62,933 bases of DNA, filler included, from Pelomyxa schiedti (GCA_020536535.1; 8 parts of 8 records of this genome joined end to end with filler, not necessarily neighbours in it); one strand, 5' to 3'. Shown: positions 1-62,933, numbered from the whole stretch's first letter. Numbers and translations are program-made. Notes: generated by a model not told the origin, from the letters alone.

Positions 1-15
1 TTTCTTGTGGTTAAC

Positions 16-178
16 CCAGGGCGGTGATTTTACTGACTGGCTTATGTGCTCAACCACCGCCCAGGGCGGTGATCTGATTTGACTGCAAAAAGTGCATCAT
101 CACCGCCCAAAATCACCGCCCAGGCGGTGATTTTGGGCGGTGATGATACACTTTTTGTAGGGAAAAAAATCACCGCCC
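16..178. repeat. Array of 8 CACCGCC/GGCGGTG motifs containing a 37-bp near-perfect inverted repeat (84-120 / 123-159)
   Basis: tgcaaaaagtgcatcatcaccgcccaaaatcaccgcc-ca-ggcggtgattttgggcggtgatgatacactttttgta; the arms differ at 2 positions. Confidence 0.85.
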
Positions 179-278
179 ATTGATCCAGATATGAACTGGC
201 CAAAAGGTATCACTACTTGACACAAAGACCCTCAAGGGGGAAGAGTGGTGCGACGCATGCAGCAATGGAGAATGGCTT

Positions 279-996
279 GTGATATCTGACACACATCGCA
301 GAAAAGGCTGGAAACTTATCATAATTGAACTCCCAAAGAAGATCCAAGGCGCAACAGGTTCGCAGCCAATGACGGCACTCAAGAAACCAACGGTCGTGTC
401 ACTCGACAGCATCAAAAAGAAGGGTGTCTCCACTGTTCCTGAGTTTATTAGTGGCATTGGAAACATACTCTTGGTGCGTCAGTCCGCTGGCAGGTTTTTC
501 AGGCTTGTTCTCGTTGACCTTGTGCAAACCATTTCATCATGCAAAATGGTTGTTCTGAGCTCAACTGTTCCACAAAAATACATGCAGGCAATCTGGTTCA
601 AGTTCTTTGATTCTGAGGAATTTCACCTTTGATTTTGAAGCATGCGTTGAAATTGAGGAGGGAACCGGCAAAGTGCATCACCTTTTTAATGCAAAGGACA
701 GCTGGGGTGTTGCACAACTGGATGAGTCACACCTCTGTTCTTTTGATAATCACAACTGCTATGATGTGTGGGATGTCAGTGAGCCTGGGAAACCACAGTG
801 CCAAGAAAGAAAGCCACTTGTCCCTGGTTGCTCAAGTGAAAAAGCATTCCTCGAGGGTGGTCTTGTGTTCCAAATGAGTGAGTCCATGAATGAATTGCAC
901 GTCACTGATGAGCATTCTGGTGCTCATGTCATCACCTTCCAGTTGTTCTGCCCAATTTACTTCTACACCAGACCCCCGTTTTCCTTCCTTCTTTGA
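279..996 (+). pseudogene. Lineage-specific beta-rich protein, partial or frameshifted near 620
   Basis: Overlapping ORFs 279-632 and 607-996 join if one T is removed at gaggaatttcacc; the C-terminal CYDVWDVSEPGKP resembles the LEVWDCNNPTK segment of the 3834-5120 protein. Confidence 0.4.
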
Positions 997-1275
997 AATG
1001 GGCAACCAAAACACCAAGTGTTGCAAATGCAGAATCCCCCCTCAAGAGGTTATCGTCCTCCTGACCTTCATTAACGGGTGAACTCATAATACCCAACCGA
1101 ATGATTCAAAGTTATTTATTATTATCCTCCTTCTTCGTTATTCACAAACTTAGAGGCCCCAACGGCGGCATTCAATGAAACAGGTTGTTGTGAACAACCA
1201 AACGTGAATTCGCCGCGGAACCCAAACCAAGTACCCATTGATTCATCATTGCTTCGATTTCCACTAAACAATCAA

Positions 1276-3631
1276 ATGGGCAACCAAACAACATCCCGCT
1301 CTAGAAAGAAAGGAAAACCGCGGCGTTGCAACCAATCCACTTCCACTTCAAAAACACAGGAAACAGCAGTAGCGTGGCCCACAATAACACACCCAGCGTG
1401 GGTCCCAACGACCAGGAAAGAGGACATCGAGTCCTCCTCCTCCGACTCTGAGGACGAGGCGGACCGGATGGACCAGTGCCGGGTGGCCAGGAACCGGGCA
1501 ATCGCGGTCATCCTCCAGCTGCAGAAGCCCCCGCTGGCCGCCCCCAACCCCCACAGCATGGCCTCGTACTGCTGCGGCCTGCTGCGTTGCCAGACGGGGC
1601 CGCGGCCACTCCCTCCTTATGGGCCCCTACTACGGCAGGACCCACGGGCCGTGCCCGGGGGAGACGCGGCCGCCCCCGCCCCTGCCCCTGCCCCTGCCCC
1701 TGCCGGCGCCGCCGGACTACGCGGAAGACGCGGGGGAAGTGGACGCGGTGATGGAGGGGGTGATGAGGGGGTTCGATATGAGGAGGCCAGAGGTAAATGA
1801 CAAGACGATTGGGTGCCATTGGAAGGAGCCAGAGTGCATGAGACCACACACTGAGGGGCTCCCTCCTTTGATAGTGTGTATGCCGTGCAAGTGCTTATGT
1901 ATTTATACATATTCACCGTTGTATGTTTTTGCATAGCAGAATAATTTTTTATTATGGTTGTGCTTTTGAATGAATTGTGCCTGGTGTTTTTTGGATCGCG
2001 TAATATCTAATTGCAGGTCAACACAGGAAACAGAAATACAGTGCGTGGAAAACAGGATCAAGTGGTTCCGGCAAAGAAAATGCGTTGGGTGGGCCAGGGG
2101 ACTCATGGCTTCAGGTCAGCGTTTCATTCTTCTTTCAAATGCGTGCAAGCACGCGTGGTCAGAGTGGTTCCCAAAAGAAACTCGTGTGTTGATGAAAGCT
2201 TTTCCCGCTTGGAAATTGATACTCAGTGAGTGTTCCTTTGCTCTCTTCCTAATCTCATTTAACCACAAACCAGGGTCATGCAAAACAACCGCATCACGAT
2301 CAATTGCGTTTCTGTGTGGTGCCCACCCACGTGCCGGGAAGGACAGCCCACTGTTTATCCTTGGACCTGACATTCTCGCGAGCATTCTTCTGCTTGGCAG
2401 AGGGTTCAACGGTTCTGGCGTTGATGGGTTACAGAGGGAGCCCAGGCAAACCGAATTTGAGGCGTCTTTGATGGCATGTTCTCCTTGGGACAATATGCAT
2501 AAGTGGCCATCTTCAGGGGATAAAATACCGGTGTTGGCATTTGGAAACTTCAACCCTCTTGAGTATCAGTGTGGAATGGCCTTCTACACTGGTATTTACC
2601 TGTTTGGAATATTACTGGCTCAGATTTTACACAGTTCTCTCAGCGTACACACTTTTGTATGAACTTGGACCATGGGTTCCTCTTGATGACTTTGTGACCG
2701 CTGTTGGTAGCACCCACTTCATTCCTTTTCTTATCACTCACAACAGTTTTCTCCAGAGATTGGAAATACTGCGAACCTCCAATGCTTTTCGTTTTTCAGA
2801 AGTGGGGCATACTTTCACACACCACAAGAAAGATTCATGGCCATCAGGTTGCACCAAACTTTATTTGGCTCCTTGACTAAAACGGAGGAATCGAAGGTCA
2901 TCACCTCCTTAGACGCTTATTACCTATATATTAAGAGATTTATCACACAACTGACACACCAACCGACAGTTCTGCAAGTGCTTCACTGGCGATGGCTTTG
3001 TCGCAATGGCAGGTGCACACAAAAAGTATGCTACCTTCACCATTCCACAATCAATAACAACACACACAGACGTGTGAGAGACATCAATATCGGGGACTGG
3101 GTCAAAACCGAATCGGGAATCAAGAGAGTCGTCAAAATTGAGAAGAAAGTGGTGGACCGAGTACTGTCAATGTGCAATGTCTCTGGTGTTTGGTTGACTC
3201 CAGGTCATCCTGTTTTCATGGTGTGTCCCCCTATTATTTTCCCACGGACACAAGTCATGCAAACACTGACACAACAAACCAACACTTCCACAGGATGGAA
3301 TGTGGAAGCACCCGTTTGAGATCACCAGAGTGAGAACAGTGATTGTTGATGAACTGTTCAACTTTGAACTGTCAGGTGGCCCAATGTCACCTGACCACTC
3401 TGTGTTCATCAACGGTCTCCTGGTAAATGATTTCATTCATCATTTTATCTCCTCAGTGTTATCATCACGCAGGTGTGCACACTGGGGAAAGACTGTGGGA
3501 AGAGGATTGTGGGAGGGTGGCCAAAGGCCGACCAACTGGCTGGAACCGGTTATTGGAGAAACGGTTCTTCCTCTTGGTCTCGTTCCCTCCTCAGTGCAGG
3601 TTGTGCTGAAATTATAACGCAACAAGTGTGA
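1276..3631 (+). CDS. Multi-exon protein with HPRAG motif and C-terminal Vint-type Hint domain (paralog 1; apparent frameshift near 1610)
   Basis: MGNQT start; spliced C-terminus CFTGDGFVAMA...VRDINIGDWVKT...WLTPGHPVF...LFNFEL...HSVFINGLLVCTLG; colinear with 5213-7633. Confidence 0.75.
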
Positions 3632-3833
3632 CGACAGAGAAACGGTCGGGACTTGGGGTAAAATGCCAAAACGACAGTGTGGGCAACACATTGTTCACAT
3701 GTTTCTTGTTGTCACAGAGGAAACCAGTGTTTTTTGTATTTTACCCCAAGTCCCGTTGTAGCGCATCCAGAGCGAAAAAAGTTGTGGAGATCCTCATCAC
3801 TTCTCCTCAGAATGAAAATTATTTTGTTCGACG

Positions 3834-5120
3834 TCACAGGTAGAAGGAGAAAGGGTTTGTGACTGTGTGGCTGTGATCTAGCGATTTGGGATCACCGTCA
3901 CTGCTGATTGAGTGATGGAGAACTCCAACCGTGCAACCTGACTTGTAATCAGTGACTGTGACACAGCCATCCCGAATGTGGAAGAGGAGCCCAGAGTGAG
4001 CACTCACCAGCCAGCAGCAGTGACTGCAGTCAACAACACTCATTGCCTTTGTGGGGTTATTGCAGTCCCACACCTCCAGTGTGTTGGGTGAGAGTGTCAC
4101 GCAATACAGCCTCTCACTCATCTGTGAGAGTGTTTGGAACTGTCTTCCCTCTGTGTTGTATTCTGACATGTGAACCCTGTTTGGGCCAGATGCCTCTGTG
4201 AACTGAAAGATCACGGGGCCGCTGGAGGGAAGGAGGAGAGCAATGAAGGCACGCCCGCTTGACTCTGTCTTCAGAACAAGAACCATTGCAAGTGGGCACC
4301 ACAACAGCAGGTCATCATCGGGGAGCAAGTACTCAGCATAGAAGATTGGTGAGAAGGAGCCGGTGGACCAGACATGAGGCAGGTTGAAAATGCTCACTCT
4401 CAGTGTGGTTGTCTCGTCGAGGAAAACGACTTCATCTTCATTGCACTGGTTCATGGAACAGTTCCCACCTATCAGCCACTGGGAAGGTAATTGAATAAAT
4501 TTGGCTGTTGGAGGCTCTGCCAACAGGTTCGCAACACAAGCTTCCTCTTGGCAGAAGTCAACAGCAACTAGCCACTTATGGTTGACACATTCCGAACAAA
4601 AAGAGGACCACCTGGCAATCAGGTTGCCATCCCCGTTCACAGAACCATTCTCAGCCCTCCTGTACGAACAGAATTCGACCCGGTCACCAGACACAGGCCA
4701 CGTTCTGCGAATGGCGAAGATCTGATTTGCCCCAACCCATTTGTCGAGGGGGCCCCCTTCCACGTGGGCCTTTGATTGCCACCAGCCAGTGTGCTTGGTG
4801 ACTACGCCAAGGGTGTGCATTGACACTGCGAACGTGAACAACGCTGATGGGACATTGGAACTGGGACCTGACCACACACTCGCGCTGATGAACTTCACAC
4901 ACCCGCCACCGCCACCGCCACCGCCAGCGCCGCAGCATCCCACAATCCATTCCCACACAGTCCTCACGGCAAGCCACAAGTCAGCGCTGGTCGGAATGGT
5001 CGAACTGGAGATCCCAGAATTTCGGCGCAGGCACCCACAACGCGGGTGTGTTGTCATCAACAGGGCCAGAAACTGTGACACAAGAGTCGCAACAGGTGTG
5101 AACTTCGTGTTTGTGTCCAT
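3834..5120 (-). CDS. Single-exon lineage-specific protein with N-terminal QFLALL..HPRCG motif and beta-rich C-terminus
   Basis: ATG at 5120 inside the long ORF 3834-5762; MDTNTKFTPVATLVSQFLALLMTTHPRCG...; about 428 aa. Confidence 0.75.
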   Translation of the reverse strand: MDTNTKFTPVATLVSQFLALLMTTHPRCGCLRRNSGISSSTIPTSADLWLAVRTVWEWIVGCCGAGGGGGGGGCVKFISASVWSGPSSNVPSALFTFAVSMHTLGVVTKHTGWWQSKAHVEGGPLDKWVGANQIFAIRRTWPVSGDRVEFCSYRRAENGSVNGDGNLIARWSSFCSECVNHKWLVAVDFCQEEACVANLLAEPPTAKFIQLPSQWLIGGNCSMNQCNEDEVVFLDETTTLRVSIFNLPHVWSTGSFSPIFYAEYLLPDDDLLLWCPLAMVLVLKTESSGRAFIALLLPSSGPVIFQFTEASGPNRVHMSEYNTEGRQFQTLSQMSERLYCVTLSPNTLEVWDCNNPTKAMSVVDCSHCCWLVSAHSGLLFHIRDGCVTVTDYKSGCTVGVLHHSISSDGDPKSLDHSHTVTNPFSFYL

Positions 5121-5212
5121 GTAACTGCTTGATTTTAAAATATTAGTTTTTTCCCAAGTGATGCCCCCTTCCATTCGCATAAGACGCCGGAGGGAGAAAC
5201 GCCAAACAAACC

Positions 5213-6511
5213 ATGTCGCGTCAGGAAACTGAACCACAAGCCGCCCCGCAGGCACCCATAAGTCGCAACGTGTGGGCGGAAGGTTGCAACTTCGAAGGGG
5301 TGTCGGGCCACACGTTGCTATTCCACGACGCGCAACGGAACGAGCTATGGGACAAGAAGAAACTCGCCATAGCAAGAATCGTCGAGGCCGGCGAGAAGAA
5401 AGGAGACAACCCCGACGTACCAGGCGTGTCGTACTCGGCCATGATGCCAAACCCAGACAACATGCGGGCGTACACCGAAGACTGGCTGAGGAAGCAGACC
5501 GTCGACCGCCAGGCGCTGATGAGGGGCCCTTACCACTGCTCGTGGGGTGCCCCGTGCCGCCGCTGGCGCACCCGAAATCGGAGGCAGGCGTACCCGGATC
5601 TGCCCGAGGATATCCTCCCGGCGATCCCAAAGAAGGTCGACGCGGAACTGCTGGAGCAGGAGCAGAAGGCTCAGGGCGGCGAGGAGGAAGCACGCAGGAC
5701 GAGGGAAACGCTGCAGGGCGTGATGATGGGATTCGACATGAAGAGGCCGGCTGTGGCGTCAACTAGGAGCTACTCGTACACTTGTGAACCTGAATGCAGG
5801 AGGCCCTGCACCTCTGGGTTGCCTCCTCTCAATGTGTGTTATGTGTTGGTGAACAATATACTTATCATATATATATAGATAAATATATCTAGATATTAAT
5901 ATTATTAATATAATATAACGTTGTTGGCACAGGAGGAACAAATCCGGTGCGTGGAAAACATAATCAAGTGGTTCAGGCAGCGGAGGTGTATTTCGTGGGC
6001 AAGGGGACTCATGGCAGCCGGTTGCACCCGCACATTGGTTTCAACAGCTTGCAATCAAGCATGGTCCGAGTGGTATTCAGAGCCCGTCTGTGCCACGCTG
6101 AAGTCTACTCCAACATGGAAACTGATACAAAGTGCGATCCTCTTTCTTGATTGATTTTGGCTCACTCTCCCGGATTTAATAAAAAAAACCACAGGGTCAT
6201 GCAATTTCGTTGCCCAGAAATGTATCTCATTCCTGTGTGGTGCACACCCTCGTGCTGGGAAGAACAGCCCTCTTTCCATTCTTGGAGTTGACGTTTTGAG
6301 GCACATATTGATGCTATTTGGCCGATTCAGATTCAACTGCGACTTGGATGGCATGTTCAGAGAGCCACCGCCAACTGAATTTGAGAATGCCCTCAATACC
6401 TTTCGTCACCAGTGGCCTCCAGCAAGCAAACTTCCGATATGCGCATTTGGAAACTTTGACACAGAGCTGACCGAATCTCACATTGCACTGAACTCCTGTG
6501 CGTATGCGTGC

Positions 6512-6584
<73 letters not shown>

Positions 6585-7633
6585 ACTTATGCTTGCACCG
6601 ATACAAAGTGGTTTTTGCGTACACCCTTGTTTATGAATTCGGACCGTGGATATCCCTGGACGATTTTGTCTCCGCTGTTGGTTTGGCATCCTTTCCTTCT
6701 CCCAATTATTTATTCCTTTTTTTCAGAGGCCGGAAGTGTTGGAGACCTTCGGTGTTTCGCATTTCTGAGAGTTGGAGCCTACGCACGCACTCCTCAAGAG
6801 AGATTCATGGCAATCAGGCTTTATGAGACCTTGTTTGGTGTTCTTCCTGCATCTGAAGAGTCCAAGGTTTGCATCCCTTGCTTGCCGGCACGATGATTTA
6901 ATCTGTCACCCTTTGATAGTTTCACAAGTGTTTCACTGGTGATGGCTTTGTGCAGATGGCAGACAACTCTCTCAGGCAAGTGTATTATATTACATGCCGC
7001 ATATATATTTCCTAACATCTCTACAGGCGTGTGCGCGATGTCTGCGTTGGGGATTACGTGAAGACCGAATCGGGAATGAAAAGAATATGCCGGGTCGAGA
7101 GAAAGACCATCAATGACACAATTCCGATGTGTGAAGTCTCTGGCGTTTGGTTGACTCCCGGACATCCGGTTTTCGTGGTACTTTTCTTCACCTTCCATCA
7201 CAACCGAAGTCAAAAAAAAAAACCTCTCTCAAACACTCACAACTACAGGTGAAAGGGTGGCACTAATATGTTAACATAATTAATACAGGACGGAACATGG
7301 CAACACCCGTTTGAGATCACCACAGTGAGAACAGTGATTGTTGATGAACTGTTCAACTTTGAACTGTCAGGTGGCCCAATGTCACCTGACCACTCTGTGT
7401 TCATCAATGGTCTCCTGGTAAATGATTTCATTTATCATTTTATCTCTCTCCTCAACTTGCTATTCACCGCAAACCCACAACACACGCAGGTGTGCACGCT
7501 CGGGAAAGACTGTGGGAAGAGGATTGTGGGAGGGTGGCCAAAGGCTGACCAACTGGCTGGAACCGGTTATTGGAGAAACGGTTCTTCCTCTTGGTCTCGT
7601 TCCCTCGATTGGTTGCTGTTGACATCTGCCTAG
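5213..7633 (+). CDS. Multi-exon protein with HPRAG motif and C-terminal Vint-type Hint domain (paralog 2)
   Basis: Continuous spliced frame; Hint Cys1 at 6929 (K-CFTGDGFVQMADNS), TPGH block B, LFNFEL, HSVFINGLLVCTLGKDCG. Confidence 0.8.
6514..6581. repeat. (TA)n microsatellite in an intron
   Basis: About 33 TA units; source of the YIYIYI ORFs. Confidence 0.95.
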
Positions 7634-7811
7634 CTGGTGCTCTGCATGCATAATAGACAAGGTATAACATTCTTATGTCTTCAGGCGCTCATCAATTTGA
7701 TTTCAATAATAGACCATAAGTTTGTTGGGGCAGATTTTCGGATCTGGAAAATCGGGCCGCTGCAGTAACGATTGGGTGCAAAGAATGGCGAGTCACTACA
7801 TCGACAAACTT

Positions 7812-7897
7812 GTTAAGTCCTATTATCGAAAGATTCGGGGGTTCGAATCCTCCTGCTTTGGGCAACCTGAGCATGGCCGAGTGGTTAAGGCGGTAGA
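7812..7897 (+). tRNA. Candidate circularly permuted tRNA-Leu(UAA)-like gene (3' half 7812-7861, 5' half 7867-7897)
   Basis: TTAAGT-CCTAT, variable arm ATC-GAAA-GAT, T-arm GGGGG-TTCGAAT-CCTCC and acceptor strand TGCTTTG precede CTGAGCA-TGGCCGAGTGGTTAAGGC-G-GTAGA. Confidence 0.65.
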
Positions 7898-8014
7898 AAA
7901 GTATTTTGTGACTGCTGCATTCACCCTTCCTTGTTTTTTTCTCCCCCTTCACTTCAAACTACTCCCGACGAGTCCTCAACACGACTGAAGAACCAAATCT
8001 TTAATCTTTTGTTG

Positions 8015-9542
8015 ATGGGGTCAACGTCGTCGACGAAAAACGAAACGCACGCTCCTTCGGTCATTAAGGGCACAGGCACAGTTACACAACCGCCATTTGC
8101 AGAAGCCACCTCACGTAGCCATTATGCCAGAGACCCCAGTGCGCCGCGCAAGGGAATTGTGGGAGGTGGTTACAATGACAAGTGGTTGATGCACAAGTTC
8201 AACAGGGGGAGGGTGTTTGCTATTTTATGCAGCTGTGGATCCACGTGTGGGGCCGGGACCCCTCAGGGAATGAGGGATGTGATGTGCATGTCACATTTGC
8301 TCCGGCACATATTTTGGATGCTGGAAGCTCACTCGCCTTGGTCGCACGAGTATCTGGGAAGGCCAAAAGCGGCTGTGATGGTTTGGAGTTGGGTGAAAAA
8401 TACAATGAACGATGGCAGGTCACACATCATGGCTGTCACTAGGGCGAGGAACGACGACTGTCAGGAGGAGGAAGAAGGAGGGTGGAGGATTGTTGAACTT
8501 GTGAAAAGGCCAGGTGTGTTGCGTAATTATATTCCCTTTTTTTCGTTTCCTCCTGATCTTCCTGCAATAGCGACTCATTCAGGGTGGATGTTGACGATAG
8601 GTGATCCGCAGTCCCCATTGTGTGGGCTGTTTCCCTCTTCTTTTTACTCTCAATTAATGCTGTCCTACAGAACTTTATGGGCCAGATCAACAGAAAAACC
8701 TTATAACATAGTCAACCTTGAGAAGTTTCTTGTGAAATGCTTCCCACCAGGCTTCTTCGACATTACATCGTGGGCAAGTGTGACATACGCGGACCAGAAC
8801 ATTCCGTAACGGTTTCCCTCATATTTTCCTCAACCTGACCTATAAGATGTGAAGTGAAGGGGATGAAGTCTCTGTATGTTGCTTTGGCAAGAACGCAGCA
8901 ACACTTCTACGCTTCAACATTGCAAAACCAGTTGATGAGTCTTCTCCCACATTCACCAGAATGACGTGGAGACTGCCCAAAGAGGAAAAGCACACATTGA
9001 CTTCCCCGGGGTCATTCCTGGCTGCAGGACTTGTCCTTCCCCTGTGTTGCAGCAACACCGGTTACCTTTGCTTCATTGACACAACCACTGGGGAGAAGAT
9101 AGGGGAGATACCACACATCAACCCAACGTGCATTGCACCAGTCAGTGATAACCTGTTTGTCATCAGCTGCCTGGAATCCTTCAGCCTTATGAACCTCGAG
9201 CACTTGAGGGAAGGTCCCTTGTGGACCATCCATTCACCAGAAGTGGCTTCCCTCACATACCTTGATGGTCACATCCTCGTGGGTGAGGGTGAATTCTCTG
9301 GTGCCAAAGTGACAGTTTACACGAAGAAGGGGAACAAGGTCAAGACACTCACAAACCCTCCTGGTAAATGCATCATTGGCCACTTTGAAAACGAACGAAA
9401 ACACACTGGCAATTAACTGCCTAGTAATAATTTACACTAAAATCTTATAAACACCACAGCCCAAGGAATCCTCCAAGCAGCAAACAACAGGATCCAGCTA
9501 GTCACACACCACGACGATTACCAGAAAACTACGAAACAATAA
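8015..9542 (+). CDS. Lineage-specific multi-exon protein (MGSTSS start, degenerate HPRCG-type motif, beta-rich C-terminus)
   Basis: ORFs 7931-8809 and 8961-9416 joinable via GT-AG introns; last exon ends TAA at 9540-9542. Confidence 0.55.
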
Positions 9543-9720
9543 AAAGATCATAATCATTCGGGTCGTCAAATGATCTCCGACTTGTTTGGGGGCGTGGATG
9601 ACGATGACGACATCCCGGCANNNNNNNNNNNNNNNNNNNNNNNNNNNNNNNNNNNNNNNNNNNNTTAATTAATTAANNNNNNNNNNNNNNNNNNNNNNNN
9701 NNNNNNNNNNNNNNNNNNNN

Positions 9721-9986
9721 AGGCAGGCAACTACCTTTTGTACGGACGCAGGGGTGTGACACGATTTAATTTCCTTTCCCAAGAGTGCCTTCCCGCCCCA
9801 CTTTTCGTACACCTGCGCCAATTGTATGTCAAGTTAGATGATGTGTAGTAATTCGAGCAACTCAGGTACCACGGCAGCCGCATTGTTGAGGTACTTGACG
9901 ACCATGTCCCTGTCCGTAACCATCACTGAAGCCCCCAGCTCATCTGCCCAGCAGTATTCCCCCGATACGGCACTCGTCGACGCCAT
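9721..9986 (-). CDS. Stand-alone PAS-domain gene, duplicate copy truncated by the contig start (exons 1-2)
   Basis: MASTSAVSGEYCWADELGASVMVTDRDMVVKYLNNAAAV|VYEKWGGKALLGKEIKSCH; near-identical to 17146-17407. Confidence 0.75.
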
Positions 9987-10098
9987 CGTGCGTTCCCTAT
10001 TTTGAAAACAGTATTTCGAAAAACTTTTCCGAGAAACTCATTTTTTTCAGAGGGTGGAGCTCTACTGCTTGGTAGCCTGTTCGGGACAGATTGTTGGA

Positions 10099-10156
10099 GG
10101 TTTCGTAGTGCAACTGGTAGCACTTGAGGTCCTGGGATCGACACCCAGCGGAACCA
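10099..10156 (+). pseudogene. tRNA-Val copy lacking the anticodon arm (15-nt deletion)
   Basis: Identical to 17535-17607 except for loss of GTAAGTTTTACACAC between CAC microhomologies. Confidence 0.85.
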
Positions 10157-10280
10157 ACCTTTTTTCCTTCTTCCTAGGAAGAAGGTCATTATTGTGAGGT
10201 ACTTTTCTCCTATGGTTTTTACAGAGCTTGATTAGATGTTACGTGTTTGGTGTTGTGTTACTTAGCGGGGAGATTGGCTA

Positions 10281-12243
10281 TCAGTGAGCCGAGCTGCTTG
10301 GCTCAGGAGTGACCAGCACCATCTTTGTCCCGGTTGTTTTCTTCTTAGTGAGGTCCACATGATGGAACCCCGAGGCGTCCGAGTGCTGCACCGGGGCGTC
10401 ATCGCCCCCCATAGACAGCAATGCCCCCTCGCCGTCCGGGTTGGCCTTCACGGACGTCCTCTTCCCGCGCGAAACGTGGGCGTGCCTCTTGGACTTGGGG
10501 TGCTTCTTCCTGCTATCCATCTCGACCGCGCCGGCGGCGTCTGTCATCACCGGCATTTCTTCCTTGCTGTCGCTCTCGCTTCCCGGGGCTTCGATTGTTC
10601 CGCCGGCGGCCTGGAAGCTCGCGATTTCCTCTTTGGTCATCTCGGTCAGGATGTCAAATATTTCGGTGAATGCCGGCCGGTTGTTTTGGTTTTGGTCCCA
10701 GCATCTGTTTGTGGTTGCATTACAATGATGTGAGTTGGAGTTTGGGGTGTGGATATTGTTCAGTTTGTTTGCTTATTTATATATATATATATATATATTT
10801 ATTGGGTAAGTGTTGGGGGGTTGAGTACAAACCTGACAATGAGCTTTGTGAGGTTCTCTGGGCAGTCTTTTGGAATTTCGGGCCTATCGCCGACTGTTAC
10901 CTTTAGGTGGAGTTATTTTTTTAATCACTCAACTATAGTAAAAAGGTACCTTCTTGGGAATGTCCCAGACAGCAATTCCGGACCAAGGTTCCTCACGTGT
11001 CCACATTTCCCATAGACACATACCGAAACTGAAAACATCAACCTGTATGAAGGTTAATCACATTCAAAGTACTATGAGTTGTTCTGCCTTGCTATTGTAC
11101 TGGTCCGTAGAAATAAGTTCTGGTGCCTATACCTACTTGAACAAAGAGGAAAAATACAAAACTATGTACCATATATACAGGGGTTCCCAATCCACATGTG
11201 TAGTTTTTCATTTGTTCTGCGTTTTATTATAAAATTTAACTTCTGGTTCATTGTTGAATTACCTGGGTTCTCCACATTCCTAGCTGTGCCAAAATCAGTC
11301 AATTTGCAGTTTACGGGAGCGTCAAGCGCGGTAGAAACAAGAAGCAGGTTTCCACACTTCAGATCACCTACTGCGGTTAAAATATAATTAAATGTGAGAA
11401 GTTACTCACGGAACAAAATCTTGTTTTGATGCAAGAAAACCATGGCATCTGCTGTGTTGAGAGCAAACTTCAATAGTAAGGCTAGTGGGAGATCTTTGTC
11501 CGATTCGAGTAGAGAGCTTAAACTGCCTTTCTCAATCAGTTCTGTGCAAATGCACAGTTTACCTGATTCGTGTAAGAGGTCGGTTCAGCTAGAGGAAAGT
11601 AGGTGTACCTGGTACATGGGATGCACCCACAAAAGAAACAATGCAAGGGTGCCTGAGCTGTTTCATCAACTCACATTCTTCCTCGAAGTCCTTCATTTCT
11701 GCTTCTCTGAAGGCTTCTTGATGCTTCAGAATTTTTACTGCCACAATCTGGGAGCGATACACGCCTCGGAATACTGACCTAAATGAGGTCAATTTTTTCA
11801 AAGTGGGTTTCGAAAATACCCAAATCCTCCAGATGCGAGAGGTGTTGGGTCAAGCATCACCTCCTCAGGGTCAATTCTTTCACTAACAGCTCCCTCAAGT
11901 TTGACATTGACAAAGGCACCTCCTAGGATTTCTCTGTCAGCTGGAGGTGTATCCCAGATAGCCCTGGCTGCCTTTAATGAGGAAGCAGCATAGACTTCGA
12001 CACGAAGAGGTTGGTCGTAATGGGTTGTGTACTGCAGCGTGAGAGCCAAGTCGACAACAACCACTCCGCCAGAGGGGATGAGCCCTCTTCCTGGGGTAGC
12101 AGTTATTTTTACCAAATGAGGAGCATCAGGGAGGAAAACAGAGTATGCTGCAGTATGGTTGGATCTGGTGAAAGAGGTTGGTTTACAGTGACAAATAAGG
12201 AAAGGAAACCTGTTTTTAATTTTTATGATATCCCTCAATTGCT
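10281..12243 (-). CDS. Receptor-type TKL protein kinase, 3' half (duplicate copy)
   Basis: GGFG, VAVK, FRDLKCGN, DFG, GTPVYMAPE and DVFSFG motifs across GT-AG introns. Confidence 0.8.
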
Positions 12244-12343
12244 NNNNNNNNNNNNNNNNNNNNNNNNNNNNNNNNNNNNNNNNNNNNNNNNNNNNNNNNN
12301 NNNNNNNNNNNNNNNNNNNNNNNNNNNNNNNNNNNNNNNNNNN

Positions 12344-13100
12344 GAACATCAACCTCCAGGAGCTGCAACTTCTCCAGGATTCGGCCACCCAAATGACCGC
12401 AACATTGGCCAGCCTCACTAAAAAAATGGATGTAATCCCAACACAATCAACAGCAACTGTAAATATACTACCAACAACTGCTCCGGCAACCGCAACAGCA
12501 ACCGCATCAACAAAATCCAGCATAACAACCAACGGCAATATAACCAAACAAATAGAGAAAGACAGCCACACCAAATCCGCATTACCAACACCAACACAAA
12601 GCACCAACAACACAACCAAACACCTGCTTCTATCCAAGAACCCTGTACTTCACAATCCACAACAACAGCAACAAGCCCACAAAGTTGAGAACAACAAGGC
12701 CCAAACAACAATAGCAACAAAAGCAACTGCAGCAGAGCAACAGCCGGACGACGAAGACGAGGAATTCCCCGAACAAGGAGGCCTCTACAATGCAGCAGAC
12801 TACGAGGATGATATCTTCTACACCCAACCAGGAGATACCAACCTCAAGAACAACAACGAGGAAGAATCAGAATCAGCACCAGCACTACTACCAGAAGAAG
12901 AAGAAGAGGATGCAGACCCCAAGTACACATCATCGGATATCACTGACATCAACCTTGATGATGGGACTTCATACTTCGAAGCTGGTGATGAGCACATAAT
13001 TACTGACTACAACGACGACGAACGGGGCGAGGGTGATGGCGACGGCGATTGTGACTCGGAGCCAGCCTTCACGGTTCACAGTCCAACACCAAGGGACTGA
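12344..13100 (+). CDS. Low-complexity T/Q/D/E-rich C-terminal fragment of an unknown gene
   Basis: Open frame from the scaffold gap to TGA at 13100. Confidence 0.45.
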
Positions 13101-13383
13101 GAGAGTACCTAAGAGATGGAAATCCCTGCTGGGAAGGACCTTACGTGACACAGATCTGTGATTTTGTGGATTTTCCCCGACCGGCAGCACCCTCAACGAA
13201 AAACGGGGTTTGAGACGCCCGTTCTCGAAAGTGGATTCTGCGACCAGACAATTTCGTCCCCAAAAGGTGGTGTAAATCTGAGGATATTCTTGTATTTAAA
13301 CTGAAGAAACCAACACATTTCTTACAAACCAACAAATTCGCCAGCATAAGTAAAGTGGTTGTTGTAACTGCGCTCGTCTGACC

Positions 13384-16300
13384 ATGGTGGTGTACGCATA
13401 CAGCACTCCCCTGCTACGCGCGGTCCTTTGCGTTGCAGCCATTGCGGCGATATCTTTCGCCCAAGAGGCCACCGACACCACGTGCGACTTTGAATGCTGG
13501 CTGCAGACTCTTATCATACACGTACCAGACACAAACTTCACAACCGTAATCGATGGACACAACACAACCATTTACGTGTGGAACGCGGAGTGTTCCCGAG
13601 TGGACTACGACGCCATAGACAGTAGCATCAAGAGCATGAAAACTTACACGGTTTGTTTTTTTTTTTTTTCTTTACATTTTGGTTAGATGAAATGTAACGA
13701 ATGTTGTCCACTTATTTAATGTCTAGATGGACTTTCAAGTCAGAGGTATTACTATGGAGTGTACAACAGACTATAAGTTTGTGGACCATGACACTGGTGA
13801 GACCTTTGAAGGAGGCTTCTTTGTGCAAGTTGAGCCGAGGGACTCCGTGCTCTATACCATCATGAACCTCACGTGGGACCATTATGGGATGCCAGGAGGC
13901 CTCCTCATCAACGAATGTGATGCCACTATTGGTATCTCGTTGAACCTCACAAGGGGCGATGATATTCCACCCAGGATATGGAACATATTCGTTGACATGG
14001 TGGACCAGACCCTTGAGGTAGCCACCTGTGAACTCTGTACCAGACTAGCTGCTGTTGTTACAGATAAGCTCAAGTGGATCAGCCACATGTGCAGGAACAT
14101 GACAAAGCCTCAGTCTGAGCCTGATTTTCCTCCTCCGAAGGGAAATCCCGCTGATATGACTGAAAGTGCTTACGTGAATTTGCTGGCTTACTACGCAGAT
14201 CAGCTTCTTGGCGCCGACGGAGAAGCGGGTGATATCAACGACGTGATAAACGGCATGACTAATGATACAGGTATTTTTTTTCTTTCTTGAATCAATAAGC
14301 TTACATTGGCAATTCCTAGGAATTTTTGAGTCAGCGTACAAATTCAACGGAACATTCTCAAACGATAAGATGGGCGATATTACCATTGGCGTTGAGACCA
14401 TAGAGATGGAAATAAATGCAACGGACTATGAACTTCTTACGCCGGTGGATAAGGTCACAGTTGACAACTGGATTCTGGTAAACCTGGGGTCACTGAATTG
14501 GACCATATGGTTCAATTGGACTACCGGGTATAATGATATTATGTATAACCCCGTACCTCTATTTGGGGACATGTTCTTCGGCGTTGTACTTCATGATACT
14601 ATGTGGCACTTCTTGATGCAGATGGCTATGTATCCAGATATAGGTGATAATTACACAAACGCCATGTGGTTTTCCTCTGACTGTATCCTGGAAATGTTTG
14701 ATGAAAATACAACTGGAATTACAAGCATGAATGCCAGTATCTCGTATGTTACTGGAGGTGCTGTAGCCGGAGGTTGGCTGGGTGGAGATATAAAAACTTT
14801 CGTGGATAATTTCTGTACCCTAACTGTCGATATGTACCTCGTTACGGCACCCCAGTGGATCGTTGGGATCATAACAGGGCCAGTTCTGAGGGAACTTAAT
14901 GACCGGATCTATAATACTCTTCATAATGCCTCCTGTGAATATAAGTCTGACGACGAGGTACCAACTGATGCAAACCAGGCAGCAACATACGTATCCCTTG
15001 CCGCGGCCGTTGCAGCCGGAACTTTCGTACTGCTGGGAGCACTAGCGGCAACATTCTGTACTATCCGGAGTAGAATCGGATCTGTGGAGGCGCCTAAGGA
15101 GGAAGGTGAAGATGCATCTATAAAAGGTGGCAAGGGTGGAGCCCACCAGGTGGCCCTCCTGTTCAATCCTCGGCTGAGATTCATAAGATTCTTTATTCCA
15201 GCTCTGATTCTTCTCAATGCTGTTCTATTTATTACATCACACACCGCTGCCATGTCGGCAGTAGTCTTTTATATCACCGGCGGTTTCACGCCTGATATCG
15301 AGCAGCCCTATTGTGGATTTGCTTTACCTCTCACAATTCATGTTAGTGGTTCCTACTAGGGTTCGTATTCCTTATTCATTTCTTTCCTACAGGACGCCTA
15401 CAAGGGTGACGCAGGATTATTGGCAACTTTGATACTCATATTTTCCGGAATCCTTCCTTACGTAAGGATTTTGTTGCTGATTGCCGTATGGTGTCTTCCT
15501 CCTAGACTTTTGCCTGTTAGAGCACGGGATTGGACACTCTTAGTTCTAGGTAGAGTAAGTTACTGTAATGTCAATCAATTTACACCTGAAAAGATGCCCT
15601 TGGAAAATGGACTTTGTTCCTTCTATTCGCGCTTGTTCCATTTTTCGTCTCTATGTCAGTTACTCTCAACTACCCGGTATACGATCCTGAAGGGAATTAT
15701 GTACCGAACCCTGTTACGGTTTCATCATACTCGGAGGCTCTATATGGATTCCTTACTCTTATTCTGGCGGTAATTGCCTCTCTGCTCATATCTCAGCTAG
15801 TACTGTTCTTGCATAGATGGGCTGAGTACATGGGAAAAGAAGAGGAACCAGATGACCGCGAAATCCATGTAACTCTATTCCAACGCACAATAGGAAGCGC
15901 CGGTCACCAGAAAATTGGGTGCATTACAGTCTCCGCTCTGTTTGGAATTGCTGCTATTTTTCTCCTTGTTGGATTACTGGGACCTGTGTATCAGTTCACT
16001 ACAAAGGGAATTTTGGGAGGAACAATTGATACCGTGGGGGATAAAACACACTTCCATTATTCCATGGCTACATTGACCGGAGCCTTTCCGGATGCTACCA
16101 ATGATCCCTCTGATTTCAAGATGAGACTGGTGCAAGCCACATTTATCTTCACTGCCTTCTGTGTCCCTATTCTTCATATTATACTGCTCACTGTCATGTG
16201 GGTGGTTCCCATGTCGAAATTAGCTTTGAGGAACCTCACATGGGCAACTGAGTTCGCCAATTCCTGGTCACTATATGAGGTAAATTTTGCCGCAATCACC

Positions 16301-16606
16301 TCCCTATTCACATTTACTAAAATCGTCAATTAGGTATTTGCACTCGCCACACTTGTGACTGTCCCATCCATGAACAAGCTCACAACATACATATCAAAGG
16401 ATGCATGTGACCTACTGACACCACTTTTGACGGGGTACATGACTGATGGAGAAACCTCATGCTTCAGAATAGTGGGTAAACTAGGAAATTGTTACTGGCC
16501 GGCTATGATAGGGGCAATCATATACTTTGCGACGACTCTGGTTGTACGGTTTTCAGCTGACATGGCCCTCCATAGACCTGGTGATGAGAGACCCATTATA
16601 AACTGA
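13384..16606 (+). CDS. Signal-peptide multipass membrane protein with a large luminal domain and PqiA-like TM repeats
   Basis: N-terminal hydrophobic signal; LIFSGILPYVRILLL...LDALGKWTL and CVPILHIILL...FANSWSLYEVF resemble two paraquat-inducible protein A motifs. Confidence 0.65.
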
Positions 16607-16744
16607 AGCCACCACAATTTTGGAACTATATTAGTAGTAAATAATAACATTCTTTACCTTTGTTACGAAAGAAGTGGTACCCTTCTAAAATTCTTGAATT
16701 CAAAGAGAGACCTTTTTTCTTTTTTTTTTTGCAAGTACATTTTA

Positions 16745-17407
16745 CTAGGACCGATTGAAATGGGGTAACTCTTCAATGGGGAACTGCATTTCAATAATGC
16801 CTTGGATTTGTGAGAAAGCAAATACTAACAGCGATAAGAACGCACCTGAAATAACTCCGTTTTGGAATGTTGGGGCATGATATATCTGGGGAGTATCAGA
16901 TAATGGAAAACGCATTAGTATTTTGGTCTAGTACTCACAAACTTCTTCTTTCCATTCTTTTCAATTGTGTATGTCTTGGGTACACCAGTGTCAATCAGAG
17001 CTTGCATCTGTTTTCCAATTATTTAGCTTTTACTCAATTTATGTATGTATTTTAGCTTGCAAAACATTACGCGCCAACACCCTTACAGCAAGGCATGACG
17101 GAACTCTTCAAATATAATATTATTTAAACCGAGGCAGGCAACTACCTTTTGTACGGACGCAGGGGTGTGACACGATTTAATTTCCTTTCCCAAGAGTGCC
17201 TTCCCGCCCCACTTTTCGTACACCTGCGCCAATTGTATGTCAAGTTAGATGAGATGATGTGTAGTAATTCGTAGCAACTCAGTGAGGTACCACGGCGGCC
17301 GCGTTGTTGAGGTACTTGACGACCATGTCCCTGTCCGTAACCATCACTGAAGCCCCCAGCTCATCTGCCCAGCAGTATTCCCCCGATACGGCACTAGTAG
17401 AGGCCAT
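16745..17407 (-). CDS. Stand-alone bacterial-type PAS domain protein, 119 aa, 5 exons
   Basis: Exons 17407-17291, 17223-17146, 17007-16939, 16885-16846 and 16800-16745 (all GT-AG) give WADELGASVMVTD...YLN...GGKALLGK...CH...YTIEKNGKKKFIYHAP...ELPHFNRS*. Confidence 0.85.
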
Positions 17408-17534
17408 CGTCTGTTCCCTATTTTGAAAAACAGCCGGTATCGAAAAAACTTTTATTCTGATTTTCCGAGAAACTGAAAAGTTTCTTCAGGGAGGAGCTCT
17501 ACCGCTTGGTGGCCTGGTCCCAGAGAGTGTTGGA

Positions 17535-17607
17535 GGTTTCGTAGTGCAACTGGTAGCACGTAAGTTTTACACACTTGAGGTCCTGGGATCGACACCCAGC
17601 GGAACCA
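17535..17607 (+). tRNA. tRNA-Val(UAC)
   Basis: GGTTTCG/CGGAACC acceptor, TAAGT-TT TAC AC-ACTTG anticodon arm, CTGGG-ATCGACA-CCCAG T-arm (A54), A73, downstream T-run terminator. Confidence 0.92.
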
Positions 17608-17724
17608 ACCTTTTTTTTTTCCTTCTTCCCCTAGGGTCATCATGGTGGAGTACTTTTCTTCTATGGTTTTTACAGAGCTTGGGTTGGGTGTTACGTGTTT
17701 GGTGTTGTGTTAATTAATTGGCTA

Positions 17725-20700
17725 TCAGTGAGCCGAGCTGCTTGGCTCAGGGGTGACCAGCACCATCTTTGTCCCGGTTGTTTTCTTCTTAGTGAGGTCC
17801 ACATGATGGAACCCCGAGGCGTCCGAGTGCTGCACCGGGGCGTCATCGCCCCCCATAGACAGCAACGCCCCCTCGCCGTCGGGGTTGGCCTTCACGGACG
17901 TCCTCTTCCCGCGCGAAACGTGGGCGTGCCTCTTGGACTTGGGGTGCTTCTTCCTGCTATCCATCTCGACCGCGCCGGCGGCGTCTGTCATCACCGGCAT
18001 TTCTTCCTTGCTGTCGCTCTCGCTTCCCGGGGCTTCGATTGTTCCGCCGGCGGCCTGGAAGCTCGCGATTTCCTCTTTGGTCATCTCGGTCAGGATGTCA
18101 AATATTTCGGTGAATGCCGGCCGGTTGTTTTGGTTTTGGTCCCAGCATCTGTTTGTGGTTGCATTACAATGATGTGAGTTGGAGTTTGGGGTGTGGATAT
18201 TGTTCAGTTTGTTTGCTGAGTGATATATATATATATATATTGGGTAAGTGTTGGGGGGTTGAGTACAAACCTGACAATGAGTTTTGTGAGGTGCTCTGGG
18301 CAGTCTTTTGGAATTTCGGGCCTATCGCCGACTGTTACCTTTAGGTAGAGTTATTTTAATCACTCAACAAGAGTAAAAAGGTACCTTCTTGGGAATGTCC
18401 CAGACAGCAATTCCGGACCAAGGTTCCTCACGTGTCCACATTTCCCATAGACACATACCGAAACTGAAAACATCAACCTGTATGAATGTTAATCACATTC
18501 AAAGTACTATGAGCTGTTCTGCCTTGCTATTGTACTGGTCCGTAGAAATAAGTTCTGGTGCCTATACCTATTTGAACAAAGAGGAAAAATACAAAACTAT
18601 GTACCATATATACAGGGGTTCCCAATCCACATGTGTAGTTTTTCATTTGTTCTGTGTTATTATAAAATTTAACTTCTGGTTCATTGTTGAATTACCTGGG
18701 TTCTCCACATTCCTAGCTGTGCCAAAATCAGTCAATTTGCAGTTGACGGGAGCGTCAAGCGCGGTAGAAACAAGAAGCAGGTTTCCACACTTCAGATCAC
18801 CTACTGCTGTTAAAATATAATTAAACGTGAGAAGTGACTCACGGAACAAAATCTTGTTTTGATGCAAGAAAACCATGGCATCTGCTGTGTTGAGAGCAAA
18901 CTTCAATAGTAAGGCTAGTGGGAGATCTTTGTCCGATTCGAGTAGAGAGCTTAAACTGCCTTTCTCAATAAGTTCTGTGCAAATGCACAGTTTACCTGAT
19001 TCGTGTAAGAGGTAGGTTCAGCTAGAGGAAAATATGTGTACCTGGTACATGAGATGCACCCACAAAAGAAACAATGCAAGGATGCCTGAGCTGTTTCATC
19101 AACTCACATTCTTCCTCGAAGTCCTTCATTTCTGCTTCTCTGAAGGCTTCTTGATGCTTCAGAATTTTGACTGCCACAATCTGGGAGCGATAGACGCCTC
19201 GGAATACTGATCTAAATGAGGTCAATTTTTTCAAAGTGGTTTCGAAAATACCCAAATCCTCCAGATGCGAGAGGTGTTGGGTCAAGCATCACTTCCTCAG
19301 GGTCAATTCTTTCACTAACAGCTCCCTCAAGTTTGACATTGACAAAGGCACCTCCTACGATTTCTCTGTCAGCTGGAGGTGTATCCCAGATAGCCCTGGC
19401 TGCCTTTAATGAGGAAGCAGCATAGACTTCGACACGAATAGGTTGGTCGTAATGGGTTGTGTACTGCAGCGTGAGAGCCAAGTCGACAACAACTACTCCA
19501 CCAGAGGGGATGAGGCCTCTTCCTGGGGTAGCAGTTATTTTTACCAAATGAGGTGCATCAGGGAGGAAAACAGAGTATGCTGCAGTATGGTTGGATCTGG
19601 TGAAAGAGGTTGGTTTACAGTGACAAATAAGGAAAGGAAACCTGTTTTTAATTTTTATGATATCCCTCAATTGCTNNNNNNNNNNNNNNNNNNNNNNNNN
19701 NNNNNNNNNNNNNNNNNNNNNNNNNNNNNNNNNNNNNNNNNNNNNNNNNNNNNNNNNNNNNNNNNNNNNNNNNNNGCATCAGGGAGGAAAACAGAGTATG
19801 CTGCAGTATGGTTGGATCTGGTGAAAGAGGTTGGTTTACAGTGACAAATAAGGAAAGGAAACCTGTTTTTAATTTTTATGATATCCCTCAATTGCTGCAT
19901 AACAGGGCACGCATCACTCTCCGCAATATCAAAATCAAGTTTCGTTTTCTTCATCACAAAGCCTGCAGTAGCCAGTTCTTTTCCTGCAAAGCGGGCAGCA
20001 GTTCCTGCCAGTTCCTCCTTAGATAGCAGAGGTGTCTTCTCCCCAGGCATTGTACGTAAAGCATGAAGAGAACGCTTTCGCCGTCGTACTACGAAGAATA
20101 TTGCTGCCCCAGCTCCAACACTTCCACAGACAGCACCGAAAATAATGGCAACCACAATGAAGCCAATGGCAACATTGCTGATAGGAATCATACGAGTGGA
20201 ATAATGCAGAACAAATCCGTGGCTACTTGTGGATCCAGAGAAATATACGTAGATGTTTTTATCCCGAAGAACTAGAGGAGCTGGAGCCTCTGTGTTGATG
20301 GAACTTATCAGGTCTATAGGATAACCACTGTAGTTCGATGTATACAGGGTCACTCTTCCACCTTTGTCTAATCCAACAAAAGGGAAGTCAATAACGAGTT
20401 CCTCGAACTTGTTTATTGGCGAGATTAGCCAACTACATGATGTATCTGTTACAAAGTGCATATCATCATAGAGGCCTGATGGTGGGGTATCAGACCATAT
20501 TTCCCCTTCACTGTCTGTCAAGTTGATAGGCTGGTCATTATTATAGGCACAACCCCGACTGCAGTCAAACCAGAAACTTCCATAATTACACGTGCAAAGC
20601 CCTGAGCTTTCATCACACCAACCGCGTTCGTTCTCATTGTTGCAGGTATTGTTATATCCTGTTCCACAAATTGTGTCTGTTTCACCACAGTCACTCCAAT

Positions 20701-22018
20701 CCAAAATGTACATGGATGAATCATAAAGCCATAAATCGCTTACGTCACTGGCATATTGAATTCCGTACACTCCTGGATCCAAATAGACACTCGAATCATT
20801 TTTCCCTGAGTAATCAGTGTTCCACTGAGGGAAAGCTTCATAGGGAATAAGGTTTGACCAAGTCATGAAATACCTGTATTATTATATCAATTTATGTAGG
20901 GCATTGGTACAATTGTTTGAATTGTCAGTCACTCACCTCCTATCAACGTAGAAACCTCCTGCCGTAAGCCCGTACCACAATTTATTTCCAGCCCCTGGCA
21001 CATCTTTTATTGTGAACCTAATTTGTTATGAGTTTCTTCTTGTTATTACGATCCATGTAACACACGGTATAAAGTAATCGAAAGGTATTTCTTCCTGGGG
21101 ACAGACCTCGATTGAACTCTCAATTTTGATTCCGCAATCGGGTTCCACCCAACCGTCATTACATACACAGTCACCAGTCTCCTCGATACAGGTTCCATGT
21201 TCGTAACAATAGTCAGGACAGCCGGGAACGTAACAGCGCCATCTGGGGGCAAACGTAACNNNNNNNNNNNNNNNNNNNNNNNNNNNNNNNNNNNNNNNNN
21301 NNNNNNNNNNNNNNNNNNNNNNNNNNNNNNNNNNNNNNNNNNNNNNNNNNNNNNNNNNNCGGGTTCCACCCAACCGTCATTACATACACAGTCACCAGTC
21401 TCCTCGATACAGGTTCCATGTTCGTAACAATAGTCAGGACAGCCGGGAACGTAACAGCGCCATCTGGGGGCAAACGTAACGACCGCTGGAGGACCAGCAG
21501 TTGTGGAGTCAGTATAACGGGATTCAGAGTACGCAATGGAAACAGAGCCACCTTTTAATTCCTCAAACGGGAGATAACAAAGGGGGAGGAAAATGAACCA
21601 GCAACGAATGCTTCCTGGCAAGACATAGAGATGGTGAAGTAACCAGGATCATCGATGGATGGCGCAATCCCAGCTGAATCAAGGCCCTCAACAGTCATTG
21701 TAGTACTATAAAAATATTAGGAGAACAAGAAAAATTAGTAGGACTAACTAAATGGGATCTGAATAGCTCAATGATCCTAAAATTGCAACTACGTGCATCT
21801 CATGAGAAGCACCATAAGTTGGCTGGTCACTAGGGCTCCCACGAGTAGATAAAAACTGGGAAACTGCACTCTTGGAACCTACAGACGTGGTGCGATCGAC
21901 CGGTCTTGAATTTGGTTGTGTCACCTCCCTTTTCCTGGTTGCTGTAGATATATCCCTTTTACCCACTGAATCGGAGATGTGAGAACCACTTTCATGTGAA
22001 ACAAGCTTTGCTAGTTTT
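17725..22018 (-). CDS. Transmembrane receptor TKL kinase with EGF-like and CUB extracellular domains (5' end missing)
   Basis: EGF-like CPDYCYEHGTC...CVCNDGW and CUB CSWLI...GFVLHY; TM IGFIVVAIIFGAVC...VVRRRKR; kinase motifs; two gaps with duplicated flanks. Confidence 0.85.
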
Positions 22019-22118
22019 NNNNNNNNNNNNNNNNNNNNNNNNNNNNNNNNNNNNNNNNNNNNTTAATTAATTAANNNNNNNNNNNNNNNNNNNNNNNNNN
22101 NNNNNNNNNNNNNNNNNN

Positions 22119-22403
22119 ACAAAAACCGAACTGTTAGTGTCGTAGTGCCTGAAAAAGAACAGAAGTATGGTTGCCTACTCCTGCTGTTTCTTTTTTTCTA
22201 ATTATTATTTTGTTTTCGCGCGCGCACACACACACCACTCTTTGTTGTTGGTCGTTCACGGAGTTCAGGAGGCCGGGGTCGCGGGCCAACATTGCACGCA
22301 GTGCCTCGATTTCGCCACGATACGCGGCACTGAACCACTTGCGCGACCCAGCGACGGCGGGCGGCTGCTCGCACGATGTGGATGCTGTTGTTGTTGCTGC
22401 CAT
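22119..22403 (-). CDS. Ankyrin-repeat protein, 5' fragment
   Basis: MAATTT...KWFSAAYRGEIEALRAMLARDPGLLNSVND, running off the contig end. Confidence 0.55.
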
Positions 22404-22672
22404 GTTGTTGTTGTTCACTTGGAATTTGGTGATGTTGTTGATGTGTGTGATGATGACTGTGACCCATCGCGTTGTGATGGACACAGAAGGTTCTGATTCC
22501 CCTTTTTTTCCTTGTAAAGTTGAAGAACGAACTGTAGTTAAAAGAAAAGAGGGTTCGTGATTGCGACGAGTGAGTTCCTCGTTTGTGTGTCTCTCAATAA
22601 TAAGGCATAGAGAGAGTGGTTGTGCCTTCGTTGATGATGATAATGCGTTACGGTGTTGGTTTGGTGGGGGGA

Positions 22673-25600
22673 TTATGACGACAAGAAAGATGATGTGGCG
22701 GCAGCAGCAGTTGTGGTTGATGATGGATTGAGATGGCAAGGGAAGCTCGCCGCCATATCTTCGAGGCACCCCGCGATGCGTGCGGCCAACTCGCGGTTGT
22801 CACTCGTTGTGGTTGTTGTTGTTGAGGGTGCCGTGGCAGCGGTGGATGCCGATTGTTGCTGTTCGTTGTTGGTTGTTGTTGTGGAACCTTCAAACAGGAT
22901 GCTGGCACATGTCATCAGCATTCTCTCGATTGCCGGAAATGACGGCCGGTTGCTCTCTGTGTGTTTTGTCAGGTTGGTGGTTGTGGTGGAGTTGGAGATT
23001 GTAAGTGTGGGGGAAGGAACGAACCGAGGATCGAGAGGCACGACTCGACAACGAGTGAGAACAGACCAACGCAGGCGGAGTGGGTGTTGTTCAACTTGGG
23101 ATCAGAACGAAAGGAAGAAACGATGGCATTCCTCCGGCTGAGGCACTCCACAACAACAAGTTCTCCAGGATCACTTTGGCAAAGCCGGTTCAATTCTGTG
23201 TGTGGTAAGTTATTCCTGATATAATGATTATGGTGAACAAACGAACCGGCAACTTCGGATGAGGAGAGTGAAGTTCGTTGAACCGCCAGAAACTGGGTTA
23301 CTGCACTCGCAGACTTCAGTGGGCTCACTTCTGGTATTGTTCCATTGAGAAGCACACTCAACAAGACCGCGAACTCCCACATGTCACCTGTGGCAGGCCA
23401 TTGTGTTGTTTGGTCAGAATCCATCGTGTGGCAACACCACGACCAGAGAGAAAACAGACAGAGACACACCTTTGAGTCCGTAGTGACGAGTGTGCATCTG
23501 TGGTGGCAGGTAAATTTCTGTGCCAGCCTTGTCTGTGAAACTAACAGGAGGTGCTGCGATGATGCGGTGGCCACCACCAGAAGAACTCTGGAGAGCTCTC
23601 GACACTCCTGCAAATAAAAAAAACAAAAGTAAAAGATTCATCCTATTTATTATTGAGGAGGAACCAAAATCAGCAATTTTTGGAGTTCCATGAGAATCAA
23701 TGAGAACGTTGTTGCATGTCAGGTCCCGGTGCATGTAATTCCTCCTGTATCTCCCAATGAGTTCATGAACATTGTGAAACTTATCAGGGGAAAGAAAACA
23801 AACAAGTGAAGTGCAGCCATCCCTTTGGAAATTCCTGAAGAGAGTGCAACAATTTCTGTGAACATCAAACTTTTCTGCAAAGGCAACAACAATTAATTCC
23901 ACAAGATTGAGGAAGGAGAATAAAAAAACATGATGGAGGAGCTGTGTCAGGCTCATTTCCATGAGCTCCGAGACAATCAAGAGGGACCCCGTGCTTGTTG
24001 TGCATGTTCCAAGGCATCTCACAATGTTGGGGTGCCTTAAACTTGATGAAATCTGGATGGGATTTTTGTGTGTTTGTGAGTCAATGACTATTTTTTTGGT
24101 TTTGAGTGGTTGGTTAAGCTTTCTCTCTCACTCACTCACCACAGCTTCCTGCTGAAATTGGGTGACGTTGAAATCACTCCTAATGAGTTCATGAAGTGCT
24201 TTCACTGCAACGAATGTTGTTGTTTCTGATGTTGATGATGATAACGATGATGAGGAGGGGAAAGTGTTGTGGAGGAAGGAGCACTTGTAAACAGTTCCAT
24301 ACGAGCCCACTCCAAGTTGAGAAACAAATTTCAGGTCTTTCTCTTGTATTGTGGTGGTTGATTTGATTCGAACCTTGATTGACACAGCAACTGCGCTGCC
24401 TTGTTGCTGTTGTTTTTGAATGTCATCCAAGGTTCTGGATGAATCTGTCAACAGTTCCTCTGAGTTATTTTCTGAACAAACAGTGAAGATGAGTTGTTGA
24501 GTTGGTTCGACACCAAACTTCCTTGTGATGATAAGGTTCACAACCTGCATTTGTTTAATTTGTTTCCAGGAGAAAGAGAATGGGGAGTTCAATTCAAGGG
24601 GGAGAGGAGTCGTACCATTTGAAGAGGACAGAAGGCACACACAATTTCATCAAAAGAGGGAAGATCCTCAAAAGCAATCCTGACTTGTGATGGTTTGCAG
24701 TTGTTGGATTCAGGGAGAATGTTGCACCATGTGCCTTCTCCTTGTTCAACATGTGACATCATATGAGTGGTGTCTGGCTTTACAGTTAGAATGAGGTGTG
24801 TTATATCATGTGTGTGCCATGGTTCATGGTTGAGAAAGGGGGTGTTGTGAACATTCATACAGTGTTGGAGAAATGCTCTTTCATCACAAAAGATCTTCAG
24901 ATTCTTTGCACTTTCTTCCTCCAGCGTTGTGATGTGTGCCTCCAGTTCCATGAGCTCTGAGTTGGAAGGGAAAAAGGGTTTGAGGGTGAGCCAACATGTT
25001 CACTTGCTCGAATTTGAAAAAAGAAAAAGAAAAACTGTTGTTCTTTGCAGTCATGTCCATCAGATTTTTTTCTTGCAACCTTTGGAGTTCCATCTGTGGG
25101 GGAATGTGTTGTCAAAAGAGATCATTATTATAAGACCAAACACAGACCTCTGAATTCTGTTTCACTTGATATGTTCGCATTGATGAAACAGGTGTCAGAA
25201 TCAAAAAGAGAGGCAAAGGGAGGAAAGTGAATGAAAGGGGGAACAAACAGTTATGTTGCAGTTCACGGGACCTTTGTTGGTCAACTTCTCTGCATTTTCT
25301 TTCATCATGGAGAAGCTTCAGGTTCTTGGCGTTTTCATCCTCCAATTGTGTGATTCGTGCATTCAGTTCTGTGATTTCTCCTTTTTCAGTCAAAGTGTGA
25401 GTGAGGTGTGCACAAAGTTAATATTTGATGTGAAGGGTTACTCTTCTGCTGTTTTACAGTGATTTCCCAGTTTCTTTCTTGTGGAAGCCCAACAATGGGC
25501 TTGACACTGCAGATTACGCCACAACCCTCTTCAGGAGCTTTGGACACCACATTGCTGGTGGTCCTGGTAGTGGTGATTGGTGCCGTTTCTGCCTTAGTCG

Positions 25601-26279
25601 TTGTTGCTGAGGGTTGCACTTGTGGTGGTGGAAAGGTGAGCTTTGAGGATTGAATAATTCTCGAGTTGTGATCCTTCAGGAGGTTGCAGATATCAGTGAA
25701 TTTGCATCTTGTTGCCACATCAAATGGTGTTTCACGTTGGATGTTTTTGCGGTTTGTGTCAACTCCATTGACTTTGAGCAGAACCTTCACCCCTTCCACC
25801 AATCCCATTTCACAAGCCTTGTGCAGTGCTGTTTCACCATTCGTCATTGATAAGTTGACATCCACACGTGGGCACTCAAGCAACGCCACCACAACACGCA
25901 TGTGTTTCTGCCCACATGCCTCGACCAGTGGGCACCCCTTGTTCACATCCACATCTGGTCTTGGCACCAACATCCTCACCACTGCTTCGTTGCCCTCACG
26001 AGCAGCGTGACACAGTGGTGTTCGACCATAACTGTCGGTTTTGTTTGGGTCGATCGGGGGGTTGCGTGATGTACCCACGCCAAGGAGCTGCCCAACAAGC
26101 GACTCGTGCCCGTACGCACACGCAAAGTGAAGCATGGTCCAACTACAAGCATCAATGGGGGTGTTGATGTCCCATGTGGGCGACGGCAACTCAGGCATGG
26201 TGCCACACGAGCACACATGACGCATGGCCTCGTATTGCTGCTGCTGATCCAATTGTGGGTCGCTGGGAATGTTGCCCAT
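22673..26279 (-). CDS. Ankyrin-repeat / coiled-coil / TKL protein kinase
   Basis: Ankyrin TPLCHAAREG and TALHKACEMG; coiled coil; LGVGSYGTVYKC, VAVK, HRDLTCNNVL, DFG, GTEIYLPPQ. Confidence 0.8.
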
Positions 26280-27219
26280 CGTATCTGTTGGTGGACAAGT
26301 TGGAGGGAGGGGAAAAAAAGTGTTAGTGATGGAACTGATGGTTGTTGTCGAACTTCAGGGTTGTTATTTCAAGTACCGTTCGAAATTTGTTGCCAAGTCC
26401 CAACAAGTACTTGCGTATCTGTTAGCGCGTTGTTTTCGTTGAGGTCACCTTGATTTCCCCTAAATCAACGTGAAAATGGCATTGTGAGGTCGAAGTGGGA
26501 GCTCCCAATGTGGACACAGTGGTCCCCAGGTGGTCTCTGTTCCAGCCCCCTCCTCCTCCCCATGTACTTTCTGAAAGCAAACAATTTTTTTCTTTTAGTG
26601 CCGAAGTGAAGTGGGTGGAGGCGGAAGTAAAGCCTGACATTGCACTCTGTTCGTCAGCCCTTCTGTTGTCGTTGAGTGGGGTGATGTTAAAAAGGGAATG
26701 TACCTTGGTCACGCTCGCACGCAACGCGCATGGCCTGGTACTGCTGATCCAATTGCGGGAATGTTGTTGCCCATCCTCTCTCAGTGGGCAGGTTGGAGTA
26801 GAGGAAAAAAGTGACTGTGATGGATTAGCCAAAGATGAAGATGTTCTCTCAAATGCCGCAATGACGGCCGGTTGTTCTGTGTGTTGAGTGGGACTGAGAA
26901 TGGGAACAGTGTTTGGTGAAGGGAAGACAAACTGAGGGACGCTCTCTCACCACTGCTCATTGGGGGCGGGTCCTCACCATGTGTGACCAAGAGGAACAGC
27001 AGTCGTTGGTTCTGTGCGATTGCGGCGACCTGGGAATGTTGTTGCCGCGATGTTCGCGAGGGACCTGGTGATGTGCCCCATCACGTCGTCGTCGTTATTG
27101 TTGTTGTTGGTCGACGGGCNNNNNNNNNNNNNNNNNNNNNNNNNNNNNNNNNNNNNNNNNNNNTTAATTAATTAANNNNNNNNNNNNNNNNNNNNNNNNN
27201 NNNNNNNNNNNNNNNNNNN

Positions 27220-29554
27220 TGTATCCCATTGATTTCCTTCAAGGCCGTTGGGTCTTGCAGCTGTGGACGGTTATTGGACAAACGTGTACAAATCATTCTC
27301 TTCTACATACACGATTGGATACACAAAGAGAGTGAACGGAATCTCTGTTCCTGCTGTCATTCAGTTCACATTCTCGTTGGGTTCGATGAGGAAGTATTTC
27401 ACGTCCATGAGTCTCACTGAAACTGGATCAGCCTATCTCCTCGACCCTATCCTTCAGGCAAGTAGAAATACAAATTGCTGCTTTTTCCTCTCTCACAAAT
27501 CTTCCTAGATGATGGCCGCCACTCCCGGACTGAATCTCACTTATCTAAATGGAACTTTAATGAGTGCCCCCAACAGCCCATTTGAAACAGTCTCGGTGCC
27601 CACCAACACTTGGCTAAATCTCACAAATCATGTACACGCGGAAGCACATTTTACGGTAATACTATCTAATGGAAGTTGCTTTGTCGACGTTTTCCCTGTA
27701 ACTGCCGATGGTGGGCTCACTCTTTGGCTCACCCTTGTCACTCCTGAACGTGTAAGACACCTTTTCCCAAATTCACTATTTTTAGCACTAAGTGGATCAA
27801 TCTCAGGATTTCCTTTCCACCATTACCGAACAACAACAGCAGTCGTTGTCAGAGGCACACACCTCGCTCTGGGCAGTATTAGGCGTGGAGCTATTCATAG
27901 CATTGGTGGCAATTATCCTAAGCATAACGCTGGCTGTGGTTCTTGCAGCGTCACTCAAGAAAGTCACCACAAAATTGCATGGTGTATCAACTGGAAAATT
28001 TTCTAGGTTCCATACTTCCTATAAGTAAGTATTTATCCTCACGTTGAAAAACCAGACGAGACAGTTCCACTGTATTAAGAACGAGTGCAATCAAAGAAAT
28101 TGATATGGTGTGATCTCAAATCTCTGTTCGATCTCTTATAAATGCAAGCTAAACGCCGAAGTTCGCACAATGCAGAGCACTCTTGAGTCTTTCAGTCAGT
28201 GCGTTCTTTCTTTTCTTATTGTTATTTCCATTCATTATTTTCTCGGAAAATAGATACGTTCCAACACAAGTTGTCAGGCGTGTGGCTTCCCAGGTTGGTT
28301 CGCAACTAACATGTGGTCCATAATACAGGCACCTGTGCAAAAACAAGTTGAGACCGGTTGTCGGATTCCGCACCTTGAAGTGCGTTATTATGTTTCTCGA
28401 CATAGTTGATTTTGTATGTAAAAGTCAAGGTTATTATTATATTTCTAAATGGTTTTTCTCCAAGACCAAGAACATGGACACATATGGACCTCAGATCATC
28501 ATTGAAGTTCTTTCAATGATGTTTGAATCCTTTTCTACCATTATCACAAAAAATTCTGGCACAATTGACAAGGTTTATTTTACTTAATGCAAACAATGCC
28601 AAACTTACTGTGCCCCTACATGCAGTACATTGGAGATGCGATAATGGTATCCCCCATCCCGCTTTTAATTGTTGCGCTTAACTTCTGTAAAGGCTCTTTG
28701 GGGATGCCCTGAAGCTATGCAAGCCCCTGAAATGCGGGCGTGCATAGCAGTGGACGAAATTCTTGATGAACTTGCAAAATTAAATGTTACGTTCCTCCGC
28801 AGGTTTAACATCTCGATGCACGTCCGAATCGGGGTACCACTCTCCTTTTCTCTTCTTCCGCGTCAAATAACTGGTTTCCGCAAAGTTGCACTTTGGAGAA
28901 GTGAGAGCCGGAAATGTTGGGTACCTGCATTTCCTTCATGTATGATTAGTACTGACGACATATTACAGGTCAAGCCAGAGATTGAACTATACCGTGTTGG
29001 GTGAGTCTGAAACTTCTAAAATAATAATCACGATTATCATCTGACAACTCTGACAGGAAGCTCAGTGAACCTTGCGGCAAGGTTGGAACCATTGAACAAG
29101 GAACTCGGAACGTGCGTTCTTGTGACTGACAGCATCAGGAATCCCTGTTGCAAGTCCTTCTCATTCCGGGCACTCGGCAGAATCTATGTATTTCGCGCTA
29201 CCGTTCTTAATTCCTCCTTACCTCCATGTAGGTTCGAGGGTTCAAAGACCCCATCCTTATTCACGAATTCTTTGGTTCCACATTCAAGTGCGTTCATTCT
29301 TTTTCCCTATTTATAAGTGATTCTCAAATCCACACAGAGTTGACAGCAAGTCCCAAATGTTGCTTCAAGATTATGACACTGTAGATCAGGCCCTATGCCT
29401 GTGCCAAGCCGGTGAGGTCGTACAACAGCTGTTGGAGGAATTTATTCTCAAGTATCCACATGACAAACCAGTCACACACGCCCTTGAACTACTCCACAAA
29501 TCAGAGGGACAACCACCACCCAGCATCAGTGAGACCACGGTCATGTCACATTGA
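27220..29554 (+). CDS. Membrane-anchored class III adenylyl cyclase, copy A (5' truncated)
   Basis: MFLDIVDFT, IDKYIGDAIMALWG, RIGLHFG, GNVGS..RLNYTVLG, VNLAARLEPLNK. Confidence 0.88.
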
Positions 29555-30068
29555 CCCCCTTTTGTATGGGGCAAAGCAACAAACCCCTATTTACACAGAA
29601 ACACAGAATCAAATCACTATGTAATTTTTGAATGTGTTTGGTGCTTTGAAGAAGAAAAAACTTTCGAAACTTTTTCCTGTCTCTTTCTTCATACACCCCA
29701 TCAAAGACCGAAGTTCTGCTCCGGAGAGTGCCAGCTCATGTAAGTTCCCCTAGATATCGCTCAACTCCAGTTCTCTGATCAGAGCTTCGCTGGAGTTGCC
29801 GTAGGTCACTGCCCCCCAAAGCCAGTGGTACTCACCATCAACGCACCCACCAGAAAGATTTGGATGTTCAATCAACGCAAACTGGGAAAGATGGCGGGTA
29901 TGTCTCCTTATTTGGGGCCATTCTTGTAAATACTGTGCACAAACGGTTGTACTGTTTCGCCTTGTTGGTTTTTTCGGGGCGCTAAAAAAGAATAACTGGA
30001 AAGGACGTACCAGGCCCGAAGGAGGAGGAAACAATAAGGAAAAAACACCAAGCCACACACGACCAAAG

Positions 30069-33000
30069 ATGCCCATCATCAAGAGCACCAGCAACAAGGT
30101 GGCCGACATCAGCCGGGCAACCAAGAATGACGACGAGGAGAGTCACACACCACCTCGGAGGGACAGCCACACGGCCCAGAGCCACACCACGGTAGCCAGC
30201 ACCAACGACAACGAGTTCCTCGACGTAATCGGCGTGCCGGTCGAGGACTGCGCCGAGTTGCGTCGGCGAAACGGCGGGCTCCGGGGGGCGTTTCCGCTAA
30301 AAGCGGTCGTCCCGCTCTCGTCCGTGGCCATTGTGTTGTGCGTAATTATCGTTTGTGTCGTTCCAATGACGCAACAATGGAGCAAATCCCTCAACACAGT
30401 CTCTGACACAGCAAAATCAAACCTCCTCGATGTATGCTATTTTCGATTTTGCTTCTTCACGTAAAAAACGCCCTTGAACACACACACCGTAACTCACCAA
30501 AAACCGTGCAACAAACCATTCACTCAATCACACACACACAGGCATTGGAACTTTACCGACGGTCACTTGCAGAACAGGCAGTATCCAACATCAGCACACT
30601 TGTGCAACAGGCTCCTGCTTTGGCTGACTTGATCGAGGGTGCTGTCCTCGAGGAGGCTTACACCACACTGGTTCCCGTGTCGAACGACTCTTCGCTGTTT
30701 CGCCAAGTCCTCCGTCCTATAAACCTTGGCTGGAGAGACTTCACAAATATTGTGTGTTCCATCTGTACAGTTTTTGCAAATCAACACTCTGGTTCAGATG
30801 ACTGCATGGCAAAACTCAAATGGAGATCATGCATATTCTGAGAGATATGCAAGTGTGCCACTTTGTCTCTTGTTCGCTCTAAATTTATTACCCTACTTCA
30901 TCTCAAAAGGTGGATTCTACGTTGTTTATGACAGTGCTCTGAGCCTCGACATGATATCATACAAGTATATAGACGGACTCCCTTCACATAATAAAAGTGG
31001 AGTGATGAAGAACTATAACATCACGATCCAATCTTGGTGGTATGACTTGGATTCTCCTGTCTGTATCCCATTGACTTCCTTCAAGGCCGTTGGGTCTTGC
31101 AGCTGTGGACGGTTATTGGACAAACGTGTACAAATCATTCTCCGCATCAACTGGATACACGATCGGATACACAAAGAGAGTGAACGGAATCCCAGTGCCA
31201 GCCGTCATCCAAATCACATTCTCGTTGGTCTCGATGAGGAAGTATTTCACATCCATGAACCTCACTGAAACTGGATCAGCTTATCTCGTCGATCCCATTC
31301 TTCAGGTGTCTTCTGTTGCTGATTGTTTCTTTTCCTCACATTAACTTCTCATAGTTGATGGCAGCCACTCCTGGATTGAGTATAACTTGGCCAAATGGAA
31401 CGATAATTAATGCTCCTCAAAGCCCAAATGAAACAATTTCTGTGACAACAAATGCTTGGTTGAATTTCACGAATCATGTACACACTGAGGCGCACTTCGA
31501 GATTATGTTGCCCGATGGAAGTTGCTTTATTGACGTTGTTCCCATCACTGCCGATGGTGGTCTGACTCTTTGGCTCACTCTGGTCACTCCTGAACGTGTA
31601 ATATTCTCCCCAGTACTTTCTCGAGTTCACCTCCCAACAGGACTTTCTTTCCAGTATCACAGAACAGCAACAACAAGCGGAGTCTGAGGCACAAACCTCG
31701 CTCTGGGCCGTCTTAGGTGTGGAGCTATTCATAGCAATGGCGGCCATAGTTCTCAGCATATCACTGGCTGTGGTTCTTGCATCGTCACTCAAGAAAGTCA
31801 CTACAAAGTTGCACAGTGTCTCAACTGGAAAGTTTTCAAGGTTTGCACACAACAGCTTTTCCACAATCCTTACTTACTGTGACCAGAACGGATAGTTACA
31901 CATCATTAAAAACGAGCACCATCAAAGAGATTGATATGGTATGCATTGTGGACTCTCAAATTCTTTCTAAATCTGTCAAAGCTAAATGCTGAGGTCTGCA
32001 CGATGCAGAGCACGCTGGAGTCCTTTAGCCAGTGTGTTCTTTTTATTTTCCTGGCTAGTTTTTCCTCATTCTGAATTTTCTTTCTTTTCAGATACGTTCC
32101 AACGCAAGTTGTAAGGCATTTATGCAAGCACAAGTTGCGGCCGGTTGTCGGGTTCCGACCGATGAAGTGCGTTATTATGTTCCTCGACATCGTCGATTTT
32201 GTATGTATCAAATTGTTGCATTTTGTGGTCTTATTGGGATGTTTTTTTTTTTCAGACCAAGAATATGGATGCCTATGGACCTCAGGTAATCATTGAGGTT
32301 CTTTCAGTGATGTTTGAATCCTTTTCTACCATCATTACGAGGAATTCAGGCACTATAGACAAGGTTTGTTTCCCTAAGCAATTCGTTCTTCTAAAGTCTC
32401 ACTGTATCCACATTAGTACATTGGGGACGCCATAATGGTAAATACATTCTTCACCAAATCATGCTTTTCTTATCTTTAAAAAGGCACTTTGGGGATGCCC
32501 TGAGGCTCTGCAGAATCCCGAAATGTGCGCGTGCGTTGCAGTGGATCAAATTCTTGAAGAACTTGCAAAATTGAACGTTACATTCCGGCACAAGTTTAAC
32601 ATCTCGATGCATGTCCGAATTGGGGTATGACTCCTTTTCTCCTGTACCCCAACTAAGTTCAATCAAGTTGCACTTTGGAGAAGTGAGAGCCGGAAATGTG
32701 GGGTAAATTCGCCGCACTCTTCCTTTTTTTCCCCCACTCAACTCCTTCCGCAGGTCAAGCCAGAGATTGAACTATACCGTGTTGGGTGAGTCTGATACTT
32801 CTAAAATAATAATCACGATTATCATCTGACAACTCTGACAGGAAGCTCAGTGAACCTTGCGGCAAGATTGGAACCATTGAACAAGGAACTCGGAACGTGC
32901 GTTCTTGTCACTGACAGCATCAGGAATCCCTGTTGCAAGTCTTTCTCATTCCGGGCACTCGGCAACATCTATGTAGTTACCCCGACTACTACAAACCATT

Positions 33001-33340
33001 CCATTAGATTACTAACACCCAAGTTCAGGTCCGAGGGTTCAAGGACCCCATCCTTGTTCACGAATTCTTTGGTTCCACATTCAAGTGTGTCTTTGCTTCT
33101 CATTTCCTTGCCTGAGTGTTCTCACATCAACACAGAGTTGACAGCAAGTCCCAACTGTTGCTTCAGCAATACGGCGCTATTGACGAGGCGCTGTGTAAAG
33201 CTGACAACATTGATCATACGGACCTACAACACTTGATTGAGGAGTTCATTACAAAATTCCCTGAAGATAAACCAGCTGCACGAGCCCTTGACCTGCTCCA
33301 CAAATCTGAGATACCACCCAGCAATAGTCACACATATTGA
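30069..33340 (+). CDS. Membrane-anchored class III adenylyl cyclase, copy B
   Basis: TM - extracellular domain - TM - catalytic domain with the same motifs as copy A; many short introns. Confidence 0.88.
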
Positions 33341-33720
33341 TTATTATATACTACCCCCACAATTTCACCCAACACAGTCACCAAGCCTCCCACACACAAG
33401 GGTGACAGAGAGTGCTTGTATGTTATTAAAAACTGGCGAAAAACTCAAGTTTCCTTATTAAAAACTTCACACCACTGGCACGACACGAAGAGAACGGATG
33501 TACATCAACACCGAAATCCAAAACGGTTTTTTAAGATGAACCCAAAAAGAAAGGTTTGTGTAGGACAACCTCTTCTTGCGCTTGGTTTTCCTTAACCGTT
33601 CCTCTTGTTTGGGAAATGTTCCACAAGGGAATAAAAGCCGCTTTTATTCGAAACCAAACACAACACTAAAAAAAAAAAAACCAAACCAAACCCACCCAAC
33701 AAAGAAAACCATTACCAACC

Positions 33721-36700
33721 ATGCCACTAGTAACAACAACCAACAACAAAGTAGCAGACAGAGGCACGACACCATCAATAGGTTCTTCAATCAAGGACAA
33801 CGAATACCTAGATGGCATCGGAGTCCCCATTGAAGGGGACGTCTCCTCGAACTCTGCGGAACGAGGCCAACCGGGACACAGACGCCGGAAAAACAGGGGA
33901 ATGTGCACTGGGGCTTTCCCGCTAAAAGTAGTAGTTCCGCTATCGTCAGTCGCCATCGTCGTGTGCGTCATAGTCGTGTGCCTGGTACCCATGACCCAGC
34001 AATGGAATGAATCCTTGAACAAAGTGTCCAGCACCGCAAAGACGAACCTCCTTGAGGTACTTCTCTATTTTTTCAAAACAGTTGACGAAAATTCTTTGTC
34101 GTTGATTCACTGATGAACAGGCACTGGAACTGTACAGGAGGCTGTTGGCGGTACAGGCTATTTCTAATATCAGCTCGTGGGTCCAGCAGGCACCCAACTT
34201 GGCCAATCTGATTGAAGGTGCCGTTCTGGAGGAGGCCTACACAACGGCGGTACCAGTTTCAACAGATTCTTCCCTCTTTAGGCAGATACTTCTTCCTATT
34301 AACGTCGGCTGGAAAGACTTCACCAACGTAGTGAGTGCTTTTTCCTTGTTTTAGTTTTTTTGTTGTTGTTATCTCGTCGATTTTAATTAACTGGGAGTTT
34401 TTCTTGTTAAGATGACTGCATGGAAAAACTCCAATGGAGATCATGCATATTCTGAGAGATATGCAAGTGTGTCACTTTGTTCGCGATAAATTCTGACACT
34501 ACTCACTCACTTAAAAAGGTGGATTCTACGTTGTTTATGACAGTGCAGTGAGTCACGACCTTATATCATACAAGTATATCAATGGGCTCCCCACAAAAAA
34601 CGTCAGTGGAGTGATGAAGAACTATAACATCACGATCCAATCTTGGTGGTATGTTCGGCACTCTTCTATTGAGTCCCTGAACTCAATTGGTTCACAGGCC
34701 GTTGGGTCTTGCAGCTGTGAATGGTTATTGGACAAACGTGTACAAATCATTCTCTGCATCAACTGGATACACGATCGGATACACAAAGAGAGTGAACGGA
34801 ATCCCAGTGCCAGCCGTCATCCAAATCACATTCTCGTTGGTCTCGATGAGGAAGTATTTCACATCCATGAACCTCACTGAAACTGGATCAGCTTATCTCG
34901 TCGATCCCATTCTTCAGGTACTCACAAAAAACCGATTTTGGTTTGTATTTCTCACGTCAAGTAGTTGATGGCCGCCACACGCGGTCTGAATATAACATAC
35001 CTTAATGGGACAATAATCAAGGCACCCAATAGCCTGAATGAGGAAATTGCCATTACAACCAATGCTTGGCTCAATCTCACGAATCATGTGCACACTGAGG
35101 CGCACTTTACAGTCATGTTGTCCTATGGGAGTTGCTTTGTAGACGTTGTTCCCATCACTGCCGATGGTGGGCTTTCTCTTTGGCTCACCCTTGTCACTCC
35201 TGAACGCGTAAGAAATATTTTCGGGTTCATGGTTTCCATAACATTGGTTTCCAACAGGACTTCCTGTCCAACATCACTGAACAGCAGCACCAAGCTGAAT
35301 CTGATGCACAGACATCATTCTGGGTTATTCTGAGTGTGGAGCTGTTTATTGCAGTAGTAGCCATAGTTCTCAGCATATCTCTGGCTGTGGTTCTTGCCTC
35401 CGCTCTCAAGAAAGTAACAACAAAATTACACAGTGTCTCAACTGGAAGATTTACGAGGTTCGTGCACCTTTTATTACATCGCTCTTAACGTCTGATTAGA
35501 AGTGATAGTTCTGGTTCTTTAAAAACGAGTACAATTAAAGAAATCGATATGGTATAAACCCCAATAAAAAACTCTGGTTCTCAATATCTTTTCAGTTAAA
35601 TGCAGAAGTTTGCACTATGCAGAGCACACTTGAGTCTTTCGGCCAGTGTGTCCTTTTTTCCCTCTTTGTTAGTCACAACTTGTTGACCACATACAGATAC
35701 GTACCCACACAAGTTGTAAGGCACTTGTGCAAAAATAAGCTGAGGCCAGTTGTCGGATTCCGCGCCATGAAGTGCGTTGTGATGTTCCTCGACATCGTCG
35801 ATTTTGTATGTGTCCTTCTGGCAACTCCTGTCTTAATGTTGTTTCTCCAAACAGACCAGTAACATGGACACATATGGGCCTCAGATCATCATTGAAGTTC
35901 TTTCAGTGATGTTTGAATCCTTTTCGACCATTATAACGACGAACTCCGGCACAATTGACAAGGTTTGTTTTACTAAATGCCAACAATGCCAAAACTTACT
36001 GTTCCTCTAACAGTACATTGGAGATGCGATCATGGTATCCCCCATCCCCCTGTTGCAATTGTTGCGCTAAGTACTTTAAAGGCACTTTGGGGATGCCCTG
36101 AATCTATTGAGGATCCCGAAATGTGCGCGTGCGTTGCGGTGGACCAAATTCTTGAAGAACTGGCGAAATTAAATGTAATATTTCTCCACAAGTTCAATAT
36201 CAAAATGCGTGTCCGAATCGGGGTAAGCGGTCTACCTGGTTTCCATAAAAAAATGACACTTATCTAGCTGCACTCTGGAGAAGTGAGGGCTGGAAACGTG
36301 GGGTAAACTCAACTTGTTTCCTTCCTTCAGTTTCCTAATGTCTCTTCAGGTCGAGCCAAAGGCTGAACTATACAGTTTTGGGTGAGTTCTAAATAATTGT
36401 TATCCTTAACACTGATGTACGTTATAGGTAATACTGTCAACCTTGCTGCCCGATTGGAACCATTGAATAAAGAACTTTCGACATCAGTTCTTGTTACAGA
36501 CAGTATCAGGAAAGAAACAGGCCAAGCGTTTTCCTTCCGAGCTCTTGGCAGAATTAACGTAAATTCTTCCATTCCAAACATAAAAGGATACTCAAATGCA
36601 AAAAGGTTAGAGGATTCAAAGAACCTATTCTTGTGCATGAATTCCTTGGAGCAAATCCCAAGTGAGCTTTGCCTTCCCAACATAATATATTATCCCCAGT

Positions 36701-36901
36701 ACGCTAAAATCCCACAATAGGATTGACAGCAAGACTCAGCTCCTACTGCAGCAATTTTCCGGCGTGGACGATGCCCTTTGCAAGCCGGATACCGAGAACA
36801 CTGACGATTCCTCTTTGGAACGGTTACTGCAGGAATTCATAGCCAAATTCCCAGATGACAAGGCAGCAGCACGTGCGCTTGACCTACTACATAAATCGTA
36901 G
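33721..36901 (+). CDS. Membrane-anchored class III adenylyl cyclase, copy C
   Basis: Same architecture and motifs; TAG at 36899-36901. Confidence 0.88.
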
Positions 36902-37044
36902 GGGTACACCAACAACATAGCACTGTAAATACACAAGGATCAGAAAATAATAAATTTTTGAGCATGTAAAAACTTCAATGGCTTTTTTTTTTGTTATATT
37001 TGACAAGGAAATTAAAAATATGGAGGGTGGGTGGTGTTGTGATT

Positions 37045-37814
37045 TCACGAAGAGGAAGTCCTTGATGTCGAGGTTGTGCTGACAGCGGGTGTGGATTTAC
37101 TTCTTGTTGCGTTGTGATTTCTCACCACAGCAGTAAGTCTTTCTTCAAACTTTTCACATCTTGTTGGTTGTTAGCAGAAGTTTTCCGCAAATATATATTT
37201 TTCATTCAACGGAAATGAGGGACCATAAAAACCTGATTGGCATTTCCAATTCGTAAAATGGGCTCTTCAGTGCATAGTCCGCATATGTCTGGTATATCTC
37301 AATGAGTGTTTCATCCGGCCCAATGTCCGCTGTGTCTGTGACCAGTACAAATTTGACTCCAGTGGGAGATTGGAAGCAATGAAGGGTAAAGGTATCTCCA
37401 TCAAGAGACTTGGAAATATCAGTAAAGGCATCATTGCTACTACTAATAATAATAATAAGGATACCTATTAAAACACCACCACTATCCATCTGTGGAATTA
37501 ATACACACCATAATTCCGGATGACTGGGTAGCAGGGTGCGGGTCTAATTGACTTGCAATAACGTAAACTGCGTGAAACACTGAGCCAACTCTCAGGTACT
37601 CGTTCAAATCCAACTTGGGCCGACCGTCATAGTCCTAGGAGAGGGCCACAGATTAAAATGGTATGTCAAAACACCCACGCTCTCCCACAACTGCGACGCA
37701 GCGCAGCACAACCTCCTCAACTGCGTTGTACGAGGTTGTGAAGTGAAAACGACGCACTTGATGGTAGATGAGACCCCCTGCCTTGTTGATCACGTATACC
37801 GACTGCACTCCCAT
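37045..37814 (-). CDS. TRAPPC4: TRAPP complex subunit 4 (Trs23/synbindin)
   Basis: VYVINKAGGLIY, NEYLRVGSVFH, DTFTLHCFQSPTGVKF, YADYALKSPFYELEMPIRCEKF. Confidence 0.9.
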
Positions 37815-38133
37815 CCCAACAATTATTACTCCCAACAACCTTGCGCCGCTGCGACGAGGGGATCAGCAATCAATTACGGAAAACAGTGATCGCTGAGGAC
37901 TCGAATGAGATTGGCCGAACAACGCGAAAGTTCATAGAGCACTAAGCTATGAAATGGAGTGTTTCTCTGCGGTTTTAAGAAGGAATAACTCAAAGGGGGT
38001 TGTTCTTTTATTGAAGTCTGATGTGGCNNNNNNNNNNNNNNNNNNNNNNNNNNNNNNNNNNNNNNNNNNNNNNNNNNNNNNNNNNNNNNNNNNNNNNNNN
38101 NNNNNNNNNNNNNNNNNNNNNNNNNNNGCCTTC

Positions 38134-38739
38134 TCAGATGTGCTTCTGGAACTGCCAGCGTTGCCTTCCAGTGTTGTCATCGCCGAACCACAGGTCGATG
38201 AAAGTGCCGTTATCTGGGCTGCTCAGCAGTGCCCTTGTGTTGGTGATGCCAGCAGACACCCTGATGTAGTACACACAGGGAAGTGTGCACACCGACTCAG
38301 GAACTGGTGTTATAAGCCACTTCTGCCTGCCCGTGTTGTCGTCCACGTTGAAGCAGTCCACCCTGGTCCCTTCGGCATTGCAACTCAGGTACCTTTTTAC
38401 AGGTTGTCAAATACACTCAAAAGAAAGGTATTAAAACATATACGGTTAATTTAACAATTACATAGAGAGAGAGCAGCGCCGTTACCTCCTGTTGCCCTCT
38501 GTGCCCCCTGATATCATGATGTAGTACATGTTGGGTGCACCGTCGATCGGGACTGTCTCCCATATCTGGCGGCCAGAACCGTCCTCCATGTGCCATAGGT
38601 CACACCTGTCACCCGCGCCGGTACAGCTGAGAAGGGTCCTGTTTGTGCTCAGCCCACGTAGTAGCTGCAAGGTCCACCTCTTGTGACCCAAGGGGTGGGT
38701 GGCGTCCTGGTGGTGACAGCAGCTGCACGAGTCCGACAT
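38134..38739 (-). CDS. Small beta-trefoil (ricin B/fascin-like) protein
   Basis: Three LS....G..(V/C/I)D....(D/E)D..GRQ.W repeats over two exons. Confidence 0.75.
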
Positions 38740-39282
38740 TCTTGTTGACTGTTGTATGTGTCTTAAAGGCTTTGTTTTTTGTTGTATTGTGCTTGTGTTT
38801 TTTTATTTGGTATTTAAATGAGCGGGCTTTTTGAAATTCTACTAAAACGTTGTGCACAGTGGAGTTTTCTAAAAGGAAAATAAACAGAAAGCTCTGGTGC
38901 CGCACAGTTTCACATTTTTCCTTGAAGTTGTGGTATTATTTGTGCACCACGTCACACCGAATAGACGTTTCACATAAATACCCACCCAACCAAAAGTACT
39001 TGGGGTACCTCACTAAAACGATGTGTACTTCATTGAGTAGTCAAACCCAGGGCTGGGTCTGAAACCAATTCATCTGGTGTCGACCATCCCGTAAATCAAG
39101 CCTCTTTGGGAAAAGTTCCAAATCCGGGTTGGTTCCTCACAGTTTTGTTTTGGATGGCCAGTCCCGTAACAGAAAAAGTGGGTTTGTCCTCAACCTTGTG
39201 TAACTTTTGTTGGTTTCCTGCATGACCGTCAAGTTATAAAGAAATACGGGTTTGTTTGTTGAGGGATTTGCATACATTTTTT

Positions 39283-40057
39283 TTACTTGAAAAGAGGAAC
39301 CAGCACCAACAATGACAGAAATGAAATTAAGAAATACTTCTGCATTGGATAATCCAAGAAGAGCAACGCAATGTATCCAACGAACGGAATGTACCTGTGC
39401 TTAATTATCATCATAAAATCCAACAACTTGAAGCATGCCCTGTCACCCTCCCAAGGATTTGGTTGGGGTAAATGAATAACTCGCCCTGAGGTGCATACAG
39501 ACCTCTGTCATCAAAAAAGTGGCTGTCACCTTTGGTGAGGAATTTAGTACTTCCATCATCACTGTGAAGAGGTAACGTCAGTCCACGTAAGTGGTGGTAA
39601 TACACACTTGATGTGGCTCCTCATTATTCTGTGTACTATTGGAACACTGATTCCCTCCACTTTGAACACAATAATGTCGCCCTCAGTGTATGGAGACTGA
39701 TAGTGTGTCACAAGAAGTAGGTCTCCTCGATGAAAAGTAGCCTCCATTCTGCCGGTGTCGGATATAACATAAAGATCACTACTGGCTTTTTCTCAGGGGT
39801 AGGCACACAATAATATTATGTTTTGTTTGTGTAATACAATACTTATACAACAAAGATTAGCCAGTAGGAACAGTCTCACTACCTCTGAACCACGAGTACA
39901 GGTAACTCTGTGTTGGTGGCCAGTCTCAGCAGGTTCCACGCCGCCAATGCCAGCACAAATGCAAACAGCAAGCTCAGTGCCCTTATGACCACCACCTAAG
40001 TCACGCTAAAAGGTACTTTATTGTTGTTAAACCGACACATACCTTGTGTTGGTGCAT
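39283..40057 (-). CDS. SEC11: SEC11-like signal peptidase subunit (catalytic Ser apparently lost)
   Basis: MEATFHRGDLL, GDIIVFKVEG...PIVHR, FLTKGD...DDRGLY, IPFVGY. Confidence 0.8.
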
Positions 40058-40251
40058 ACAACCAGCCGAGTGCCAATAGACGTCGTGTAAACAGAATTTT
40101 GTTTCACATTTATGTGAAATAGAGAACAAGCGCGTTTGGTACTCCTCACAACCACGTGTACCGTTGAGCAGTCATCAATCTAACTAACTCCCAATCCCCA
40201 ATCGCTCAGATCTAGAAGGTTCTCGGAAGAAACCAAACAAACATAAAGACG

Positions 40252-43200
40252 ATGAGCGGTGCGATACTACCTCCATTTATTCGGAACCTTCGTTTTTTTT
40301 TTCCCGTTTTCGTTTTCTTGCCTGCTCTGCTTGTTCTCTATATCGTTTGTATCAAACTAAAATACCTTTGAAACCCCAAAAGCATCGAGTGAATCGTCGT
40401 CACCGAGTCACAATGGGTTGCCATACACGTCCACGTCGCCGCCCCCATCGTCGTCACCGCGCTCGTCGAACGTGATCATCAAGGCAGCGGTTCCGTCGCC
40501 CATGGCCCCGCTGATCCATAAACAGCAACAGGAGCAGCAGCAGATGTTGCAGGCGCAGCAGCAGATGGGAATGGGCCTTATGCCGACTCCCGGGGGCGGC
40601 TCTGGCGCGATGATGGGATTGGGCGGCGCCCAGGGCGGCGCGGCGTTCCCATTATTGCCTTCTGGGATGCCGATGCCGCAGGGATTTGGTATGATGCCGA
40701 TGCCCATGGGGATGATGGGGCCGATGGGCATGCCCATGGGGATGATGGGGGGGATCCCAATGGGGATGATGGGAATGCACATGATGATGCCCATGCCGGG
40801 GATGGGCCGCGGCGGCCCGGGCGGCATCCCGCCGCCTCCGCCGCCCCCGGTGCCCCCGCCGCCGCCCCCGTCGATCCCGCCGCCTCCGCCGACGCCGGCC
40901 ATATCTGCGATTATGGGATCGTCGGGCGGCGGGTCGAGTTCCACTCCGCTGGTCATTTCTGTTGTGTCTGCTCCTCCGGTCCCGGTTGACAACTTAAACC
41001 AGCCCATAACTGTCTATGTGGGAAAGATAGCGCAGAACCTAGAAGATGATTTTATGAGAACTCTCCTCGAAGTTAGTTTGCCTTTCACTCTCTATTTAGT
41101 GTAACTTTTTTTTTATATAAACTTTTTTTGTATATTTAGCACTGTGGGGCTGTACGCACTTGGCGGAGAGTTGTTGACCCTCTTTCTGGTCAGATGAAAT
41201 GCTTTGGATTCTGTGAATTCGGTCACGCTTCTGGTGCTGTTATTGCATTGAAGTTGCTGAATGGATTAGAAGTTTCCGGCAGTAATCTGTTGGTAAATTT
41301 ATGTACAAGTGGGTTTGGGGATATATATAAATACTCGATCTGCAACATGTCTGTGAAGTAATAACGTGTTGTGTGTGGCCTACACAAAAGAGTGAAGAAT
41401 TATCTACAGGAGGCGTTTTAATTCGTTGAAGCTGTAACGAAAATTGCTAATGTGGTGTGTTTGTTTTATTATGTGTTCATACCTACAAACACAAACGTCA
41501 CAAACGTTATCCCGTTGTTCTTTGTGGCTAACTTAGTGCTTATCCACTCATCTACTGTTCCGTAAAATTTGAACTGCACCAGCTTAAAGCAGATGAGAAA
41601 AATCGAGCCCTACTTGAAGAATATGTTGCCCGCCCAAAAGACAGTACTGTTCCCCAAAATTAAGTTTCTTTTTCAACAAAAATACGACTTTAGAAGCCAC
41701 TGTTGATTCGGAAAATTCTACTGAAGAAAAAATCAAGCAGAAGATTACTGCTCTCGTTGCTGAGCGTGCACGCCGAATAGAAACGTCAAATACCAACAAA
41801 CAGGCTGCTGCCCATCTCGAAAAAGAATTGACAGAGGTTTCTTTTTATCTTTTTGATTGGCTTTATTTTCCGATTTTATTGGAGTGTTCATGATTACCTT
41901 TGAAATGTGGAATTAACATCCAATAGGCACGATCCAGTGGGGTACTGAATTTCTTTTTCTAACATTGTATGCTCACAAAACTACTCTCAGGAAAATATAC
42001 GCAGTGGTCCGCCTTCCACAGGTTCAACCTCTTAACACAAGTATCCCTAACCCACAACAGAAATAGACAAAGATCAACTAGTCTCACGAGAAATACAGGC
42101 ATTCCGAGAAAGAGCAAAACGGGAGACCAAGACATCAAGGCCAGAGTACTCAATTTAACTTCTGTATTTTCGTGTGCTTATAAATCAATAGCGGGGAGAA
42201 GGAAGAAGGTGAACGTGATGCCTCAGATCATGAGCATGGCCATGCAAGGGATCGTGATAGACGAGACAGGGATCGAGATAGGGACAGATATAGAGACAGA
42301 GACAGGGACCGTGATAGATACTCCAGACATCACACCAGACAATCCGACAGAGATCGAAGGTAATAATAAGTTGCTGCCTAAAAAAAGATTTAAGAACACC
42401 AAGGAGCGATCACAGATCACATGATGACACAAGAGAGGAAAAGCCATCCAAGGAATCAAGGTTATTTTCTCTTAGGTTAATTTAGCAGCTCACTCTCCCT
42501 CAGTGCTCCGGACAAAACAGCCTCTGCAACAACTACAACTACAACCACTAAAACACCAACTGCAACTGCGACAACAGAAACAACCAAGTCTCCCACACCT
42601 GACGAGCAGTCCGTCCGGAACCAACTTCAACAGAAAGCTAGAAGTGGAGATTATGGCTCATTTGCCACCCCCGGTATGTGGCGCCTTTCTCAACTTCATT
42701 TCTATTCATCACCGAAAACAAGAAGTCACAGAATTCCGGAAAGGGCTGGGATTCACTCTTGGTGCTGCAACTGTCCCCGCTAAAAGAATGAAGCCTGTTG
42801 CCGGATTCACAGATGATGTAGACTATGACGCTGCTTTGTCAGGACCTGTCACAAAAAGGAAGCGGGAATTGATTAGAGTTACCCACCGACTCTTTTCCAT
42901 TTGAACTCATTCCACTCCAGTTGGACGATTCTATCGTACCGCCGTCACAAGGTGATGCACTGAAACAACTGATCAACAGTATTCCGACAGACAAAGAAGG
43001 GCTCGTGAAGTACACCATCAATTGGGCACTAGTTGATCAGGTTTGCCTCATAATTTCAATTCCGCATCCCGCCACTAATTCCATCCAGTTTCAAATTATT
43101 GATAAGCGGATCAAGCCGTGGGTCTCCAAGAAAATCGTCGAGTTCCTTGGTGAGGAAGAAGAAACCTTCATGCAGTTTGTCACCAGTGAGTGATTCACNN

Positions 43201-43598
43201 NNNNNNNNNNNNNNNNNNNNNNNNNNNNNNNNNNNNNNNNNNNNNNNNNNNNNNNNNNNNNNNNNNNNNNNNNNNNNNNNNNNNNNNNNNNNNNNNNNAT
43301 TCCATCCAGTTTCAAATTATTGATAAGCGGATCAAGCCGTGGGTCTCCAAGAAAATCGTCGAGTTCCTTGGTGAGGAAGAAGAAACCTTCATGCAGTTTG
43401 TCACCAGTGAGTGATTCACCCCCACCACAGACCATCATCCAACAACCAACAACACAAACAGGTAAACTGGAAGAGCACATTGCGCTAGAATCACTTCTTG
43501 ATCAGCTCACCAACGTTCTGGAAGATGAGGCAGAGATGTTTGTAATCAAGCTGTGGAGAATGCTCATATTCGAGTACCTGCGTGCTAGCCAGGCCTAA
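40252..43598 (+). CDS. RBM25: RNA-binding protein 25 (Pro/Met-rich, RRM, RD/RE-rich, PWI)
   Basis: TVYVGKI RRM, FGFCEF, RDRD repeats, PWI domain IKPWVSKKIVEFLGEEE...FVIKLWRMLIFE. Confidence 0.9.
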
Positions 43599-43711
43599 GT
43601 CCACACACACAGGAGAGTGAAGACAAGTTGCTTTTGTTTTTCTGTTGAGGGTCATCTTAAGCCAAATTCGTTCATTCGTACTTTGAAGGTTAAGATGATC
43701 ATTGGTGGAAC

Positions 43712-44712
43712 TTGAAGTGGGTGCTCCTTGCGATGGTTCTCGTGGTCGGTACCGAGGCTGAAGTGAATGGATGGCACATCAACGGCGGCAACATGCTTGT
43801 TCACTTCACTGACATCTCTGCCCCTCTTGGAACCGAGAAATGCGATGCCGGTGCCGCCAATTATATTGTTGCCGGTATGTGTATACAACTTTTTGTTTTC
43901 CCTGGCTGTGTGTTGTATGGGCTCTAATGGCTCTTTCATGCAGGCAATTTCGAAGACTATGACACCTCAAAGATGTATGTGATGAAGTACGCTGACGTGG
44001 TCTCTCTCTAATCTCTGGACACTTCCACCTGTGCTCTCACACTGGTTGGTGGCACCGGTATCACGGGTTCTGGATTCCCAACTGGAATGGCATGGTCCGG
44101 AACTGTAATGTACGTGCTTATCGCCGGATCCGTTGAGACCCTGTGCACACTGAACCTAGTCACTGGCTCAGCCACCTATGTCAACGTGTGGGCCAGTGTC
44201 TCCACGCTGGACATTGCGTGGTACACAGACCCCGCAGGGACCACCACAGGCCTGTACGGCTACTCCGGCACGTCGCTGTACAAGCTGGACACAAGCGGCT
44301 CCAACGCCCCAGAGCTGATAGGCACCACCAGCCCGTTGGACTTGGTGGACGGAAACCCCGTGGTGGGGATGTCCCGCGAGCCCACATCGGGGTCACTCAT
44401 TGCAATGGGAGTGCAGAGCGGCGCCATGAAGGTGCTGCGGCTGTCGACAACGGTCCCGGTGATGAATGAACAGCTGGCGTATGTAAGTAGCGCTGGGGAT
44501 GCACTCGCATTTGGGCGTGTTGGCAAGACCTATTCACCAGAGTGTGTTGCCAAAAAAAAAAACTGTTTTGAAGTATGGCTACGAGCAACCGAGGTAAAAC
44601 AAAGGCGCTACAACCCATAAGGCCGGCAACGGCAACCACATCGACCACCACCACTACCACGTCGTCAAGAGCGGCACACGATCGCGAGGACCCTGAGGCT
44701 GCTTATGAGTGA
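43712..44712 (+). CDS. Putative secreted beta-propeller-like protein
   Basis: Hydrophobic N-terminus and beta-strand repeats in ORF 44087-44620; start and last exon uncertain. Confidence 0.45.
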
Positions 44713-44971
44713 GTGTGTTTGTGTTGGCGCTGTGCTTTATTGCGTGCCTCTGTTGCGAATAAAATCATGCCGCAAATGAAATGGATGTCTTGTATCCTAA
44801 GGAATTGTGGGAAGGTATCGCGTAAGAAAAAGTGATAGCATCGCTGCAAAAGTATCTGCGCTCGAAAAGTGNNNNNNNNNNNNNNNNNNNNNNNNNNNNN
44901 NNNNNNNNNNNNNNNTTAATTAATTAANNNNNNNNNNNNNNNNNNNNNNNNNNNNNNNNNNNNNNNNNNNN

Positions 44972-46460
44972 TCCACCTGTAGGAACACCTACTGACATCT
45001 TGAACCCAAAGCAATGTGTTGCCACTTCACATTGCACAAGCAGGGAGAGAAATAATCCTGCCAATCCCAGACCACATCCAACAGAAAAAGAGAGTGGCTT
45101 TTGCTGGTAGGCACATCTGCACAACTCAAGAAAAGCAGGAATGGTAAGTTTATGCAGGGGATATTGCTGTTCATGTCCAGGAGGAATCTCAATGGATCTT
45201 ACCCACTGCTTAGCCACAAGCATTCCACAGTATAAGAATGAGGTCATGAATTTATTTACAGCTGCGTTGTCAAAGGTAAGGTACATCAAAAGCGGTTCTT
45301 GGCTCTGCCTGGCAAGGGGGATGGGTAAAAACTGGTAAGATTCTGATGGAGAATTGAAAGAACTATGGTGGAATTGTTATTCCATATGTCCGGGTATAAG
45401 TAAACAGCCCCCAAATCTTGGATGCACATGAAGCATACTTTGCACAACCTGAGAGAGAGCCGAACAAGATATTGCTTAGCATCCATGCACACAGCACCCA
45501 ATTCACCTGGAAAGTTTCTTGCCTTGGCATATTTATGGTCTTGGTACTGGTGCTTCAGAAGCTTGGTGTGTGCATCAATGGTCCCAATAAGACTAGAAGT
45601 TAGAGCCGGATCACCACCACACAGTGCATCAGCCTTTGAGTGTTGTAACTTGTCACAAATAGTGCAACGAGTCTGGGTGGTAATGCACTCATGCAATATG
45701 AAGGGAAACTGTTTCTCTGTAGAAGGTCCACATGCTTGGGATCTGCCAGATCTTGGTTAGTGTTGTTTTACATAAGCTTAATAATAACTTTCTCAGCTCC
45801 AACATCGTCTGCCATCAAATCATCTATCATTCTTGTATATAAATCAGACAGAGTCTCAGAGGCAAGTAAGAAGTAAGCCTTTGGTTACCATCCCGATCCA
45901 AACCCCTTCCCCAACCATGGGAAAGAACAATGGTTCACATAGATGAGACTCAATAACACAGGAAGTTATCCACTCTATAGCAGGAGTTCCTCTATAGAGT
46001 TGCAGATTCTCTGGAACATCGGAGATCAAGAGCGCCTCTATTCCCAAAGTTAACAAATTTAGACAAAAAAATTCGATGTTCCAGAGAATCTGCCCTCCCC
46101 TCACTCTCACCTGTTTTACCTGGACCGTCTGTGTATGCATGGAGATTGGTAAGGCGCTCATGCACAATTCCATAAAAAAAAGCAAAATGTGCTGTCCTCC
46201 CTGTGTTGACTGGTGTAAAAACGAAGTGAAATTGAAAATAGAGATCGTAATGGAAATGAGAGTGAGGGGACAACGGAAACACCTTTGAACATGTACATGT
46301 GGAGGAAACTTGTGCAGTTTTTCCGCCAAGTATGTATCTTGATCAGCTTTTATTTTGGAGTGTAGTTTCACTTGGTGTTGCTCAATTTCAGCAGGAGTAA
46401 AAGCTGTCACACAATTCCTCAGGCAGCACTGTGTTGCTGCTTGAGCAGCGCACGTTGTTG
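44972..46460 (-). mobile_element. Decayed DNA-transposon transposase (Sola/DUF7869-like), with stops and frameshifts
   Basis: CCLRNC, RCTICDKL, AVCMDAKQ, YLTFDNAAVNK...FLYCGMLV...IEIPPGH in broken frames with no introns. Confidence 0.5.
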
Positions 46461-47265
46461 ACATGGGTGGTACCCCTCTTAAAGTACTTTTTAAAAAGTA
46501 ACAGTAAAAAGCAGGTAGATCTACCTGGTAGGTGGATCTGCAACATTGCAAGATCAAGCACTGAGGGAGGACCTGTATGTACAGTCGCACTTTCTTTCTG
46601 TTGCTTAAGCATTAATGACTAGGAAAGAAGTGACAAAAGCGACAGTACAAACTGCTGAAGATAGTTTGAAGCACAAAGTCGAGGTGATGGCAGCTGAGGA
46701 AATGGCCCAGGTAATTTCCTCAAAGTATTTTCACGATGCCACATTGACTGAGATGGACAACATTGGCTCCTCAGTATTTCACGGCACTATTAGGCTGGTG
46801 GAAATGGCCACAGGTACACCAGAAAAACGATATGTGACTTAGTTGCATGTGCCAACAACAACACACAAAACAACAAATGTGTCTCCCCACACAGCTCATC
46901 TGAGAGTGGCATAAACACACAACACAGTGCCTCACTCACCATACTGCCCCCCAGTGTTGCTAAAACACCACCGTTTTTCTCCATTTTGATAGAGATCTGG
47001 ATGTGGGCAGAATAAAAGATTGGGAGAGGGACATTCTGCATGTGGGGTGGCGTAACGACCCGGCCGTCTGGGTTAAACTACGTCAGGACAGTCGGTGCCT
47101 CGAGGGAAACAGCCCTCAGATCTGTCAAGATGCTTGAATCGGTAAAGTGCCCACTGTGCTCACAGCGACTGACATCGAGGGTGTGTATGGTGGCATCTCT
47201 CGGTGTCATGCTGGATGTACGTTTTCCCTGTGCATTTTGATTATTTGGTGCCAAATTCACAGCCC

Positions 47266-47370
47266 TTACTGGCGGCGCCGCCGGTAAAGCACTTTGGCAA
47301 TTTACATGTCACTTTTATTTTTTTGTGTGTGTGATCCCCAGTTGATCTTACTGGCGGTGCCGCCGGTAAG
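47266..47370. repeat. Pair of 22-24 bp GC-rich palindromes
   Basis: TTACTGGCGG-CG-CCGCCGGTAA (47266-47287) and CTTACTGGCGG-TG-CCGCCGGTAAG (47347-47370). Confidence 0.8.
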
Positions 47371-48736
47371 CTTTGAAACTGTGGGTGGCAAAATGTGATT
47401 AGGCCCACCCAAACCTCTCCCTTTTCCACGGCACCCAGATTGTCTCTCTGTGGCAGAGAAAGCATTGCTTGATGCTATCCACGGTGGCAATGCACAATAG
47501 TCCCAAACCCAATGCCCCAGCTCCGCAACTACTTCTTCATCTTTACTTCCAGCTGTTTTCACAGCAGCAACTTTGCATTTGGTCTCACAGAGTCTCCCAG
47601 CAGTTCACAGTCGCCAAACACTTGTGTTGCAGTCTCTCTGTGCCAAGCTTGAGGAAGTTGACAGTACACAAATGATCCAGTAAGTGTGCTGCCACATTCC
47701 CACGTTTTTCTTATAACCCCGTTCAGAACAATTCCCGAATTTGTCACTGTTGTGGCCTTACCTTACTCCGCGTTGCAGCAAGGGCACAGCACCACTGATG
47801 ATGGCAAAATTGCTCAAATGAAGCAGTCTGTTACAAGGAATATGTTGCAGTGTACATTGAGGCTCTCAATGTACACCAGAACTCCCACCCACATTGGACT
47901 AACTCAATGTCCAGCAGGACCACTGGTGGAAAAGCAATACATCTGCCATGCAATTACTGTCATAAAGCTGCAACATTCTTCAGGATTGATTGAACCACTT
48001 AAGCAATGTTCAGCACGACCCGGGCTGACAAATCTCTCTCTACACAACTTTTCACAGGAGACATTGTTTCCTTCAGTGGGGAGGAAGGAAACTGCACCAA
48101 AGGAGAACAAAGAGGCACAAAGTATTTTATTCATCTTGGAATGGATGGATACATTTGGGTGTAGGTATTTGTGTTGAGGTTTTTTTGTATATTTTGTATT
48201 GGGATTCTTGGTATTTTTTGTATAGAAATGAGGTGACTTGGTGTGCGTTTATAAAGGATTCCAAAGTCAAGGGAAAGGTCTTGGGTATCTCGATGATCTT
48301 TCTGTGAACTTGANNNNNNNNNNNNNNNNNNNNNNNNNNNNNNNNNNNNNNNNNNNNTTAATTAATTAANNNNNNNNNNNNNNNNNNNNNNNNNNNNNNN
48401 NNNNNNNNNNNNNAAATTAACACTAAGCCATACAACAGGTGCCGACCGGTCCGCTGCCTGTTGCCGATCCCGCTGATGAACTCGCTCTGCTTTTTGTTGA
48501 ACTCTATGGAGTGAATTGCTTTGTTTAAGAACGCTGCCGTTCTGCGGGTACCCCTCACACTTTTTGAGATGTACTTTTTCTCATTCCACCATGAAAACAA
48601 GAATGCAAGTTGTTTTTTTTTTTTTGATTCGCTTGTTTTCGGAAAGGCCAGTTTTTGCTTGACAACCAACCACCTAACAACGTCAGCAGTTTTGCCCCCC
48701 ACCATCAGCAAAACAACAAACCCACCAACCGTGAGG

Positions 48737-49613
48737 ATGACAACGCCACCACTGTCAGAGGAACAGCGCAGCGCCATGGGCGTAGCATGCGAGCGCGGCG
48801 ACATGCCCCCGCTCCCGTACCCCACCTGGGACTTCAACACTCCCATCGCCTCGGGCTGCACCATGTTCTACATCGCGTGCTGGTACGGGCACGTGCGGCT
48901 CGCGAGGCAGCTCCTCGCCGTGGGCGCGACGCGCACCCCGCCGATCGACCCAAACGCCACCGACTGCGTGGGTCATACGCCACTGTGCGTCGCTGCCCTC
49001 AACGGAAAGGAGGATGTGGTGAGGGTGCTGCTGGCAACGAGCGGTGTGGATGTGAACAAGGGGTGCCCGCTGGCCTGCGCGTGTTGGGAGAACCACATGG
49101 GCGTGGTGGCGGCGCTGCTCGGGTGCCCACGCGTGGACGTCAACGCGGTGTATACGTCGGGGGAAACGGCACTGCACGCGGCTTGTGAAGAGGGATTCGT
49201 GGAAGGGGTGAAGGCTCTGCTCCAGGTCAATGGAATTGACACAAACCGCAAAAACGGCGAAGGTGAAACACCACTTGACGTGGCAACAAGACAAAACCAC
49301 ACTGATATCTGCAACATCTTGAGGGATCACAACACGAGAAGACAATCCCCAAAGCCCACCACAAACACACCGAAAAATAGCACATTTGAACAGGAGTTGA
49401 GTGAGAAAGAGAGAGAAATTGCAAGAATCACAGGGGAGAACAAACGGCTTGGAGAATCATTGAGGGAAATGAATGAGAGGGTGATGAATCTCGAAGGGAA
49501 ACTGCAAGAAAAGGAGAAGAGGATCAAGACACTTGAGGAGGAGAACTCTGTTCTCAAAGAATGTTACAAGGTGTGTCGTGTTGTTCCCATCCTTCCCCAA
49601 GAAGTCGTGGTCC
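48737..49613 (+). CDS. Ankyrin-repeat / coiled-coil protein, 5' part; paralog of 22673-26279
   Basis: PTWDFNTPI, TPLCVAALNG, DVNKGCPL and ETALHAACEEG match ORF 25386-26279. Confidence 0.8.
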
Positions 49614-49749
49614 NNNNNNNNNNNNNNNNNNNNNNNNNNNNNNNNNNNNNNNNNNNNTTAATTAATTAANNNNNNNNNNNNNNNNNNNNNNNNNNNNNNN
49701 NNNNNNNNNNNNNGAGGGGAAAAAAAAAAAAAAAAAAAAAAAAAAACCA

Positions 49750-52700
49750 CAAGGATTTCTCAGTATGGACAACTTCAAGTGGTGTTTTTTGCAAAGTACT
49801 GGTTATTGGACTTCACACACCTCAGCTTGTTTTTTTATGAAGATTCTCAGTATCAGCCATTCCGAATAGCTGGTTTTTCTATTGAGCTTCCTTTCTTGAA
49901 TTATTTACATGTACCTCCAGATTTTTCATCCTCAAACATGAGCTGTGGGACACAGTGTGCTGGTGATAACAAGTGAGTTTTTTTTTTACTCTTGTCAAAC
50001 TTTTTACCAAGGGCTTCTTATATAAGTTATTCTGCAATCATATTCTCACCCGACAGCAATCCTACGAACCTCATGATACAAGTCAATTCTTCAAAACTCT
50101 CTAGGGTAATCGGCTACAGCCAGATACTTCGAAATCTAACTGCACACTGCTGAAAAGTCGTTTGGAATTGATTCCGTTGGACTTGAACAAGAAGTTGAAG
50201 TACATGCAGCAAATTTGGCGTACATGATAGCAATCTCGACTTGTTTTGGACAAAATCCTGTGTGTGGCCAGTCTTTTTCTCGTCCAATCATCTTACACAA
50301 ACACCACCAACAGTTCCATCGAACAAAGATCGTGTCTTTTTTCCCGAGAATTCAGCTCCAAAACTGTCTTGCACATGACTTACTTTTTAAAGTAGGTTTC
50401 TCAAACCCTTACCACGTTTTGTATCCACTAATTCAATTTTGATAAAGCAAGAGGACAGTGTGACAGCACATGAAATAAGGTCTTCTTCACGAGAGTACTT
50501 GCACTGGTCCGAGAGGAAAAAACCAAGAAAGCTGCAAATATCGATACCACATTTAACTCCTCATTGGTATGTGTAGCCTAAACATCCTTTATTTTATTTA
50601 TTGAAGAACTATTCTCAAGGTGCACTGGCTTTTCTTGCTCTTTAGGGAGATTGTATGTGCAACTGTTCCATCCTGATACCAGCAGTCCCTCCTCCAAGGA
50701 GTTCGTAGTTGTACAGATAGCACCACTTGGATCCATTCTGTCTATTTGCTTTTATCCCTGCACCTCTCCGCCATACAGATTGGTGAATGACACGGGCTTT
50801 TCTATTATTGTAAAGCAAGTGAGTATTTCTGGTCACTTGTTCGATTTTCTCATCCAATGCAGGATATCCCAATCTCATCAGAAGAAATACTCTTTCCTGG
50901 ATCAGTGTACGATTTCATTTGGGATGATCCCACCAAGTTAGTATTCCAATCTGGGATTTAAGGAAGTGACTTTACTGAATGAGAATTAAAAGTCTTTAGG
51001 GATTCCCGGAACGTTGAGTTACGATTGAAGGATGGAGACTCGATCATTGCTTTTCCCCATACCGTGAACTTGGATAATATTGACACAACCCACATCCTCA
51101 TTAACCTTCCAGATCAAGAGCATCTCCTCCTTAGTGTATCTCCCTGCAAATCTGGCGGAAATACTGATTTAAAACACAGGCTTCTGTATCATTTGATGAA
51201 AATGGGCAAACAAAGACTTTGCGCATTTCAAAATCTACCAGCTCTTCTGAAGAAATGTCTCCTCAACTTAATGTTAGTCTCTTCTCTTCTATCCTGGCGC
51301 CACTCAACGAAAACTGGGGCAGGAAGGGATCGTGTTGCATTTCCTTTTGACCCTATCCCGCGTGGGTGTTTCCTTTGTAGACAACTCCCCGAAGGTTGAC
51401 CTTCTAAAGCAAAATTAGCACTACTCATCTCTAACGGGAATCGAAAGGAACTTCTCTATGTGTCCTGCAGCAATTTACATACGGCAGTGACTCAGGAGTC
51501 ACAAAACCGAACCATTCAATTGAGCTTGGAGGCACTGCAAATTGATAACCAACTTCTAAATGGCAATTCATGTGTGGCACTTTACCAGTTGAGCAATAAT
51601 GACAACAACAGAGAGGACACTAAAAAGGTTGACCTAAGTACAAAACAAGTTACACGTCTGAACAAAAAAACCCAGGCATTTACCCTTAGTTTAGTGCAGC
51701 AGCTTAAATACCCAAATCTTTTGTATATAACGTACTTGAGTGCACTTCTACAAACAACGCAGATAAGGGTCGATTATTCCTTGATGTAGTGTGCACTTCC
51801 AAGCAACAACAAACCAACTTTGACTTTGCAGATATCAACTTCAATCATTCATTACCTCATCTAGCTCCGAAGACCCGAAATACAGTTTCCATGAGGTTTT
51901 AGAAAGTGTCAAGTAAATTCCACTTTTCACAAAGAAGTTTTCCAACAATCCTTCTAGCACAAAGATGGCAAATGGCACCCACAACAAGAAACTCGTTTAC
52001 ATTCAACTTCTTCATATTAATCCAATCAAACTGAATGTGAGCACAACGGCAAATGCCCCTTCCAGCATCAAAAAGTTCACTACCCTCCCCTCCCCTCCCT
52101 GTTTATCCTCAATCCATTTCAGAGATGAACTCTACCAGCTACTTACAGTTGATAACGCCACGATCACCCTGAACGTGCTTTACCAAGAGCATCTTTTTGA
52201 TGAACCAGAGTGCCTGCTGAAGACCATCCTCCACTTCTATACAACGCAATTGATCTCTCAAGTAACATTCGTTTGTTATGCCTTGCTTTACCACTCACAT
52301 ACTGCAACTCTAGTGGTACACTACTTTACTTGGTCTAGATTGCATAGGCGCACCTCTTTCTTTATGGAATTACAGTGGAAAGGGATTTCACGATTTCTTC
52401 TATGAGCCTTTCTTGGGGCTCACTAAGAGTCCAGAAGACTTTGCAATGGGACTGAGTAAGGTTAGTTAGGAGACTCAAAAACGAGGAACCAACCATCACA
52501 CAGGGGGCAACGAGCCTCGTTCGAAATAGTGTATTTGGTTTGGTGAATAGTGGAAGCAAGTTACTTGGTTCACTAGGAAATGGTATATATTTTGAGTGTG
52601 CTCACTATGAGTAAAGAAAATTGCTTCTATTAGGGATAGCCCTTCTGTCGTGCGATGAGGAGTTTCAAAGTAGCCGTCAGAGTGCTCTTCGTGAAGTACC

Positions 52701-53610
52701 TCAGCATGTAGGAGATGGTATAGTATCTGGTGTACGTGAACTCACTACAGGCATCCTACATGGAGTTACTGGGGCTATTGTACATTCATCTATTATATCT
52801 TTGTCCACTAACACCCGGAAAAGACAGAACCCATAAAAGGAATTCAACAAGAAGGTGTTGGAGGGTTATTCCTTGGTTTAGGAAGAGGTGCACTGGGGCT
52901 AGTTCTGAAACCTACAGTCGGGTTACTTGATTTCGCTGCATATACTGCTCAGGTCTTTTCATCTGTTGATAAACCTTTGCTCATAGGATGCCAGGGGATT
53001 AAAAGTACAGCATCTTATTTTGGTGAAACACCATCAAGAGTGAGACCTCCAAGATTTTTAGTGCCAAATGAGGTCATAAGGTAGGTACAGAGACAGGTTG
53101 GAATTTAAGTTAACTCTCCTCAGGCCTTATGACAATTCGATGTCACAAAGCAAGGCGATACAATCCCAAATCACCCCTAACAGCGCGGAAGAGGTAATTC
53201 CCACACCCAAGTGAACTCAATAACAACCGAAAATAACAGTTACTTTGTGCATGTCAACTCAGTACCACCCACAGTACCGCCCCTTACATGCTGCTTGTGA
53301 CCCGGCAAAACGTACTCTGCGTTTGTTTGCCCAACCAAGAGCCTCCCGTGCTATTCTGGTCCTTTCACTTTTCTGGTAATCCATTGATTCTCCCACAGCC
53401 CAACATAACCTTCCCTAATAGAAATCGACTCGGTGACGTCGTCTGGTGCCCTACTGCGACTCCACATAAGGGGCTACCGGTCACCAACAACGGTAAGACT
53501 CTCTCCTAGCTTGTACAAATCTGACCCACCTCAAGGTTGAACTGATGTGTGCCGCTGCTGCCCAATCTATTGCCAAAGTGCTGGACTGGCTGTTGCCAAG
53601 TCACCACTAA
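49750..53610 (+). CDS. VPS13: VPS13-family lipid transfer protein, C-terminal part
   Basis: PPYRLVNDT, LQIDNQL, LHINPIKLNVS, FFYEP, HVGDGIVSGVRELTTGILHGVTGAI, KPTVGLLD, RVRPPRF. Confidence 0.85.
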
Positions 53611-53767
53611 CAGCTAACAATTTTGTGTAAAGAGTAGTGTGTCTGCCAAAGCCATCTGTAAACAAGATGTGCGAAATGATTAAAAGGGAAACCCAAAATC
53701 TACTGTTTATTTTCGTTTATCTTCTGGTTTAGCGGAAACGGGCAGGCAACACACAACAAACACACAA

Positions 53768-56700
53768 CTACAGCAGACGTGTATGTCTGATGTCCTCAAG
53801 TCTTTTAAGAACATCTGCAGGGGAGCGATCAAGCTCCTCTGCAATGGCCCTTTGTTTGAGGGGCTCCAGAGAGCCAAACTGTTCACAGAGATCACCGTCT
53901 ATAACGTCCTGTATGACCGTATTGACGTCAGTTGGATAAAGGAAGCAATAGGTTGTAGTGTACCTTGACTGGGAAGTACGCGGACCTGAACGACGTGTGG
54001 TCCCTCCCACAAAGGGGTGGGTTCTCAACACACATATGCATTTCCAAGTGCTGGAAGAAATCGACATCTTCGCGCGAGGGAAACGGTACGAGTGCCCCAA
54101 TGGCACCTAAACGCAATACTGTCAGACAAGCTACACTTGAGGGCACATACCCATTACAGTGGAATAGATTACACAAGAAACTCCTGGGACCAATTCGCAA
54201 TTGGTGATACTGCAAATTGTGTCGCCAGTGTAAAAGTGTATCAACTGCTGAACCTTTGGGTTGTGATTAATGGCTTCTTGACAACTGGGAATTTCAATTA
54301 CCTTATGGGGTGCTCCATTCAGGTAACCTTTGTCAAATAGGAGAGAAGATCCAGTGGGGTCCTCTTCAATCTCATCGGACACTTCTGAAGGGAGACGAAT
54401 AACGAATAAGGAACCAAACTTGTCAGCTCCTATCATCGTGTCATAATCCACCATGACACCACACGTGATCCACCTGATTTTCAAATTAGTTACCAAAAAA
54501 AAAAAGTTGGAAACAGTGCCAACCTGGGTACAGTATCATCTGCGAAAATATATAATCTATTATCAGATCTCTTATACTTTACGTATAGGAAGGACTCGGT
54601 GATATCGCCAACAATGATCCTATCCACATTGGTGTGAATTTGAGTGATGAAATTGGGGAAGTTCTGTGGTTTGATGAGTTTGCAAGGAAAAAAGTGAAAG
54701 GAAGGAACCTTGTTTTCACACTTTCTGAGTAACTTCTTTTTCCCCAAGTCATATATTCGGAGGACAGGCCCCAAACCAACTAGAAGTCTATCCTGGAAAC
54801 CCCGTACTGCCAGAGGAACTTCTTCTACGCGAGTCTAAATGGGTAGGTTTATCAGGGAAGGTTTTTTTCTTAGTTAAGGATTGTTACTTTATGAAGCAGT
54901 TCGAACCGTCTCCCACCATCAAGAATTTTGTAAACATGGATGAATCCAGCAGTGCAAGACCTTGGTTGAAGAACCAAGTCCTTTGCAGTCCCAACAACCA
55001 AAAACTCATCTGAGGGATGATCGTGGAAAGTGCACGTGCAAACACTTATTGTTGTTTACCTTTAGTTAAACAAAAAAAAAAAAGAAGAGTGATGGGATAC
55101 CTGAAAGCAGCTTCGTTATCAGATAGTTCGATAATTTGCAGGGTTTTGTTCTCTAAGGGATCAAACAACCTAATGCATGATGCCCATTGGCCAGGTGGAG
55201 CACGTGGAGCACCAATTACATTCTCAGGTAATTCAGGTTCTTTAATTTCTTTGGTGTCCTCTGCAATCATGCGGTCTTCCTGGAAGAGACTAAAGTTAGC
55301 ACATCAAACAAGAAATTTGTAAGACAACGAACCTTGAGTAATTGCTTTCCCCGTTCATTGTAAGCGGCGTGGTCAGTCTCGAGAATGACAAACAAGTTGG
55401 TGTTTGGGAGAGTAATGAACTTGTGTGGAGTGTAGCGCAGTAGAGTTTGCTCTTGCTGATTGAAAATGTCACCAAAGCGATCAATTGTGATGATTCTGCC
55501 CATAGACTGTAAGTTGTTGAAAAGTTTGTGCGAGTCGGAGCTTACCTTAAAGTGGTCCCTGACACAGAAACAATACTTTCAGCACACTGCTGTGATGAAA
55601 ATGGGGCAGAATACTCCAATGGGACATACCTGACACTGTTAAAAGAAAGGTAATGCAATAGTGGCAGATTACGAGAGTGGTGTCATGTGAAATTTGGACT
55701 GATAGTTGTAGCATATCCATGATCTACTAGATAAAGCAAGTAATGTGTCTTTCCCCAAAGCTTTAATTTTGAACAGCTTCACAGGTCGTGAGCCAAGACA
55801 CCTAATACTGTGTTTAAGACGAAAAATGAGGTCTTTCAAGGTGTTTCATACCTTGTTCTATTGTCTGACAATTCACCAGAGACAGCATCCACAACAGAGC
55901 GAAGGAGCAGTCCATTTCTCAGCCCAACGTTAAGGAACATAGTAGGGTTTTCGTCTACCTGGTTTTGTTTAAAACATCACCTTCTCGAGAGGATAAAAAC
56001 CTTTCCAATTGTCATCTCTATGAGACACACTGATTCAGGTTGAGTTGGGGTGGAAAGTAAACTGACTTGTTGAAGATAAGACTCTGGCAGGAGAGATAAA
56101 ATTCGGACATTGTTTTCAAAATCGCCAACAGCCTTTTTTTGTTGTAATGTTTTGTTTTGTTGTGTGTTTTTTAGATAGGATTAAAACACGGAAAACCACA
56201 GGGAGGAAAAGAGGGAAACAAAAAGAAGGCGTGCTGCCCGGCACAGAAGAGATGGGATCAGAGATAAGAGGGGGAGAAAAGTTTATGTGAGACAAGTTAC
56301 CAGAAGACACATAAGTAACAAAATAGACATGCATCAAGTTGTCATAAAAGATTAAGTTGGAGTCAACATACCATAAATCTTGCACGCTGACCTCTTGTTA
56401 CAGGAGCAATATCAATGCATGCTATCTCGCGACCCATTTCATGGCGTTCCACGTCGTTCAATTGACCTTGATTGTCAAGCTCGAAGTAGAAAAGAGATCC
56501 AGTCCCACCACTGAGGCAAATAACTACCTTTTGTTTGGTGAATCAAGGTTTGAGGCGCTGTAAAAAGACACCTGTTGTTGGTTAACAGCAGCGTGAGTGA
56601 TGTGACGCTTATTTGGAGGTTGCCACTCCGAAATACGGCGGTCGGCACGTATGAGGCGAATACCGTTGGGGTGAATCTTTATTTATCTGTAACCATGTGG

Positions 56701-58621
56701 TTGTGAAGTGGGAGAGGATACTTGAACAAGGGAGTCTTCACCAATAAGTGAAACGTTAAGAGTTGTCGTGCTTCCTAAGAATCCACTATCAGTAACTTCG
56801 TCAACAGTATCTCCCACAGCAAGAACTAGTGTGCTGCTGACCAAACTCACTACAATGTATTTGTCGAAAGGATCTACAGGTGTTCAGTGATTTATCAAGA
56901 AATAACAACAAACCTCTTGCATTTTTTTTTAACGTCCAAACTGCTGTTGGAATGGAAGGCAAACCAGACACGGCCATTTCTGTTACAGGTAAACCGTGTC
57001 GCAAAACGCGTACTGCAGCTCGGGGACCTCTCCCACATATGGTGTATATCTGTGGGGTATCTTCATGAAGAAGATCCAAAACCTGTAAGGATAAGATTCA
57101 AACCACCAACTGGGGAGAAGGAAAACCTTGAAATCCATCATTGGGGCCAAGCTTGGAAGTTCATCGAGAAGAAGTAGGTTTTTCAATATGCGGGGCTGAA
57201 ACAATGTCCACTTCTCACCGCCATGTTCTGCTTCCCACAAGAGATCCTGCTCTTCACTTGGTGCCTCTTGGAATTGGTAGAAGGCACTAATTGAAGTGAA
57301 TTCGATTAGTGGCTGGGACAGAAAACAAACTGATTTCCAAACTCAGCAGCAACAAATAGAAATCCTGAGCGTAAAATCACCATGGAAGAGGCAACAGGAA
57401 CGGTGTCAAAATATTGCATATCAATTTCAGACACAACAGCACCAGTATAAACAAGTTTAACTTTGTAAAGATCCCCGAACTCACTTTGTAGGAGGAAGAA
57501 GAACAGATCCTATGGACACATAAGACGGGTGGGAATTAGTGGTCCTACCTTTTGTTTGTGAGTTGCGTAGGACACAATCAAGATAGGCTCATCTATTGGC
57601 ATATCCTTTCGACGGGGAATAGAAACTTTTATATCAGGGTGTCCTTGGTTCTTGAAATAGATGTAATTTTCAGCACACAAAAGAACTCCACCTGGTCCTT
57701 CTTTGTAGGGAACTGCAGCATGGGTTAGAGGGAAAACAAAAGAGCCAAAACACCAACCTGAAATAACTAGATTCGAAGTCCGATCCACTGTCTCACTCCA
57801 TTTGCGGGAGACGTGGTTGAGACCTAAATCTAGCTCATAGAAAGTGAGCACCTTATTGCGCTCAGATGATTCTGTGGAGTGATAATCCGTGTAATCGAAC
57901 TCAATTGCTGCAAAAATGGGGTTCTCGAAGCCTACATCCACACCACAAACAGAGAAGCAGATTGTGTGCGATTTGTGAGCTTCAAGGGGTGATGATATTG
58001 TAAGTCTAGCTTTGGAGTCTCGGTTAAGCACATAAACTAGTTTCTGTTTCTCAACAGCAGCTGTGATCAAAGTTATTGCATCCCTTTGTGTAAACATAGC
58101 AAACCTATCATTACGGCACGTCCTCTTGGATCTACTGCAAGGTACTCTCCAGGAACGATGCGCCTGCACCCACTTTTTCCAAACGTCTCCATATGAACTT
58201 TCTCGAAACAATTCTTTGTATCATTGTACTCAAGAATGGCTATGCGTCCAGAATCTGATCCCACCACAACATAATCTTTCGTTCCGCCTGTGTGTAATGT
58301 CAGACAATCCAAAACCCAAAAACCCAAAATAAAAAACCAACCTGTCAGCCTGAAAGGGGTGAGTGATCGTATCAGACCAAAGACTTCAGTGGAAACAATA
58401 GTCTGCAGCCTACCATTGTCGTCTGGTCTTAGAAGTTCCAGAATCCTTTGTGGAGACGGTTGCCATCGAGCAACAACAAAAACAAAATTTTAAAACAACA
58501 AAGACTCCTACCTGCCACCACGACACACTACGATCTCCTGAATCTTGGGGTTCGAGAAATTGCCGTGTATGCACACATTAATCGCAGTTGGACGTTGCAA
58601 CGTCAAGTGATAGAGATACAT
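53768..58621 (-). CDS. SF3B3: Splicing factor 3B subunit 3 (SAP130/Rse1)
   Basis: [90 protein letters not shown]. Confidence 0.96.
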
Positions 58622-58845
58622 TGCACCAGTCGAATCTCACACTGTTCGTGTCACAATAGATCTAGATCTCTGCGGTGTTGCGTGACGCCGCTCCCGTGTG
58701 CGTGTTGCTTGATTTAAGGAAAAAAGAAAAAGAACGCGAAACAATCACACCGCACTTGCCTGGGCCAGAAAATTTTCTCTGAGAAAAAAAGAATAGAAAG
58801 GAAATTAGAACACAAAGCGACGGGTAACGTTGGCGTTTCGAACTA

Positions 58846-59904
58846 ATGGATCCGGGAGATGTGCATACCAAACAACTTCTTGAAGGTAAGTAGTTTTTTT
58901 TTCCTGTTTGTCGTCCTACTTGTTGGTTTATTTTTTTTTTTTTTTCGGGGTGGCACTGAGCCCAACGAAAGTACACAAGAGGCTGGGGATTTGATACGAG
59001 CAATTGTACTGTGTGGAAGAGGACAGCTCCCACAATGCCGTGATTTTTGCTTATCTCTTATACGGCCCCTTTCCGCGAAGGATCCGGTGTTCTTCCCTCT
59101 TGTCATCGCCCTCCTTCGCAGTGTTTGTGCCCACGAGCCTGCTCTCATGCCGTCCCATAATCGCGAAGGCTTGCGCGAGCACTACAAGAACCTCATACGC
59201 GGGTGTGACAATTCTTTCGGCCGGGAGTCGGTGCGCATTGGTGACAGCATCATTTGCCATTTTAGGAAAGAACGCACGAGAATCGAAATGGAAGAGTCAC
59301 AGTTGCCAAGCCCAGGCTACAGTTGCAATGACGTAACTGACAATGGAGAGAATGGCACAAATACTAGCATAAGCATCATACGCAACAACAATAGCAGTGT
59401 TGATAGCAGAAGGGCTCTGGGAGTTTCATTGTACAATACATTCAGTCAATGTTGCATGTATTTGGGGCGGGTTCTCTGCCAACAGACTGGGAACATGCAG
59501 TGTCCCTACTAAGGGAGAGTGCAAGCCTCGGCGACTCCGCATCACTTTTTACTCTTGGAATATGTCATGAGCTTGGTGATGTTGGCCTGCCAATTGACCA
59601 CCCTGAGGCACTCAGACTCTACCAAATGGCTGCCAAGCAAGACTTTGCTTGTGCAATCTACAACCTTGCTGTAGTTGTTGAGGACTCTGATGTATGCCGT
59701 GCCGTTGGGCTTTACCGACGTGCTTCTGAGCTGGGTGTTGCGAAAGCACAGTATTCCTTGGCAATAATTCTCTGTGAAGGTGGTGGTCCAACAAATGATG
59801 TCAGGGAGGCTAAGCGGTACCTCCTGCTGGCTGCAACCCAAGGCCACCTAAAGTCTATAACCAAGCTGTGGAAGCTTTTCCGTGCCCATTATAACGGGAA
59901 CTAA
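58846..59904 (+). CDS. SEL1-repeat protein
   Basis: SLFTLGICHELG...EALRLYQMAAKQ, AQYSLAIILCEG; the frame junction near 59450 is unresolved. Confidence 0.7.
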
Positions 59905-60025
59905 GGCGCGGTTGTGTAGATAATAATACTTGACAAAACAAAGAATGAATTCCCAAAGAATTTTTTTCTTTTTCCTCAATAGCAACATAGTATTACCTGG
60001 AGGTATTAGGGTACATGAAATGGAA

Positions 60026-60649
60026 TCAGTTCGCGGCATGGGAAGGATGCCTTTGAACAAGCAATTCCAGGTCCCTGACAGACTTGCGCCTCTTGTACTC
60101 GATGTAACCATACAGAGCCCACAGCAGAACAATGACCAGCGCGATGTTGTCCAAGCTCCCGATGAACATCCCGTACTCGGACGACGGCAGCAGGTCCCTG
60201 GGCAGCATCAGGTAGCACACCGCGAACGCCAGGCTCACGAACACCAGGGTCCTGAACACCACGCTGCTGCGCAGGAGCCAGGCCCCCAGGCCGCGGGCGT
60301 CGGTCAGCCGGTCCATGGTCCCGCGGCGGCCGCTGAACCGGTCGTTGTACGCGCTGAACTTGCTCGCGTAGAGCTTCTCTTCCTCGCCCATGGTGGCGGA
60401 GGAGGAGGAGGAGGCGGCGGGGCCCAGGGAGGAGGAGGGGTGGGAGGGGCCGGGGGAGTCGAGGACCAGCCGGGAGGGTACCAGGGAGGAGACCTTGGCC
60501 CGGTCCATGGGGCAGAGGACGGGCTGGGAGGTGTCGCCGCGCTCCCAGACCGACAGGATGCACTCGCTGCAGAACCAGTGCCCGCACGACGTGAAGGCCG
60601 GAAAGCGAACTTCACCAAGGCACACCGCACACTCCGTATCAGTCTTCAT
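60026..60649 (-). CDS. RNF170: RNF170-like RING E3 ligase with C-terminal TM (DUF1232-like) region
   Basis: CAVCL...CGHWFCSECI...CPMDR; YLMLPRDLLP...IGSLDN. Confidence 0.75.
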   Translation of the reverse strand: MKTDTECAVCLGEVRFPAFTSCGHWFCSECILSVWERGDTSQPVLCPMDRAKVSSLVPSRLVLDSPGPSHPSSSLGPAASSSSSATMGEEEKLYASKFSAYNDRFSGRRGTMDRLTDARGLGAWLLRSSVVFRTLVFVSLAFAVCYLMLPRDLLPSSEYGMFIGSLDNIALVIVLLWALYGYIEYKRRKSVRDLELLVQRHPSHAAN

Positions 60650-60902
60650 AAAACACAATGAAAGACGAGGGTCTGTTTTTTTAAATGCAACACGTGGCCA
60701 GAACCACCAAACTAAGGGTTATTTGTTCTGTTGATGGCTTCGGGGAAGATAAAACAAATCTTCGTACTCACTTCATCACCGGAGTGCGTCGAGGGAAAAA
60801 GAAGAAGTAATGGAGGGAGCGTCAACCAAAGCATGTACCACCAATGTGCTCGTCCGTAAGGAAGAAATCTTCTTTCTTTGCTACTTTCACAAAGAAAAAA
60901 AA

Positions 60903-60994
60903 GCTGGAGTAGTCTGTGGGAATTGATCCCACGACCAGCGGGTCGCCAATGGTACCGTCTGTAGCCAATAGTAATACCACTGCACCACATCCTC
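60903..60994 (-). ncRNA. tRNA-Cys(ACA)-like Pol III element, copy 1
   Basis: A-box TGGTGCAGTGG, CT-ACA-G plus 15-nt intron, perfect T-arm GTGGG-ATCAATT-CCCAC, T73-CCA, T-run. Confidence 0.6.
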
Positions 60995-61634
60995 AACAGC
61001 CACAGCAAGGGGGGTGACCACCCCAGCCAACCAGGAGCCAGCTGGCTCATAATAAAAATAATATGAGCCATGCATGACCTCTGGCAGGTTTTGTTTGTGG
61101 GTTGGTTACAAAGGAGAAAAGTAGTATGTGGCAGCAGCACCACTCAATCAAATCGAATCACTGGCACCCCCTCCCAACCAATCCTAATTAATGTGACTGT
61201 TTGTTGAAGACTTTGTTGCAATGAATGTACTTTTTTCACCCAACTTCCCATTTTTACCCGTTATCTCAGCACCCTCGCATCACACCGGCCTGCCCTTCGG
61301 CAATCCTCTCCTACTTCCTGCGCACTACAACATGCAGCTGAGCTCCACAAAAAAAAACTCTTCTGTGGCCACGAAACGCCTCATAGAGCGATCGCGCCAA
61401 AAAATACACCCATTGCTTTGAATATAAGAAGTAATCCCACAGCACAAAAACAATGCCCATACTCTCTGGTCCATTTACAGAATGGTGGAATCACTTTTGA
61501 AGGTGTTTGTAGGCAATTTAGACTCTCAGGCACCTCAGAGCCACCACACCACCATCACTCTGATCAGATCTCTTATTTTTTTCCTCTTTTAATGGGGTAA
61601 TTTTTTTCTCTTTTAAAAAAATGAAAGAAAAAAA

Positions 61635-61726
61635 GCTGGAGTAGTCTGTGGGAATTGATCCCACGACCAGCGGGTCGCCAATGGTACCGTCTGTAGCCAA
61701 TAGTAATACCACTGCACCACATCCTC
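61635..61726 (-). ncRNA. tRNA-Cys(ACA)-like Pol III element, copy 2 (identical)
   Basis: Identical to copy 1 from the T-run through to the contig end at 61748. Confidence 0.6.
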
Positions 61727-62933
61727 AACAGCCACAGCAAGGGGGGTGNNNNNNNNNNNNNNNNNNNNNNNNNNNNNNNNNNNNNNNNNNNNTTAATTAA
61801 TTAANNNNNNNNNNNNNNNNNNNNNNNNNNNNNNNNNNNNNNNNNNNNACACAAAATGGGCTTTTTTTAATTGTTGCTGTGACTGAGTTCTTTTGACTGT
61901 TGCTTGGGAGAGTTTGATTAGCAGTAAGAAGCTCGGCTGCAAATAGAATATGTGGGTGTGTTAGATGCAGATAACATGGTGAGGGTAGGTGACACCAAAT
62001 CAAATATCAATTTATGGGGCAGTGAACCCACCCCATTGTTGAGCTACGATTTCCCAAATGCTTCTGGCTGTTTGCCCACAAGGATGTGATAACTGAGATG
62101 GACGTTTGGCATTTTGCATTCTTTCATTTTTGTGCTTTCTCTCAGGTAGTGTCTCTAATTCCCAATTTCAGGTTTTTATACTTTCATAATCCCACCAAAA
62201 GGGCTCCAGTGTCCACAATAAAACAACAATCTGAGAGTGAATGTTGAAATTAGAATTACGGTTAGGGTGAGGTTGTTATACCAGGTGAGATCTCACCATC
62301 ACAGTGCACAACACAGTTTTGTATTTTTTTTTTTCTGTCATTTTTGGGGGTCAAAACAATTTTGGTGGTCAAATAACTCTAATTTACTTTTTTTTGTCAA
62401 CACCACAGAAAATCATACTTTTTCTTTTGACAATCTGTAGATTGTACTTTTTCGGGGAATCTTAGATCTGTCTTACCTTTCCTTGGTCTTTTTGGGGATG
62501 CCAAGTTGTGGGTTTTCTTTTTGCACAGGGTGAGGGTGGCACAGCACTACTGACAGAGGTACTCTCAGATGGGGTTGGGGTTGTCTGAAAACTACAACAG
62601 TAGCCTTCAGCTTCTCAACATTCCTAGTTGTTTCTGCCCACTTTGTGATTGCCTTCTTTTGTGCTGCTGCTGTTGGGTTCTCATCTATGAGGAGTTCTTC
62701 ATTTGTCAGATTCACCTTTTTCTTTTTGTGAGCACTGCTTGCTGACTCCCCCTTGGTTGCTCCTGAGACTGGGACAACAAGAAAACGAATTTTGATACAA
62801 TTTTCGGCACACTTAGTGTGTGATTCTGCGAACACACAGGCAAACTGTGCGCAAGGCGCACTCGCAAGACTCGAGACTGGAGACTCGGAGGCTGAGTCAT
62901 CACTTACCAAGTTCGGAAATCAAGTTCACAGAA

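Follow-up and report, generated by a model that had tools for sequence, protein, structure and literature searches.

The genome of Pelomyxa schiedti (Archamoebae, Amoebozoa) contains a real and expressed family of circularly permuted tRNA genes, the first for Amoebozoa. The member described here lies in a stretch of 62,933 nucleotides (parts of eight records of the assembly GCA_020536535.1 joined end to end, filler included), in the following called the window, in which positions 7812-7897 hold the 3′ part of a tRNA-Leu(UAA), a 5-nt spacer and then the matching 5′ part. On balance, we regard this locus, which carries the contig name C1289 in genome-wide comparisons, as a genuine and independently transcribed permuted tRNA-Leu(UAA) gene and as one of at least 21 dispersed permuted loci that coexist with clustered ordinary tRNA genes. 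Maturation of its product into a working tRNA is likely. This kind of gene is known as such; new are the host lineage, the number of loci, the redundancy with ordinary genes, the positions of the junctions and the missing bulge-helix-bulge (BHB) motif.

Structure of the permuted locus

A preliminary description had proposed a circularly permuted tRNA-Leu-like gene in an apparent amoebozoan nucleus. Its origin from the P. schiedti genome agrees with this proposal, and every element listed there was recovered base for base. An Hsp90 ORF on contig C197 of the assembly shares 99% identity with the heat shock protein 90 of P. schiedti, whereas Entamoeba proteins, its next named relatives, reach 71%. 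All features are located on the plus strand. The leader (7787-7811) consists of GGC-G-AGTCAC (7787-7796), the conserved block TACATCGA and ACTT (7808-7811). It is followed by the tRNA 3′ part (7812-7861), which comprises the anticodon-loop remnant GTTAAGT (7812-7818, corresponding to G32-U33-UAA-G37-U38), the anticodon-stem strand CCTAT (7819-7823), a class II variable arm T-ATC-GAAA-GAT-TC (7824-7836), the T arm GGGGG-TTCGAAT-CCTCC (7837-7853) and the acceptor 3′ strand TGCTTTG together with the discriminator G73 (7854-7861). The intervening sequence GCAAC (7862-7866) links the discriminator to position 1. The 5′ part (7867-7897) is composed of the acceptor 5′ strand CTGAGCA (7867-7873), U8, G9 and a Leu/Ser-type D arm GCCGAGTGGTTAAGGC (7874-7891), G26 (7892) and the anticodon-stem strand GTAGA (7893-7897). 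The trailer (7898-7933) contains AAGT (7899-7902), a T4 run (7904-7907), GTGACT-GCT (7908-7916) and the conserved GCATTCACCC, and it ends at a T7 run (7934-7940) which is likely the RNA polymerase III terminator. Upstream, the octamer CCATAAGT (7714-7721) precedes the conserved start of the leader by 65 nt and is tentatively considered as a promoter element.

The cross-pairing of the two halves given in the preliminary description was reproduced: six of the seven acceptor positions pair, including one G.U (G3.U70) and leaving U2.U71 mismatched, and four of five positions pair in the anticodon stem GTAGA/CCTAT, where A31.C39 is the mismatch. The pairing between the flanks likewise exists, with the ACTT of the leader being complementary to the AAGT of the trailer and AGTCAC to GTGACT. 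The 3′ part thus stands 5′ of the 5′ part on the same strand with a short linker at the acceptor end, and the locus forms a single transcription unit free of a terminator between the parts, with a T run downstream and one RNA across both.

In the native order, ARAGORN was silent on the locus, and so was Rfam at gathering thresholds; at E ≤10, the search of 7700-8000 against all families gave only two weak unrelated matches. This is expected for a permuted gene. After the parts had been reordered in a script, ARAGORN drew a complete 84-nt tRNA-Leu(UAA) cloverleaf which carries U8, G18G19, U33, G37, T54-T55-C56, A58 and the cognate anticodon, in line with the identity proposed earlier. However, ARAGORN tolerates almost any junction, so that the anticodon arm does not decide its call, which depends on the acceptor, D, variable and T arms. 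The purine at position 32 and the mismatches U2.U71 and A31.C39 in the reordered product are points against a working tRNA.

Assembly support and transcription

Over 7577-8341, the window is matched exactly by a 765-nt unitig present in each of two DNA runs from the source sample. In run X3, single-cell RNA-seq of another sample from the same study, a 158-nt contig with a depth of 43.7 is collinear on 7787-7927. It begins at the first conserved leader base (7787) and spans leader, 3′ part, spacer, 5′ part and trailer unbroken. Misassembly, named beforehand as a possible refutation, is therefore not supported, since independent DNA and RNA assemblies show the same order. The assembly was made from single cells after amplification (PMC8887013), permuted genes of this kind are otherwise known in algae, and permuted and canonical loci were never seen on one contig, which together could point to an amplification chimera, a misassembly or foreign eukaryotic DNA, for instance of an eaten alga. 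We consider such an artefact highly improbable: the order of the parts recurs in two DNA unitig sets and in the RNA of a different sample, the architecture is conserved among 21 loci with paralogues, and the neighbouring genes are spliced in Pelomyxa single-cell transcriptomes. Moreover, only one eukaryotic SSU rRNA gene was found (also PMC8887013), psbA was absent in a search of the genome, and the D arm of the permuted His genes (17/17) as well as the Leu D and variable arms are identical or nearly identical to those of canonical genes. The single SSU rRNA gene (C59:18787-23349; L096) is itself unusual, as very large insertions extend it to about 4.5 kb compared to 1.8 kb in the eukaryotic model.

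Transcription of the locus is separate from that of its neighbours. In X3 the depth was 0 in the introns of the upstream gene and in the intergenic region 7939-8072, which makes DNA carry-over unlikely. In run X4 the upstream mRNA was present at a depth of about 30 and none was found on the element; the RNA of the element is thus separate from the upstream mRNA and not simply its 3′ UTR. Its depth is comparable to or above that of the neighbouring mRNAs. The T4 run noted earlier behind the 5′ half is indeed present, but it lies inside the trailer and is read through, as the X3 contig reaches 7927; the role of likely terminator passes to the T7 run.

The upstream gene (6918-7659, plus strand) has GT..AG introns of 51-111 nt, with splicing confirmed by RNA contigs, and encodes a Vint/Hint domain (PF14623; 27 bits in one exon and 16 in the next, exons searched singly). 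A further intron (7660-7710) is located in its 3′ UTR, and its mRNA extends to 7796 or beyond and thus includes the beginning of the tRNA leader. On the other side, the downstream mRNA begins at 8101 (plus strand), some 160 nt past the T7 run, as shown by a template-switch oligo directly before this position in an RNA contig. At 3834-5762 on the minus strand, an orphan open frame of 642 aa without a Pfam domain was found, whose only database relative is its own record, hypothetical protein Pelo_17234. For a PIP5K fragment, a protein homology search gave no match.

The X3 contig differs from the genome at only two positions, 7846 A>T (A58) and 7892 G>T (G26). Reverse transcriptase is known to misincorporate at G9, G26, C32 and A58 where these are modified to m1G9, m2,2G26, m3C32 and m1A58 (PMC4697793), and the probability that two random differences in 141 nt hit such sites is about 1e-3. 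The two differences thus match the reverse-transcription signature of m1A58 and m2,2G26. Alternatively, they could be strain polymorphisms, as RNA and DNA runs come from different samples; other X3 contigs differ from the genome by 0.5-3%. The only RNA form seen in the contigs of the two RNA runs is the unprocessed linear one. No back-joined contig, as expected from a joined product, was among the assembled contigs of these runs, although contigs cannot show its absence.

The permuted gene family

The whole genome (52,367,397 bases in 5337 contigs) was scanned for a B box preceding an A box by 15-45 nt with the pattern GTTCRANNC-N15-45-TRGYNNANNGG, as suggested in the preliminary description. 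This resulted in 88 pattern matches. At 21 of them, on 18 contigs and including the window locus, the acceptor strands pair in the fixed tRNA register (seven positions after the T stem versus seven before U8), 19 loci with 7/7 and two with 6/7 pairs. By chance, about 0.1 such loci would be expected among 88 matches (0.375^7 each). The register of seven acceptor positions and the discriminator are retained at all 21 loci, and the spacers of the other permuted loci comprise 3-14 nt without a T run. About half of the permuted loci begin with C1, U1 or A1, paired to position 72, and not with the usual G1 (C167, C564, C583, C792, C823, C967, C1289 and others).

Flanks were read at seven of the 21 loci, representing six distinct genes and a second copy on C55. 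These loci reorder to Leu(UAA), Leu(CAG), His(GUG) and Arg(CCU) cloverleaves in ARAGORN, and cognate anticodon loops are kept in four of the six genes. All seven have a run of 5-14 T located 40-72 nt past the GG of the D loop, following the trailer, and the sequence between the halves is free of T runs throughout.

A covariance model of the locus core (T arm, acceptor, D arm) detected four more loci genome-wide, on C967, C267, C817 and C823, which scored 42-54 bits with E values between 1e-9 and 2e-6 for the genome of 52 Mb. When four permuted class II cores were aligned by structure, 98.3% of the cells were paired and all seven acceptor pairs were changed on both sides, which was matched by 0 of 500 shuffles. 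These model matches together with the changes on both sides of the pairs indicate more than chance. The closest relatives are a paralogue found by DNA search at C967:14026-14161 and a third member on C267. The three share a common leader AATGGCGAGTCACTnCATCGA, which is near-identical in C967 and recognisable in C267, and a common trailer TGTGnCTGCTGCAnTCACCC, conserved in both. Their stems differ in sequence while the pairing is kept, i.e. the changes are compensatory. The acceptor stem reads CTGAGCA/TGCTTTG in C1289, CCGTCCA/TGGGCGG in C967 and GCCGCAG/CTGCGGC in C267; the T stem reads GGGGG/CCTCC, GGAGG/CCTCC and GTGGG/CCCAC, and the variable arm ATC-GAAA-GAT, ATC-TTCG-GAT and TTCC-TAT-GGAA, respectively. 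A usable anticodon loop is lacking in these two paralogues, the one of C967 being CAGAGGG with A33 and that of C267 being ill-defined. Leaders and trailers read at permuted loci other than these three Leu-type paralogues are unrelated.

The permuted tRNA-His(GUG) genes are present in two copies on C55 (2260 and 4458; L033/L034:1497-1549), 2.2 kb apart. In both, an encoded G-1 pairs with C73, giving an acceptor stem of 8 bp, whereas in the ordinary His genes of P. schiedti position 73 is A and G-1 is not encoded. A 7-nt direct repeat, ACTTCGC (positions 25-31), closes the leader as well as the 5′ part.

A metagenome scan for relatives returned mostly tandem Ser tRNA genes of bacteria and one true permuted locus. 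The latter, on contig Ga0208427_1028509 (L171:1323-1379), has a permuted class II core with 7/7 acceptor pairs and a 5-nt spacer, which scores 45 bits with model R1 and is unrelated.

Ordinary tRNA genes beside the permuted ones

A pattern anchored on TAAGGCG and the D-arm end detected at least 17 ordinary Leu(UAA) genes, having the anticodon arm GCTGA-TTTAAGC-TCAGC; the same D-arm-end pattern yielded eight ordinary Leu(CAG) genes. The genome is also rich in ordinary genes for His(GUG), Arg(CCU), Leu(AAG) and Ser, which stand in dense clusters. Clusters on C1662, C237 and C913 (L009, L010, L014, L015) reach 8 genes in 2.4 kb and 11 genes in 3 kb, partly as inverted copies, and many are situated on short contigs, reminiscent of Entamoeba with its tRNA arrays. 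One gene of 87 nt, called as tRNA-??? (gt), resembles an intron-bearing tRNA-Tyr(GUA). Within 1.5 kb of the permuted loci there was no ordinary tRNA gene, and no contig was seen that carries both kinds of loci.

Permuted and ordinary genes are, judged from their sequences, relatives within one genome. The variable arm of the window locus shares 12 of 13 bases with that of the ordinary Leu(UAA) genes, its D-arm stretch GAGTGGT(C)TAAGGCGGTAGA differs by a single base from the corresponding part of the canonical Leu(CAG) genes, and the unusual D arm of the His genes is identical at 17 of 17 positions. Anticodon loops match those of canonical genes with the same anticodon at 7/7 positions for Leu(CAG), 6/7 each for His and Arg and 5/7 for Leu(UAA). 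The anticodon, acceptor and T stems differ from these canonical genes, yet they still pair. Kept loops combined with stems that are changed but paired would be the pattern expected under purifying selection for decoding.

The ordinary genes rule out the permuted locus as sole source of tRNA-Leu(UAA), and it is not needed for decoding; the same redundancy applies to the permuted loci in general, with ordinary Leu, His(GUG) and Arg(CCU) genes being present. The observations that were to refute a permuted gene thus gave a mixed outcome: ordinary Leu(UAA) genes exist, but so do a transcript and 20 more permuted loci, and the order of the parts recurs in independent assemblies.

Such redundancy is compatible with a decaying member of the permuted family which is still transcribed and modified and is no longer matured or used. 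C1289 has the weakest acceptor of the three paralogues (U2.U71 plus G3.U70) in addition to the A31.C39 mismatch and G32, the sister loci have degenerate anticodon loops, and the joined product was not seen in the contigs of the two RNA runs. Nevertheless, the locus has intact flanks and an intact D arm, T loop and variable arm, the loop core U33-UAA-G37 is retained, and the RNA reaches the depth of neighbouring mRNAs or more. The compensatory evolution within the family is also unexpected of neutral decay. In our estimation decay is therefore unlikely to describe this locus.

Flanking helices and similarity to Y RNAs

The flanks of the window locus pair as an outer helix, AGUCAC/GUGACU plus GGC/GCU, in which C267 differs on both strands (GAUCAC/GUGAUU), and as an inner 4-bp helix ACUU/AAGU which adjoins the junction. 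By energy, the leader-trailer duplex of the window locus was not better than shuffled sequences (p 0.26); for individual loci, p values ranged from 0.08 to 0.35, and their combination gave about 0.02.

Paired ends are a feature of the bacterial YrlA Y RNAs (Chen et al. 2014; 10.1101/312249), in which a T arm, a closed acceptor-like stem and a D arm follow each other in the same order and the ends form an extended anticodon stem. YrlA RNAs are modified by tRNA enzymes and often have a long variable arm (10.1101/312249). The Pelomyxa locus exhibits this architecture, including a leader-trailer helix that covaries in C267. Its product might accordingly be a stable tRNA-like noncoding RNA whose acceptor is never opened and whose ends form a protein-binding stem, like YrlA RNAs binding Ro60. 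Both have the modules stem, variable arm, T arm, closed acceptor, D arm and stem in this order, and class II variable arms are found in many YrlA RNAs (10.1101/312249). Among the three paralogues, conservation is highest in leader and trailer, while the region of the anticodon loop is free to vary and U33 is absent in two of them. The RNA observed is the full linear form, at a depth above that of the neighbouring mRNAs, and the anticodon is already served by canonical genes. Furthermore, a multi-exon gene for a TROVE-domain (Ro60-like) protein is encoded at C807:26546-27809, not adjacent to the window locus.

To our knowledge, no Y RNAs are known for Amoebozoa. Even at E 10, no Rfam match to Y_RNA or YrlA was obtained for the locus, and three YrlA features are not found there, namely an adjoining Ro60 gene, an acceptor stem that varies in length and a conserved strand for Ro binding. 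All 21 loci have instead the 7-bp acceptor with a discriminator, a geometry relevant to RNase P, tRNase Z and synthetases and not to a closed mimic. Cognate anticodon loops persist in most of the genes with flanks read (four of six), and the unrelated flanks at the other permuted loci leave the family without a common protein-binding helix. A noncoding role of this kind thus appears improbable to us, and we return to the reading as a tRNA gene.

Junctions and possible route of maturation

As the anticodon resides on the 3′ part, the junction of the window locus falls at 31/32 (loop GUUAAGU) or 32/33 (loop AUUAAGU), consistent with the break near positions 31-33, and not at 37/38, that had been proposed earlier. 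The junction of Arg(CCU) is at 25/26 or 26/27 and that of Leu(CAG) within or just after the variable arm. For His(GUG) it may be anywhere from 24/25 to 31/32, because the repeat ACTTCGC ends both leader and 5′ part. By contrast, the junction types I-V published for permuted tRNA genes, including those of Cyanidioschyzon merolae, are 15/16, 20/21, 37/38, 50/51 and 59/60 (PMC3978253).

A BHB restoring a canonical loop could not be fitted in the preliminary description. The exhaustive scan of six loci for the strict hBHBh' motif points in the same direction, giving chance-level matches of which none restores a canonical anticodon arm. One neat hBHBh' motif in C967 was rejected, as it would cut after G26 and thereby remove the anticodon-stem strand. 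Spliceosomal back-splicing, considered on account of TCTTTGCAG in the leader and GT in the trailer of C967, was rejected as well: the C1289 product would lose its anticodon and C267 is without the AG.

The genome encodes two catalytic domains of tRNA-intron endonuclease (PF01974, on C292 and C526) and one gene for the RNA ligase RtcB (C222). With these enzymes at hand, circularisation followed by cuts of RNase P and tRNase Z is the most economical model. RNA polymerase III would start near 7787, perhaps by means of an upstream element, and stop at the T7 run. Pairing of leader and trailer (AGUCAC/GUGACU and ACUU/AAGU) would then bring A31 or A32 beside G32 or U33. Both flanks would be cut off and the ends joined, probably by RtcB ligase, into a circle, so that the joined product would read GGTAGA(A) + (G)TTAAGTCCTAT. 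For the cutting step, a splicing endonuclease of broad specificity or another nuclease would be required, as a canonical bulge-helix-bulge motif does not explain cleavage. RNase P and tRNase Z would open the circle at the acceptor stem and excise GCAAC, and CCA would be added last.

With regard to the upstream element, CCATAAGT also occurs 71 nt before the conserved leader of C967 (L002:1387) and upstream of the permuted His genes of C55 (L033:1353), at similar distances. About 14 distinct sites were counted in 274 kb of the genome, roughly twice the expectation, so that the octamer may act as a general promoter element; being fairly common, it is only a lead for the permuted loci. Extending the proposed route to the entire family, it is conceivable, albeit doubtful, that the at least 21 permuted genes constitute a second dispersed set which is matured by BHB-free end joining with junctions at about 26/27, 31/32 and in the variable arm, possibly under control of an external upstream promoter.

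Comparison with known permuted tRNA genes

The only hosts of permuted tRNA genes returned by our full-text literature search were Cyanidioschyzon, prasinophytes, Auxenochlorella, the Bigelowiella nucleomorph and Thermofilum, with none in Amoebozoa or Archamoebae; the preliminary description, too, knew of none in Amoebozoa. The genome paper of P. schiedti (52.4 Mb, 5337 scaffolds, seven amplified single cells) leaves tRNA unmentioned (PMC8887013).

The closest resemblance is to C. merolae (Soma et al. 2007; PMC3978253), in which the 3′ half is also located upstream on one strand with a short intervening sequence at the acceptor end, a terminator is absent between the halves, a T run follows downstream and CCA is not encoded. 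There, too, junctions occur at several positions of the cloverleaf and class II tRNAs including Leu(UAA) are permuted. Apart from the positions of the junctions, the Pelomyxa loci differ in being without a BHB motif and in belonging to a non-photosynthetic amoebozoan. Whereas the permuted genes of C. merolae complete its tRNA set, those of Pelomyxa duplicate anticodons of ordinary genes, and the RNA observed for the window locus is linear.

Type II genes (37/38) of Ostreococcus, Micromonas, Auxenochlorella and the Bigelowiella nucleomorph (Maruyama et al. 2010; PMC12636532) include Leu(UAA) and Ser, have spacers of 5-64 nt and are likewise missed by standard tRNA finders. Their junctions correspond to the canonical intron site, with an hBH motif cleavable by the ordinary eukaryotic endonuclease. 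In Pelomyxa, with the anticodon on the 3′ part, the break lies on the 5′ side of the loop, unlike in Type II. The permuted genes of Thermofilum pendens (Chan et al. 2011, PMC3218864) show the same order of parts with very short spacers (1-7 nt), but they are archaeal, only two in number, joined at 59/60 and furnished with BHB-type motifs.

Biological significance

So far, permuted tRNA genes have been viewed as an oddity of a few algae and one archaeon, and reviews to August 2026 debate whether they are relics of ancient origin or innovations of algae (PMC13578239). Their occurrence as a large amoebozoan family would mean that the arrangement arises or survives far beyond Archaeplastida. For the annotation of protist genomes, it follows that standard tRNA tools can miss dozens of genes. 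In addition, eukaryotes may join tRNA pieces at sites which the canonical splicing endonuclease is not known to cut, and BHB-free maturation, if true, would represent a new pathway of tRNA processing in a heterotrophic eukaryote. Since permuted and ordinary genes for the same anticodon coexist, Pelomyxa is a natural system in which the purpose of permutation can be addressed, with regulation, a different fate of the RNA and a neutral ratchet as candidates.
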